Positions 1 through 64,000 of a stretch of 64,000 nt of DNA are shown here, one piece after another. The translations under genes were made by a program, and so were the position numbers. A model generated the notes under the pieces. The model had not been told where the DNA came from and ran no database searches. It saw only the letters and a program-made list of their open reading frames with translations. Numbering within the stretch: the first letter of the stretch is position 1; each line of letters starts with the position of its first letter. Origin of the DNA: Dictyostelium discoideum. Taxonomy: Eukaryota. Where the stretch lies: NCBI GenBank assembly GCA_000004695.1, contig CM000151.3, positions 5,568,001 through 5,632,000 on the forward strand, given 5' to 3'.

Positions 1-269
1 CACAAAAGAGAAATCTTGGTAATAATATCTTTGGTATCGTTGATGATGATGGTGGTATGTTGGATGTTGATATCATCGATACTGGTGATTTGGATAGTAA
101 TATGTCTGAACGTCATCATTCTTTCTTTAACATCAACCGTCTCATGGTTGATGATCTACATGATTTAATTGTCACTGGTAAAAGAGCTATGGATAGAACT
201 TCAAGATTAAAATCTGTTGGTGATGTCTTTAGATTCTCGATTTTACCTTCAACTGTTGTTGTAGTTTAG
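1..269 (+). CDS. 3' end of a CDS that begins upstream of the window (…GKRAMDRTSRLKSVGDVFRFSILPSTVVVV*)
   Basis: Frame 3 is open from nt 3 to the TAG at 267-269. Codon usage is non-repetitive and relatively GC-rich for this genome. The family was not recognised. Confidence 0.4.
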   Translation, partial: QKRNLGNNIFGIVDDDGGMLDVDIIDTGDLDSNMSERHHSFFNINRLMVDDLHDLIVTGKRAMDRTSRLKSVGDVFRFSILPSTVVVV

Positions 270-360
270 TAGTAAAAAAAAAACTAAAACTAAACAAAAA
301 AAAACAAATAATAAATAACAAATAATAAATAACAAAATAAAAATAAATATATTAAATAAT

Positions 361-1581
<1,221 letters not shown>

Positions 1582-2195
1582 TTCTATTTAATGGTTTTTA
1601 TTTTTTTTATTATTTTTTTTTTATTATTTTTTTTTTTTTTTGGTAATAAAATTTAAAAAAATAAAAAAATAAAAAAAAAATAAATATATTGATAAAAACA
1701 TTAAAATTTGACAAAAAAAAAAAAAAAAAAATAAAAAAAAATAAAAAAAAAAAAACATCACCTAATTAAATTCCCAAAATAATCAATATCTAAAAAATCT
1801 TGATTATTTTATTTGTTTGTTTTTTTTTTTTTAACCTTCAAATTTGACATTAAAAAAAAAAATATTATATTCCAATTCAGCCAAATCAATTTTTTTTTTT
1901 TTGTAATCTTTTTTTTCTTTAAGGTTCCCTATTGTCGTTCCTCACAAATAAAAAAACAATAACAAAAATAAATAGAATTTTTATTTAAAAAAAAAAATTC
2001 TGAAAAAATGAATTCTTTTTTTTATATTTTATATGGTTTTGTGTATTTCTGGGTGCTCTATTTCATATACCAAATTCATATCAAATAAATAAAAAAAAAA
2101 AAAAAATTAAAAATGAAATTAAAATTAAAATGAAATTAAAAATATAATTTTCTCAACCCAAAAAATATGTTGTAGGGAATTTTCCATAAAATTTC

Positions 2196-2251
2196 ACTAC
2201 AGTAGCGTAGTGAATTTTATTATTTAATTTCACTACAGTAGCGTAGTGAAA
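2196..2251. repeat. Two direct copies of a 22-nt imperfect palindrome (tttcactacagtagcgtagtgaa) separated by 14 nt
   Basis: The unit has 8-nt inverted arms (ttcactac/gtagtgaa) around a 6-nt spacer and occurs twice. It is a GC-containing island in an otherwise A/T-only intergenic region. Confidence 0.6.
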
Positions 2252-2294
2252 AAAAAAAATCACTGACCTTAAATTTTTTTTTTTTTCAAAAAAC

Positions 2295-2370
2295 AAATAA
2301 AGTTTATTAAATTGAAATTTTATTTTTTGTTTTAATTATTATTTTATTTATTTTTATTATAATTATTGTT

Positions 2371-2403
<33 letters not shown>

Positions 2404-2533
2404 CAATTTTTTTTTTTTAAATTTTTTTCAATTTTTATTTGTTTATTAAATTGTAATTTTATTTTTTGTTTTAATTATTATTTTATTTATTATTATTGTT
2501 AATTTTTTTTTTTTTTCAATTTTTTTTTTTTTA
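2295..2533. repeat. Tandem duplication of a ~115-125 bp AT-rich intergenic unit
   Basis: The block tttattaaattg[a/t]aattttattttttgttttaattattattttatttat…ttattgttaatttttttt…ttcaatttttttttttt is present twice consecutively (about 2295-2417 and 2418-2533). Confidence 0.55.
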
Positions 2534-2605
2534 ATTTATTTTTATTAATTTATTTTTAAGTATAAATTTAAAAGTTATTTAAATAAAATAGTTTTTTCTT
2601 CTTTA

Positions 2606-3840
2606 GATGAAATACCTTTTCATCATTATCATCAACAACGACATTTTCAAATGAAAGTTTAGAATATTTTTATAATTCAAATTCAAATTTAATTTTATTT
2701 AATTCAAATTCAAATTTAATACCAAAATCAATAACAAAATTAAAATTTGATAAAAGATTTAATCAAATAATAAAATTAAATCAAATATCAAATAATGTTA
2801 AATCAATTATATTTGGTAAATATTTTAATAGTTTAATTCAAGTGAATTCAACATTATCATTAAATTTATCATCAATTGAATTTGGTAAAAATTTTAATTG
2901 TCCTTTTAATTTTGAAACATTGGAAAATGTTAAAACCATTAAATTTGGTAACCTTTTTATGCAATCACTTGAAAATTGTCATTTTCCACCAAATTTAACA
3001 TCGTTAACATTTGGTAATTCATTTAATAGTGAAATTCCAAGTGGTTACTTTTTAGATATACCATTGACGGTATTGGTATTTGGAAAGTTTTTCAATAGAC
3101 CAATAGATGATAAAAGTTTACCATCAACTTTAACATCATTAGATTTAGGTTCATCTAAATTTTTAAATTTTGAATTTTCAAATAAATTACCACAATTACA
3201 ATCACTAATAATGGGTAAAGGATATAATGGAACTTTAAAAATAGGTGACTTACCAACAACTTTAAAACAACTTTCATTATGGGATAATAATTCTAATCGT
3301 GATTCATTAAGTGATTTTGGAATTATTCCAAATGGTATTACATCTTTATCATTTGGTGATTCATTTAATCAATTAATTGAGAATAACATTTTACCAGAAA
3401 CAATTACAAATTTATCATTTGGTTTAAAGTTTAATAAACCAATTAAAATCAATGTTTTACCTAGTAATTTAACAAGTTTATCATTTAATTACCATTTTAA
3501 TCAACCCCTTGAAAAAGGAGTTTTACCAAATTCATTAACTAGTTTATCTTTTGAAGGTGTATTTAATCAAAATATTCAAGTTGGTACACTTCCAAATAGT
3601 ATAACTTATTTATCACTTTGTTATTTTTATGATAAACCTTTTCCAATTGGTTCATTACCATTATCATTAAAACAATTAAAAATTCATTCCTCCAAATTTA
3701 ATCAAGATCTCTCTTCCTCTTTTGATGATTATTTCACTTGTTCTTTAGAAACAATTTACATTAGTAAAAATTCAAATCTTATTAATATTTTAAATTCAAA
3801 CTTTTTTAGTAAATTTATTAAATTTTATAATATTAATTAA
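2606..3840 (+). CDS. FNIP-repeat-containing protein; the 5' end is unresolved
   Basis: The ORF-track ORF 2842..3840 starts at a GTG. The same frame is open back to about 2606 with no ATG. Repeated 'FG..FN..I..LP.S(L/I)T.L.FG' units form roughly 12 FNIP repeats. An upstream ATG exon and intron were not located. Confidence 0.65.
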
Positions 3841-3931
3841 ACTTTAAAACAATTAATAATAAAAATAAAAATAAAAATATAAATATAAATAAAAATTATA
3901 CCTTTATTTTTTAAAAAAAAAAAAAAAAAAG

Positions 3932-5983
<2,052 letters not shown>

Positions 5984-6626
5984 TAGACTGAAAAAAAAAA
6001 AAAAAAAAAAATTAAAAAAAAAAAAAAAAAAAAAGTTTTAATTTCAAAAAAAATTTATGTGGAAACTAAAAAAAAAAAAGTTACAAAGAGAGAAAATAAA
6101 TAAAAATAAAAAATAAAAAGGCAAAAATATTTTTCATAAATTATTTTAGAATTAAAAAAAAAAATTGATGATGGGATAGGTGAAAGAAAAAAAATCCAAA
6201 AAAAAATGACAGATAAAACAATTGATAAATCTGTTATTATGCCAAGAATATACCAATATACCCTATAGGGTTTAGTTTGACTTTGGGTGGCCAATGTAAT
6301 ATGAATCTTCTCTGATAGAATCAATAAATACTGAGAATGAAGAATTAGATGGTGATATAGATTATGGCTTTATTGGTGAACAATGAACGTTTTTAATTAT
6401 TAAAAAATAATTATTATAAATATCTTCAAAAATTAAAAACAAATAAAAATAAAAATACAATTTCAAAAATAAATTATTAAAAATCCCACCATTAACACAA
6501 GTAAACAGGTGGTATTTTTATTTTTTCTTGATTATTTTTTTTAATTTTTTTTTTTTTTTTTAATTCCATAAAATATTTTCAGTGAATAATATGGCATTTG
6601 AATTTGATAATATTGAAAAAATAAAA

Positions 6627-6665
<39 letters not shown>

Positions 6666-6826
6666 ATAATTTAACCAATTTATTTTTTTTCAATATTATC
6701 AAATTTGAATATTTTTGCAATTTCTAAAAAAAAAAAATCAATTTTTTCTTTAAAATTTCTTTATTTCATTTAAAAAAAAAAAAATTTCACTCACAACATT
6801 TTATAAGCTTATTCAAATATTATAAA

Positions 6827-7151
6827 ATGTCATATATGATCAATTCAGCTAAACAAAAAAGGAATGAAGATGAAATTATTAATTTCATCAGTAATAGTTC
6901 ATTAAAGGATAGATCTTTATTGTTATTATATATTTCAAAATTATCATCAAATGGTTTATATATTCCAAGTATTAGTTCATTAATTAATTTTTGTGAAGAA
7001 ATAATAATTTTAAAGTATTTATTAATAATAAAATAAAAAAAAATTAAAAAATAAAAAAAAAAATTAAAAAATAAAAAAAAATTAAAAACAAAAAAATAAA
7101 AAATAAATATTAATTTTTTTTTTTTTTATTTTTTTTTTTTTTATTTCAAAA

Positions 7152-7183
<32 letters not shown>

Positions 7184-8149
7184 AGAGATACAATTGAAAC
7201 TCAAAATGAAGATTTAGTTGCAAAATGGTATTGGGCAGATGATGATATGAATGGACATCAAACAGATTATAAACCATATAGTTTTGAAACTTGTAAAAGA
7301 TTAGAAAAAGCAAGAAAGAATAAAATTGAATATTGTAGAATTAGTGATGTCCATTTCGTTGATACAGTTTCACTCGCACAAATTAGATATGATGATAAAG
7401 GTAGAGTTAGACTTGTTAGAAGAGATCCACCAAAATATAAAGAAAATGAAATTTTACCACAACAACAACAACAACCAATCACAACTGAAAATAATAATAA
7501 TAATGATAATGACAATAATAAAGATGATGAATTTGTTCAATGGTATTGGGCAGATGATGGACCAAGAGGACATCAAGATGTTTGGGTTAAATATAGTGAA
7601 GATTTATCAAAACTAATGGAAGCAAGTTATCAAAATAACAATAGAATCAATAGTGAATTAATTCCAATTAAAGTTGATGAAGAACGTTTCGTCGATACAA
7701 AGAGAATGCTACAAGTTAGATTTGACTCTAGATTTAGAGTAAGATTAGTTAAAAGGGATACAAAAACATTGGCACCACCAAAAGGATCTAGTGGTAGTAG
7801 TGCTCCATCTACTCCATCAAAATCAACAATGGAAAAACTTTTTGGACTCATGACACTTCAATCACCAAAGAAATCAACACCAAAAAAACCAAATCAAAAA
7901 ATACCATTTGTTGATACTTCAATAAATTTAAAAACATTGCCAAATGATGCTTTATTAGATATTTTAACAATTGATGAAATTAAATACCTAATGAAAAAAT
8001 TAGTAATTGCCATACCAGATTCATCCAAATCAAATGCAGATCAAACACCAACAAATTCATCTTTAAAAAAATTTACAATCTCAACTTTTAAATCAACTTT
8101 TATTCTTAATAATAATCAAATATTATCAAAAATTGTATTAAAAAAATAA
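6827..8149 (+). CDS. WWE-domain protein, two tandem WWE domains; proposed model join(6827..7014,7186..8149)
   Basis: Exon 2 (ORF 7247..8149, open upstream to 7163) carries KWYWADDDMNGHQ…YKPYSFE and FVQWYWADDGPRGHQDVWVKYSEDL, both WWE consensus. The first WWE begins before the ORF's Met, so an upstream exon is required. ORF 6827..7036 is followed by GTATTT at 7015 and an acceptor AG at 7184-85 that restores the frame (phase 2; …ILK-K-DTIETQNEDLVAKWYW…). Exon 1 is less certain than exon 2. Confidence 0.6.
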
Positions 8150-8193
8150 AATAAAAAAATAAAGAAATCATGATTTAATAATAATAGTTTTAT

Positions 8194-8772
8194 TTATTGA
8201 TTACAAATATAATTATAAGCATCTTTTGTGATTTCAGTATCACATTCTGGTAATGTTAGAGTAAAGTTTGAAGGTGTGCCATTACAATTAGTTGCTGATG
8301 GATAAGTTGAAGTAGTTATTGAATCACTGGTACAAGTAAAGATAGTTGCATTTTCAGATGGATTAATAATACATTTATTTAATGGATTTGATAAAATTGA
8401 ATTTGGAGTATTCTTCCAATCATTACAACTCTCTGAAATTATAGTAATGAATGAGTTATCAACAAATTGATAATTATCAACACAGTTAAATGTTAGGGCA
8501 CCTTGACATACACCATTTTCTTGAGTCAATTGTTGGAATATTCCTTTAGTACAATTTGCATCTTTGTAATAATTAATTTGAATTTCATTACCAACACAAA
8601 CATATTCAGTTCCATCTAAACATGTACTTTCACGATTAAATGTTGTTGAAATAATTTCACCATTACATGATTGATCATTTTGATAATTATAATAATTTAA
8701 TTGAACAAATTGACCATTTACTAATGTTGTAAAAATAATTGCTAAAATTAAAAGTTGTAATAATAATTTCAT
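8194..8772 (-). CDS. Secreted Cys-rich small protein, possibly ponticulin-like
   Basis: 192 aa. The N-terminal hydrophobic signal peptide is MKLLLQLLILAIIFTTLVNGQ. It has about 16 Cys, several N-glycosylation sequons (NCT, NAT, NGT) and no low-complexity tracts. Confidence 0.65.
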   Translation of the reverse strand: MKLLLQLLILAIIFTTLVNGQFVQLNYYNYQNDQSCNGEIISTTFNRESTCLDGTEYVCVGNEIQINYYKDANCTKGIFQQLTQENGVCQGALTFNCVDNYQFVDNSFITIISESCNDWKNTPNSILSNPLNKCIINPSENATIFTCTSDSITTSTYPSATNCNGTPSNFTLTLPECDTEITKDAYNYICNQ

Positions 8773-9262
8773 TTTATTTATTTTATTTATTTTGTTTTTT
8801 TTTTTTTTTTAAATATAAGCAATTATACCATTTATTTTTTTTATTTTTTTTCTTTAATTTTTCTTACTTTGATGCTGGGAAAATATTTTCCCAAATTATG
8901 ACGTTTTTTTTTTTTTTTTTTTTTATTGAAAAAAAAATATCTTTTTGTTGGGAAATTAAAAATCCACCTCCATTTACCCTTAAGACGTTAGTTATTGGGG
9001 ATTTATTAAATTGGAAATTTTGTAAAAGTATTATTTTTTTAATTGATTATATTTTTATCAACTGTTTTTAAAGTTCTCAATTAAGTTATTACTAAAAGAT
9101 TACTTTTGGAAAGAATGTAACAATGAAAAAAAAAAAAAAAAAAAAAAAAGCTAACCACTTTTCTTTATTTTTTTATTTTTTTTTTTTTTCTTTTTCTTTT
9201 TTTTTTTTTCAAATCAAATTTTTCAAATATATTAATAAAAATTTAAATTAAATAGAAATAAA

Positions 9263-9530
9263 ATGGAAAGAATACAAATAATTTCAAATCATATACTTCC
9301 AATTGTGCAACATAATAATAATAATAAACAGTACTATGAACAACAATATCTACTATTAGCTAATAACACAACAGATGCAATCATGGAATTAAGTGAAGAA
9401 CATGAAAAAGAGGAATCTTTAAGAAAAATTCAATGTGAAAATAATGGTATTGAATATGTCTATAAACCTTTATTTATTGATTTTGGTGTTCATATGAATA
9501 ATAATAATAATAATAAAACTATTACTGTTG

Positions 9531-9578
<48 letters not shown>

Positions 9579-9580
9579 AA
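9263..9580 (+). CDS. Small hypothetical protein (105 aa) with a C-terminal poly-Asn
   Basis: The ORF has a moderately complex N-terminal 75 aa. It has no recognisable family and could be non-coding. Confidence 0.25.
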
Positions 9581-9764
9581 GAATAAAAAGTAAAATAAAT
9601 TATTTAAAAAGTTTTTTTTTAATCACCAAAAGTTTATAAAAATAATTTAAATGAAATATTTAATATACACTTTAATTGCACAATAAATAATTAAATAAAA
9701 ATTTTAAAAGGGTAATTGTAAAAAATAACTAGTAAATGTTTTATTTTATTGTTTTTATATTTTG

Positions 9765-9804
<40 letters not shown>

Positions 9805-10080
9805 AAAACTCTGGTGTTTTTTGAACATGAAACGATCACAAAAAAACCGTAATTCGTTTATGGTACTTTTTTTTTATTTTTTTAATTTTTTAAAAAATGT
9901 AAAATCAAAAAAAAAAAAAAAAATCAAAAAAAAAAAAAAAAAAAGTGTCATTTTGATTTGAAAACAAATTACCAAAAAGTAAGATATACAAATTTTTTAA
10001 AATCAAATATAGAAAATTAAGATTATAATGATTATTAACTAAATATATTTAATTTCTAAAATCAGGTTTTACTTAAAAAA

Positions 10081-10296
10081 ATGATTGTCAATGCCGATAA
10101 TACTGCTTTAAATTATGGATCCAGAACTCCAACTTTTGCTGAAGTACTCCAAAATTGGGGTTTAGATATTAAATGTAGCAACTGGCAATTACACGATACT
10201 AGAGGAAACTCTGTTAACGTTAACGCTCCAGTTGAAAAAAAGCAATACAGATTCGATTCATGTGGTCAAGTTTCTTATTACTTTACAATGAATTAA
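10081..10296 (+). CDS. Small hypothetical protein (71 aa) with highly-expressed-gene codon bias
   Basis: The ORF is non-repetitive (MIVNADNTALNYGSRTPTFAEVLQNWGLDIKCSNWQLHDTRGNSVNVNAPVEKKQYRFDSCGQVSYYFTMN). It is enriched in C-ending codons (aac, tac, ttc, gcc, act, cca, ggt), unlike neighbouring genes. It has 3 Cys and no signal peptide. Confidence 0.4.
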   Translation: MIVNADNTALNYGSRTPTFAEVLQNWGLDIKCSNWQLHDTRGNSVNVNAPVEKKQYRFDSCGQVSYYFTMN

Positions 10297-10556
10297 ATTA
10301 ATTCATCCTATTATAATTTTTTTAATAAATTTTAAAAACTACTTTTTTTTTTTTAAAAATTAATTAATTTCCTACCCCTTGTTTATTTATTAATTTTTTA
10401 TTAAAATTTTTACTGTGGTATATGTCCAATATTTTTTAAAATTTTTAAAAAAAAAAAAAAAATAAAAAAATTTATTTTAAAATAAATAAAATTAAACACA
10501 CTACACAAAATAATATTTAATTAAATAATAAATATTTTTTTTTAAAAATTATTTAT

Positions 10557-11324
10557 TTATTTTTTTACTTTTTCTAATTCTATTGGTGATAATTCACCAA
10601 TTCTACTTTCTTCATCAAATGAATTACTATTTGAATTTGAATTTTTAGATTTACTTTTCTTTACTTTTTCTTTTGAAGGGATTATATAATGACTAATATC
10701 ACCAATATATAACCAATAAACTATTATTAAAGTACCCAATAATAAAAACAATGGATCAAAAAACCAAAGTATAATAGTCATTGAGAAATAAAATGATCTT
10801 ACACCTACTGTATAATGATTTGAACCATTTAGTAAAGTTTTATAACAATATTCTTTTGTACAATCTTTATAGGTTGGTGCCACATTTAAAAGGAATGCCA
10901 AATGAGTGACATATCGAATTGATGAAGCGAAATTTAAAAATGAAAATAAGAAAACCACTATTAAAATGAATGCTTTGTAAATTAGGATATCATTATTGTG
11001 GGCTCCAATGATCCTAATCTTGTCCAATACAGAAGTTAATGTTTGTGATACCAATATATTAATAATTAATACAACCAATGTTATCGAAGTCGATGCTAAC
11101 AATGTTGATGACATTACCATATTACGTAATGTTTGAACTGCCAAAATATCCTTTTTACCATCTATCATTATATCAACCCATGTCCTTCTAAAATGATGAT
11201 TTCTACCAATAACCGTATTCAATGGATTCCTTTTAACTGTTATCATTAAAAATATATGATAAATAAAATAAACTCCAAATGAAATTGATAAAAATATAAT
11301 ATCAAATATTAATCCTTCTAACAT
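10557..11324 (-). CDS. DUF599-family multi-pass membrane protein
   Basis: 255 aa with 5-6 predicted transmembrane helices. The block …NTVIGRNHHFRRTWVDIMIDGKKDILAVQTLRNMVMSSTLLASTS… matches the conserved DUF599 core (ILAVQTLRN) found in plants and amoebozoa, as recalled from memory. Confidence 0.7.
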   Translation of the reverse strand: MLEGLIFDIIFLSISFGVYFIYHIFLMITVKRNPLNTVIGRNHHFRRTWVDIMIDGKKDILAVQTLRNMVMSSTLLASTSITLVVLIINILVSQTLTSVLDKIRIIGAHNNDILIYKAFILIVVFLFSFLNFASSIRYVTHLAFLLNVAPTYKDCTKEYCYKTLLNGSNHYTVGVRSFYFSMTIILWFFDPLFLLLGTLIIVYWLYIGDISHYIIPSKEKVKKSKSKNSNSNSNSFDEESRIGELSPIELEKVKK

Positions 11325-12041
11325 TTTATTATTAATATTAATGTATTTTTTTTTTTTTTTTATAATTTACAAATAATTAAATAAATAATTAAATAAATAA
11401 ATAAATAATAATAATTTTAGAAAAAAAAAAAAAAAAAAAATAGTTTTATAAAAAAAAAAAAAAAAATTATTTAAATTGTAATAATTAAAATAAATATTGT
11501 ATAAAAAATAAAAAAAAAAATAAAAATCGATTTTTTATTTTTAAAATGTTTAATAATTGTTTAAAAAAAAAAAAAAAAAAAAAAAATTTTAATTTGTTAA
11601 AATAAAATGAATTATTTATATGTGTGTGGTTTAAGTGTGTTGTATGTTTATTTTTTTATTTTTTTAGGGGAATATCTTGAGTGTGTAGTGGATAAGAATG
11701 AATTGTTGATTTTTTTTTTTTTTTTTGTTTTGTTTTTTTGTTTTTTTTTTTAATTTTCATAGTGTTTCTCCTTTTTATTCAAAGAGATCTGGAATTTTAT
11801 TTTTTATTTTTTTTTTTTTATTTTTTTTTATATTTTTTTTTTTATATTTTTTTTTTTATTTATTTTTTTTTTTATTTTTACAATCAATTTTGTTTTTTTA
11901 ATACAAAAATTTCGTAAAAATTCCCCACACAAGTCCTTTCTTCGTTTTTTTTTTTTAAAAAATTTTTTTTTTTTTTTTATTTTTATTTTTTTTTGGGAAT
12001 TACCGAATAATAAGAATTAATAATCAAAATTAAATTAAAGA

Positions 12042-12165
12042 ATGCCAAAACCATTTATACAAAATAAGAATAAACAAGTTTTAGCAACATTCACTGCTAG
12101 TTATAGAGATAGACATGGTCGTGAAACTGGTGTAAGAGATAAAGTTGTATGTAATCATTACAGTA

Positions 12166-12198
<33 letters not shown>

Positions 12199-13874
12199 AC
12201 AATAATGATAATGATAATAATAATAATATTCAATTACCCCACTCGTTTTTTTTTTTTTTATAATTTCATTGTAAAAATAAATAATTACTAATAATTATCT
12301 ATTTTTTTTTTTTTTTTTTTCTCTCTCCTATTTCCTATTTCTTTAAATATTATTATTAATAATAAATAATAATAATTTAATAAATAGATAAGTGAAGGTG
12401 AAGAAGATTATTCAGGAGAAGATAATTTTTCAGGAGAAGAAGAGTATGAAGAATATGATTCAGATGATTCAGAACATGACGAATATATTCAACAAGAATC
12501 AGCTAAAAAAGAAGTAGATGATTTATCAACAATTGGATTTAAAAAAGATGGTTTCGATTATTCAAAATATATGAGACCAATTGGTGGTGGTGTTTTCATT
12601 CCAGCAATTTGGGATGTAAATGAATTAAAAAATAAAAAGAATGGTATTGTTGAATTAGTTAAAAATAGTGAACCTGCACCATTTATGTTTGGTTTAGAAG
12701 AAATTAGTAAAGATTATAAAAAAGATGGTTAGTATTATTTATTATTATTATTATTGAAAAATAAAAAAATAAAAAAAAAAAAAATAAAAAAAATATTAAT
12801 TCTTAAATAATAATAATAAAAATTATAGTTAAAGATTTAGAAGTTGATGAAGATATTAAAGAAGCATTAGTAGTTGATGATGAAGAAGATGATTTCGAAG
12901 AGTTAGATGATGATTTTATTTTACAAGCAAATGGTGGTACATTAGATGGTTTACAAGATGAAGTTGATGAAACTATTAATAAATTTAATAATTTTAGAAT
13001 AAAGAATAAAGCATATGATTTCATTGATGATGAAGAGGATTATAATGGTGATGGTGAATATTATGAAGGTGAAGATGATGATGATGATTATTATGAAGAT
13101 GATGAAGAATATTATAAAAATTTAAAAAATAAAAGTGGTAATAATAATAATAATAAAGATGATGGTAGAAAAGTTCAAGATGAAGTTTTAGAAGCACAAT
13201 TTGAAATTGCATTAGAACAATATGAGGATGAAGATATTGGTGAATTGGAACCAGAGGAAACATTAGGTACATGTAATGTTAACAATTTTGAAGATGTTTT
13301 CGATGAATTCATAGATGACTATAATAAGAATCATGAACCATTGATGGTACAAATTCAAACATTGAAAAAGAATAATAACTTTATCGCATTAACTGAAAAG
13401 GAGAAAGAAATCATCTTAAAGAGGGATTGGAATAAGGAAGTATTAGTGGAAGTTAGTGACCATGAAAATGAAGAGAACGAAGATGACAAATGGGATTGTG
13501 AAACCATTTTAACAACTTATACCAATTTAGAAAATCATCCAAAATTATTAAGAGAAGAAAAGAAAATTAAATTATCTCGTAAAACTGGTATGCCAATTGG
13601 TGTAATTCCAACCAAACAAAAAGGTGATGATGGCAATAGTGATAACGAGGAAGAGGATGAAGAGGAAGATGAAAAATCAGTTAATCTTGGTGTTTCAAGA
13701 AAGAACGAAACTAAAGAATCTAAAAAATTACGTAAACAACAATTAAAAGATGATCGTAAAAATAAAAGAGAATTAAAGAAAGATTTGAAAGTTGCCTTTA
13801 AAAAAGAAGAAATTAAACAAACTTCAATTATTAAAGATCAAAAAACAAATTCTTCTGTTGCTGTTAGATATTAA
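12042..13874 (+). CDS. ltv1: LTV1 homolog (pre-40S ribosome biogenesis/export factor); join(12042..12131,12388..12727,12829..13874)
   Basis: The N-terminus MPKPFIQNKNKQVLATF…YRDRHGRETG resembles LTV1 MPKKKFIDKKN..TFHLVHRSQRD. The middle ILTTYTNLENHPKLL matches LTV1 and the basic C-terminus SRKNETKESKKLRKQQLKDDRKNKRELKKDLKVAFKKEE is LTV1-like. Introns are GTAAGA at 12132 …AG at 12387 (phase 0) and GTTAGT at 12728 …AG at 12828 (phase 1). Both are AT-rich and restore one continuous frame. Confidence 0.8.
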
Positions 13875-13944
13875 AATAAATAAAATAAAATAAAATAAAT
13901 AATAAGATATTAAATCATTTTTAACTATATATTAATATATATTT

Positions 13945-13973
<29 letters not shown>

Positions 13974-13978
<5 letters not shown>

Positions 13979-14771
13979 CTAATTTTGATTGAATTTTAAT
14001 TTTATCTAAAATTTTTTCAAAATCTTTAAAATTTGATAAGATTTCATCTGGTTTTGTTTTACAAGTTTCAGGGAATTCACTCATTTCAGAGAGAATTGGT
14101 CTAAGGTCAGGTAATTTAGTGGAGTATTGAGCACCAAATTCTTGAAGGATTTCCAAGAGAAAGGTTTTAACTTGATCTTCTTTATCTGCATGTTCATAAA
14201 ATACACTAACGGTAACTTTGGTTTTATCATCCTTTTCACAACTTAATCTGATTGGTGGTGCTGTTGCAGTTGGTTTTATTCTTTTCGCTGTACTTGATGA
14301 ACCTGTTGTCGATGGTGTTCTACTATGAAATGAATGTCTAATATTACTTGTAACAGTTGTTGGTGTACCTACTATACTACCACCTGATGTACTTAATGGT
14401 GATACTGATGATTGATTGTTATTATTGTTATTATTATTATTCGATGATGTTGGTGATGTTGTTGTTGATGATGAATTTGATGATCCATTATCTTTCGTTA
14501 TATTATTATTTCCAATACTTCCGCTCATATTATCTTTATCCTTATCTTTATTATTATTATTATTTACATTGTTTAAAGTATTATTATAGAAATTATTTGA
14601 TTGGGTGGTTGGTGCTTCAAATAATACACCTTTAACTTCACCAGTGTCACCAACTTCATTTGATAATTTATGAAATGTAAGTACTAATTTACAAATACCT
14701 TCTGCAATTGATGTACCACTCCATTTCCATATCTTTTCATAAAAACAAATACCAGTTACACTATCGCACAC
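13974..14771 (-). CDS. Hypothetical protein with structured N- and C-terminal thirds and a central Ser/Asn/Thr-rich linker; 5' end uncertain
   Basis: The 265-codon ORF begins with GTG at 14771 and the frame stays open to 14789. An ATGGTATGT at about 14888 suggests an 'ATG + intron' first exon. The family was not recognised. Confidence 0.5.
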
Positions 14772-14932
14772 ATTTAATCTAAGTAGTGACTATATATTTT
14801 TTTTTTTTATTTATTTTATTAATATTAAATAAATTCTTTTTTTTTTTTTTTAAAAAATATTATTATAATCAATACATACCATATCGTCTTTTTTTTTTTT
14901 TTTTTTTTTTTTACATATAATACAAAACTAAT

Positions 14933-14971
<39 letters not shown>

Positions 14972-15020
14972 AAAATTTCAAAAAAAAAAAAATTGTTTTG
15001 GGTTCGCACAATTTATATTA

Positions 15021-15079
<59 letters not shown>

Positions 15080-15525
15080 AAACAAAGAAAAATTAAAAAA
15101 ATATTAAAAACAAAAAAAAATAAATATCGTTATGAAAGAAAAAAGTTAAAAAAAAAAAATAAATAAATAAATAAAAAAAATAAAAAAAAAAATTAAGTTC
15201 TTTATGTCGGGTGGCCATAACCAACATTTGTTGAATTTTTTATTTTTTTATTTTTTTTTTTTTTTTTTTTATTTTTTTTTTTTTTTTTTTTTTTTTAAAA
15301 TTAAGCTTTTTAATTTTTTTTTTTTTTTTGTTTTATTTTTTTAATTTTAAAATTCTATATTATTATTTTTTTTTTTTTTTTTATCATAGTGTCTGTTTTT
15401 ATTTTTCATTTTTTATTTATTTTTATTATATAATTTAATTTTTGTTTTATTATAAAGTATTATTACAATTTTTTCTTTTTCCACATTTTCAATAATAAAA
15501 AAAAAAGTGCAAAAATAAACAAATA

Positions 15526-16443
15526 ATGAGCAAAGAAGATAAAATAACTCAACAATGTATTCAAAGATTGGAAGAATTATTAAAATTGGAAGAAAATAGA
15601 TATTGTGCTGATTGCAGTTCAAAGAGTAAGTTTTTTTTTTTTTTTTTTTTTTAATTAAATTTAAATTAAAATAAAATTTAAATCATATCATTTTTTTTTT
15701 TTTTTTTTTTTAAATTTATATAAATCATATTAAAATACACACCCATTTATTTATTATTATTGTTATTATTATTGTTTTTTAATTTTATTATTATTTACTA
15801 ACAAATGAAATTTAATTGGAAATAATAAATTTAAAAAAAAGATCCAAGATGGTGTTCAACCAATTTAGGTATTTTTGTTTGTATAAAATGTTCAGGTATT
15901 CATAGATCATTAGGTGTCCATATCTCAAAGGTTAGAAGTGTTACACTTGATAAATGGAATTTTGAATTATTACAACAAATGGTTGATGGAGGTAACAAAA
16001 AAGTGAATCAAATCTATGAAGAGTTCATGCCAGCTCACTATAGAAAACCAGATCCAAACACTGATACACAGTAAGTATAGAATAGGATTTTATTCATCAA
16101 AAAAAAATTGAATAAACTTTATTAATAATATTGTTATTATTATTGTCTCTTTTTTATTCTAGCACTTTAGAACAATTCATTAGAAGTAAATATGAAAGAA
16201 AAGAATTTATGAGAAGAGATATTAGTTCTCGTACTGGAAATAATAATAATAATAATAATAATAATCATCACCAACAACACCAACAACAACAACCAAGACG
16301 TGAAAACTATGGTGGTAATAGTGGAGGTGGTTTCTCTTCAACAAATAATGTAGAATTACGTTCATACTCACAAAATAATAATAATAGCAATGGCTATAAC
16401 AATAACAATAATAACAATAACTACAACAACAACAATAACAACA

Positions 16444-16476
<33 letters not shown>

Positions 16477-17615
16477 GAGGATATTCAACTACTAACCCAA
16501 GTAATCAATCACATGGATTTGTTAGACCATCAATAGCAAATGGTTTTGCAACAACTGAATTTAATAATCATAACAATAACAATAACAATAGTAATAATAA
16601 TAATAATAATAATAATTTCAATAATAACATAAAACCACCAACACCAGTTCAAACAAAGAGTAATGTATCATTAATTGATGACCAATGGAATAGCGCACCA
16701 CAAGGTAAGAAATCATTAATCGATGATGATTTCAATGGTCCATCTGTTGCACCACAACAACAACCACATAGTACCTTTGATCCATTTGTTGGTTCAAAAG
16801 TAAGCAGCAATGGTGCTAACAATAACAATATCAATATGAACAACAATATGAACAACAATATGAACAACAATATGAATAATAATATGAACAACAATAATAT
16901 GAATAAACAACCATTTAATAATAATGGATTCCCTACACCACCAACTGGTATGAATAGTATGATGGGAGGTAACAATAATAACAATTTCAATATGATGAAT
17001 AATGGTGGTGGTATGATGCCAATGAATAATGGTATGATGAACAATGGTGGCATGATGAATAATGGTGGTGGTGGTATGATGCCAATGAATAATGGCGGTA
17101 TGATGCCAATGAATAATGGTGGTATGATGAACAATGGTGGTATGTTGAATAATGGTGTTATGATGAACAATGGTGGTATGATGCCAATGAATAATGGAGG
17201 TATGATGGGAGGATTTGGTGGTATGATGCCAATGAATAATGGTGGTATGATGGGTGGTGCTAACAATATGGGTGGCATGAATTTAGGAATGAATGCTATG
17301 TCTCCAATGGGTGGTGCTCCAATGAATAACAATATGGGCGCTATGAATTTAGGAATGAATGCTATGTCTCCAATGGGTGGTGCTCCAATGAGGTCACCAG
17401 CAGCTGCTGGAAATAACTCTTTCAATATTACTCCAACTTCTGCTACTCCAACTCCACCACAACCATCTCAATTCTCTTCTTTGGATTCTTTAATGTTTAC
17501 TTCATCCCCATCTCAACCAAAACAATCACAACCATCTCAATCATTTGGTAACAATTTCCCAATCACTGCAAATAATTCAAATAACAACAATAATGTTAAT
17601 AGCTTATTCTTTTAA
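15526..17615 (+). CDS. SMAP-type Arf GTPase-activating protein with a long Asn/Gln/Met-Gly-rich tail; join(15526..15625,15842..16070,16163..17615)
   Basis: Exon 1 reads MSKEDKITQQCIQRLEELLKLEENRYCADCSSK. Exon 2 reads NPRWCSTNLGIFVCIKCSGIHRSLGVHISKVRSVTLDKWNFELLQQMVDGGNKKVNQIYEEFMP…, giving the C-x2-C-x16-C-x2-C ArfGAP zinc finger plus the R-finger. Exon 3 starts …TLEQFIRSKYERKEF (SMAP1/2-like). Introns are GTAAGT at 15626 …AG at 15841 and GTAAGT at 16071 …AG at 16162, and the phases are consistent. Confidence 0.85.
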
Positions 17616-17796
17616 TAAAATATTACAATAATAATAATAAAAATACAAAAAAAAGAAAAAAATGAAAAAAAAGAAAAAAAAAAAAAGAAATGAAATAAAA
17701 AAAAAATATTTATAAAATGAAAATTAAAAAAAATAAATAAAAATATATAGTATTTTCAATTTGTTGTTTTATTTCTTTTATTTAATATTTAAAATT

Positions 17797-18734
17797 TTAA
17801 AATATTTTCAAACGATCAGGGGAACATTGGTCTTCAAAATATTTGGAAATAAAAGTGTAACTATGTCTTGATATTTGATAACAACAATAATGTGGAGGAC
17901 AATCAATATTTTCATAACAAACTGCCATTGGTCTTGGTGGTAAAGTTGAGCCAGTTGTTGTGGTACTTGATGTTGCTCCAATTGTAGATGAATAGATAGT
18001 TGATAATTCAGTGGTATGGCTTACGGTTGTTAGGTCAGTTGTGGTTGTTGGAATAAATGTTGTTGAAGTAGTAGATGGTGATGTTGTTGGCATTGTTGTG
18101 GTTGTTGACATTGTTGAAATTGTTGTTGGTGAAAATGTTGAAATTGTTGTTGGATTGAGTGTTGTTGATGTAGTTGCAGAAGTTGTAGTTGTTGGTAATG
18201 AAGTTATTGTTGAAGTTGTTGGAATTGATGTAGTTGTGGCCTCACTTGTTATAATAGAGGTGGTTGTAGTTGTAGTTATTTCTACACATAGACATCCACC
18301 ACCTTCACAATATGGATATAGACAGTCATCAGTTACTGGACACTCTACAAAATTCGTTGTAGAGTGTTCAGAATTTTCATCACATTGTTTTGGGAAACAT
18401 AAATCAGTAGTGTTACAATTACTTTCATCACATCTACAACCGGCAATATAAGCGTGTTCACAACAAGTTCCTTCTGTACAATAATCAAGTGTACATGCAT
18501 CACCATCACCACAATCTCTATCTGCTACTACACAGGTACCACATAAAGTTCTCTTTTGAGAACAACTTGTTAGATCATCAAAACATTGATTTCTACAAAT
18601 ACCATCACTAAATTAAATAAAAAATAAAAATTAATATTTTTTTATAACAATAATTAAAAAAAAAAAAAAAAAAAAAAAATAATACACACTTCACAAAATC
18701 CACATTCATCAACATAACTACAAAATATTCCCAT
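17797..18734 (-). CDS. Cys-rich plus Thr-rich mucin-like extracellular protein (spore-coat/prestalk-matrix-like); model join(18734..18688,18607..17797)
   Basis: The large exon encodes about 110 aa with about 26 Cys (CxxC and CC pairs), followed by about 100 aa of Thr/Ser/Pro-rich low complexity, and ends with a C-terminal Cys-rich knot (CYENIDCPPHYCCYQ). An 80-nt AT-rich intron (18687..18608) joins a small upstream exon MGIFCSYVDECGFCE. No signal peptide is seen, so this may be the 3' part of the PA14 gene immediately upstream. Confidence 0.55.
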
Positions 18735-18835
18735 ATTATTAGTTATATTGCAAGAAAGAATTCTCTATGGTCAACATTATCCATATGTTGATAACCGAAA
18801 ATATTAGCAGTATGAGTATGATTAAGATAATCATT

Positions 18836-19674
18836 TCAAAAAATAAGGTGTTCACCATATGGATTTTCGCTGAAACCAATACCTCCTTTGTCAATCACTA
18901 ATTGATTATCAATGAATGCCCAAATCTCACCAGGTGAATCAATTGTTAAAAAAGCGAATATAGGTAATCTACTAATTGGAATTGGTCCATTAAATCTAAA
19001 TGAAAAATGGGGTTCAAAACAAAATAAACCTTGATCAATATCGTTATCATAATTAAATAATGTTTGGTTATTAAAACCAATATCAGAGTATGAAAATGGA
19101 TATGAACTAATTTCTCCAAAATTACAATCTGGACATTCTATAAAATATTCAAATGGAAAATCAACTCTATAGGATGGACATTGAGAGTCATCAACAACGC
19201 CATATGGAGCATCGGCAAACCATTGACTAACTGAATTTTCTCCATGCACAACAATTACATTTGGATCATTAGTTGATTCAACTTCACTATCACCCTAAAA
19301 TTTAGATAAATAAATAAAAAATTAGTATTTTCTTTCAATTCATTTAAAAAATAGATACATACACAACAAAAACCTGGATTTGAAATTGTATCTGAATAAT
19401 TTTTAAAAATTTCTGGTAATATCTTCGTCTAAACTGGAAAGATCCAATCCAAAATCTAAATTTCTATCTGGTTTAAATTGCCATGTCTTAAATATCATCT
19501 GAGGTATTTCTAATGATAATGATGATAATGATGATAATGAGAAAATCATATTTAATATTTTAAAAGATATTAAATTTAAAAAAAAAAAAAAATAAAAAAA
19601 AAAAAAAACATACCTTGCCCATTGACAAAATATACAAAATTAAGTATTGATAATAATAGTATTATCGTTTTCAT
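18836..19674 (-). CDS. Secreted PA14-domain protein; model join(19674..19614,19412..19363,19294..18836)
   Basis: Exon 1 is a signal peptide MKTIILLLSILNFVYFVNGQ followed by a GTATGT donor (phase 1). The large exon (ORF 18836..19249, open to 19294 after acceptor tttag) contains the PA14 core …FAFLTIDSPGEIWAFIDNQLVIDKGG…. A 50-nt bridging exon (19412..19363, phase 1 to 0, GTATGT donor) is the only combination found that connects the phases. It is speculative, and the skipped region is less AT-rich than typical introns. The ORF ends at an in-frame TGA (18836) that is followed by 30 more coding-like codons (see findings). Confidence 0.5.
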
Positions 19675-20036
19675 TTTTGAAATCCTTAATTCTCAATGAG
19701 TATTAAATTTTTTGATTCTTTTTTAATTTATTAATTTATTAATTTATTTTTTTATTTTTTTATTTTTTTATTTTTTTATTTTAATTTTTTTATTATTTTT
19801 TATTATTTTTTATTATTTTTTTGTGTGTATAAATAAAAAGTGGGTCATTTTACAATTTTGTTTTTATAAACTTTTAATAGTGTGTTATTATTTAAACTCA
19901 CACCCACTTATTAGTATTTTTTGATTTTTTTTATTTATTTGGACAAAAACTAAATCTATTATTAGAAAAAAAAAAAAGAATGATATATTTATTTTAAATT
20001 AATTAAAAAAACAAATATATATATTTTATTAATTTT

Positions 20037-20891
20037 TTATTGAGTTAAATTTTCACGACATGGGCAACAACCAAAGGGTTTTTCACCTGGTTTACAATAT
20101 TTAATATCCATTGTGCACATAGCTTTAGAACAATCTGGAACTTTGGTTTCTTGAGGTGTGCAAGGACAACAACCAGTTGGAAGTTCACCATTTTTACAAT
20201 ATCTAATGTCCATTGTACACATTACATCAGAACAATCTGGTTTTTTAGTTGGTTGAGGTGTACATGGACAACAACCAGTTGGAAGTTCACCTTCTTTACA
20301 GTATTTCAAAATCTTTGGACATGGAACTCTTGAACAATCTGGTTTTTTAGTTGGTTGAGGTGTACATGGACAACAACCAGTTGGAAGTTCACCTTCTTGG
20401 CAATATTTTAAAATCTTTGGACATGGAACTTTTGAACAATCTGGTTTTTTAGTTGGTTGAGGTGTACATGGACAACAACCAGTTGGAACTTCACCATCTT
20501 TACAATATTTGATTTGAAGAGTACATGCGACACCTGTACATGGTTCACAACGACCACAACAAGAATCGGTCATGTTTAATCTATAATATGGTTTACATAC
20601 TGGTCTAGCACATTTAACAAGGGAGCAATCTGGTTTGGTTGGTGGGAGAGTACATGGACAACAACCGGTTGGAACTTCACCATCTTGACAATATTTGACT
20701 TGAAGAGTACATGCAACATCGGTACAAGGTTCACAACGACCACAACAAGAATCGGTCATGTTTAATCTATAATGAGGTTTACATATTGGTTGGGCACATC
20801 TAACGAGGGAGCAATCAACATTAACTTCACTTTTAACTGATAGTACCAAACAACTTGATAGAATTAATAATAGTATTAGTTTATTTAACAT
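20037..20891 (-). CDS. Secreted cysteine-rich tandem-repeat protein (VWC-like CC-x-C-x-PC units)
   Basis: 284 aa with signal peptide MLNKLILLLILSSCLVLSVKS. It has 2 copies of a 48-aa unit (DCSLVxCAxPxCKPxYRLNMTDSCCGRCEPCTxVACTLQxKYCxDGEVPTGCCPCT) and then 6 copies of a ~31-aa unit (PDCSxVxCxxxIxYCxxGExPxGCCPCTPQxTK[K/V]). The underlying 90-93-nt DNA units are near-identical (e.g. ggtgtacatggacaacaaccagttggaa recurs at about 20270, 20361, 20461 and 20640). Confidence 0.8.
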   Translation of the reverse strand: MLNKLILLLILSSCLVLSVKSEVNVDCSLVRCAQPICKPHYRLNMTDSCCGRCEPCTDVACTLQVKYCQDGEVPTGCCPCTLPPTKPDCSLVKCARPVCKPYYRLNMTDSCCGRCEPCTGVACTLQIKYCKDGEVPTGCCPCTPQPTKKPDCSKVPCPKILKYCQEGELPTGCCPCTPQPTKKPDCSRVPCPKILKYCKEGELPTGCCPCTPQPTKKPDCSDVMCTMDIRYCKNGELPTGCCPCTPQETKVPDCSKAMCTMDIKYCKPGEKPFGCCPCRENLTQ

Positions 20892-21879
20892 TTTTGTGCT
20901 TTTCTAAAATTTTAATAATGAAAAAAAAATAACAAAAAAAATATGTCCTATTTATATTAGTATTTTTTTTTAATAATGAAAAAAAAAAAAAAAAAAATTT
21001 AATTGAAAATAATTCAATTAAATAAAAAAAACCAAATTTCCTTTTTTATAATTAAATAACAATAATAACAATTTAATTTATCCAAATCATTATAAAAATA
21101 AAAAAAATAATAATATAAAAAAATAAAATCTTCCAACACTCCCCCATTATAATAAAAATGATTTTTTTTGTTTTTTTTTTATTTATTTTTTTTTTGTAAA
21201 TTTTTTTAATTAGATCTAGTGAATCGGAATTAATAAAAACCAACGTTCTATTTGTTGAAATTAAAAAAAAATAATATTTTCATATACATACAAAATATTC
21301 TAATTTAAAAAATAAATAATAAAAAGATAGTGAAAAAAAAAAAAAAAAAAAAATTTAATTTAAATAAAAAAAAAAAAAAAAAAAAAGTTGCACTGGTGTT
21401 AATTTGAATAAAAAAAAAAAAAAACACAAAATAAAACAATTACACAAGTATTATTCAAATAAAATCTCAAAAAATAAATGGTTAACAGAATTATAGATTA
21501 TTTAATGGAAAAAAAAAAAAATCTCAAATGAAATAACATTTTTATTTTTTAATTTTGGTTACACACAAGAAGAAAACATAATTTAAGGAGAGGTATTTGA
21601 AATTTATTTCTGTATTTTATCCACCCTTATATAAAAAAACTCGGTTACTAACAAAAATAAGTCTGTTACCATTAGAGTTAACAACTAATGAAAATTTTTA
21701 AAATAAATAATTCATTTAGTTATATTTTTTTTTTTTTGAAATATCATCGAGTTTCTGTTCAAATATATGATGGTTTTTGGTAATGAAATAACACAATCGA
21801 AATAAAAAAAAAATAAAAAAAAAAATAATTTAAATAATACCCATTATTTCAGTATTTATTGGTAAATATTTAATATCAA

Positions 21880-22340
21880 ATTTTAAATTAACATATTTAG
21901 ATCCAATATTTACAGTTATTCCAACTATCCAAAATAATTAAGATGGAATTTAAATAGTAATTGGTGGGATTAGTTTATCAGATATTGTAAATGCAACTTT
22001 AACACTATCTTCAAATAATAAAAAAAATAATAATACTATAATACCTCTAAAATGTAATTTTCAATGTAGTCTATCACCAAATCAAACATTAGTTTATTAT
22101 AATAATCCGAAATTAAGTTCAAATGAAAGTGAAATTACAAATGATACCGATCGTTTATCATGTCATTCAAATTCAAACATCAAGAATATTATACCTTCAA
22201 TTTGACCCAACATTATATCATTATGGTGTTAAATTGGATATTGGTCACCATCATCATCATATAGTGTGGTAAGTAAATCATCTAAATTATTAAGTAATAC
22301 AATTGCAGGTATTACAATTAGTTGTATAATTGATGTTGGT
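21880..22340 (+). pseudogene. Coding-like segment without an intact ORF; possible degenerate or unmodelled small secreted/GPI-anchored protein gene
   Basis: Composition is about 65% AT (versus >85% in flanking intergenic DNA). The region reads …VIGGISLSDIVNATLTLSSNN…LKCNFQCSLSPNQTLVYYNNPKLSSNESEITNDTDRLSCHSNSNIKNIIPSI* and then, in another frame, …SNTIAGITISCIIDVGSLVALF* (a GPI-signal-like hydrophobic tail). It is interrupted by stops and frame changes, and a GTAAGT at about 22269 has an AG only about 40 nt downstream. Confidence 0.3.
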
Positions 22341-22466
22341 TCTCTTGTTGCTTTATTTTAAATTAATAAAAATAATAATAATAATAATAATAATATTCTT
22401 AGAATTCTTTTTGTTTTTTATTTAATGTTTCTAATAAAAAAAAAATAAAAAAAATATATTTTATAT

Positions 22467-25400
22467 TTATTGAAGTAAATTTAATTTTAATTTTTTACTA
22501 TCAAATGATTTTTCTAAATTAAAAACTTGATCAAATTCACTTTGGACACTAATATCATGATCGATTACAACTACAGAATCTTTTTCTTGTAAATTTCTAA
22601 GAAGATCACAAATGATTGGTTTAACGGAAGAATCTAAATGGTTTGTGAGTTCATCGATGATAATTGTTGTTATTCTTGAACCTGAATGGTTGAAAACCAC
22701 TTCACTTAGAGCAAAAGGGCTATAAGATAATTCTACACAACGTCTTTGACCACCACTTAATTGATAAAATGATCTTGGTACTAATGTACCATCCTTTGAA
22801 GATAATTCAAATACTTCTAAAGATAACTCCTCTTGATTATCGATTGAGAGTTTTGTAAATAATTTACCCTTTGATAATATTGAAAGGAATTGATTTGCAT
22901 AGGTTTCAACTTGTTCAATTACATTTAACAATACCATCAATGGTAAACCACTAGCACTGAAACCTGTCTCCCAGAATTGGTAATTCAATAATTGAGATTG
23001 AACATCTTTAAATAAAGATTCATTCAATTCAATTGAATTCATTAGTTTTTCAATATTTTGTTGTTTCTCTTTAATCTTTTCATTAAATGGATTTAAAGAT
23101 TGTTCCAATTGTAAAATTTGATTTTTTCTATTACCAATTGAGTCTTTTAAATAACCTAAATTAATTTCAATCTTTGAATAATCTTGAATTTGTTTATTTA
23201 AAAATTGTAATTCAATTTGTTTATCTTTTAACTCTAATTGAATCTTTAATTTCCTTTCATCAATTAATTTCTTTTCATTTTCAAATTCAATTTTCAATTG
23301 ATTTTCTTTATTTTCAAATTCTTTAATTTCATTTTGAAATTTTTCAGATTTAATTTTTAAATTTTCAATTTTATCTTTAATATTATTAGTTTCATTTTCA
23401 TCATTATTATTAATTAAAGTTTGACCACATTGACTACATTTATTCTCAATTAAATGCTTATTTAAATGGTTAATTGTATCTGTTAAATTTTTAAATTCAA
23501 ATTGATTTTGTTTAATTCCATATTTTAAATTTGTTAAATTTTCATTAAATTTAATTGATAATCTAGTTGAATCACGTTGAATTATTTCCTTTTCATTTTC
23601 TAATGATCTAATTAATTTTTGAATTTCATTAATTTTATCTTTTGTAATATTTAAATTATTATTTTCTTTATTATCTTCATGATTATAGATAATTAAAGTA
23701 TTATTTAAATTTTGAAAATTAATTAAATCTTTTTCTAATTGTTGATTTAAAATTGATAAATTTGTTGATTTTTCATTTAACCAATCTAAAGATTGTTTTT
23801 GAAAATCAATTGACGACCAAGTTGATAATGAAGATTTTTCATTTGAAATTAATTTTTCAAGATTATCTAATTCTGATTTTTTCTTTTTTCTCAATTCTTT
23901 TGATAATTTTGCAGCAGGTATACAAGTACCTAATGAAAATATACGTGATAATAATTCTTTTCTACGTTTATCAGTATCAGTTACAAAATTTGAAATTGAA
24001 CCTTGACCTAAATAAATACTCATTCTAAAGCAATCATAATCTAAACCGATTATATTGTTAATCAATGACTGTTGATCTAAAACACCCTGTTTAAAATTAT
24101 CATTATCCTCATCTAAACCATTGATAACAATTTTTGAACCGGATTTCCTAGTTTTGGATCTCACGATTTCAATAGATTTACAATCATCAATTAATAATTC
24201 AACTTTAACAGATGCCTGTTTAGATTGATCATTTATAACCTCATCACCTTTAATACTTGAACTTGAAGTTGACTGTTTCTTTGGAGAAGTATTACCATAT
24301 AAACACCACACCAATGCTTCGAATATTGTTGATTTACCAGACCCCATTTCACCTCTAATCATAATCATTCTATTTATCATCTCTTGTTGATCAACATCCA
24401 TTGATAAATTTAATTCTAATTCACCACCTAATCCACAAAAATCTTTAATTGTAATCTTTTGAATTTTAACTTTTCTACCCATAGGTACAATGGTTGGCTC
24501 ATTCACCATTGATAATATCTCTTTACCTAAATATAATAATTTCTTTTTCGATTCATTTTCTTCAACTAAAAAATTTCTTTCAATTTGTTGATCAATATAA
24601 TTTTCTAAAAAATCTTCCAATTTAAATTTAATTGGTGTTATTGTCGTTGTTGTTGTTATTTTATTATCATTTAAATTTTCATTTGTTTTAAAAAGTTGTT
24701 TTTTTATTGAATTTTCATTGATCATAACTCTTCTTAAATCAATGAATGGTGGTAAAGAATTAATTGAATCAATATAATCTTTTGATTTCATATTATCTAA
24801 AGTTGATTGAACTTCAACAATATCTTTTGATTTAACTAATGAAGTTTTACTTGACTCAAATGGAAAATATAATTTATGATGACGTGGTAAATCATTGAAA
24901 TCAATAAATCTTGGTTTAATTTCATTTGAATCAACAAATGCAACGCCATGTGGATCATTCATCTCTCCAAAATTTTGTTCATATGGACTGCCAATATACC
25001 AAAAATTATTTGAAATTTGTTGACGTTTATGATAATGTCCTAAATAACATGATCTAATATTATTACTACTACTACTATTATTATTATTTTCATTATTATT
25101 TTCAATTATTAAATCTTCAATTTGAAATTTACCATGTGATTTATAACCACCATTTGAAATCGCACCTTTAATTTCGGCATGTGCAAAAACAGTCCATTTA
25201 TTATGAATTGATGAATCAATATTTGGTTTAATAGTTGATAAATTTGTAAATAATTGTTTTTGTTCTTCTTTTTGTTCTCTCCATGGTAAATATGCAAAAC
25301 CATTATCATAATCAATGATTGGATCAGTTGCAACTTTAAAATTTGGAAATAGGGAAAACATTTGAATAGCATGTACACTACCATCAATAGAAACTTGATC

Positions 25401-25683
25401 ATGATTACCTGGTATGAATATGGTTTCAATATTACATCTCTTCCATTGTTCAAATTCTTTTAATAATTGATCAATATGTCTAACATGAAGTATATTACGT
25501 TGATGCCAAAAATCACCTAAAAATATAACTGGTGTTGGTCCAATATTACTATCAATATTACCATTATTATTATTATTAATTGATTCTAAACAACTTAATT
25601 CTCTAACTTTTTTTAAAACGTCAATAGTTCTATCTAATGATTTTGATGATACATGTAAATCTGTAAATAATAATCTTTTCCAA

Positions 25684-25726
<43 letters not shown>

Positions 25727-25823
25727 CTCTACTATTAGTATTACTAAAACCCCTTTTTATTTCATTTTCTATTCTTCTTAGATTAATTTTATTATTTTTT
25801 ATTAATAAATTATTAATCATCAT
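22467..25823 (-). CDS. Single-polypeptide SbcD-SbcC-like fusion: an N-terminal Mre11/SbcD-type metallophosphoesterase nuclease fused to a Rad50/SbcC-type ABC ATPase with coiled coil and CxxC hook
   Basis: 1118-aa uninterrupted ORF. Nuclease motifs: TDLHVS (motif I, D-x-H), FLGDFWH (II, GD), IPGNHDQ (III, GNHD), FAHAEI, YLGHYHKRQ (GHxH), YIGSPYEQ. ATPase motifs: Walker A IRGEMGSGKST (about aa 490), Q-loop SIYLGQGS, about 450 aa of heptad-rich coiled coil containing CSQCGQ (hook-like CxxC near its centre), ABC signature LSGGQRRCV, Walker B/D-loop TTIIIDELTNHLD, H-loop VVVIDHD. The order nuclease then ATPase mirrors the bacterial sbcD-sbcC operon order. Confidence 0.8.
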
Positions 25824-26067
25824 TAATTAAATTAAATAAAAAAATAAAAAAATAGAATAGTTAAAATTAATGAAAAAAAAAAAAAAAAAAAAATTAAAAA
25901 ACGAATTTAAAATTAAAAAAAAAAAAAAAAAAAAAATATTAAAAAAATATTTAATTAAATTTAAAAATATCGTAACCTTTTGGTTATTTAAATAATATAC
26001 AAGTTTTTATTTTAAATGGTTTTTTTTTTTTTTTTTCACCTTTTTAAAATTATTATAGTTTTACACA

Positions 26068-26129
<62 letters not shown>

Positions 26130-26154
26130 ATAATTTATATATGTAATAATAAAT

Positions 26155-26499
26155 TTATAAATCGTCAATTGTGAATATTAAAAATAATTCTTCACTATTT
26201 TTTTTTTCTAAAAATTTCTTTTGTTTTTGTTGAACTATATTTTTTGAAGATGATCTTTTAAGTGGTGAATTCATTTGTTTGGAATTTGATAATTCATTTG
26301 TTACATATCTCTTTTCGTTACCAATTATATTATTATTGCTATTAATATTTTCATTTTTAATTGTATTATAAATATTTATATGGGTTGGGTATTGTTGTTG
26401 TTGTTGTTGTTGTTGCTGTTGTTGTTGATTTTTATTACATTGAATTTTTTCATTTATTTTGTCATGGCTTTTAATTTTAAAATTTAATAGGAATGTCAT
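26155..26499 (-). CDS. Small hypothetical protein (114 aa) with a poly-Gln tract
   Basis: The ORF is not an obvious antisense artefact of a neighbouring gene. It has no recognised domain and is AT-rich. Confidence 0.25.
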   Translation of the reverse strand: MTFLLNFKIKSHDKINEKIQCNKNQQQQQQQQQQQQYPTHINIYNTIKNENINSNNNIIGNEKRYVTNELSNSKQMNSPLKRSSSKNIVQQKQKKFLEKKNSEELFLIFTIDDL

Positions 26500-27194
26500 T
26501 TTATATTTTCATAAACAAAACATAAAAATTGATTTTTTTTTTATATTATTTATTTATTAATTTATTTTTTTATATTTATTATTAAATTCGATTTTTAAAT
26601 ATATGTGCCTAATTTTCTTTTTTTTTATTAAATTTAAAAATTAATTAATATGAATTTTCTTTTTAATTTTTTAATTTAATTTTAATTTAATTTTTATTAA
26701 AAAAAAAAAAAAAAAAATGGTTTTGATCATTTGGATTTTTTTATGAAAAAAAAAATACTTTCAAAACTATTTCAGAATTCTTGGTATGGTGGGACTAAAA
26801 AATATTGTGTATAAAAAAAAAAAAAAGTTTTTAAAAAAAAAAAAATTTAAAAATTAAAAAAACCACGGAGGGGGTGGTAGTTTAAGCAATAATGTGAATG
26901 TTGGTGTTGGTTGTTTAAAATTAAATTATCTAAAAAACAATTAAACCGAACAAATACAATTATGCTCAATTTTTACACTTTTATATATTGTACGTTTATG
27001 AGTGCTTTTTTTTTTTACTTATATATATTGTACGTTTATGAGTGCTTTTTTTTTTTTTTTTTTTTTTTTGATAATTTTTTATTTTTTATTTTTTATTTTT
27101 TTTTGTTGGTATTATTATTATTATTTAATTTTTTTTTTTTTTAAATACTTGTTTTATTTAATTTTTTTTTTTTTTTTTTCTTTGTCTCGTTTGC

Positions 27195-27237
<43 letters not shown>

Positions 27238-27267
27238 TACTAATTTTATTTTTTTAACCCTTTTTTC

Positions 27268-28116
<849 letters not shown>

Positions 28117-28131
28117 AATAAAAAAATTAAA

Positions 28132-28167
<36 letters not shown>

Positions 28168-28190
28168 ATATATATATATACGCTTTAGGT

Positions 28191-28250
28191 ATTTTATTTT
28201 ATTTTATTTTATTTTATTTTATTTTATTTTATTTTATTTTATTACTTTAT
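28191..28250. repeat. (ATTTT)12 pentanucleotide microsatellite in the 3' intergenic region
   Basis: The tract attttattttattttatttt… was read directly from the sequence. Confidence 0.9.
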
Positions 28251-28337
28251 TTTATTTTTTATTTTTATTTTATATTTTATTACTTTTTTTATTACTATTA
28301 TTATTATTTTTATTATTATTTTTTTTTTTTTTTTTTT

Positions 28338-30865
<2,528 letters not shown>

Positions 30866-31457
30866 TTGTTTTTTGGGGTAAACTAAAGACTTTGTTTAGT
30901 TTTTTTTTTTTTTTTTTTTTTAAATGAAAGTATGTGGATATTTTTAAAAAAAAAAAAAAAACTTTTTTTAAAAAAATAATTCAATTTTTTAGGTTTTTTT
31001 GGTTTTTTTAAAAAAATAATTTAAAAAATAAAAAAAAAAAAAAAAAAAAAAACTAAATATCTGGATAAGAGATAATGACATCACCCAATTTGACCAGGGG
31101 GTGGGAACAATCAAAAATAATAATAATAATAATAAACAAAAAAAAAATAAATAAATAAAAATAATAATAATAATAATAATAAAATAATAACAGTAATAAA
31201 ACAATATAATAAATAAATAAGTAATTGCTTATTTAAAACCTTTTTTTTAGAAAAAAAAAATATAAAAAAAATAAAATAAAAAAAATAAAGTAACGCAATT
31301 ATTTATTTATTTTCGAAACTATTTTATTTTTATTTTTATTTTTATTTTTTTTTTTAGTTTTTATCTTGATTATTTATTTATTTTCTTATTAATTATTTTA
31401 TTTTATTTTTAATCATATATTTATTTATTTTATTATTTTTTAATTTATTTTTTTCGT

Positions 31458-31508
<51 letters not shown>

Positions 31509-31977
31509 GGATGTTGATTTTTATGATTTAATTTTAAAAATAGTTTAAAGATAAATCACAACACTAAAAGTGATCATAATCTTTTTTTTTTTTTTTCTTT
31601 TGTTCACCTAAATTTTTTTTTTCCAACACTTTTTTTTTTTTTTTTTTTATTTATTTTTTATTTATTTTTAAATTAATTTTGGCATAGTCCCCATTTCCTT
31701 TTTTAAAAAAAAATAAAAAAAATAAAAAATTGATAAATTTTTTTTTTTTTTTTTTGTAAAAAATTATTTTAATTCACAAAGTTTTTAAATGAAGAGTTCT
31801 GTTGGGATGGGACAGTGTCATTTTATTGAAAAATATCAAAAAAAAAAAAAATAAAATAAAATAAAAAAAAAAAACAATAAACAATTTAAAAATTTTTATT
31901 TGAATTCTAAAAAACGTTTTTAAGCCATTGATTTTATTTGAAAATTTGATTTATTTTTTTTAATTTTTTTTTTCAAA

Positions 31978-32026
<49 letters not shown>

Positions 32027-32308
32027 ATATTTTCAATAAAAATAACTATTATTTAATTATTATTTACACTTGTAAATAATTGTATTTTTAACTATTTATT
32101 AAAATAATAATAATAATAAATAAAATTAATTAATTAAAGTAATTAATTTTTTTTTTTTTATATACAGTTAATATTTTTATTATTATTATTATTATTTATT
32201 ATTATTTTTTTTTTAAAAAAATAAATAAATTAAAATTTTTTTTTTTAAAAAAAAAATATAAAATAAATTAAAATCTTGTAATATAAAAAAAAAAAAAAAA
32301 AAAAAAAA

Positions 32309-33192
32309 ATGGCATATAAAAGTCAACATGGTGTTGATGATATGGTTATGTTATCAAAAATTGCAAATGATTCAATTTTAGATAATTTAAAGAAAAGATA
32401 TGGTGGTGATGTTATTTATGTAAGTCTAAAAATTTGGATTTTTTTTTTTTTTTTTGGACTCCAAATTTTTAATTTTCAGAATTTTTATTTTTTTTCCATA
32501 AATTAAAATTATACTAATATTTTTTTTATATATTTTATTTATTTATTTATTTATTTTTTTTTTTTTTTTATATAAATAATTATTTAATTTTTAGACATAT
32601 ATTGGAAATGTATTAATTTCAGTTAATCCATTTAAACAAATCAAAAATTTATATTCTGAAAGAAATTTATTAGAGTATAGAGGTAAATTTAGATATGAAT
32701 TACCACCACATGCATATGCAGTAGCAGATGATATGTATAGAAGTATGTATGCTGAAGGTCAATCACAATGTGTTATCATTTCTGGTGAATCAGGTGCAGG
32801 TAAAACTGAAGCAGCAAAATTAATTATGCAATATATTGCAGCAGTCTCTGGTAAGGGTGCCGATGTATCAAGAGTAAAAGATGTAATCTTGGAATCAAAT
32901 CCATTGTTGGAAGCATTTGGTAATGCAAAAACTTTACGTAATAATAATTCATCACGTTTTGGTAAATATATGGAAGTTCAATTCAATGGTATCGGTGATC
33001 CAGAAGGTGGTAGAGTTACCAATTATCTCTTAGAAAAATCACGTGTTGTCTATCAAACTAAAGGTGAAAGAAATTTTCATATCTTTTATCAATTATTATC
33101 TGGTGCAAATCAACAATTAAAAAGTAAGTAAAATTAAATTCATAAAAAAAAAAATAAAAAAAAAGTTAATAATAAATTAAAAATATTAATAA

Positions 33193-33234
<42 letters not shown>

Positions 33235-35926
33235 AGGTGAATTAAGATTAGATACACCAGATAAATTTAATTATTTATCAGCAAGTGGTTGTTATACTGT
33301 TGATGGAGTTGATGATTCAGGTGAATTTCAAGATGTTTGTAAAGCAATGAAAGTTATTGGATTGACTGATAGTGAACAAAAGGAAGTATTTAGATTGGTA
33401 GCAGCTATTCTATATTTGGGTAATGTTGGATTTAAGAATAATGCAAAAGATGAGGCAGCTATTGATCAACAATCAAAGAAAGCATTGGAGAATTTTGCAT
33501 TCTTGATGCAAACCGATGTATCATCATGTGAGAAAGCACTTTGTTTTAGAACGATTTCAACTGGTACTCAAGGTAGAAGTGCACGTGTTTCAACCTATGC
33601 ATGTCCACAAAATTCAGAGGGTGCATATTATTCACGTGATGCACTTGCAAAAGCATTGTATAGTCGTTTGTTTGATTGGATTGTTGGTAGGGTAAACTCT
33701 GCATTGGGATATAAACAAAACTCTCAATCTTTGATGATTGGTATTTTGGATATCTATGGTTTTGAAATCTTTGAAAAGAATGGTTTCGAACAAATGGTAA
33801 TCAATTATGTCAATGAACGTTTACAACAAATCTTTATAGAGTTAACCTTGAAAACTGAACAGGAAGAATACTTTAATGAAGGTATTCAATGGGAACAAAT
33901 CGATTATTTCAATAATAAGATCTGTTGTGATCTCATTGAAAGTAAGAAACCAGCTGGTATCCTAACGATATTGGATGACGTTTGCAATTTCCCAAAAGGT
34001 GATGATCAAAAGTTTTTAGACCGTTTAAAGGAATCATTCTCTTCACATGCCCATTTCCAAAGTGCTGCTCAATCTTCATCATCTTTCACCATTAAACATT
34101 ATGCTGGTGATGTGGAATATTGTGCAGAAGGTTTCGTTGATAAGAATAAAGATTTACTCTTTAATGATTTGGTTGAATTGGCAGCTTGTACCACCAGTAA
34201 ATTAATTCCTCAATTATTCCCAGAGATCAATTGTGAAAAGGATAAAAGAAAACCAACAACTGCCGGTTTCAAAATTAAAGAATCCATTGGTGCTTTGGTT
34301 AAGGCATTATCAGCTTGTACACCCCATTACATTCGTTGTATCAAACCAAATGGAAATAAACGTGCCAATGATTTCGATACTTCATTGGTTATGCATCAAG
34401 TTAAATATTTGGGTCTCTTGGAAAATGTTAGAATTCGTAGAGCTGGTTATGCCTATCGTCAAACTTATGACAAATTCTTTTACCGTTATCGTGTATGTTG
34501 TAAAGAAACCTGGCCAAATTGGACAGGTGGTTTCGAATCTGGTGTTGAAACCATTCTAAAATCAATGGACTTGGAACCAAAACAATACTCTAAAGGTAAA
34601 ACAAAAATATTCATTCGTGCCCCAGAAACAGTTTTCAATCTCGAAGAACTAAGAGAGAGAAAGGTTTTCACCTATGCAAATAAACTTCAAAGATTCTTCC
34701 TTCGTTTCACTTTGATGAGCTACTATTATTCAATTCAAAAGGGTGCTGCAGACTCTATGAAATCAAATAAAGAGAGAAGAAGATTATCAATCGAAAGACC
34801 TTATCAAGGTGATTACATAAACTATAGAGAAAACTTTGAACTCAAAGATATCGTTAAAAAGAATGGAAATGAAAAGATTATGTTCACTCATGCCGTTAAC
34901 AAATATGATCGTAGATCAAGATGTCAACGTCGTGTATTACTTTTAAGTGATACTGCCATTTATTTCATCGCAACCGAAAAGAATAAGGATAAAGAAGATC
35001 GTAAAAAGAGACCTTGGATTTACGTTCAAAAGAGAAGACTTTTATTGGCTGGTATCACCTCTGTAGAATTATCAAAGTTATCCGATGGTTTCGTAGTTTT
35101 GAAAACAATGAATGAACACGATCAAATCTTTGAATGTCGTAGAAAAACCGAATTCCTTGGTACCCTTATCAAAGCTTATAAAACTGGTACACTTCGTATC
35201 AATTATAACAATTCAATTGGTGTTGCAATTAAAGCAAGCAAACAAGGTGGTAAAGGTAAAGAACGTATAATCCTCTTTGAAAAAGGTATTAAACCAGGTG
35301 AATCGGTTTTCAAAGGAACTAAAGTATCAACTCCATCCGATGGTTTACCAGCTGATACCGTTCCAAATTTAACACCACCAGAATCATTACCAGTCGTTTC
35401 AATTCCAATCTATAAACCAGCAATGAATGCAAAGAATGCCCCTCAAAATAGTGGTGGCCCTGCTTCAAATGTAAAACCATCCGCTAAAGCACTTTACGAT
35501 TTCGATGCTGAATCCTCAATGGAATTATCTTTCAAAGAGGGTGATATTCTCACTGTTTTAGATCAAAGCTCTGGTGATTGGTGGGATGCCGAGTTAAAAG
35601 GTCGTCGTGGTAAAGTTCCTTCAAATTATTTACAATTGATAAAGAATGCTGCCCCACCAAGAGCTGGTGGTCCACCAGTTCCAACTGGTAATCGTGCTCC
35701 AACTACAACTACAACTTCTGGTGGCTCAACTCGTGGTGGTTTCAATAATGGCCCATCAACTGCTCCATCAGGTCGTGGTGCTGCTCCTCCATCATCTCGT
35801 GGTGGTATGGCTCCAAGAGGTGGCTCGGTAGCTCCTCCATCATCTCGTGGTGGTATTGCTCCAAGAGGTGGTATTGCTCCAAGAGGTGGTATGGCACCAA
35901 GAGGTGGAATGGCACCAAGAGTTTAA
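32309..35926 (+). CDS. Long-tailed class I myosin (motor, basic TH1 tail, SH3, Gly/Pro/Ala/Arg-rich C-terminus); join(32309..32419,32595..33123,33237..35926)
   Basis: Exon 1 reads [37 protein letters not shown] with GTAAGT at 32420. Exon 2 reads [14 protein letters not shown]…[11 protein letters not shown]…[20 protein letters not shown] (P-loop) …LEAFGNAKT…NFHIFYQLL…QQLK with GTAAGT at 33124 (phase 1). Exon 3 reads [14 protein letters not shown]… through switch II and the converter, the SH3 domain ([48 protein letters not shown]) and GMAPRGG repeats. The architecture is that of Dictyostelium myoB/C/D-type myosins. The N-terminus resembles what I recall of myoD, but I could not confirm this. 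Confidence 0.9.
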
Positions 35927-36370
35927 AGAATTTTGTCTCGACATCTTTTTTTTTTTTTAAAAAAATAAAAAACAAATTAAAAATTTTAAAAAAAAGAAAC
36001 ATTAATAACAATTAAACTCCAAAAAAAAAAAAAAAAAACAAAAAACATTATATTTATTTATCAGTGCATATATAAAAAAAAAAAAAAAAAAAAAATAAAA
36101 AAAATAAAAAAAAAATAATAAGTTATATAACTTTTTTTCAATTATTTGTTTAATAATTTTTTATTTATTTTTTATTTTATTTTTTTTTTAATATAAGTTT
36201 TTTGAGATTTAGATATTTTTTAAAATAAATTGGTAAAAATATCCAAAATCATTTTATTTTTTTAAGATTTGTGTAATTTTACAAACAAAAAAAAAAAAAA
36301 AATAAAAAAATAAAAATCTTTTTTTTTTTTTTTAATTTCATTCAGAAAAAAAAAAACGACAAACTAAAAA

Positions 36371-36982
36371 ATGATCAAACAATTAATTTCAAAATCAATT
36401 AAATTATCATTTAATTCAAATAATAAATTAAGATCATTTAGATCATTCGGTTCATGTTGTGGTGGTAATAACAATAGTAATAATACAACAGTTGCCAAAG
36501 AAAAAGTTGAAGAACCAAAAATCCAAGAAATTACAATTGAAGATTTCTTTAAAGTTGATTTAAGAGTCGCAAAAGTAATTGCTTGCGAACAAGTTCAAGG
36601 CTCTAAAAAATTATTAAAGTTAAGTTTGGATTTAGGTTTTAAAAAACAAGAACCAACCACAACAACAACAACAACAACACCACCACCAACAGAAACTAAA
36701 GATTTAGAAACATCAAGTGATACTCAAGAACAAAATAATCAACCAGAATTAATTAAAGATATTAGAACAGTATATAGTGGTATAAAATTATTCTATGAAC
36801 CAGATCAATTAAAAGGTAAAAATGTTATTTTTGTTTCAAATTTAAAACCAAGACAAATGAAAATAGGAAAAGAAGTTGTTATTTCTGAAGGTATGGTACT
36901 TTGTGCAAGTTCTGAAGATAATAAAAAAGTATTATATACAACAACAGATGGCGAAGCTGATCCAGGTATGAAAGTATTTTAA
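36371..36982 (+). CDS. tRNA-binding (Myf/EMAP-II/CsaA-like OB-fold) domain protein with an N-terminal presequence-like extension
   Basis: 203 aa. The motif [31 protein letters not shown]…[47 protein letters not shown] matches the tRNA-binding domain consensus (DLRVG.I…KL..…VDVG…NLKP..(M/L)RG..S.GM.L.A). The N-terminal 45 aa are Ser/Arg/Lys-rich with no acidic residues, resembling a mitochondrial targeting sequence. Confidence 0.8.
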   Translation: [203 protein letters not shown]

Positions 36983-37061
36983 ATAATAATAATAAAAAAA
37001 AAATAAATATCACATTTTGGTATAATTAGGAATTTACTTTAGTTTGATTTCATATATATTA

Positions 37062-37096
<35 letters not shown>

Positions 37097-37275
37097 CACA
37101 ATTATTTTTTTAATTTGAATCTTTTTTTTTTTTTTTGTTTTTTTTTTTATTTTTTATTTTTTCATTTCAAATTGTACAATGTGGTAATAAAAATAACAAT
37201 ATAAAGAAAGAAAAAGAAAAAAAAAAAGAGATAAAAAATATAAAACATAGGGTATTTTTATTATAAAATAAAAAG

Positions 37276-38462
37276 ATGGATCAAACAAATAGTGAAGATG
37301 GGTTTTTAAAAAGATTAAAAGATAAAACTAATGGCTATTTAGATACCTTACCTTTAATGACAAGGTTTTTTTTCATATTATGTGTAATATTATTTTTAAT
37401 ACAAATAATTTTTCAAATTCAAATATTTTCCATTTGTTTTTCACCAAAATTGTTATCAATGGATTTTATAAATAATTGTAAGTTTAAAAATTGAATTTAA
37501 AAATTTGGAAATATATTATTTTTTTTATTAATATTCTTTTTTTAATTTAGTTTATAAAATGATAATATCAAATTTTTTTCATTTAAATTTACTTCATATT
37601 TTATTTAATATGTTATCATTTATACCACTGGGAACAGTATTGGAAAGAAATAAATTTGGAAGTTTACTTTTTTTTTATTTGATTTTATTATTTAGTGTAT
37701 TAATATCTATGATGAATTTCATATTATCGTTAGTGGCATATTATTTGGATATTGGATATTCATATTATTCTTGTTCAGTTGGTTTCTCTGGTTGTATTTT
37801 TGCATTGTTAACTATACACTGTTTCAATGATAATTTGGTATCATTATATGGTATAACAAGAATACCATCAAAGCTCTATCCATGGGCAATTTTAATTATT
37901 ACAAATTTCATTCTACCAATGACTTCATTTGTTGGTCATTTATCTGGTATTTTAATCGGTACATTATGTATGTATAAATAATAATATTATTTTTTATTAT
38001 AGTATTGGGTATTAATCTTTTTTTTTTTTTTTTTTTTTAAAAAATATAGATATGAATGGATATTTAAATTGCTTCATTTTATCAGAAAGAAGATTTTGCG
38101 AAATTGAACTTTCAAATAATTTAAATTTTATAACAAACCAAAGAGGATTCATTTCAAGTTCCAATTTTTCTTGTACCTCTTCTTTTGTTGATTTAGGTTC
38201 ATCATCATCTTTGGATAGTAATTTTGCAAGGTTAAAAAGATTTTTTGTGAGTCATACTAATAATAGTGGAGGTAGACAATTGGGTACAGTTTCATCAAAT
38301 TTAGAGCAAGAGGATGTAGAAAAACCATTTAGTAATAACGACAATAATATAAATACTGAAATTAGTAGTGATAATACTCAACAACAGCAACAACAGCAGC
38401 AACAAACAGCATCTCCAAATGTATTAAAATATTCTCCATTGATTGATATGTCTAAAATTTAA
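37276..38462 (+). CDS. Rhomboid-family intramembrane serine protease; proposed model join(37276..37477,37551..37967,38050..38462)
   Basis: The catalytic motifs are GFSGCIFAL (GxSG) and GHLSGILIG (His in TM6). Intron 1 is GTAAGT at 37478 …AG at 37550 (phase 1). The ORF-track stop after …GTLCMYK would truncate TM6. A GTATGT donor at 37968 and acceptor AG at 38048-49 (82-nt AT-rich intron, phase 1) join in frame to ORF 38052..38462 and complete TM6 (…GILIGTL-Y-MNGYLNCFIL…), followed by a hydrophilic tail with a Q9 tract. Confidence 0.65.
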
Positions 38463-38709
38463 ATATATCAGCACTAAATCATATTTTATTTTTACTTTTT
38501 ATTTTTTTAAATCCTTCGTTGATTTCTAATTCAGTAAATTAATTTAATATTATTGTTTTATAATAACAACCAAAACAAAACAATTTAAAATATATTAAAT
38601 TAAATGGAAATAAAAAATAAAAAAAAATATTCTAACTTGTGTTTCATAAAAAATAATTTAAAATTAATATCTGGTTTCAATTATTAATTCATGAATGACC
38701 ATTTTCTCG

Positions 38710-38740
<31 letters not shown>

Positions 38741-38830
38741 TATCCCATTGGTTCGTTTTTTTAAAATTTTTTTTTTTGAATTTTTTAAAATTTTTTTTTT
38801 TTATTAAATTAAAAAATAATCAATTTAAAA

Positions 38831-40318
38831 ATGATTAAAAGTTGTAAAAGGTTTTACTCTGTCGCAAAAAATAATCCCAAACAAACGTTATATGAATTAC
38901 CTCTAATAAAAGCATCAGAATTCCCAGAATATAATTCATCAGACTATTTTAAGTTTGAAGTTATTCATCAATCTAAAAAATCAAATGCAAGAGTTACTAA
39001 AATTACAACACCTCATGGAATGTAAGATATTATAAAAATTAAAAATAGAGTTTTTAATTTTTTTTTTTTTTTTATTAATTTTTATTTTTTAGTATAATGC
39101 AACCAAATTTTGTTCCTGTTGGAACTGTGGGAACAATTAAATTTTTAGATCCAATATCCACAAAAGATACAAAATCACAATTGATGTTTGTAAATACATA
39201 CCATATGGTAGTAAATTCAGATCCAAAATTAATAGAAGAAGCAGGAGGTTTGCATAAATTTATAAATTATCAAAATCCAATAATAACAGATTCAGGTGGA
39301 TTTCAAGTATTTAGTCTTGGGCATCCAGAATCAAAAAATAATGAAAATGAAAATAACAGTGATAATGACAATAAAGTTGAAGTTTTAAATAAAGAGGAAA
39401 AAAGGGAATTAAAAGGAATGTCTGGTAAAAAATATGAAGGTTCAATAGCAAGTATAAAAGATAGTGGTGTTAAATTTTTATCATATAAAAACGGTGACAC
39501 CATTGAATTGGGGCCTGTTTCATCAATTAAATATCAAAAACAATTAGGTGCTGATATTATCATCCCCTTTGATGAATTACCACCTTATCATATGGACGAA
39601 AAAAAGATTTTACGTTCACTTCATAGAACTCATCATTGGGAAGCAACCTCATTACTCGAACATATTAAGGACCCAAGAAAACAAGCAATCTATTCAGTTA
39701 TACATGGTGGTGTTAATATTGAAATGAGAAAACAGTCTATCGATTATCTAACTTCCTTACCATTTGATGGTATTGCTCTTGGTGGTAGTTTAGGTAAAGA
39801 TCGTAATGAAATGAAAGAACTCTTAAAAACTATAATACCATTCATCCCAAAAAACAAACCAAATCATTTATTGGGAATTGGTGATTTAGAATCAATCACT
39901 TCAATAATTCCATTAGGAATTGATAGTTTTGACTCTTCATATCCTACTCGCTCAGCTAGACATGGTCAAATAATTATTGCAGATGAACAATCTTACTTTT
40001 TAATAAAAAATCAAGAAAATAGAATAAAAATAGATGAGCCATTAGATAAATCATGTGATTGTCATACGTATGTATTTTTTTTTTTTTTTTTTTTGCCAAT
40101 TTTTTTTTTTTTTATTTTCCAAATCTAATATTATTTATTTTTTTTTTTTTTTCCAAAAATCTATTTATAGTTGCAAAAACTATTCAAAAGCATATATTCA
40201 TCATCTCTTTAAATCTCATGAACAAATTTATTTTACCCTTGCGACTCAACACAATTTAAGAGCCATGTCAAGGTTAATGGAAAATTATAGAAATAAAATA
40301 TTACAAAATGAGGTTTAG
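38831..40318 (+). CDS. Queuine tRNA-ribosyltransferase (tRNA-guanine transglycosylase, TGT family); join(38831..39021,39093..40067,40171..40318)
   Basis: …ITTPHG-I-IMQPNFVPVGTVGTIK matches TGT TPHG(V/I)..TP.FMPVGT. Catalytic Asp are in ITDSGGFQ and GIDSFDSSYPTRSARHG, with LGGSLGKD between them. The zinc site CDCHT/CKNYSKAYIHHL (CxCxxC…H) is split by intron 2 (GTATGT at 40068 …AG at 40170). Intron 1 is GTAAGA at 39022 …AG at 39092. The C-terminus …HNLRAMSRLMENYRNKILQNEV is TGT-like. Confidence 0.85.
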
Positions 40319-40424
40319 ACCCTTTTATATTTATTTTTTATTATCTAACTTTTTTTTTTTTTATTATAATGATTATAATTTTTTTTATTACAATTATTAT
40401 AATTTTTTTTTTTATTTTTATTTT

Positions 40425-42683
<2,259 letters not shown>

Positions 42684-42687
42684 ATTG

Positions 42688-42721
<34 letters not shown>

Positions 42722-43768
42722 AAAAATAATAAAAAAATCAGAATGGACCGCACATTTAAAAACTTTTTTTTTTATTATATTTTGTCTATTTAAAAATAAA
42801 GATATAAATTAATATCCTATTTTTAATTCTTTCTTTGTCAATTGAAGGTCTTAAAAAAAAAAGAAAAAAAAAAAAAAGAAAAAAATTGGTTTGTGAAAAA
42901 CAATATCTTTTTACCAACTTTTTTAATCCATAATAAAAAAAAAAAATAAAAATTTCATCACCTTTTTTTTCACCTTCAAAGTGAGGACTGTTTTTTAAAA
43001 AAAAAAAAAAAGATTTTTGAGCAAAAAAACCATTTTTTTTTGTATTTTTTTTTTTTTTTTGGGGTAACCCATATTTATAAATCTTCTGAATTTTTTTTTT
43101 TTTTTAATTTTCAAATTACGAAAAAAACTTTGACAAAAAAAAAAAAAAAATTTAATAAAATTTTGATTTTAATTTTTTGTTAAATTTTTTTTTTAATAAA
43201 AAATTTTAAAATTAATAAAGTTTGGTTAAGTTTATGGTTTTTTAAAAAAATAAATTTTTTTTATTTTTCTTATTTTTATTTTTTTTTTTTTTATTTTCAC
43301 TGATTTCCGACCTTAAATTCTTTTTTTAATTTTTTGATGGTTTTATTTATTTATTTATTATTATTTACTTTTTTTTTTTTAGTTATTTTTTAAATGTTTT
43401 TTGTTATTTCGAAATTTCATTTTATTATAATAATGGATTATTCTAAATATAGGTTTTTTTTTCTTTTTTTTGTTTTTTTTTTTTCTTTTGTTGAATGACT
43501 CATATAAATTTTCATTTTCTTAAAAAATTAAATTGTTGTTAACTTGGAAATTTTAAGTGGTATATAAATTGCAGGGAATTGCGGGAACTGTGAAATTTTT
43601 TTTTTTTTTTTTTTTTATAATTTTTTATTTATTTATTTATTTTTACAACATGATTATAATTAATATAATTTTAATTTTTTTTTTTTTTTTTTATCATTTC
43701 TTTATAATTAATATAATTTTAATTTTTTTTTTTTTTAAACACTTTTATTATTTTTTTTATTATTTTTT

Positions 43769-44686
43769 TTAATCATTTTTCTTTATGTTTAATAAATTCT
43801 TAACCCTCGAAAACAATTTAGCTTCTATAAATTTTAAATTTTTTTCAAAAATTGATGAAGCTAAATTTATGAGTAAAAAACCTAAAACCACTAAACAACT
43901 ACCAAATAAATACATCAATGTGAATTTTTTACCGGTTCTAACGAAATCTGAAATCATTGCGAATGGAATTGATAAAGATAAGCCAATTGAATTAATTACA
44001 GGACTTGTCATTACAACTGAATAGGAATCCAATAGGTCGGAAATGAAACTACCGAAAATTCCATTAAATATTAAGTATACCAATACTCTTGATGATGGTA
44101 ATTCAAATACTTCCCAACTTGTAAGATTTAAAATGAAAAATATTGGCCATAAAAAGATTAAATTAAATAAACCTAAATATCCAAACATCATTGGCATTGG
44201 TAAATTCTCTTCTGATCCAATTAATTTCTTTACTAAAACTGAATATAATCCATATAAAAATGCACCAACTATTGCTAAAATATCACCAACTACAGTATCC
44301 GAACCATTTGAATTTTTATCAAAATCTGAATAACTAACTAAAATAACACCACTTAATCTAATAATAATAAAGAATTTTAAAAAATTATTATTATTATTAT
44401 TATAAGTACTTTTTTTTTTTTTTTTTTTTTTTTTAATTTTAGTTTATTCCAATAATTACGTTAATAAAGTTGCAAATAATTTTTCAATTGTAAATTTATC
44501 AACTTTGAAAATAACACTTAAAAACAAAGAAAATATACCAGAAAGTGTTGAAAGGATTGTATTTGTAGAGACAGAAGTTTTATCTAATGATAGATTATAT
44601 GTATAATTTGCAAAGAACCAAAATGGTGCCAATAAAAGACTTATTCTTAAAATTTGTTTTAGTGTAAATTTATAATTTGTTGTTGC

Positions 44687-44732
<46 letters not shown>

Positions 44733-45341
44733 GATGTTGATATAGTTTTTGATAAACCTGTTTCTAAATTTTTATCTTTAATTATTATTGGTGTTGTTGA
44801 TTCATTTTTATTTAAATTATTTTCATAATCGTAATCATTATCTTGTTTAGTATTAAATGGAATTGATGTCCATTTTTTCCACTTTATAAAATAACCTCCT
44901 AAATAAAATGAAAATATTGATGTTCCAAAATATGTAAGAAAGAATGGTTTATCATATGATTCACTTGTAAAAATAATCTATATATATATATTTATTATTT
45001 ATTTATTTAGAAAGGTAAATATTAGTATTGTTGGTAAATAATTATAATTTAAATTTAAAAAAAAAAAAAAAATATAACATACTTGAGTAATAATACTTGA
45101 AGCTACCCATAAAGATACAACTGATAATACTAATAAACTACCAATAACATGCCTTCTAACTTTTTTAGTATTTGATTCTTTTTGTGAAATTGATAAAGGT
45201 AATTCATCATCTTCATTATCACCATTTATTGATTTAATGATTGGTGTAATATCGGTGATTTCATTACTACTTATACTACTACTACTTCCTTTATTAATTC
45301 TATTATTATCTTTGTTATTACTATTATTATTACTATTATTA

Positions 45342-45373
<32 letters not shown>

Positions 45374-45568
45374 CCGTATATATTTATTGTTATTTATATC
45401 GTCTGTTATTATGTACAATTCTTCATTTTCAATTATATTATTATTTTCATAATGGTTCACATTATTATTATATTCATATTCTACATTATTGTTATTATTA
45501 TTATTATTATTGTTACTAGTTATTATATCACTTTCATTATTATTACTATTATTATTATTATTACTCAT
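43769..45568 (-). CDS. SLC35F5-like (EamA/DMT superfamily) solute carrier; join(45568..45083,44977..44460,44357..43769)
   Basis: Exon 1 is an N-terminal poly-N region ending …RRHVIGSLLVLSVVSLWVASSIITQ with GTATGT at 45082. Exon 2 is IIFTSESYDKPFFLTYFGTSIFSFYLGGYF…LRISLLLAPFWFFANYTYNLSLDKTSVSTNTILSTLSGIFSLFLSV… with GTAATT at 44459 (phase 2). Exon 3 is TLSGVILVSY…PMMFGYLGLFNLIFLWPIFFILN…MTSPVINSIGLSLSIPFAMISD…. This is 10-TM EamA-type topology. The introns are 105 and 102 nt and AT-rich. Confidence 0.8.
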
Positions 45569-45867
45569 AATTTATATGTGTGATAGTGCATAGGGTGGTC
45601 AAAAAAAAATGAAAAAAAAAAAAAAAAAGATATTTTAAATGTAAAAAATTAAAAAAAAAAAAAAAAAAAACGGGGAACTAATTAATTCCCTTTATTATAA
45701 GATTTTTTTATTATTTTAAATAAAGAGTTCTGTTTTTTTTTTTTTTTTACTATTTTTTTATTTTTGTGACAAACTGGTGTCTATAAAAATTTAAAACACC
45801 CAAGCACTTTATTTTTATTTTTATTTTTTATTTTTTTTTTCTTTAAATTAAAAAGATATTTATGTCG

Positions 45868-45900
<33 letters not shown>

Positions 45901-45947
45901 TAAATTATTTTAGATAATAATAATAATTTTTTTTTTTTTCTTTCATA

Positions 45948-46936
45948 ATGAATGAAAATTCTATTTTTGTTTCTATTATAAGTTATAGGGATAGTGGTAT
46001 ATATTTTTTATTTTTATTCTTATTTTATAACAATAATTGTTAAGTAAAAAAAAAAAAAAAAAAAAATTTATAAAATTTAACAACTTTTTTTTTTAATTTA
46101 TAAAATTTTAGAATGTCAATGGACTATCAAGAATTTAATTGAATTAGCAAAATATAAAGAAAATATATTCATTGGAGTATGTTTACAATATTCAATGAAT
46201 GATGATAGTGATAATAAATGTTTTCAATTTAACTTTGAAGAAGAATATGGTAAAAATCAAATAAGAATTATTAGAATGAATCATACAGAGGCCAAAGGAC
46301 CATGCTATGCAAGAGCATTAGTTCAACAACAATTATTCAAAGGTGAAAAATATTATCTTCAAATTGATAGTCATATGAGATTTGTAAAAGATTGGGATAT
46401 AGAAATGATAAATCAATTATTACAATGTAAAAAACCAAATGATGATAATGGTGGTATGGTTATTGATGAAAAAGCAATTTTAACATGTTATCCAATGGGA
46501 TATAAATTACCAAATTTAATACCAACTCATAGATTTCCAATATTATTAGTGGCAAGTGGATTTGGAGAGAATGATGGTTTCTTAAGATTAGGCGGTAAAA
46601 TTGTATCAAAAAAGTTAATTGAACCATGTTCATCATTATTTTGGGTTTCAGGTTTTAGTTTTTCACGTTCAGATATAATTAATAGTGTACCATATGATCC
46701 AAATTTACAATATCTTTTCTTTGGTGAAGAGATATCAATGTCTGCACGTTTATTCACTCATGGTTATAATTTTTATAGTCCAACTAAAACTTTAATTTTT
46801 CATCTTTGGAATAGAGATTATCGTTCAACATTTAGAGAAAATAATTCTTTAGAGATTCAAAAATTGGAAGAAAATTCAAAAAAAAGGTTATTAATTTTAT
46901 TTAATCAAAATAATAATAATATTAATGATAATGATG

Positions 46937-47032
<96 letters not shown>

Positions 47033-47053
47033 GTAGTAGTAGTAGTAGTAGTA

Positions 47054-47092
<39 letters not shown>

Positions 47093-47102
47093 GTAGTAGT
47101 AC

Positions 47103-47135
<33 letters not shown>

Positions 47136-47334
47136 TGATGGAATTAAAATAGAACTTAAATATAACCTTGGTAAAATTAAAAGTTTAGATGATTATTCAA
47201 ATTATTGTGGTGTAGATTTTAAAAATAAAACGATTAATAATAAAGGTAAATTTGGGGGTTATTATGAAGAAAGAGAAACATTTTTTATGAATGAAATTAT
47301 GGAGTATGTAATTAAATCCCAAATCGGTATTTAA
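45948..47334 (+). CDS. GlcNAc-transferase-like glycosyltransferase (GT60/PF11397 'GlcNAc' family, DxH motif) with a C-terminal poly-N/poly-S tract; join(45948..45996,46112..47334)
   Basis: Exon 1 reads [16 protein letters not shown] with a GTATAT donor at 45997 (phase 1). A 115-nt AT-rich intron ends at AG 46110-11. Exon 2 reads (E)[26 protein letters not shown]…[15 protein letters not shown]…. The motifs IFVSI(A)SYRD.EC and DSH match the family consensus. Confidence 0.75.
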
Positions 47335-47905
47335 ATTGTGTTTAATAAATATAAATTATATTAAGATAATAGATAAAAAACAATTTGAATAAATAAATAA
47401 ATATATTATTATTTTAAAAAAATTATTATTATTTGTATTTCTTTTTTTTTATTATTTTAATTTATTTTAGATTTTTTTTTTATAATAATAATTCTGGCCA
47501 ATTCTACAAAAAAAAAGTACTAAGAGATTTAAAAAGTCATAAAAGATTTTTAAAAAAAAAAAAAAACAAAAAAAAAAAAACGGTTTGTGTGTTGTTTATT
47601 TTTAGTTTTTTTTTTTTTTTTTTGTTTATTTTTTTTTAATCAGTGTTATTACCAAAAACCTCTAATTTATTTATCAAAAATAATAAAAAAAAAAAAAAGA
47701 TTTCATAAATTTATCTGTTCCTTTTTTTTTTTTTTTTTTAAAATCAAACTTTTTTTTTTTTTTTAATTTAAATTTCTTTTATTATTATTTTTTTTTTTTT
47801 TAATTTAAATTTTCTTTTTTTGAATAAAAACTTAATTTAATTTTTAGTTAATCATTTAAATTAAAAACATTAATTATATATTTATTTATTTATTAAAAGA
47901 AAAAA

Positions 47906-48901
47906 ATGAATAAATTATTAAATATTTATTTTAATTCAATTAGACCTGGATCATATTTATTTCCAAGTATTTCAATTGTATTTTTAACACCAGCATTATA
48001 TGTTCAAGATCAGCTTAATTTCGGATTAACATTTTATTCAATTTTTACATTTTATGTTTTATATTATCTTGGATCACAATGGAATACATATTTAGATTAT
48101 ATTACTGGTGTTGATAATAGTAAATCTGATGATAAAACATTATTTGGTGTTATGTCATTAGGTGAATTAAAAATTGCAATGGCTCTATCAGTAATTATCA
48201 ATTATATTTCAATTGGAGTATTATATTTTTATTTAAAATTTATAGAATTGCAATCTGAAAGATTCGGAACAATAGTTTTAATAAATACTTTATTAATAAT
48301 TGTAAATTTATTGTACACCCCATTAAAGTATATTGTAATTGGTCAATTTTCAATAAGATTAACATCATATGTCTTCACCTTATTAATAACATATATAAAC
48401 AGTGGCGTATTCTCATTCTTTGATAGTAATGATCCAATACCTTGTTATTCCTTATTATTCCATTTCTCATATCATCATTGGCATTTGCAAATTGTCTTAG
48501 AGATTTAAAACTTGATAAAGAAAGTGGAATCATTACCATAACAATTCTATTTGGTGAATTTATTTCAAAATATTATTACGTTTTTTGTTTTTTTGTGTAT
48601 GTATAAATTTAAAATAAAATAATAAAAAAAAAAAAAAAAAAAAAAAAATGTTTAGAAAAACTAACTTTTGAAAATAATTAAAAAAAAAAGAACTTATTAT
48701 TATTTATTTTGGTTATCAGGAAAGTTTGGTAATATTTGGTTATTTTTAGTTCCATTATTAATCTTACCATTTTTATTCATCTTTTGTAAGGGTTTCTTAA
48801 AAAATGGAAACTATCAAAAATTAAACCTTAAAACATTCAAATTATATTATTTATTTGGATTTGCAATGTTAATTGGTATAATTATTGGTGGAAAGAAATA
48901 A
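47906..48901 (+). CDS. UBIAD1/MenA-like UbiA-superfamily prenyltransferase; CDS interrupted by an apparent -1 frameshift near 48420-48440, plus one 3' intron (GTATGT at 48597 …AG at 48690)
   Basis: Motif 1 NTYLDYITGVDNSKSDDKTLFGVMSLGE matches UBIAD1 [20 protein letters not shown]. Motif 2 FANCLRDLKLDKESGIITI (NxxRDxxxDxxxGxxT) is present but lies in a different frame from the upstream ORF (47906..48508 versus the frame open from about 48434). No intron can fit between them. The last exon (48691..48901, phase 2 to V-TYYYLFWLSG…IIGGKK*) supplies the final TM helices. Confidence 0.6.
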
Positions 48902-48991
48902 TCATCATACCCCTCTCCCCCCAACTGTCACCCCATCCCAAGTAAATTATAATTTCTTATTTAAATTTTTAATAAATCCAAACTATTTATT

Positions 48992-49088
48992 TTATTGAAT
49001 TGTACAGTCTTTTGATTTATGTTCTTTTTTTATATTTTTTCTTTTCTTTTTTACATGATGACTATTACTATTACTATTACTTAATTCA

Positions 49089-49177
<89 letters not shown>

Positions 49178-49730
49178 GTTATTATTATTATTGATTTCAT
49201 TTTCTGTAGTTGTGGTGGTGGTTGAAATTATTGTTGTTTGACATTTAGATTCTTTTTCAATTGCTGTTATGAACTCAGTATATGAATCTGATCTATGATC
49301 AATAGTTAGAGAACGACGATTAGGTAGTCTAATGAATAAAACTAAGTGGTCACCATCAATAATTCCACTATCTTCAATTGTTGAACCTTCTTCCATTCTT
49401 TTTTTATTTGATAATAGTAAACGTTGTTGATCTGTATATTTAAGAAATTAAAGAATTATAAATTTAAATATTTTATTTTAATTTAATTAAATAAATTTTA
49501 ATTTATATTATAAACAATCAATTAAATCATAATTTTTTTTATTTTTTATTATTATTTGGTTGAATTTTTTATTTTTTATTTTATTTTATTTTTTTTTTTT
49601 TTTTGAAATTCTTACCAAATGGAGTATCTGTATGCTTTTCAATTTTTCTTTTGATATCTTCAGTAGTATCTGATGGATTTACTTCCAATTCAAATGAATG
49701 GCCTAATAAGGATCTAATTGTAATTTTCAT
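48992..49730 (-). CDS. Ubiquitin-like (UBL) domain protein with poly-Thr/poly-Asn and a basic C-terminal tail; join(49730..49616,49431..48992)
   Basis: Exon 1 reads MKITIRSLLGHSFELEVNPSDTTEDIKRKIEKHTDTPF with a GTAAGA donor at 49615 (phase 1). The 184-nt intron ends at AG 49433-32. Exon 2 reads DQQRLLLSNKKRMEEGSTIEDSGIIDGDHLVLFIRL, completing a ubiquitin beta-grasp fold (compare ub: MQIFVKTLTGKTITLEVE…[35 protein letters not shown]). It continues into a (ATT)33-encoded poly-N and a KKKRKNIKKEHK tail. Confidence 0.7.
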
Positions 49731-49815
49731 TTTAAATATTTATTTGTTTATTTATTTTTTTATTTTTTAATTTTTTTATTTTTCTTTTCTTTTCTTTTTT
49801 ATTTTTTTTTTAAAA

Positions 49816-49846
<31 letters not shown>

Positions 49847-49995
49847 ATAAGAGAATAAAAGTTCATTGTTTATCTGAAAAAAAAAAAAAACAAAAATAAA
49901 AAAATAAAAATAAAAAAAATTTGTTTGATTTTGATTTTTTTTTGAAATTTAAGCTAAAATAAGTACATGTTTTCGTTTAAAAAAAAAAAAAAAAT

Positions 49996-50053
49996 TAAAT
50001 AAAATAAAATAAAATAAAATAAAATAAAATAAAATAAAATAAAATAAAATAAA
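49996..50053. repeat. (AAAAT)n pentanucleotide microsatellite, about 11 units
   Basis: The tract aaataaaataaaataaaat… was read directly from the sequence. Confidence 0.9.
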
Positions 50054-50131
50054 GTAAAAAATACTAAAATAAAATAAAAAATATTAAAAATAAAAATATA
50101 TTAATTTGAATTACAATTATAATATATATAA

Positions 50132-50165
<34 letters not shown>

Positions 50166-50503
50166 ATACTTAATTAATTAGCACAATAATTTAATTCAAG
50201 TATCAAAGTTTTAAAGTGAGAGTAAAAAACAAACAAATTTTATTAATTAATTAAAAAAAAAAAAAATTAATTCTGAAAGTTAAAAATAATCACAAAAAAA
50301 AAAAAAATAAAAAATAAAAAAGAAAAAAAATTAAAAAAAAAAAAAGTTACTTATTTTAATTTAATTTCTTTAAAAGTGAAGATAAAAAAAAAGAAAAAAA
50401 GAAAAAAAAAAATATCTTAACGCGTGATTAGTAAAAAAAAAAAATTATAAAAATTAAAAAAATTAAAAAAATTAATTTAAATAATCAACCAATGACTATT
50501 CAC

Positions 50504-50534
<31 letters not shown>

Positions 50535-50737
50535 GCAAATTTAGAAAAGTTAAAAAAAAAAAAATCATCATTGATATTATTATTTTTTTCTATTTTTTAA
50601 TTATTTTCTAATTAATTTTAAAATGTTGACTAAAAAAAAAAAAAAAAAACAAATTTTTTTTTTTTTTTTTAGTTTAGTATTTTTTTTTTTTTCTTCTGAT
50701 AGTGAATAAATTAAATTTATATAAATAATAAAATAAA

Positions 50738-51736
50738 ATGGAACCAATCTTTAAATCAGAAGATAGAATTTGGTATGTGACTGGTACTAGCTCAGGTTTA
50801 GGTTTAAATTTAGTTACACAATTAGCAAAGAAACCAAATACTAAAGTTGTTGCAATTACTCGTAATCCAGCAGAAACAAAAAGTAGAATTGATCCAGAAT
50901 TATTAGAAAATGTTTTTATAATTAAAGCTGACGTTACAAATGAAGAAAGTGTAAAAGAAAGTATTAAACAGACAATGGAAAAATTCGGAAGAATTGATTG
51001 TGTTGTTAATAATGCCGGTTTTGGTATTGCTGGTGCTGTGTAATTATCAAATTTATTATTTTATTTTATAATTAATTATTTTATTTATTTTTATTTTTTT
51101 GTTTAGAATAAAAAAAAAAAAAAAAAAATATTAATTACGATTTAATTTTTTAATTTAAATTTTAGTGAAGAAATTTCAAATGAAGAAATGAGAAAAATCT
51201 TTGATGTCAACTTTTTTGGTCTTTTAAATGTAATTCGTAATGTTAATCCAATCTTGAGAGAACAAAGATCAGGTTTTATCTTCAATATTTCATCAGTTGC
51301 TGGTTGGTTAGGACTTGGTGAATTAAGTGCTTATTGTTCTTCAAAATTTGCTGTCACTGGTTTAACAATTTCTTTAGAACAAGAAATGGCTCAATTCGGT
51401 GTAAAAGTTGTATTAGTATCACCAAGCGGTTTCAAATCAAGTTTTGTTGATACTGGTATGAGTCTTCCAAAGAATAGAATCGATGTATATAAAACTGATG
51501 ATCGTTGTGTATGGTTAGATGATATTGTGAATAATGCACGTGGTAATCCAGATAAATTCTCTGAAGTCGTAATTAACATTTCTGAATCTGAAAACCCACC
51601 TAAAAACATATTTTTAGGAACTCATGCAATGCAATTCATGAGAGGTTGGTTCGCAGCTCAAACTGCTGAATTGGAAAAGAATCTTCCAATTACAATTGGA
51701 ACCGATTATGAAAATGCTCCAAAAATTGAATATTAA
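50738..51736 (+). CDS. Short-chain dehydrogenase/reductase (SDR) family oxidoreductase; join(50738..51039,51166..51736)
   Basis: The Rossmann motif is VTGTSSGLGLNL and NAG is in VVNNAGFGIAGAV. The intron GTAATT at 51040 …AG at 51165 is phase 2 (…GA-V-EEISNEEMRKIFDVNFFG…). The catalytic S…YCSSK (YxxxK) is followed by VLVSPSGFKSSF. Confidence 0.85.
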
Positions 51737-52255
51737 AAATAAAATTTATTTTTTTAATTTTTTCCAACCCCAACGTTTACACAACTGTTTTTATTTTAAA
51801 TTTTAAAATTTTAAATTTAGCAAATGTTTTTCATTTGAAGAAAAAAAAAAATATTATATAAAAATAAATTCAAAAGAACATTAACATTAATTTTCCCATG
51901 TAAATTGAATATTTTTTTTTTAATAATTTAATTTTATTATAAAATAAAAAAATTAAATACTTTTTTTAATAAAAATTAATTTTAACTTTAATAAGTTTAT
52001 AATATTTTTATTTTTGTTTTTTTTTATAAAAATTAATATAAAATAAAAAATTTAAAATAAAAAAAAAAATATCTTGTGATTTTATCTCCATTTTATTGAT
52101 ATTTATTTCCAAAAAAATATCTTTAAATAAATTTTTTACATTTTATAAAAAAAAAAAAAAAATAAAAAAATAATCCTGATATTGATTTGATTTGATTTTA
52201 TTTTAATTGTTTTACAAAATTAAAAAATATTATTATTATAAAAAAAAATAAAAAA

Positions 52256-55200
52256 ATGAAATTAATATTTTTAATATTAATTTCTTTATTATTTATATAT
52301 TTAACTGAATCACAAACACTTGAACCAGGAGAGTATAATTGTTTGTCTGCAATTGCAGAAAAATATAACCCAACTGGATGGTTAAAACAAGAAGGTAGTA
52401 ATTATACATTTTGTACATATAGTGGAATTTCATGTGATGTCAATGGTAGAGTTGAAAAGTAATATATACAGAATTTATTTAATAAAAAAAAAATAAAAAA
52501 AAAAAAAAAAATTGGAAAAAAAAAAGTATTAACCCAAAATTTAAATTTTAAAAAAGATTACAAATTAGTGGTTCAGGGGGTAAAACAAATAAATTTTCAC
52601 AATCAGATTTAAGTTGTGCGACCTACTTTAAACAATTGTAATTATTTAATATTTTTTTTTAATTATTTTGGAATTTGTAAAAAATAATTTTAATAACAAA
52701 AAAAAAAAAAAAAAAAAAAGAGATATAAAATATTTAGATATTGATCCAGGATTAATTTTTTATAAATTTGGGTCATGTAATATTGTATCATATTCTGCAA
52801 CAAATGGACCACAACAAATTAATCAACCTTTACCATCTTATGAAGAATTTACATTATTTTCTTTAAATTTAAATAACTCAATTATCAAAACTTCATATTT
52901 ATGTAATGTTAAAAATTTAAAAATATATGGAAGTGGATATGTAAATTTTATAAGTGATGGTGTCAATTCTTGTAATGGAAATAACAATTTAAATCAAATT
53001 TTGATATGGGCAAATAATTATCCAGATTATTCATATTTCAAAGATAATTTAAAATCAATTACAATGAGTTTTGGATTAGGTTTTGAAAAAGATTCAATCA
53101 ATAATTTTTCAAAGATTTATGCACCAACTGTTGAAATTAATCATTGGATAACTCAAGAGACTACTCCATTCTATGCATCTGAAAATTTCAATATTAAATC
53201 ATTATCTATGAAAGGTTCATTTGAAAAGCAATCATCCATCATTGATTTAAGGCCAAATGTGAATTATGAAAAGGTTAATATTTATGTTTATGGTTTCCAA
53301 TTTAATGTTGATGGTAAACTTCCTATTATAGTTGGTAATAATGTAGAATTTATGTTTACAAATGGTAATATAACCTCATTGCCATCTTTGAAAACATTTG
53401 GTGATAGTTCACATAGAGTTATGATCAATAGTACTATTTCAGTTTCAACAGTATTACCAATATATGATGGAACTGGGCTATCATATGATTTAAGTTTAAA
53501 TAGATTCACAGGTACAATCGATCCTTCATGGTGTAACACTGAAGTAAATTTCCGTTTAAATTCTTTATCAGGTTCAATTCCATCATGTTTTTCCTGTTAT
53601 TTTAATAGTACAAGTACAAGTGATGGATATTTACCAGATATGTATAATAGGTTCGCTGGTAATCAATTCACAACTCAACAACTAAATAAATTTATAGCAT
53701 GTACCACCTTTCGTCCATTGGTTAAAGTATTAAATAAAACAGCTATCAGTGTTCAAGGTATCGATATTGGATTTGATACAAGTAATTGGTTAGTTAATGG
53801 TTCAATTGGTTTTCAAAAAACTATTCCAATTAGAGTTGGTAGTGAATACCACTGTTCACTTTCTTCTGGTAGTTTTGTAGGTGTTGATTATTTTTCAGTG
53901 TTATTCATACTTCCAAATAATAATTTATACACATTTGCAACCAATCCCAAAAAAGAACCAAATCCAAATTTTGTAGTCCTCGAATCGTCTAGATTGAAAA
54001 TTAAAGGTACCTTCTTTTCAAGTTATATCAACTACATTAATCAAAATGTAACATTGGGATCTACTCTATCCACATGTATAATAAAATCTGGTGATTTCTT
54101 TTCAATTGAATGTAGTGCCCCTGAATCAATTTCAGGTAAAACTACTGTAGCCATTGGAACCGGGTCATTGAGAAGAAGAGTTATTGCCAATTTACAAGAT
54201 GGTTTGGTTAATAATAAGACATGTCCAAATGATTGTACAAGTGATACAAATGGTGTTTGTGATCTTACTACTGGAAATTGCCTTTGTGAATTGGGCTTTG
54301 TATATAGTGATTGTAGTGGTATAGATTGTGGATTTTATTGTAATAATGGTTTCTGTGACTTTTTAAATGGTTACTGTTCTTGTAATACAGGTTATACAGG
54401 AATTAATTGTAATATCTCTATGATTGGTTGTCCTTCTACTGACTCAGAAGAATGCTCCAGTAATGGTATTTGTGACTATACTACTGGTTCATGTTCATGT
54501 AATCTTGGTTATCAAGGTATGGATTGCTCGATTAAAGTATTGACCTGCCCAATTGGACTAAATATGCAAATTTGTAGTGGATTTGGTTTTTGTAATAATA
54601 TGACTGGCCTATGTGTATGTGAAATGGGAAGAGCATCAAGCGATTGTAGTGGATTTGAATGTATACCAAATGATTGTTATTCTCGTGGTAGATGTGATTT
54701 TACAGTTGGTAATTGTACTTGCTTTGATAAACAATGGCTAGGAGAGAATTGTTCAATACCATATCAATATATTTCATCAATATCACCATCAACAACAGAT
54801 GGTGGATTAGCAATAATTTATGGATTGTTTGGTGAAGTACATGATGGATTATCAGTTAAACTCGATGGTATAGATTGTAATATTACAAACTATTCATCCG
54901 ATGAAATTTCATTTATAGCACCTCCAGGTACAAGTAAAAAATCATTATCACTATCTCAAAATGGTATTACAATTTATGAAGAATATAGATATGAAAATAA
55001 ACTTCAATTATGCCCAACCAACTGTTCCAGAAATGGAATTTGTAATTCAAGTAATGGAGAATGTAATTGCAATAATGGTTATAGTGGATTTGATTGTAGT
55101 ATTCATTCAGGTAATGGTAATGGTAATCCAACCAATACAACAATTGACCCTTCGACAGGTAGTACAGTTATTACAAACAAAGATATAAATTTCAACATTT

Positions 55201-55997
55201 TTTTTAAATCAATTTCAGAAATTGATTATAATGGAAAAATAGTAAAAGAATATCCATTACAAAATAATTGGGAAATTAATTCAAATAGTAATCAAAGATA
55301 TCAATTAGTTCAAAGTATTCAGGATAATGGAACATGCACAATCACATCAATTATTGAAGAGATTACAAATTCAAATGGTAAAGAATTTATATTTGCAGAT
55401 ACAACATTTACTTTGGAAAAAGGCTCAATCAAATTTACAATTTCAATTAATAACTATACATATGAAAATAATTTAAATACATTACAATTAAAACTTGTAT
55501 CTTTAATTGGTGATAATAATGATGATGATAATGAAAATAGTAGTAATTGTAATAAAAATCAAACAGAGATTGAAACTAATGATAACCAAGAAGGAAAATT
55601 AAATTTTAATTATATTAAAATTTCAAAAGATAATAGAATTTTAGTTGGTAGATTCATAAATAAATTAGTTTCAAATGGTAGATCAACATTTTTATCAACA
55701 ACCATAACAAATGATACTCAGTCATCAGTTATTGTTTCCCTCAACTTACCACATTGTAAAGATTGTTTAATAGATCCAGACTTTTCTTTAGTTATTACAT
55801 CAGATTTTAAATCAAATTGTGGTGATGATGATTCCAAAAATAATTGGGTTATACCAACTGCTGTTGTTATATCAGTGGCTGGTACTGCAATTATTGCTGG
55901 TGCTTTATTATTTTATTATAGAAAAAAGTTTGTTGATGGTAAACTTCAAAAACAATTAAAACAATTAAAAATGAATAAACAAAAAACAAAAAATTAA
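52256..55997 (+). CDS. Type I transmembrane protein with signal peptide, tenascin-type EGF-like repeats and an IPT/TIG domain; proposed join(52256..52458,52557..52637,52721..55997)
   Basis: Exon 1 is signal peptide MKLIFLILISLLFIYLTES…ISCDVNGRVEK with GTAATA at 52459 (phase 2). A GC-richer 81-nt island (LQISGSGGKTNKFSQSDLSCATYFKQ, acceptor AG 52555-56, donor GTAATT 52638) is taken as exon 2. Exon 3 starts at acceptor AG 52719-20 (…L-DIKYLDIDPG…). The ORF-track N-terminus MEFVKNNFNNKKKK… is intron read-through. Downstream are 5+ EGF-like repeats (CPNDCTSDTNGVCD…CNNGFCDFLNGYCSC…), a TIG-like block (SISPSTTDGGLAIIYGLFGE…), a C-terminal TM (VVISVAGTAIIAGALLFYY) and a basic tail. Confidence 0.7.
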
Positions 55998-56592
55998 ATT
56001 TATTCTTAAAAGCAATTGTTTTTGATTTTTTTTTTTTTAAAAAAAAGCCCAAAAATAAATTCAAAAAAAAAAATTAATTCTAATTTGATTAAAACTAAAA
56101 TAAAAATAAAATCTGTTTTTTATTATTGTAAAAATCATTCTAGGGGACTCATATAAAATATTATGAAAAATTTTCAAATTTTGAAAATTGCACAAACTTG
56201 GTTCTTACAACATTTTAATCATTTTTTGTTATTTTTGAAAAAGGACATTTTACAAAAATATCTTTTTTTATTTTTTTTTATTTTTTTTATTTTTTTTTTT
56301 TATTTTTTTTTTCACAAAATTAATATTTTTGAAACTATTATTTTTAACTATTCTAGAATCTGGCTTATTTTAAAAATAAATTATATCTTTTTTTTTTTAA
56401 AAGAATAAGAAATAATCAAAAAAATAAAATAAAATATAAATAAAAATAAAAATAAAAAAAAAAATAAAAATAAAAAAAAAAATTAAAATAAAAAACAGTG
56501 TTCATATGATCAAATTTTTTTTTTTTTTGATTTTTTTTAAAACCTTCTGTTCGTAATTATTTCAAAATTGGTGCGACACACTCGTATCCACA

Positions 56593-59192
56593 ATGAAAAA
56601 ATTAGTCCATAAAGAGTCCCAATGGGAAATCCTTTCACAATTGGGTAAATATTATTATATTTTTAATAATAAAAAAAAAAAAAAAAAAAAAAAAATATTA
56701 ATTTATATAAAACATAATTAAAAAGGTACTGGGGCATTTGGGAGAGTAGTGAAGGCTAAAAAGATAAACTGTGATGGTACAGGTATTATAATTGATATAT
56801 GCGCAATTAAAATCATAAAAAAAAGCGTATTTGTAAGTAAAATATATTAGATTTTTTTTTTTTTTTTTATTATTAACTTTTTTTTTTAAAAAAGACAAAA
56901 AATGAAATTGAAATTTTAAAACAATTAGATCACCCTTTAATTGTTAAATATTATGGTTATGGAGTTGGAGAAATTGATGATAATATTTATATTTATATGG
57001 AGTATATAGATGGATATCCAGTATCTTCAATTTTAAGAAAACAACCAAAAAATCAATTTCCAGAAGATATTATTAGTAAAATTGTAATAGATTTAGCATT
57101 AATTCTTTCTTATATTCATGACAATGAAAGAAAAATTATTCATAGAGATTTAAAATGTGATAATATAATGTTAGTAAATGATAATACTCATAGTTGTGAT
57201 GTCAATGGAAATTGTAGTAGAAATGGTGGTGGAAGTGCTAAATCTGCAAATCAATCATTTTTCACTGAAGATTGTGTTTGTAATGTAAATGGTAGTGGTA
57301 CAGATGAAAATTGTAAATCTTGTAAATTAAAGTCAAAACCAATTAGAGAGATTCAAGGCAGTTGTGAAAGTTGTGGAAGTGATTTAGAACAGGATTCATC
57401 ATCATCATCGTCATCCTCATCGTCAACTATTAATAATGGCCAAAGTTCAACTTGTCGTTTAATAAATTGTATATATAGTGTTAGTAAAAAGATTAAATTA
57501 ATTGATTTTGGATTATCAAAAGGTTGTGATGGTGATTCAAAATATTATTCATTGGTTGGTACATCAACTCATATGCCACCAGAGGTTGCTCTAAGAAATA
57601 ATACAGCATGTAGAAAATCAGATATATGGAGTTTGGGTTGTACTATAATTGAAATGGCTGGAGGTAATCTTTTTGAAAAAGATATTCATGGAAAACCAAA
57701 AATACCTGACCATTTATCTGCAAGTTGTAAAAATTTTATTCAACGTTGTTTAACCATTGATCCAAATCATAGAGATGATATTATAAATTTGATTTCTCAT
57801 AATTTCATTGTAAGTTTTTTTTTTTTTTTTAAAATTATTTATTATAGAAATCAGTTTTTTTAATTTAATTTTTTTTAATTTTAGGATAGGAATAGAATTA
57901 ATGAAGAAATAAAAGAAGATATTAGTAAATCGAAAATTCAATTTGATGATGAATTTAATGAAATAATATCACCAGGAGATTTAGATAGTGTAAATGAAGT
58001 TGTATTTGGGTTTGATTTCAATCAAACCATTATACCTGGGACTATGAATTCTGTGAAAAAAATAGAATTTGGTGGTTCATTTAATAAAGAATTATTGATA
58101 GATTCACTTCCATCAGCAACATCAATAACATTTGGTGCACGTTTCAATAATGGGAATAAACCTTTTGCTATTGGAGCAATACCATCAACTTGTAAATCTA
58201 TTACATTTGGTTGGACATATAACCAACCATTTTATCCAGGTATTTTACCCAATTCATTAAAAAAATTAATATTTCAAGAAGGTGGTGATTTCAATAGAAT
58301 TTTAGAGGTTGGTTCGCTACCTTCATCAATTACCACATTAATTTTGGGTGATTATGATCAAAAAATAGAAAAAGGTGTATTACCAAGCTCTTTAACCATA
58401 TTGGAATTAGGAGGGGAATTTAATCAACCTTTAGAGGGATCCATACCAGACTCGGTGACTTCACTAACATTAGGATATAGATTTAATAAAGCTTTAACTG
58501 AAAATTGCATTCCACCAAATTGTAAATTTTTAAAATTCGGATCCAACTTCAATAAAGATTTATCACCTGGAATCCTACCATCATCCATTGAAACATTAAT
58601 ATTAGGTTATTGCTTCAATAAAGAACTTGTGGAAGGTTCTCTACCTTTATCAATCACTACATTAATATATGAACATAGAGATAATCAGAAAAAAGTCTCT
58701 TATGATTATAAGGAGGTCACAAATCTCTCCAAAGATTTAGAGGAAAATGAAATAATACCATTAACTCCGGAATCACTACCAGAATCAATCACTAAATTAA
58801 CAATTGGTAAAAATCAAAATCATGTAATAGAATTCAATTGTTTACCACCTGATCTTCAATGTTTAAAGTATCATGGTGGTTTTATTCGTCCACTAATTCC
58901 ACGTGATTTACCATCCTCAATTACATCTGTAAAACTATATAATTATAATTATGAAATTAAAAAAACCTCAATTCCTAAATCAGTTACTTCCTTACAACTT
59001 GGATCTCGTCACAATAAATTTACTCAAATTCAATCCCTATCAAATTTTCATCCAAATATGCGTGATTTAAAAATATATATAAATGATGATGATATTGATA
59101 TCTATAACTTAAAAGATATTATTCCACAAACAATTACAAGTTTAATCATTAATGGTGACAATATTGATTTACCAATTGGAATTGAAAATTAA
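56593..59192 (+). CDS. FNIP-repeat-containing protein kinase (STE/MAP3K-like catalytic domain followed by about 10 FNIP repeats); join(56593..56644,56726..56832,56895..57809,57885..59192)
   Basis: Exon 1 reads MKKLVHKESQWEILSQLG with GTAAAT (phase 1). Exon 2 reads GTGAFGRVVKAKK…ICAIKIIKKSVF (GxGxFG and AIK) with GTAAGT at 56833. Exon 3 reads TKNEIEILKQLDHPLIVKYYGY…IIHRDLKCDNIML…IKLIDFGLSK…GTSTHMPPEV…SDIWSLGCTIIEM… with GTAAGT at 57810. Exon 4 reads DRNRINEE… then FNIP repeats (…IEFGGSFNKELLIDSLPSATSITFGARFN…). A Ser/Cys/Asn-rich insert lies between kinase subdomains VIb and VII. All introns are 62-81 nt and AT-rich. Confidence 0.8.
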
Positions 59193-59351
59193 AAATAATA
59201 CTTATAATAAAATAAATAAATAATAATAATAAAAAAAAACAGTATTTTATTTAATTATTTAATTTTTTTATTTAATTTTTTTATTTTATTTTTATTTTTT
59301 TATTATTATTATTATTTTATTTTTATTTTTATTATATATATATTTTTTTTT

Positions 59352-62300
59352 TTATTGAGTTGATTTTGTTAAATCAAACCATTGTCTAAGTGTATCACTA
59401 AGAATTGAAGGAATATTATTTAATGATCTAAGAATAACATAATACATGAATGGGAATTCTGACATATAGTTTGTACGTTGAATTTTACCATTGTTGAAAG
59501 AAATAGACTAATAAAATTATTATAAAAAAAAAAAAAGATTAGTAATTTATTTTTAATTTTTTTTTTTCTTTTTTTTTTTTTAAAATATAAATTTTAAAAA
59601 ATAACTTACTTCAAAATCTAAAATACTATTATTATTAACTGGATTATCAATAACAATGAAAACAATGAAAACATTTTTAATAGAAGCTTCACGGAGATAT
59701 TTCTTTGTAGTTTCTGGATCACGTAAACTCCAACCATCGGAAACAATGAAAACCAATTGCATAGCTGGTTCACCAGAACTTGATTGTTTGTTCATATCCA
59801 TAATTTGGAGAGTTTTTGAAAGGAAGTTAACCATATTGGTTTTAGTTTGTTGGAATTTAAATTGTGTGATAATTTCAGGACCAGTTTGATCAGAGAAAAC
59901 TTGATCGAATGAATGAACCAATTGAACATCTTCACCAAATCTAACGATACCTAATTGACCAACTTCAAGACGTGACATTGCTCTTGAAATCATAGTCATA
60001 GCTTCCAATGCGAAACCACCACTATGATAGGCAGCCATTGATTCAGTATCATCGATTGCTAATAAAACTTGATATTGTCTCTTATTTGGTTTAGTACGTC
60101 TTAACCAGATCTTATCTTTCTTGAATTGGGAGGCAATGTATGGAATAACCTTCTTCATATTGATTCTTTTACCAGATTTGTAATCACCTTGTAATTTAGT
60201 TGCCAAAGTTGGTTCAAGGATAAGTCTTAATTGTTCACAAAGATCTTGAGAAAGGTCATTGGTGAGTTGTTCATATTTCTTCCATAACTCAGTACCAATC
60301 TCTGGATTACTAGAATTTTCAATTTTGTATTGCTCCAATTCTTGTCTCATTCTATCTAAATCTTCACGAGTTAGTTTCTTTTCTTCGACAGATTCTTCAT
60401 CATCTTGATCACCATCTTGTTCCATTTCTTGATCATCACCATCATCTAAAACTGCTTTTTCTTTATCAAGATTTGTAAGATTTTCTAATTGTTCCTTTGT
60501 GAATTGTTCTTTTTGATTTAAACCATCCAATTCATCATCTTGACCATCTTGTTGATCTTTTTCAAGTTTTTCTTTTTCTTTTTCTTTTTGTTGTTTCAAT
60601 TGATCTTGTTTCAATTTTGACATTGAAATCTTTTTATTTTCATCAAGTTGTTGTTTAGAATCATCTTGATGTTCAACCTCTTGTTTATGATCAACATCCA
60701 TATCATCCTCCTCATCGATATCCATTTGATCCTCTTCTTGTTCTGCTTGATCATCTTGGGCTTTATTTTGTGGAATATCTTGTAATTGAGTATCGGTGGC
60801 AGCGGCTAAAGCTTGATCGGTTTCTTCATCTTTATCAAGTTTTTCATCATCTTTAATGAATTCATAATCTTGATTTTCATTTTCTTTGGCGTTTGGATCT
60901 TGTTTTGGTGCTTTTTCTTTTGGTTCAGATGATTGTTCTTCCTCTTCTTCCTCTTGTTCTTGTTTAAGATTTAAACGTTTCTTCCACTCTTTATTTGCAT
61001 CACCCATTGATCTATATGGATTTGGATCTACTTGTTTTTGTTTCTTTGGTGGTTGTTGAGCACTTGATTGTGGTGGTGGTTGAGATTTAAGATTTTTAAG
61101 AGCACCTGTATCATTTTCGGATGGAGTTGGTTGAGTCATACCACTATCGTCATCAGCATTATCTTGATTGGATTCATCTTTCATCTCTTCATCAGTGTTT
61201 GAAACATTTGATTTACTACCAGTTTTATCTTTAACACCCAATGGTTGCTCTGAATCTTTTGGTGTTTCATCTTGTTGTTCATTTGTAGTTAGTGATGTTT
61301 GATCCTCTTCTGGTTGTTCTTTCTCTGGTTCGTCACCTTCAGGATTGATTGAATCAACATTTGATGGATCAATTGGTTGATTTTCTTTATCTTCTTTATC
61401 TTCATCTTCATCACCATCCTCTTTTTCTTCATCTTCTTTCTCTTCGTCACCATCTTGATCAGATTCCTCCTTTTCATCACCATCCAATTCTTTCTTTTTC
61501 TCTTCTTCTTTACTAACATCATCACCATCCATTTCATCCAAAGGATCTTTGAAATCGTCACCACCATCTTGTTGTTCATCATCTTCCTTACCTTCATCTG
61601 GATCTTCTAATTCTAAATCCTCAGGAATTTCCATTTGATCATCACCTCTTGGGTCACCATGATTTTCTTCTTTCTCTTGTTCTTGGTTGATAACATCATC
61701 CTCATTCTCTTCTTGACCGAAATCATCTTCATCACTTGCACCATCGTCAGCATTTTTATTATCATCTTTACCATCTTCCTCTTCATCATCTTTACCTTCT
61801 TCACCCTCTTCATTTTCATCTGGTTTACCATTTTCTTCTTTCTTTTTCTTTTTATCATCTTTCTTATCGTCATCTTTCTTATCGTCATCATTATCATCTT
61901 TACCATCTTGTTTGGCCATCATTTCTTCACTATTGGTTTCATCACCTTTACCTTCTTCATCTTGTTCTTCTTCATCTTGAACATCTTGTTCATCCCAAAG
62001 TTTTTCATCGACGACATTATCTTCTGGTTTTTCAAGGTCACCCATTTCTTTATCATTTTCTTTCTCATTGTTTGGATCATCTTTCTTATCTTCATCTTTA
62101 TTTTCATCTTTTTTAATATCGTGCATTTCACCCTCAAAGTCATCTTGCATATCGAAACCTTCATCTTCATCTTTCTCCTCCTTTTCTTCATCTTCATCTT
62201 CATCCTTTTCTTCCTTCTTTTGAGTGTTTGTATCTTCGATTTGACCTTGATCTTCAAGTTGATCACTAACATCCTTTTTACCTTTACCTTCACCCATACC

Positions 62301-64000
62301 AGTACCTTCAACATCATCTTCGAAATTTGATCTACCACCTTCACCACCTTCACCATCATCGCCACCATCGGCAGGTTTACAGAAACCTTTAGAGTAGAGT
62401 TGAATGAAAACACCAGTTGAAATGTATTCAAGTTTACAACATGTCTTATGATAAGATAAACTATCAACAATCGATTGATTTACAATTAACATGAATTGAG
62501 CTAATAATGGACCCATTTGTTTAATCATTTGTCTATAGATTGATAATGTTGAAACACTACCACCACCATCGACAATGATATTATGAAGTTTAACGAATTG
62601 TTCCAATAATTTTGATAATCTTAATGATTGAACTTGATGATCAATAAATTCACTTAATTTTGAAATACTACCATCTTCAATGGTATATTCTCTAACTTTT
62701 TCTAATTCTTGATCTAATTCTTCTTGTTCTTTATTATAAGCAATGATTTGATTTGATTGAATTTTCAAATCTTGAATTGAAATTAAAATTTGATCAATTA
62801 AAATACCAAATTGATTTGTAAATTCTTTAATATTATTTTGATTTTCAATATCATTATCATTAATTTCATTACCAACTAATTCTTCATATTCTGAATTAAA
62901 TTTATTAATTAATGAATCAATCTGTGAAAAAAAAAAAAAAATTAGTAAATTATTATTAATTATTATTATTTTTTTTTTTTAATACATTACATTATTAATT
63001 AAAATTTGAATTGGTGATTTAATATAATTAATATTTGATAATTTTGATAATAATAATTGATTTAATTTCTCTTTAATTTCTTTAAATTTAGTGAAAATTG
63101 AAATGATTAAATTAATTGTTGACCAAGTCATCATTGGATATTGATTATTAAGGAAAGAGAAGAGATTACGTAATTTAGATTGATGTTTATCAATTTCCGA
63201 TTTAATTGATTCAATGATAATTTGAATCGAACAAATTTCAGGAATAATAGTTGAAATCATACCACCACTAACAGCTGAAGTTGTTTTTCTACAAAGTAAT
63301 AAGATTTCTTTGATAGCTTGATTGAATTGATTTATTGATTCTCTTTGGATTTCAAACCATTTACTTAACATATTATGATTATTAAATATTTGTTCATCGA
63401 TTTCACTATTGCTACCACCACTACCACTAATATTTGTAAATAACTCAGTGAATAAAGTTAAATGATTCCAAGAATTAATTGAATCAATTAAATTATTTCT
63501 TTGATTAATAATTATTGATAAAAAGTGTTCAACATAACCATTAATTCTTTGAACATGTTTACTTGAGAGATCAGAATTATATTCAATTGATAATTGACGT
63601 AATCTATGAACTCTTGAAACGATACGATAATAGTATTGATCGGCTTGATCTAATAATTTAGCACCATTATCAGCGGTAATTTTAGAGAAGGAAGTTGGTA
63701 AATAACCTTGATTATCGGAAATGGTTGGTAAATGTCTAACATTGAAAAGATAAGAGATTTGTAATTGTTCTTGTGGATAACGATTGATATGATATGAAAG
63801 ACCCATCTCGTGGAATTTTGACATTAATTCTTTCAAAGCAAATTCTTTCTCTTGTCTCTTTATTTTTTCATCTGATGATAATTCTTTCAATCTATCAATG
63901 ATTTCAATTGAAAGATCATTGATGATATCAACACCATCTCTAACAACTTTCCAACTATCGGATTCTAAAAGATTCTCTTTACAAATTTGAATCATTCTCT
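59352..64000 (-). CDS. mdn1: Midasin (MDN1, AAA-ATPase ribosome-biogenesis factor), C-terminal portion: D/E-rich linker plus VWA/MIDAS domain. The 5' part lies beyond the window; join(64000..62991,62921..59610,59507..59352)
   Basis: About 600 aa of acidic low complexity (D/E/K) is followed by the VWA domain with MIDAS motif QVLLAIDDTESM (DxTxS), …GIVRFGEDV…MQLVFIVSDG. The final exon after GTAAGT (59609) …AG (59509-08) encodes …MSEFPFMYYVILRSLNNIPSILSDTLRQWFDLTKSTQ*, which matches the midasin C-terminus FPFPYY…LRQWF. The upstream exon (ORF 62979..63995, open to the window edge) joins via GTAATG at 62990 …AG at 62923-22 (69-nt intron, phase 0). Confidence 0.85.

Follow-up and report, generated by a model that had tools for sequence, protein, structure and literature searches.

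The locus at positions 17797 to 19674 (minus strand) of the window, a stretch of 64,000 nucleotides from chromosome 2 of Dictyostelium discoideum AX4, is very likely a unitary pseudogene, left by the decay of one gene that had four exons and encoded a secreted protein. This reading follows from the existence of intact syntenic orthologues, from lesions which, the in-frame TGA excepted, were found to be real in independent assemblies, and from relaxed constraint, measured on small counts. The TGA itself, for which stop-codon read-through had been considered in an earlier note on this DNA, very probably belongs to the same context of ordinary gene decay. The locus lies directly downstream of ampA, the neighbouring gene being an exact match to AX4 ampA (P05817).

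When the sequence of the window was re-checked, the features described from the sequence alone were all found where they had been placed on the minus strand. An ATG at 19674 is followed by the signal-peptide-like MKTIILLLSILNFVYFVNGQ and a GTATGT donor, and the PA14 open reading frame (ORF) of 137 codons is terminated by the TGA at 18838-18836. The same frame runs on for exactly 30 sense codons (NDYLNHTHTANIFGYQHMDNVDHREFFLAI) up to a TAA at 18745-18743, and the Cys-rich and Thr/Ser-rich blocks are in an ORF ending at 17797. The stretch past the TGA is indeed coding-like (GC 27.8 %, compared to 6-13 % in true introns), and in every homologue its counterpart is the C-terminal portion of the domain. 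The spacer between its stop and the Cys-rich exon is ~135 nt, compared to the ~100 nt first given, and is partly a coding remnant in the third frame (NNMGIFCSYVDECGFCE, 18742-18690). An unresolved intron had been suspected between the two halves, and a true intron is present at 18689-18608. The 5' structure described as atypical, with a 201-nt intron (19613-19413) and a 50-nt exon (19412-19363), reproduces in number and frame, and is explained as the skipping of a former exon 2, which avoids a frameshift. The 201-nt 'intron' holds 140 nt of this exon, with a GC content of 28 % and ~90 % identity to orthologous coding sequence. The parts of the locus are as follows (a slash marks a splice junction):

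19614 to 19674, minus strand: exon 1, with the start codon, the signal peptide (MKTIILLLSILNFVYFVNGQ) and one further base that opens the following codon; donor GTATGT from 19613
19510 to 19613, minus strand: intron 1, if the cryptic in-frame acceptor CATTAG/AA is used; GC 11.5 %
19363 to 19509, minus strand: exon 2 remnant, N-terminal strands of the PA14-like domain (EIPQMIFKTWQFKPDRNLDFG...ISNPGFCC), from alignment to orthologues
19295 to 19362, minus strand: intron 2, GTATGT...TTTTAG, position kept in all orthologues; GC 13 %
18690 to 19294, minus strand: exon 3 remnant, encoding the PA14-like core, the C-terminal part of that domain and the first portion of the Cys-rich region (…GEIWAFIDNQLVIDKGG…ANIFGYQHMD…NNMGIFCSYVDECGFCE), from alignment to orthologues
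18836 to 18838, minus strand: in-frame TGA, ancestral GGA (Gly), from comparison of assemblies, strains and species
18809 to 18820, minus strand: tandem duplication of CATACT, an in-frame 6-nt insertion changing HT to HTHT, AX4 lineage only
18743 to 18745, minus strand: TAA from a 1-nt deletion between 18744 and 18743, ancestral ATA TAT ACT becoming ATA TA-A CT
18608 to 18689, minus strand: intron 3; GC 6 %; donor GTATGT changed to GTGTGT
18280 to 18607, minus strand: exon 4, Cys-rich block, 20 Cys in 109 aa, with a Dicty_CTDC-type repeat at 18513-18448
17944 to 18279, minus strand: exon 4, Thr/Ser-rich mucin-like block by composition, 112 aa, 67 % T+S
17797 to 17943, minus strand: exon 4, C-terminal Cys module (LPPRPMAVCYENIDCPPHYCCYQIS...DQCSPDRLKIF) and stop codon, conserved in orthologues and in D. 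purpureum

The lesions were mapped base by base against the orthologues and the other assemblies. Exon 1 aligns with its counterpart of 58-61 nt in the intact orthologues and also serves as exon 1 of the annotated gene DDB_G0275607. The ancestral acceptor of intron 1, at 19548-19547, now reads TG instead of AG (TTTAG/ATTC in ACTFIY, TATG ATTT in AX4). In exon 2, a 2-nt deletion between 19416 and 19415 results in a premature TAA at 19405-19403; the 3' end of this remnant corresponds to the 50-nt exon of the earlier description and to an annotated 29-nt exon (19391-19363). The exon 3 remnant carries the TGA, the 6-nt duplication, a Cys-to-Tyr change and the 1-nt deletion, and it is the TAA created by this deletion, at 18745-18743, that is the real separator of the two annotated ORFs. 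The junction of the intron 3 acceptor and exon 4 is short by 2 nt (ancestral TTTAG/GGTGATGG, now TTTAG/TGATGG). An invariant Cys has been replaced by Ser in the Cys-rich block (18363-18361) and another by Phe in the C-terminal module (17853-17851).

Every AX4 lesion except the 18838 T/G difference is present in GCA_054883475.1, an independent long-contig assembly of D. discoideum, including the two frame-shifting deletions (2 nt and 1 nt) and the altered acceptors of introns 1 and 3. The 2-nt deletion of exon 2 was found in the assembly ACTFIT. The deletion at 18744/18743 is common to AX4, ACTFIT and Logan contigs, and is absent from ACTFIR, ACTFIW and every other species. The Logan contigs, which derive from four different sequencing runs and stop short of the intron 3 acceptor, carry in addition the duplication and the Cys-to-Tyr change. 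They contain the introns and are thus genomic, and were rejected as transcripts that could show splicing. In the Logan strains a 15-nt gap occurs at the site of the 2-nt deletion, putting the frame of exon 2 back. From ACTFIR and ACTFIW, both labelled D. discoideum, only fragments of the gene were recovered, with different large deletions and frameshifts.

The T at 18838 is confined to the AX4 reference sequence, where it sits at a homopolymer boundary (T6G compared to T5GG). The codon is GGA (Gly) in the independent, near-identical D. discoideum assembly and in separate Logan contigs, and GGA, GGT, GGG or GCA in all other strains and species. All four substitutions (4/4) between AX4 and the independent assembly over 12.9 kb are located at homopolymer boundaries. 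The T is somewhat more probably a base-call error of the reference at such a boundary, a mutation private to AX4 being a reasonable possibility. Exact look-ups of the 137-aa (TGA) and 168-aa (GGA) ORFs for the allele in AX4-type read sets found neither of them indexed. The earlier suggestion of a sequence error is therefore plausible for this base, but correcting it does not rescue the gene. The TGA is without consequence, since the frame is already broken both upstream (TAA 19405-19403) and downstream (TAA 18745-18743). Even with the TGA corrected and intron 3 spliced, the shared deletions and the acceptor damage break the frame. None of the GT/AG pairs examined by eye fits the phase and intron size needed to bypass the 18744 frameshift in one mRNA.

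The contiguous PA14 to Cys-rich architecture, for which a search for paralogues had been proposed as a check, was found in four intact genes of sister taxa. One intact gene with four exons and encoding 533-555 aa is present at the same position in D. cf. discoideum, D. citrinum and D. dimigraforme: ACTFIZ_009725 (D. cf. discoideum, 552 aa), the 555-aa gene of ACTFIY, ACTFIU_008096 (D. citrinum, 533 aa) and ACTA71_004440 (D. dimigraforme, 545 aa). Based on the synteny check, these genes adjoin ampA wherever ampA is present. Their products have a signal peptide, a divergent PA14-like domain, a Cys-rich Dicty_CTDC block, a Thr-rich mucin region and a C-terminal Cys module, in this order. They cover 97-100 % of the stitched AX4 sequence, with 74-83 % amino acid identity in the alignment (66-77 % with BLASTP), and their 3 introns are at conserved positions. 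AX4 shares the position, the four-exon structure and the module order. However, the orthologues have open frames and 36 of 36 conserved Cys residues, whereas AX4 has two frameshifts, damaged splice sites and, in the reference, a nonsense codon. Of the 36 invariant Cys residues AX4 lacks three, whereas every intact species has kept all of them. The earlier proposal of a single secreted gene (signal peptide, PA14, Cys knots, mucin, Cys knot) is thus correct as history, but not as a gene which is intact today or which depends on read-through.

Substitution patterns also indicate relaxed constraint. On the AX4 branch the ratio of nonsynonymous to synonymous changes (N:S) was 26:10 (omega 0.69), an estimate from only 36 substitutions and with omega below 1, and in the structured regions it was 24:7 (omega 0.81). 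The corresponding ratios on the intact branches were 128:118 and, in the structured regions, 99:90 (omega 0.26); omega on these branches was 0.18-0.34. The difference between AX4 and the intact branches gave Fisher p values of 0.031 overall and 0.011 in the structured regions. Both halves of the gene show the increase in AX4, with 14:4 for the PA14-like region and 9:2 for the Cys block. In the 5' half, members of the species differ from each other by 2 nonsynonymous changes, of which one falls in the invariant EIWAF motif, and by 1 nonsense change; no synonymous difference was seen.

The current AX4 annotation has two genes at this locus, DDB_G0275607 (Q86H75, 182 aa) and DDB_G0275605 (285 aa), and these AX4 fragment proteins, 100 % identical to the sequence, were retrieved both by an exhaustive search and by a second query from which the Thr run was left out. 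The model of DDB_G0275607 omits most of exon 2. That of DDB_G0275605 lacks a signal peptide, takes as its start an internal Met 9 nt past the upstream stop, and moves the donor of intron 3 by +2 (after 18688), which keeps the frame. Neither identifier was found in the searchable literature or in the searched part of the tables of one life-cycle proteome. A literature search on the new Dictyostelium assemblies gave no result, and searches of supplements were negative.

Two separate genes had been the second option of the earlier note. It matches the annotation but is best read as an annotation artefact of the pseudogene. In a gene fission, the frameshift would have left two still-functional genes: DDB_G0275607, or a longer version of it that extends to TAA 18745-18743, would encode a small PA14-like protein for secretion, and DDB_G0275605 a separate Cys/Thr-rich protein. 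We consider this unlikely, even though a second pipeline split another assembly similarly and the splice sites offer ways to keep the two frames open. Intron 1 has in-frame cryptic acceptors (CATTAG/AA, ACCAG/AA or TTCAG/AT), and the 15-nt gap of the Logan contigs leaves exon 2 in frame, giving a complete ORF of signal peptide and domain. The change from GTATGT to GTGTGT in intron 3 creates a GT two bases downstream, and this +2 shifted donor can exactly offset the 2 nt missing at the acceptor. However, the 5' models which preserve the ORF drop 30-40 residues that do not vary among the orthologues (FKTWQFKPDRN.DFGL) and form strands of the domain. A Cys-rich mucin needs secretion, yet DDB_G0275605 has no signal peptide and its internal Met start is only 9 nt away from the upstream stop. 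Also speaking against fission are the raised N:S and the lost invariant Cys residues in both halves, the lack of synonymous changes within the species in the 5' half, and the deletion of large parts of both halves in ACTFIR and ACTFIW.

It is also conceivable, although we give this even less weight, that the gene is caught in the act of fission or rescue, secondary changes having partly restored the reading frames. The compensating GT 2 nt downstream, the new in-frame CATTAG acceptor and the 15-nt gap in some wild strains would be such changes. If so, at least the 5' half would live on in some D. discoideum strains, encoding a shortened PA14-like lectin that is secreted and whose presence or absence is polymorphic in the species. 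It is highly improbable that the living organism carries an intact gene and that every lesion is an error of the 2005 reference assembly. The TGA, which is at a homopolymer boundary and differs from the independent assembly, would be compatible with this, but the deletions, acceptor changes, duplication and Cys losses are identical in the independent long-contig assembly, and the same lesions recur, where covered, in the Logan contigs from four sequencing runs; this explanation is refuted for every lesion except 18838. Programmed recoding, in which read-through of the TGA or its translation into an amino acid would lengthen the PA14 domain, would account for the 30 coding-like codons homologous to the rest of the domain, but can practically be dismissed, as the stop varies already inside D. 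discoideum, a Gly codon in nearly all other strains and species (GGA, GGT, GGG or GCA) leaves no conserved signal, read-through would end at the next frameshift-induced stop (18745-18743), and an mRNA with exon 2 already stops at 19405-19403.

The PA14 label of the N-terminal domain was only partly confirmed, the Pfam model giving no match and the evidence in favour being indirect. The Pfam PA14 model (PF07691) had no match at E<=1 on pieces of the window or at E<=10 on the intact orthologues P0001-P0003. In the exhaustive profile search, the domain profile matched the Acytostelium protein SAMD00019534_005910 (P0013) in three stretches (E 4.3e-7), and this protein itself contains three Pfam PA14 domains (E 1.1e-34). 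With hhalign the similarity to it covered the core and the C-terminal part (probability 90 %, E 1.5e-6), and in the alignment to this bona fide PA14 protein the homology continues past the TGA. The two share with each other the motifs ...LTVxSxxxxWxFIxxxLVIDxGG..., ...DxFxCxR... and ...CGxCxG. Such profile similarity points to PA14 homology at the superfamily level, and Q86H75 is named 'PA14 domain-containing protein' in UniProt. The AF2 model of the domain was of low confidence (pLDDT 53, pTM 0.63). Its top Foldseek matches were nearly all PA14 structures (Epa1/6, 6m8m, 5j6y, Flo1, GH3/GH31 inserts, RsgI), with a best E of 1.9e-3 and TM of 0.2-0.37 (probability 0.9-0.99) for this query of pLDDT 53, and the best match of a PDB profile search was the PA14 domain of RsgI3 (E 0.025). 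Coming from a low-confidence model, the fold evidence for PA14 is at most suggestive. The fibro-slime model TIGR02148 scored 15.8-17.9 bits (E 0.003-0.015), below its 45-bit cut-off, and covered only the GEIWAFIDNxLVIDKGG core. The Cys-rich block scored 28.0 bits in P0001 and 30.3 bits in P0002 with Dicty_CTDC (PF00526), for which the gathering score is 27 bits, and 24.2 bits in P0003, just below this threshold. The AX4 copy had no match to PF00526 at E<=1, which is consistent with decay of the motif (CGDGDACTLDYCTEGTCCEHAY compared to CDDGDACTLDFCTEGTGCEHSY).

Relatives of the gene are few. The exhaustive profile search returned 8 matches in all among 1.84e9 representatives, with no intact AX4 paralogue among them. 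The only homologues of this full architecture found outside the discoideum complex at E<1e-3 are two D. purpureum proteins, DICPUDRAFT_97512 (563 aa, E 3.6e-8) and DICPUDRAFT_79572 (474 aa, E 5.7e-5), both named 'PA14 domain-containing protein' in UniProt. They are alike in full architecture, including the C-terminal module CxxxxCPxxYCCIQ...YTC(V/I)S.YFE..CS..RL, which is kept in both D. purpureum sequences of our set (P0012 and P0014), although the identity in the N-terminal domain is only ~25 %. The PA14 and Dicty_CTDC class includes Psi, the prespore-cell-inducing factor family, e.g. PsiA, and is represented here by the Acytostelium protein. At E<=1e-3 the exhaustive profile search found no D. 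discoideum Psi protein, only the psi-like Acytostelium protein. Compared to the Psi/PA14-CTDC class, the subfamily of this locus has its own C-terminal Cys module and a long Thr-rich stalk, and it stays below the thresholds of the Pfam PA14 and TIGR02148 models. Among the matrix, adhesion and signal proteins of dictyostelids, secreted or exposed proteins with PA14 and Cys-rich CTDC repeats are recognised as a class of their own (PMC4931340, PMC12821622). The intact protein of the sister species is probably an extracellular matrix, adhesion or signalling glycoprotein of this general kind. The fungal PA14 adhesins (Candida Epa, yeast Flo) and the PA14 domains of bacterial RTX adhesins appear similar in design, with a lectin domain of PA14 type at the N-terminus that is displayed on a glycosylated stalk rich in Ser/Thr, and they are the top Foldseek matches of the low-confidence model, although with E only 2e-3 or worse. 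Neither the fungal nor the bacterial adhesins match the locus at the sequence level, and the resemblance concerns how the intact protein may work rather than family membership.

The unitary pseudogene would descend from a gene encoding a signal peptide, a divergent PA14-like domain of the carbohydrate-binding type, a Dicty_CTDC-type block, a Thr-rich stalk for O-glycosylation and, at the C-terminus, a Cys module. The changes shown for the AX4 lineage are the mutated intron 1 acceptor, the frame-shifting 2-nt and 1-nt deletions, the 2 nt missing at the intron 3 acceptor, the loss of conserved Cys residues and the accumulation of amino-acid-changing substitutions at a near-neutral rate. The TGA would be one more lesion, restricted to the AX4 reference sequence and replacing the ancestral Gly codon, and DDB_G0275607 and DDB_G0275605 would be what gene prediction salvages from the decayed gene. 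We infer that no functional protein is made from the AX4 locus, which may still give rise to some truncated product.

The main value of the finding is in annotation. DDB_G0275607 / Q86H75 and DDB_G0275605, which the reference lists as hypothetical proteins, would be fragments of one dead gene, to be merged and flagged as a pseudogene, and window base 18838 is a candidate reference error. The locus has no bearing on translational recoding. It would represent the recent loss, specific to this lineage, of a PA14-like / CTDC / mucin protein destined for secretion and encoded beside the adhesion gene ampA, with the gene decaying independently in several D. discoideum lineages while the sister species retain it. 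As such it would be a modest example of how rapidly the genes for matrix and adhesion proteins turn over in dictyostelids.

The locus that adjoins ampA on its downstream side in Dictyostelium discoideum AX4 is very probably a lineage-specific unitary pseudogene of a PA14-like/CTDC/mucin gene, misannotated as two hypothetical genes. The window has a GC content of ~22%, with poly-Asn ORFs and coding blocks parted by short, extremely AT-rich spacers. Directly upstream, in the same orientation as the locus, the ORF at 20891-20037 matches the AX4 ampA/prestalk D11 protein (P05817) exactly, which places the window on AX4 chromosome 2. The downstream neighbour (16131-17615, plus strand) is a long Asn/Gly/Met-rich low-complexity ORF, the start of which (…STLEQFIRSKYERKEF) resembles the end of an ArfGAP-type domain; in all species an orthologue of about 593-606 aa lies next to the PA14-mucin locus. 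Three-frame translation of the minus strand, with residue counts for the Cys-rich and Thr-rich blocks, recovered every sequence element that the earlier note had listed.

Sequence elements of the AX4 locus
ATG 19674 to a GTATGT donor, minus strand: signal-peptide exon
18838-18836, minus strand: TGA that terminates an ORF
After the TGA to TAA 18745-18743, minus strand: 30 more sense codons in the unchanged frame
Within the ORF ending at 17797, minus strand: Cys-rich block, 20 Cys in 109 aa
3' of the Cys-rich block, minus strand: Thr-rich block, 67% T+S over 112 aa
3' of the Thr-rich block, ending at 17797, minus strand: Cys-containing terminal part of the ORF

The 201-nt intron and 50-nt exon proposed earlier are numerically right and keep the frame. 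The "intron" looked atypical because only part of it is genuine AT-rich intron (GC 5%), the other 140 nt having once belonged to exon 2 (GC 28%).

When the four coding blocks were conceptually stitched across stops and frameshifts, a protein search aligned 97-100% of the resulting sequence to four proteins from Dictyostelium (502-552 aa), and an additional intact gene (555 aa) was reconstructed in strain ACTFIY of D. cf. discoideum. Exact spliced alignment showed four exons and three introns at identical positions in the genes of D. cf. discoideum, D. citrinum and D. dimigraforme. The two frame joins of the stitched protein coincide with uninterrupted orthologue stretches, 'ITPEIFKNY' and 'LAIYTNNMGIF', and the TGA column of the protein alignment is Gly in all three full-length orthologues ('LILGNDNLN'). 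Upstream of the orthologues lies ampA, where it is present, and downstream, on the opposite strand, they share a neighbouring gene of roughly 600 aa; tblastn of their proteins against the window found a single copy only. In D. citrinum and D. cf. discoideum ampA lies upstream of the orthologue, whereas no ampA homologue was found by tblastn upstream of the gene in the 14 kb around the D. dimigraforme orthologue, where ampA may be absent or relocated. D. cf. discoideum carries a tandem second gene copy between ampA and the intact copy, also decayed: in ACTFIZ (ACTFIZ_009726, L001:7829-9657) it has 11-nt and 2-nt deletions and is still annotated as a 502-aa protein, and in ACTFIY (L007:7350-8820) it has been broken up and rearranged, with some pieces inverted, and is annotated as two proteins of 121 and 124 aa.

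Nucleotide alignment of the AX4 copy to the intact genes mapped the following lesions.

Lesions in the AX4 copy
19548-19547, minus strand: intron-1 acceptor AG changed to TG
Between 19416 and 19415, minus strand: 2-nt deletion leading to TAA 19405-19403
18838-18836, minus strand: GGA changed to TGA
18820-18809, minus strand: in-frame duplication of CATACT
Between 18744 and 18743, minus strand: 1-nt deletion leading to TAA 18745-18743
18688-18690 region, minus strand: intron-3 donor GTATGT changed to GTGTGT
18607, minus strand: 2 nt lost at the intron-3 acceptor/exon-4 junction

The two AX4 models bridge these lesions. DDB_G0275607 (182 aa, XP_643440, UniProt Q86H75, named 'PA14 domain-containing protein'), found by exhaustive profile search, joins exon 1, 29 nt of exon 2 (19391-19363) and exon 3 as far as the TGA. 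DDB_G0275605 (285 aa), found with a second query, begins at the internal Met 18734 and regains the frame in exon 4 with a donor moved by 2 nt (after 18688). This donor is the second GT that the A-to-G change creates exactly 2 nt downstream, offsetting the 2-nt loss at the acceptor, which could be coincidence or compensatory. The annotation pipeline of another assembly likewise gave two models (231 and 278 aa). The suggestion of two genes thus describes the present annotation, but the evidence taken together indicates that this annotation is an artefact, ORF models having been fitted onto a gene that is broken. A word-indexed search with the full stitched query, which scored the best 8000 candidates by words shared with the query, missed both 100%-identical AX4 models, perhaps because the Thr-rich stretch crowded them out; a protein that such a search misses may still be annotated.

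Decay is also seen in the coding sequence. In a codon alignment of repaired AX4 and four intact genes, with changes polarised as singletons, nonsynonymous to synonymous changes were 26:10 on the AX4 branch (omega 0.69) and 128:118 on the intact branches (Fisher test, p 0.03), and in structured regions 24:7 (omega 0.81) and 99:90 (omega 0.26; p 0.011). Three of the 36 Cys invariant in intact genes are replaced in AX4, compared to none in any of the intact species, and Dicty_CTDC, the only Pfam-detectable motif, scores 24-30 bits in orthologues and has no match in AX4. The assemblies ACTFIR and ACTFIW (GCA_054859385.1, GCA_054859355.1), labelled D. discoideum, retain only fragments of about 88% identity to AX4, with their own frameshifts and large deletions that differ (corresponding to window 19947-19018/19233 and 18580-18361) and without the AX4-lineage lesions; the locus has therefore decayed independently in several lineages. 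Their divergence seems high within one species and may reflect cryptic lineages. As the exhaustive profile search (1.84 billion representatives, E<=1e-3) found no other AX4 member of the subfamily, the loss is probably unitary.

Gene fission, giving two functional genes from one, is unlikely. Splice choices that preserve ORFs exist, and Logan contigs from four sequencing runs (SRR26869246/67/68, SRR28564542) have a 15-nt gap at 19417-19403, the site of the AX4 2-nt deletion, which restores the exon-2 frame and a full signal peptide and PA14-like ORF to the 18745 TAA. However, the second fragment is without a signal peptide and the first without conserved domain strands, constraint is relaxed in both halves, and other strains carry deletions. 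The contigs also have D-to-Y and F-to-S changes, the latter within the invariant EIWAF; over the 5' half two nonsynonymous changes in all (one in EIWAF) and the nonsense/Gly site set them apart from AX4, with no synonymous difference.

That all lesions are errors is very improbable, being refuted by independent assemblies save at 18838. The independent D. discoideum assembly GCA_054883475.1, 99.8% identical to the window over 4.5 kb, has all the AX4 frameshifts and splice-site changes, and its sole base substitution there is at 18838, where G gives GGA. The Logan contigs also read GGA and have the duplication, the 18744 deletion and a Cys-to-Tyr change in common with AX4. The TGA is thus peculiar to the reference, and the remaining lesions are genuine. 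Where the AX4 reference and GCA_054883475.1 overlap (12.9 kb), four substitutions separate them, all at homopolymer boundaries (T6G in AX4, T5GG in GCA_054883475.1 at 18838), and the indels are of homopolymer length only, which suggests technical error in either assembly, not true polymorphism; the differences include 15712, 15300, 15021 and nine homopolymer tracts (14912-26125). A base-call error is slightly favoured for the TGA, because the other allele is the ancestral state in apparently the same genotype, but it may be a private mutation. Of the earlier idea of one secreted gene with read-through or a sequence error, the single gene stands as the ancestral state, given the intact contiguous four-exon genes at the same place in relatives, and an error is plausible for the TGA but not for the frameshifts and splice lesions; programmed read-through, the least credible reading of all, is refuted because none of the other genomes compared has the stop. 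The reference-specific TGA is irrelevant to function.

The N-terminal domain is most aptly described as PA14-like but divergent. The Pfam PA14 model had no match on the window protein or the intact orthologues, and TIGR02148 'fibro-slime' scored 16-18 bits against a 45-bit cut-off. A profile of the domain matched eight proteins at E<=1e-3 among 1.84 billion representatives, including orthologues and their fragments, two full-architecture D. purpureum proteins and, three times, an Acytostelium protein in which Pfam recognises three PA14 domains (E 4e-7 for the profile match); a bacterial repeat protein among the eight was regarded as spurious. With hhalign (90% probability) the alignment to the Acytostelium PA14 region crosses the TGA position and reaches the CGxCxG motif, so the domain extends beyond the TGA, as had been suspected. 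The AlphaFold model was poor (pLDDT 53), and its Foldseek matches were almost all PA14 structures, with weak E-values.

With its PA14-type lectin, Cys-rich CTDC repeat and Thr-rich stalk, the architecture falls within a class already described from dictyostelids, that of matrix, adhesion and signal proteins, with the Psi family among them (PMC4931340; PMC12821622), and it resembles fungal PA14 adhesins in design only. The intact protein would presumably act in matrix or adhesion. The loss in AX4 is ordinary biology, and its value lies in a useful correction of the annotation.

Follow-up and report, generated by a model that had tools for sequence, protein, structure and literature searches.

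Introduction

Single-chain proteins with a Metallophos nuclease at the N-terminus and a Rad50-like ATPase at the C-terminus were catalogued in 2011, when Yoshida, Claverie and Ogata reported 13 Mre11/Rad50 fusion proteins, D. discoideum Q8T663 among them (PMC3175470). Their list also contains Mimivirus R555, P. pallidum PN500 D3AVR3 and members from Physcomitrella, Phaeodactylum and Micromonas, as well as from a C. kluyveri plasmid, a Deferribacter megaplasmid and Bacillus phage 0305phi8-36, and the authors considered these fusions non-canonical in position and viral in origin (PMC3175470). That study did not resolve the donor lineage, included only two slime-mould members and did not discuss localisation (PMC3175470). 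It was the only paper returned by our literature searches for functional or organelle-targeting work on fused SbcCD/Mre11-Rad50, and no fused Mre11-Rad50 protein appears to have been characterised biochemically.

Several other systems resemble the protein examined here in part. E. coli SbcCD (6s6v, 7yzp) has both of its catalytic modules and a zinc-hook coiled coil, and presumably works by a like ATP-gated mechanism on hairpins and ends (SbcC profile match 4e-21), but is made of two polypeptides, and the coiled-coil arms of its 1048-aa SbcC are much longer. Phage SbcD/SbcC-like nucleases (T4 gp47/gp46; PHROG 100 and 77; the Herelleviridae 'recombination exonuclease A/B') provide the best family-level matches and share a short coiled coil, and their genes, like those of the viral relatives described below, belong to replication/recombination modules adjoining a RecA/UvsX-type recombinase. 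In cultured phages, however, the two halves are mostly separate genes with ~23% identity to the fusion, whereas the gene studied here encodes one chain in a eukaryotic nucleus. The eukaryotic Mre11-Rad50-Nbs1 complex (7zr1, 9q9h) shares the head and nuclease folds with this single-chain protein but is assembled from separate subunits (Mre11 ~700 aa, Rad50 ~1300 aa) with Nbs1 as a partner. Finally, Lamassu LmuB, DndD and PbeC share the Rad50-like ABC head and coiled coil (PADLOC LmuB 2e-26) but rely on effectors encoded by other genes (LmuA, LmuC and others), and none has an Mre11 nuclease. The name 'non-transporter ABC' reportedly originated with Anjard and Loomis in 2002.

Here we analyse a gene in a 64,000-nucleotide stretch of D. 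discoideum DNA (hereafter the window), whose product is presumably Q8T663. A single-chain SbcD-SbcC protein in Dictyostelium is already known and, since the basic finding was published in 2011, it is nothing new by itself. The remark in a preliminary description of this locus that no characterised single-chain SbcCD was known appears to hold with respect to biochemistry only: the architecture has long been in print, and many viral proteins share it over their full length. What is new is that the fusion is common to distant amoebae, that its nearest relatives reside in uncultured phage-like genomes of ~105 kb, and that it carries a mitochondrial-looking leader.

Results

Architecture of the fused protein

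The gene occupies positions 22467..25823 of the window on the minus strand (the preliminary description gave no strand) and consists of one 1118-aa open reading frame with no internal stops or frameshifts. We annotate it as a complete coding sequence, stop codon included, based on the open reading frame list, on orthologues and homologues that match it end to end, and on the AT-rich intergenic DNA to either side of it, which contains poly(T)/poly(A) runs. Ordinary nuclear genes lie on either side.

Both catalytic modules announced in the preliminary description were recovered, confirming that the protein is a single-chain SbcD/Mre11-like nuclease and SbcC/Rad50-like ATPase. The Mre11/SbcD-type metallophosphoesterase domain (aa 48-292; 24948..25682, minus strand) contains motifs I-VI in order, namely DxH (54-58), GD (102-107), GNHD (139-143), H215, GHYH (262-266) and GSP (277-281). 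The ATPase motifs are divided between N- and C-terminal lobes in Rad50/SbcC style: the N-lobe (aa 451-630; 23934..24473, minus strand) holds Walker A GEMGSGKST (491-499) and the Q-loop (604-609), and the C-lobe (aa 960-1116; 22476..22946, minus strand) holds the signature LSGGQ (1022-1026), the Walker B/D-loop IIIDELTNHLD (1054-1064) and the H-loop in VIDHD (1086-1090). Little or no variation is seen at the catalytic positions of the motifs among 58 aligned homologues; D55, H57, G103, D104, G139-D142, H215, H263 and H265 of the nuclease are invariant, as are C796 and C799 of the hook motif CSQCGQ (aa 796-801).

Profile and fold comparisons likewise recovered both halves. The ATPase matches Pfam AAA_23 (E 5e-19), with PDB profile matches to 3aux (8e-22) and 6s6v (4e-21) for the N-lobe and to 3qku and 1f2t for the C-lobe, and PHROG searches returned SbcC-like (4e-64, PHROG 77) and SbcD-like (6e-23, PHROG 100) families. 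Pfam Metallophos (PF00149) gave no match with the full-length window protein, but with the Dictyostelium poly-N inserts excised it scored 34.2 bits (cut-off 21.5), and the orthologues P0013, P0087 and P0008 pass untrimmed. Foldseek matched the nuclease to the Mre11 chains 3av0_A, 5dny_A and 6x1y_A (target-normalised TM-score ~0.6, E 1e-11 to 1e-12) over 342-429 alignment columns. With nuclease and ATPase in a single open reading frame, the nuclease in front, and a sequence that falls outside the canonical clades, the protein belongs with the fusions of the earlier catalogue (PMC3175470).

None of the NCBIfam equivalog cut-offs were reached, neither by TIGR00619 sbcd (15.6 bits against 77.65) nor by the archaeal Rad50 models (47-55 bits against 700-1087), and a score of 72 bits for TIGR00618 sbcc against a cut-off of 478.5 indicates that the window protein is not an SbcC orthologue. 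The best profile matches were archaeal and bacterial Rad50/SbcC and T. maritima Mre11, with human RAD50 reaching only 7e-6. This agrees with the proposed distinction from canonical eukaryotic Mre11 and Rad50, both of which are encoded elsewhere in the D. discoideum genome (PMC3175470).

An AF2 model (mean pLDDT 81) predicts a nuclease followed by linker helices, an ABC head and a folded-back coiled coil with a CxxC hook. A beta-rich region follows the nuclease core (aa 293-367; 24723..24947, minus strand) and, by analogy with Mre11, may be a capping-like domain. The linker helices (aa 370-439; 24507..24716, minus strand), modelled at 370-383, 404-417 and 423-439 and including a Dictyostelium-specific insert at aa 371-388, are a candidate helix-loop-helix that could dock at the Rad50 coiled-coil base. 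They end 12 residues before the ATPase, consistent with the linker length of 9-12 residues estimated for fusions (PMC3175470). The antiparallel coiled coil (aa 631-793 and 809-954; 22962..23933, minus strand) totals ~325 aa in the model, shorter than the ~450 aa initially assumed, and places a predicted zinc hook (aa 794-808) at its apex, with C796 and C799 at the turn; this region also gave profile matches to the Rad50 zinc-hook structures 6zff and 1l8d.

Relatives in uncultured viral genomes

The closest relatives of the window protein are already fused, align to it over their full length at 32-39% identity, and are encoded on uncultured viral contigs of 100-117 kb; IMGVR_UViG_3300037245_002163 is an example of these viral contigs. 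All of the ~85 closest non-eukaryotic relatives are single ~1000-aa chains, colinear from motif I to the H-loop, and the next tier of sequences consists of ~600-690-aa phage-size ATPases. No close relative was detected in 185,579 prokaryotic species genomes, and tblastn against 50,697 phage records yielded no close fused relative either, the best hits being two-gene Herelleviridae versions at ~23% identity.

Twelve IMG/VR loci share the gene order PolA - orf206 - orf450 - RecA - fusion, with a RuvC-like resolvase downstream in some of them. No cultured phage matches the neighbouring PolA at more than 28% identity. We call these contigs 'phage' on the strength of their gene content and their membership in IMG/VR; neither capsid nor terminase genes were found in the +/-10 kb covered, and a PHROG search with ten neighbours on one viral contig (L004) returned only the RuvC-like resolvase.

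In the phylogeny, Amoebozoa were nested within the viral diversity in 73 out of 100 bootstrap replicates, and viral sequences were monophyletic in 27-67% of replicates (neighbour-joining trees only), so that Amoebozoa may lie either inside the viral clade or as its sister. All eukaryotic members found in the near clade belong to Amoebozoa. The fusions of plants, algae and diatoms group in a clade of their own, at ~21% identity, and fusions overall are not monophyletic.

Conservation across Amoebozoa

Full-length fused orthologues were identified in more than ten amoebozoan species. Dictyostelia, Acanthamoeba (A. castellanii L8GTS1/XP_004338016) and Stenamoeba form one clade with bootstrap values of 97 and 100 in neighbour-joining trees, and the catalogued PN500 protein (P0009), an orthologue, matches the window protein along its full length at 44% identity. 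The continuous fusion frame and conserved synteny are found in independent D. discoideum and D. dimigraforme assemblies. GC3 of the fusion gene (0.106) is like that of neighbouring genes, and dN/dS values of 0.11 and 0.21 indicate purifying selection. The absence of introns noted previously applies to D. discoideum, but not to the Cavenderia copy, which has one intron at the leader/body junction, or to the Acanthamoeba copy, which has 30 and is represented by one full-length spliced mRNA spanning both halves. By these comparative criteria, the gene is shown to be vertically inherited within Amoebozoa under purifying selection, and is real and, to all appearances, functional. The same features (host-like GC3, selective constraint, introns in other amoebae) bear out the suggestion that the gene was acquired horizontally and subsequently domesticated.

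A defence reading modelled on Lamassu was also considered and rejected, because the LmuB match reflects generic Rad50 similarity and the neighbouring open reading frames are unrelated eukaryotic genes, with no LmuA/LmuC-type partners among them. The gene context likewise lends no support to the anti-mobile-element role that had been floated for this locus.

The N-terminal leader

The first 47 residues (25683..25823, minus strand) have no counterpart in the viral relatives and comprise a candidate mitochondrial presequence with a poly-N tract behind it. AF2 models this segment as disordered (pLDDT <50 for residues 1-43), and amoebozoan leaders are longer (40-69 aa) than those of viral copies (median 26 aa). 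In eight of ten amoebozoan leaders, neither Asp nor Glu occurs up to residue 40 and Ser, Thr, Arg and Lys are abundant, yet the leader sequences cannot be aligned with one another; the group-4 Dictyostelium leader is less canonical, with Glu at positions 19 and 21. In Cavenderia the leader sits on its own exon. Composition and extra length in those eight copies are of the kind expected for a cleavable matrix presequence, typically 20-60 residues that are basic, hydroxylated, acid-poor and amphipathic, and suggest that the protein may be imported into mitochondria. The Acanthamoeba protein was not found, by accession or peptide strings, in the part of the 2014 A. castellanii mitochondrial proteome supplement that we consulted. 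Plant, green and red algal and diatom fusions also carry organelle-type leaders; in those of diatoms, a signal peptide precedes an 'ASSFQ'-type motif.

Discussion

Taken together, these data are best explained by a nuclear gene that is functional, derives from an ancient viral (phage-type) source and encodes a single-chain Mre11-Rad50 machine, a reading to which we assign a probability of about 0.8. By homology to SbcCD, Mre11-Rad50 and T4 gp46/47, two fused chains would dimerise via their nuclease domains and zinc hooks, and ATP binding would bring both Rad50 heads together, clamping DNA ends or hairpins. ATP hydrolysis would then admit the nuclease, whose Mn2+-dependent exo/endonuclease activity is presumed from its homologues, to hairpins or blocked ends and allow resection to start, with products that would be substrates for RecA-type recombination. 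More speculatively, the amoebozoan protein might enter mitochondria and act on mtDNA in recombination-dependent replication or repair, while the canonical Mre11-Rad50 complex would deal with nuclear breaks.

Hairpins and palindromes are the substrates of E. coli SbcCD, and the amoebozoan enzyme could instead be an accessory nuclease for ends and hairpins in the nucleus, its leader being a low-complexity extension only. Possible targets would include palindromes and hairpins of the very AT-rich, repeat-rich genome, the palindromic extrachromosomal rDNA, and invading viral or mobile DNA. Besides the E. coli precedent (PDB 7yzp is among the fold matches), such a role would accommodate the weak profile match to LmuB, an SMC-type defence protein, a D. 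discoideum leader that is less presequence-like than those of other amoebae, and the lack of a match in the consulted part of the Acanthamoeba mitochondrial proteome. However, the generic nature of the LmuB match and the missing partner genes weaken the defence analogy, and the viral gene belongs to a replication/recombination module rather than a defence island. Amoebozoan divergence spans roughly a billion years, and across it leaders of unrelated sequence have stayed acid-free and Ser/Thr/Arg-rich, as is typical of targeting peptides. In addition, canonical Mre11 and Rad50 are already available to the nucleus (PMC3175470). On balance we consider a nuclear role rather unlikely.

The origin of the fusion can be constrained further. 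The preliminary description envisaged a bacterial sbcD-sbcC operon that was transferred and then fused inside a eukaryote, in keeping with the sbcDC-like domain order and with the two adjacent genes kept by cultured Herelleviridae phages. Yet the fusion predates the transfer, because the nearest viral relatives are already fused and colinear end to end; the two-gene versions are far more distant, which leaves this route very improbable. Alternatively, the gene might have descended vertically from the mitochondrial endosymbiont or from the last common ancestor of eukaryotes, been lost from almost every other eukaryotic lineage and been captured by viruses from cells. In favour of this are the uncertain root between Amoebozoa and the viral clade and the great age of other phage-like proteins in mitochondrial replication. 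The scenario is nonetheless hard to reconcile with near-clade eukaryotes found in Amoebozoa only, with the lack of close relatives among the prokaryotic genomes and with the separate clade of plant, algal and diatom fusions, and the 2011 authors judged a comparable 'cell-central' scenario unlikely (PMC3175470); we likewise hold it to be improbable. As for an assembly error joining two genes, contamination or a pseudogene, the same continuous, syntenic frame in independent assemblies, its orthologues, host-like GC3, ordinary nuclear neighbours, purifying selection, and the Acanthamoeba introns and transcript across both halves leave such explanations with practically no credibility.

Within the favoured reading of a virus-derived single-chain machine, the viral donor lineage is now defined, its fused gene being part of a conserved PolA-RecA-fusion module, and the acquisition is ancient and spans Amoebozoa. 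We tentatively propose, at somewhat less than even odds, that a phage fusion was captured before the major Amoebozoa lineages split and was given a mitochondrial presequence, and that it would serve as an mtDNA end-processing nuclease for RecA-dependent replication and repair. A second, independently acquired lineage in plants, algae and diatoms likewise has organelle-type leaders, so that the upkeep of organelle genomes may be a recurrent role of fused SbcDC modules. Overall this is a known gene, modestly interesting for its localisation lead: the leader yields a concrete and cheap prediction in the tractable D. discoideum, namely mitochondrial localisation and an mtDNA phenotype. As a natural single-chain complex, the protein would also lend itself to structural studies of the ATP cycle of Mre11-Rad50 and, if the mitochondrial proposal is true, would be yet another component of phage origin in the machinery that handles mitochondrial DNA.

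Domain architecture of the fused SbcD-SbcC protein

The fusion gene (22467-25823, minus strand) is a single uninterrupted ORF of 1118 aa carrying both an SbcD/Mre11-like nuclease and an SbcC/Rad50-like ATPase. GC content across the window is ~20%. It contains poly-N and poly-Q tracts alongside ordinary Dictyostelium nuclear genes (TCP-1 chaperonin, class-I myosin, ComC, and an FNIP-repeat protein). We rejected an assembly artefact, since a second D. discoideum assembly and D. dimigraforme both have the ORF unbroken and next to the same genes, full-length fused orthologues occur across the Dictyostelia, GC3 is host-like (0.106, similar to neighbouring genes), and dN/dS is 0.11 and 0.21. The observation in the preliminary description is confirmed.

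Every motif named in that description was found where it had been placed. Across a 58-sequence alignment, invariant or near-invariant residues include D55, H57, G103, D104, G139-N-H-D142, H215, H263, and H265 in the nuclease, Walker A G491-K497, Q607, C796, and C799 in the ATPase and hook, and S1023-G-G1025, D1057-E1058, and H1089 in the C-terminal ATPase region. The protein matched Pfam AAA_23 (5e-19), SMC_N weakly, and SbcC-like (4e-64) and SbcD-like (6e-23) PHROGs. Metallophos was not matched by the full-length protein and scored 34.2 bits (cut-off 21.5) once Dictyostelium-specific poly-N inserts were excised; untrimmed orthologues exceeded the cut-off. AlphaFold2 modelling from the alignment (mean pLDDT 81, pTM 0.67) predicts a disordered leader (aa 1-43), then the nuclease core and the beta-rich region that follows it (together about aa 48-367), three linker helices (aa 370-439) that end 12 residues short of the ATPase, an ABC N-lobe (aa 451-630), a pair of long helices running antiparallel (aa 631-793 and 809-954) and carrying the CxxC where they turn, and an ABC C-lobe (aa 960-1116). 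The coiled coil totals ~325 aa, shorter than the ~450 aa initially estimated. Foldseek matched the model to Rad50/SbcC heads and Mre11 nucleases, and the family profile matched archaeal Rad50 (8e-22), E. coli SbcC (4e-21), T. maritima Mre11 (1e-7), and Rad50 zinc-hook fragments (6e-6 and 2e-5). Its homology to SbcCD, Mre11-Rad50, and T4 gp46/47 predicts a homodimer joined at the nuclease domains and zinc hooks, in which the ATP-bound heads would clamp a DNA end or hairpin and ATP hydrolysis would enable Mn2+-dependent cleavage and resection.

Several side features were noted around this gene and its orthologues. About 330 bp upstream, a poly-Q/N-rich ORF of 114 aa (26155-26499, minus strand) ends in a TAA stop followed by a ~70-nt poly(A) run; its homologue is annotated as a separate gene (106-115 aa) on L034 and on L035, the contig of the other D. 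discoideum assembly, and is apparently merged to the fusion as a false N-terminal extension in the D. firmibasis model P0003 (1183 aa). Similarly, P0010 (EukProt, 1906 aa), a dictyostelid-like model in which the fusion body is joined to BRCA2 helical and OB1 domains, probably represents two adjacent genes fused by annotation. Downstream, a Cys-rich protein of 284 aa (20037-20891, minus strand) begins much like a signal peptide and carries about eight tandem repeats (motif ...GCCPCTPQPTKKPDCS...); it had no Pfam match and keeps both its length and its downstream position in L035. A 282-aa ORF (27268-28116, plus strand) contains an uninterrupted poly-Asn run of ~70 residues, opposite a poly-Leu ORF (27516-27989). 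Between the window gene and L035:6001-9348 (NCBI "D. discoideum" ACTFIR assembly), dS is 0.096 and protein identity 96%; given this ~9% synonymous difference and the absence of an identical copy of the window protein from a 15-billion-protein collection, divergence between the two "D. discoideum" sources is notable.

Viral relatives and origin of the fusion

Mre11/Rad50 fusion proteins were described by Yoshida, Claverie & Ogata (Virol J 2011), starting from Mimivirus R555 (PMC3175470). Their thirteen cases include D. discoideum Q8T663 and P. pallidum PN500 D3AVR3, and they reported canonical D. discoideum Mre11 and Rad50 (XP_629462, XP_628997), placed the fusions outside the canonical clades and as non-monophyletic, and proposed a viral origin, with organelle targeting not considered (PMC3175470). 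Both the protein kind and the D. discoideum fusion itself are therefore already known, and the novelty initially claimed for a single-chain SbcCD does not stand. The PN500 protein is a full-length orthologue of the window protein (44% identical), and a fold search of viral proteins recovered the same architecture in Listeria phage LMTA-57, many Mimiviridae, Tenacibaculum phages, and Tetraselmis virus 1. We found no functional studies on any fused Mre11-Rad50 form in the literature.

The nearest relatives are ~85 already fused proteins of ~1000 aa, with 32-39% identity over 92-95% of the length. Across 1.84 billion representatives scanned exhaustively, only ~45 clusters fell at E < 1e-100, followed by phage-size ATPases of ~600-690 aa. 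The contigs of the nearest relatives are about 100-117 kb and GC-rich (50-69%), and twelve are IMG/VR viral contigs, all sharing the gene order PolA - orf206 - orf450 - RecA - fused SbcDC (12/12), with a RuvC-like resolvase downstream in some. By adjoining RecA and often a resolvase, the viral fusion resembles part of a recombination-dependent replication toolkit; SbcC/SbcD has been described as a nearly universal end-processing complex in large phages (PMC7824862). No close fused relative was found in cultured phages, and among 185,579 prokaryotic species genomes scanned by pattern there was one distant match only. On the contigs of this uncultured viral lineage (L001, L004, L006-L016; ~100-110 kb), PolA shares no more than 28% identity with any cultured phage, and the majority of neighbouring ORFs lack a PHROG or Pfam match.

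Because the closest relatives are already fused, the fusion predates the transfer, which argues against the fusion within a eukaryote initially proposed. The initial interpretation is supported in part: horizontal origin and domestication do hold, given host-like GC3, purifying selection, and introns in other amoebae. Amoebozoa fell among the viral sequences in 73 of 100 replicates, so that virus-to-amoeba transfer is favoured, although not proven, by these phylogenies.

Distribution across Amoebozoa and candidate organelle targeting

The fusion gene is also present in Acanthamoeba castellanii (XP_004338016) and Stenamoeba stenopodia, and all amoebozoan copies cluster in a single clade that branches much like the species tree (bootstrap 97 with 77 sequences, 100 with 105). 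Database searching found no further named eukaryotes in the amoebozoan/viral clade; fusions from plants, algae, and diatoms group in a clade of their own (~21% identity). The A. castellanii Neff orthologue (L037:3001-9119) has 30 introns of 54-135 nt each, and a fully spliced Acanthamoeba mRNA contains the entire fused ORF (Logan contig DRR586372_1277, 3.5 kb). About 20 leader residues found in transcripts (1116-1122 aa) are missing from the Neff gene model (1100 aa). In Cavenderia fasciculata, the sole intron (L036:6138-6192, 55 nt, GTATGT...TAG) follows codon 46 and divides the leader from the virus-homologous body, a position compatible with a leader added as a separate exon.

Amoebozoan copies carry 40-69 residues ahead of motif I, versus a median of 26 in viral copies. 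These leaders are mutually non-alignable, and eight of ten lack Asp and Glu throughout the first 40 residues and have a high content of Ser, Thr, Arg, and Lys, a pattern typical of targeting peptides; the group-4 Dictyostelium leader fits it less well (Glu at 19 and 21). Plastid-lineage fusions from plants, green and red algae, and diatoms (P0064-P0073, P0135-P0144, P0152) span 1100-1600 aa with leaders of 70-200 aa, and diatom copies show a signal peptide then an ASSFQ-type motif, resembling bipartite plastid-targeting signals. The Acanthamoeba fusion protein was not found in the searched portion of the 2014 Acanthamoeba mitochondrial proteome. Judging from leader sequences, the amoebozoan protein may function in mitochondria, a tentative reading to which we assign a probability of roughly 0.4. 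The remaining interest of this gene lies in a defined viral donor module, its Amoebozoa-wide antiquity, and a testable organelle-targeting hypothesis.

What the first reader, a model, noticed from the sequence alone, without database searches (positions are those of the whole stretch)
47906..48901. UBIAD1/MenA-like prenyltransferase whose two catalytic Asp-rich motifs lie in different frames (apparent -1 frameshift)
Motif 1 (NTYLDYITGVDNSKSDDKTL) lies in the frame of ORF 47906..48508. The textbook second motif FANCLRDLKLDKESGIITI (NxxRDxxxDxxxGxxT) is encoded 2 nt out of frame starting about 48434. No intron fits, because the two readings overlap within about 20 nt around ttctttgatagtaatgatcc. 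This is either a homopolymer sequencing error, a recent inactivating frameshift (pseudogene of the vitamin K2/MK-4-type prenyltransferase) or, less likely, programmed frameshifting. A 94-nt intron is definitely not the solution, because no donor/acceptor phase combination restores motif 2.
Basis: seen in the sequence. Interest (0 to 1): 0.55.

Follow-up and report, generated by a model that had tools for sequence, protein, structure and literature searches.

The report
One-base gap truncating Dictyostelium UBIAD1-like gene
A vitamin-K2-type (UBIAD1-like) membrane prenyltransferase gene of Dictyostelium discoideum AX4 is cut short in this sequence because one T is missing; eight related genomes have the T and an intact gene, so this is most likely a reference-sequence error or, less likely, a lab-strain null allele, and it is ordinary either way.

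Summary
The window matches D. discoideum AX4 chromosome 2. ORF 47906-48508 is 100% identical to DDB_G0275791 (XP_643452.2, Q553G1, 200 aa, 'UbiA prenyltransferase family protein').

Eight other assemblies encode an intact protein of 298-300 aa with the same 94-nt intron: five D. discoideum or cf. discoideum, two D. citrinum and one D. dimigraforme. Aligned to them, the window lacks a single T between 48480 and 48481 (CATTG-GCA against CATTGTGCA). It is not in a homopolymer.

The true reading stays in the ORF's frame up to ...FSYHH, then continues C-AFANCLRD. The frame-1 peptide 'LLFLIIPFLISSL' is spurious. Two further AX4-only substitutions (48358, 48441) lie within 123 bp of the gap.

The intact gene is under purifying selection (dN/dS 0.12-0.40). 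UBIAD1 is its best match in both sequence and predicted structure. No GT-AG intron and no slippery site rescues the frame.

Best reading: a low-quality patch in the Sanger reference (about 0.7). Rival: a genuine AX4-lineage loss-of-function allele (about 0.25). Independent AX4 reads could not be reached. Interest is low.

The parts
47906..48480 (+). Exon 1, upstream part: codons 1-191 plus the first two bases (TG) of codon 192, in the frame of the ATG at 47906. It carries Asp-rich motif 1.
   Evidence: It is 100% identical to DDB_G0275791 / XP_643452.2 (P0008) and collinear with the 300-aa orthologues.
48083..48142 (+). First Asp-rich motif, N60-T-Y-L-D64-Y-I-T-G-V-D70-N-S-K-S-D-D76-K-T-L79.
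   Evidence: N60, D64, D70, D76, T78 and L79 are invariant across the Dictyostelium paralogues and metazoan UBIAD1. The motif aligns to [20 protein letters not shown] of UBIAD1 8djk_B.
48358..48358 (+). AX4-only substitution: codon 151 is AGA (Arg). The other genomes have AGT/AGC (Ser), GGC/GGT (Gly) or ACT (Thr).
   Evidence: An older AX4 protein record (P0009) has Ser here, so the base call changed between reference releases.
48441..48441 (+). AX4-only substitution: codon 179 is CCT (Pro). The five other discoideum-group genomes have CAT (His); D. citrinum and D. dimigraforme have GCA/GCT (Ala).
48480..48481 (+). Site of the frameshift. One T is absent between these two G's: the window has CATTG|GCATTT and all eight other genomes have CATTGTGCATTT. 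Codon 192 reads TGG (Trp) instead of TGT (Cys).
48506..48508 (+). Premature TAA reached in the shifted frame, after 9 aberrant residues (WHLQIVLEI). It is the annotated end of the 200-aa AX4 gene model and lies 88 nt upstream of the exon 1 donor.
48481..48596 (+). Exon 1, downstream part, readable only one base out of frame: AFANCLRDLKLDKESGIITITILFGEFISKYYYVFCFF plus GT of a split Val codon. It carries Asp-rich motif 2 at 48490-48537 (N196, R199, D200, D204, T211).
   Evidence: The DNA is identical to the intact allele in L001. N196, R199, D200, D204, T211 and G217 are invariant.
48597..48690 (+). The gene's only intron: 94 nt, GTATGT...AAAG, phase 2. Its position is conserved and its length variable in all eight other genomes.
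   Evidence: After removing it, each of the eight other genomes gives a CDS of 897-903 nt that translates cleanly.
48691..48901 (+). Exon 2: codons (V)TYYYLFWLSGKFGN...IIIGGKK plus the TAA stop. It is not part of the annotated 200-aa AX4 product (P0008, XP_643452.2).

Best explanation
The locus is DDB_G0275791 of D. discoideum AX4. It is a two-exon, 300-codon gene for a divergent UBIAD1-like member of the UbiA family of membrane prenyltransferases.

In this copy of the reference, one T is missing at 48480/48481. Translation therefore leaves the frame at codon 192 and stops nine codons later. The second Asp-rich motif and the last three or four transmembrane helices are stranded out of frame.

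The most likely cause is a short low-quality patch in the Sanger-era AX4 consensus: one dropped base and two miscalled bases within 123 bp. On this reading the real AX4 gene is intact and encodes the 300-aa enzyme.

Shown: the lesion, its exact site, its uniqueness to AX4, the intactness and purifying selection of the gene elsewhere, and the family and fold.

Inferred: that the lesion is an error rather than a mutation.
For: 1. All eight other genomes have the T and an uninterrupted CDS of 897-903 nt.

2. Assembly GCA_054883475.1 (ACTFIT) appears to be the same clonal lineage as the window.
- Over 7 kb it has no differences in unique sequence outside this gene.
- It has identical lengths of a 75-copy and a 42-copy trinucleotide array.
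- It has 0 synonymous differences in this gene.
- Other 'D. discoideum' assemblies differ from AX4 at dS 0.09-0.10.
- Yet ACTFIT carries the intact allele.

3. The three AX4-only differences sit within 123 bp. If 3 differences fell at random in 7 kb, this would happen with p about 9e-4. That is the pattern of a poor read tail, not of independent mutations. The measured D. discoideum mutation rate is 2.9e-11 per site per generation (PMC3466296).

4. The same paper found 1916 differences from the reference shared by independent AX4 lines. It attributed them to reference errors or clone differences, so reference errors are common.

5. The base at 48358 differs between two releases of the AX4 protein record (P0009 Ser, P0008 Arg), so this stretch has been unstable.

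6. There is no secondary decay. The 420 nt downstream of the gap are identical to the intact allele.
Against: No independent AX4 reads or cDNA could be inspected.
- Logan holds D. discoideum runs but no product of this gene in either allele.
- The strain behind GCA_054883475.1 is not known to me.

The change at 48358 between releases moved the reference away from the state of every relative. If that revision was based on better data, the neighbouring frameshift was looked at and kept, which would argue that it is real.

The two substitutions fall at variable, non-catalytic positions, as real neutral changes would.
Confidence: 0.7

Rival explanations
1. The frameshift is a genuine, very recent loss-of-function allele private to the AX3/AX4 laboratory lineage. 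A one-base deletion and two nearby substitutions, perhaps from one error-prone repair event, truncate the enzyme before its second Mg2+/diphosphate-binding motif. The mRNA has a premature stop 88 nt upstream of the last exon junction and might be degraded by nonsense-mediated decay.
For: The lesion is present in the current reference and in both protein releases (P0008, P0009). The revision at 48358 left the frameshift untouched. Both substitutions are non-synonymous with 0 synonymous changes, as expected once constraint is lost. Axenic strains are known to carry private lesions, such as the axeB deletion (PMC4374526).
Against: Three independent changes within 123 bp and none elsewhere in 7 kb of unique sequence are implausible at the measured mutation rate. 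From my own knowledge, the changes (T>A, A>C, delT) are not the G:C>A:T type expected from the nitrosoguanidine treatment reported for AX3. There is no downstream decay. A near-identical genome has the intact gene.
Confidence: 0.25
2. The gene is expressed across the shift by recoding or unusual processing: programmed -1 ribosomal frameshifting, a non-canonical or AT-AC intron, or RNA editing that inserts a base.
For: A -1 slip after TGG (48479-48481) would give a near-normal protein with C192W. Twenty AT...AC dinucleotide pairs restore an ORF on paper.
Against: No X_XXY_YYZ heptamer lies in frame between 48380 and 48500, and no GT-AG or GC-AG solution exists. Every AT-AC 'solution' ends at 48440 and deletes residues that are coding and conserved in all orthologues. 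All eight relatives are simply in frame at this site, so no recoding signal is conserved.
Confidence: 0.02

Closest known systems
UBIAD1 (UbiA prenyltransferase domain-containing protein 1; menaquinone-4 synthase of animals; PDB 8djk/8djm)
   Same: It is the only PDB sequence hit, and the alignment is full-length (E=2.6e-16). It is the best structural match (TM 0.74-0.78, rmsd 3.3 A). Both share motif 1 with the distinctive KSDD(K/R)TL tail, the YT..(L)KY..G segment and motif 2 N..RD...D...G.
   Different: Identity is only 21-26%. The gene is one of three about equally distant Dictyostelium paralogues, so one-to-one orthology and the substrate are unknown. It lacks the N-terminal extension of animal UBIAD1. 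In this window it is frame-shifted.
MenA (1,4-dihydroxy-2-naphthoate polyprenyltransferase, bacteria)
   Same: MenA models are the best-scoring NCBIfam models. The protein belongs to the same UbiA superfamily and has the same two Asp-rich motifs.
   Different: Scores of 15-30 bits fall far short of cut-offs of 102-522 bits. It is not a MenA equivalog.
DDB_G0269330 (Q55E99, 'Prenyltransferase', D. discoideum) and the P0012 paralogue
   Same: Same length class, same motifs and the same C-terminal GGKK. Identity is 32% over the full length.
   Different: These are separate loci. DDB_G0269330 is more than 90% conserved across discoideum, citrinum and dimigraforme (one 90% cluster), whereas this gene is 73-78% conserved among the same species.
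Frameshift errors in draft or Sanger reference genomes, and strain-private unitary pseudogenes
   Same: There is a single-base indel relative to all relatives, clustered with miscalls, with no downstream decay, and the gene model was truncated by the annotators.
   Different: Nothing distinguishes it from these. Which of the two it is remains untested.

Membership tests
UbiA prenyltransferase superfamily (Pfam PF01040) | A match to the family profile above the curated cut-off. | tested here: met
PF01040 is precomputed for all three orthologue representatives returned and is listed for the called gene at all seven orthologous loci.
UbiA prenyltransferase superfamily (Pfam PF01040) | Two Asp-rich motifs (N/DxxxDxxxD-type and NxxRDxxxD-type) that bind Mg2+ and the prenyl diphosphate. 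| tested here: met
   N60/D64/D70 and N196/R199/D200/D204 are invariant across the paralogues and animal UBIAD1. In the window both are encoded, but in different frames.
UbiA prenyltransferase superfamily (Pfam PF01040) | An all-helical fold of about 9 transmembrane helices. | tested here: met
   The AlphaFold2 model of the intact allele has pLDDT 90.9 and pTM 0.87. The top Foldseek hits are UBIAD1, DGGGP synthase, ApUbiA and AfUbiA.
UBIAD1 orthologue group | Closer to UBIAD1 than to any other UbiA subfamily. | tested here: met
   UBIAD1 is the only PDB sequence hit at E<=1 and the best structural hit. The first named non-Dictyostelid hits among 1.84e9 representatives (those I looked up) are animal UBIAD1.
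UBIAD1 orthologue group | One-to-one orthology (reciprocal best hit or a phylogeny). | tested here: inconclusive
   The two paralogues tested score about the same against UBIAD1: this gene 51.7 bits and DDB_G0269330 49.9 bits. The third paralogue, P0012, was not run against UBIAD1. No tree was built.
UBIAD1 orthologue group | Menadione/geranylgeranyl-diphosphate prenyltransferase activity (MK-4 synthesis). | not testable with these tools
   This needs an enzyme assay.
MenA (TIGR00751 / PRK06080 equivalogs) | A score above the equivalog cut-off. | tested here: not met
   Best score is 29.7 bits against a cut-off of 346. TIGR00751 scores 15.2 bits against 102.
Pseudogene (strain-private) | A disabling lesion relative to functional relatives. 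| tested here: met
   One T is missing at 48480/81, with a stop at 48506-48508. Eight relatives are intact with dN/dS 0.12-0.40.
Pseudogene (strain-private) | The lesion is confirmed in independent reads of the same strain. | not testable with these tools
   No read-level or Logan data exist for this gene.
Programmed -1 ribosomal frameshift | A slippery heptamer at the shift site, and conservation of the shift in relatives. | tested here: not met
   There is no X_XXY_YYZ heptamer, and all relatives are in frame.
Spliceosomal intron that bridges the two frames | GT-AG or GC-AG boundaries that yield one ORF with both motifs. | tested here: not met
   Exhaustive enumeration gave 0 GT-AG or GC-AG solutions. 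There is no AG between 48429 and 48497.

The most novel reading that the evidence does not exclude
The standard laboratory strain AX4 really is a natural knock-out of a UBIAD1-like prenyltransferase that is kept under purifying selection in all wild relatives. In that case AX4-based work would be missing one branch of prenyl-quinone (vitamin-K2-like) metabolism, and a comparison of AX4 with a strain carrying the intact allele would show the enzyme's role.
Probability: 0.25. Interest if true: 0.3.

Novelty: already known. Interest (0 to 1): 0.15.

Why it matters
The main value is for curation. The AX4 gene model DDB_G0275791 (Q553G1, 200 aa) is a truncated version of a 300-aa, two-exon gene. 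It should either be repaired, if AX4 reads carry the T, or flagged as a strain-specific null allele. Anyone using AX4 to study UbiA/UBIAD1-type enzymes, or using Q553G1 in alignments, is working with two thirds of the protein and without its second catalytic motif. It opens no new biological question.

Tried and rejected
1. Intron rescue. I enumerated all GT-AG, GC-AG and AT-AC pairs from 48150 to 48500. None is canonical, and the AT-AC hits delete conserved coding sequence.

2. -1 programmed frameshifting. There is no slippery heptamer.

4. Independent AX4 evidence.
- Exact-product look-up of the 200-aa ORF found nothing.
- There are no Logan members in the protein cluster.
- Exact-pattern scans of the metagenome and prokaryote-genome collections found neither allele.

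5. Literature.
- There is no paper text with DDB_G0275791.
- The supplements of the de novo transcriptome paper do not contain it.
- The dictyBase 2011 update and the centromere paper say nothing on what changed between reference releases.
- No paper mentions the new D. dimigraforme/citrinum assemblies.

6. Extending the AX4-ACTFIT comparison through other window ORFs failed for two long ORFs. A third returned only short Logan contigs.

7. The first structure prediction, with 8 close sequences, was useless (pLDDT 40). A 45-sequence alignment fixed that.

8. The bacterial promoter/terminator scan is irrelevant for a eukaryote.

9. The intergenic cluster 50054-50130 could not be polarised, because the other strains are only about 80% identical there.

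Full report
**What the window is.** The window is about 20% G+C with long poly-Asn/AAT tracts and short A/T-rich introns. The 200-aa product of ORF 47906-48508 is 100% identical to DDB_G0275791 (EAL69646.2, XP_643452.2, UniProt Q553G1, 'UbiA prenyltransferase family protein'). That record is from D. discoideum AX4 and sits on an 8,484,197-bp record, which I take to be chromosome 2 from my own knowledge. The finding therefore concerns an annotated gene of the AX4 reference.

**Checking the observation.**
- Motif 1 (NTYLDYITGVDNSKSDDKTL) is in the ORF's frame at 48083-48142.
- Motif 2 (NCLRDLKLDKESGIIT) is at 48490-48537 in the frame one base behind.
- A real 94-nt, phase-2 intron (48597-48690, GTATGT...AG) joins exon 1 to exon 2 (48691-48901). 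It has nothing to do with the shift.
- An exhaustive enumeration found no GT-AG or GC-AG intron that restores a single ORF. Only chance AT...AC pairs did, and these delete conserved coding sequence. No X_XXY_YYZ heptamer is present.
- The core observation and the rejection of an intron therefore hold.

**Where the shift really is.** A protein search returned three clusters of full-length relatives. Listing the cluster members gave:
- five D. discoideum or 'cf. discoideum' assemblies, each with a 300-aa protein;
- two D. citrinum assemblies (299 aa);
- one D. dimigraforme assembly (298 aa);
- the two 200-aa AX4 records.

I fetched seven of the eight loci and aligned the DNA.
- The window lacks one T between 48480 and 48481: CATCATTG-GCATTTGC against CATCATTGTGCATTTGC in the seven fetched genomes. 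The eighth (P0010, second D. citrinum) was compared at the protein level only and is likewise in frame, with Cys192.
- The correct reading therefore stays in the ORF's frame through '...DSNDPI(P/H)CYSLLFHFSYHH' and continues 'C-AFANCLRDLKLD...'.
- In that stretch, differences between species are synonymous in the ORF's frame (TCC/TCA, TGT/TGC, TTC/TTT).
- The missing base is not in a homopolymer.

**Other AX4-only differences.** The closest genome is L001, from GCA_054883475.1 (locus tags ACTFIT). Compared with it over 7 kb, the window differs as follows:
- in homopolymer lengths;
- at a cluster inside an (AAAAT)n array (50054-50130);
- at three positions in this gene: 48358 (AGA Arg against AGT Ser), 48441 (CCT Pro against CAT His) and the missing T.

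All three AX4 states are unique among nine genomes (protein level only for the ninth, P0010) and lie within 123 bp. Three random differences in 7 kb would cluster this tightly with p about 9e-4. An older AX4 protein record (P0009) has Ser at the first site, so that base call changed between reference releases.

**Is the gene functional elsewhere?**
- After the intron is removed, the seven fetched relatives give clean CDSs of 897-903 nt.
- Pairwise dN/dS among them is 0.12-0.40, with dS up to 0.58, which indicates purifying selection.
- The T-repaired AX4 sequence differs from ACTFIT by 0 synonymous and 2 non-synonymous changes.
- The 420 nt downstream of the gap are identical to the intact allele, so there has been no secondary decay.

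**What the protein is.**
- Pfam UbiA scores above its cut-off.
- A profile of the eight full-length proteins hits only UBIAD1 in the PDB (8djk_B, E=2.6e-16, residues 8-296 against 12-292).
- NCBIfam's best models are MenA, far below their cut-offs.
- A search of 1.84 billion representatives found only 136 hits at E<=1e-3. I looked up ten of the top fourteen. The best are two Dictyostelium paralogues: DDB_G0269330, and a 308-aa protein seen only in three strains. The named hits after them are animal UBIAD1, D. purpureum and Cavenderia.
- The paralogues are about 32% identical to this gene. This gene and DDB_G0269330 are about equally distant from UBIAD1.
- Residues N60, D64, D70, D76, T78, L79, Y137, K141, G146, N196, R199, D200, D204, T211 and G217 are invariant across the paralogues and animal UBIAD1.
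- A 45-sequence alignment gave an AlphaFold2 model with pLDDT 90.9 and pTM 0.87. Its best PDB match is UBIAD1 (TM 0.74-0.78, rmsd 3.3 A), followed by archaeal UbiA-family enzymes.
- The label 'UBIAD1/MenA-like' is therefore justified at the subfamily level. One-to-one orthology and the substrate are open.

**Consequence of the lesion as written.** Translation would give 191 native residues plus WHLQIVLEI and stop at 48506-48508. Helices 1-5 and part of the helix bearing motif 2 (H177-199 in the model) would remain. Motif 2 and the C-terminal helices would be lost. From established knowledge of UbiA-family structures, both Asp-rich motifs coordinate Mg2+ and the diphosphate, so such a product should be inactive (inference). 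The stop lies 88 nt upstream of the last exon junction, so nonsense-mediated decay is conceivable (inference).

**Error or real mutation?** I could not reach reads.
- Logan does hold D. discoideum runs: contigs L008-L011 match window 57318-59301 at 100%.
- No Logan product of this gene exists in either allele.
- Pattern scans of the other collections found nothing.

The indirect evidence favours an error.
- ACTFIT looks like the same clonal lineage as AX4. It has identical lengths of the 75-copy and 42-copy trinucleotide arrays, no differences in unique sequence elsewhere, and dS = 0.
- Other 'D. discoideum' assemblies are at dS 0.09-0.10 from AX4, and the neighbouring repeat-containing genes vary in length in every other strain.
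- Within one lineage, three independent mutations in 123 bp are implausible at 2.9e-11 per site per generation.
- The reference is known to carry many discrepancies: 1916 differences shared by independent AX4 lines (PMC3466296).

Against the error reading:
- The revision at 48358 moved the reference away from all relatives and left the frameshift in place. That could mean the stretch was re-examined with better data.
- I do not know the strain of ACTFIT.

I put the reference-error reading at about 0.7, a genuine AX4-lineage null allele at about 0.25, and recoding or odd splicing at about 0.02.

**Verdict.** It misplaced the shift by 40-80 nt and misread part of the second frame. The feature is ordinary: an already annotated gene whose AX4 model is truncated by a one-base gap that is absent from all eight related genomes examined. 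Its value is as a correction to the gene model. Interest is low.

Noticed in passing
not in window; P0146 (DDB_G0269330) and P0012: The D. discoideum group has three UBIAD1-like paralogues that are about 30-32% identical to each other. The 90% cluster of the 308-aa paralogue P0012 contains only strains ACTFIY, ACTFIW and ACTFIZ (not AX4 or ACTFIT). This suggests a presence/absence polymorphism or strong divergence.
   Followed up: partly
L004, L005 (assemblies ACTFIW, ACTFIR) against window 44901-51909: Assemblies labelled 'D. discoideum' differ from AX4 at this locus by dS 0.09-0.10, and their intergenic identity is only about 80-84%. ACTFIT is essentially identical to AX4. The label seems to cover deeply diverged lineages.
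   Followed up: partly
window 50054-50130 (inside the tandem array 49979-50164): This is a second tight cluster of AX4-vs-ACTFIT differences: five substitutions, all to A in ACTFIT, plus a 5-bp indel inside an (AAAAT)n/(AAAAAATAAA)n array. It is probably assembly noise in one of the two genomes. It could not be polarised because the other strains are too divergent there.
   Followed up: partly
window 46909-47133 and 49063-49192: These are very long near-perfect trinucleotide arrays (75 and 42 copies) that encode poly-Asn in the two flanking genes: a GlcNAc-transferase-like ORF on the + strand and a ubiquitin-like gene on the - strand. Their lengths are identical in AX4 and ACTFIT, but the products vary in length in every other strain.
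   Followed up: partly
window 57318-59301 (L008-L011): Logan contigs from runs SRR26869247, SRR26869268, SRR28564543 and SRR26869256 match the window at 100% across an FNIP-repeat gene (58044-59192). These runs are AX4-like and could be mined for reads over 48480.
   Followed up: no
window 48356-48358; P0009 against P0008: Two public versions of the AX4 protein differ at residue 151: Ser in the old UniParc record and Arg in XP_643452.2. A base in this gene was therefore changed between reference releases, for reasons I could not find.
   Followed up: partly
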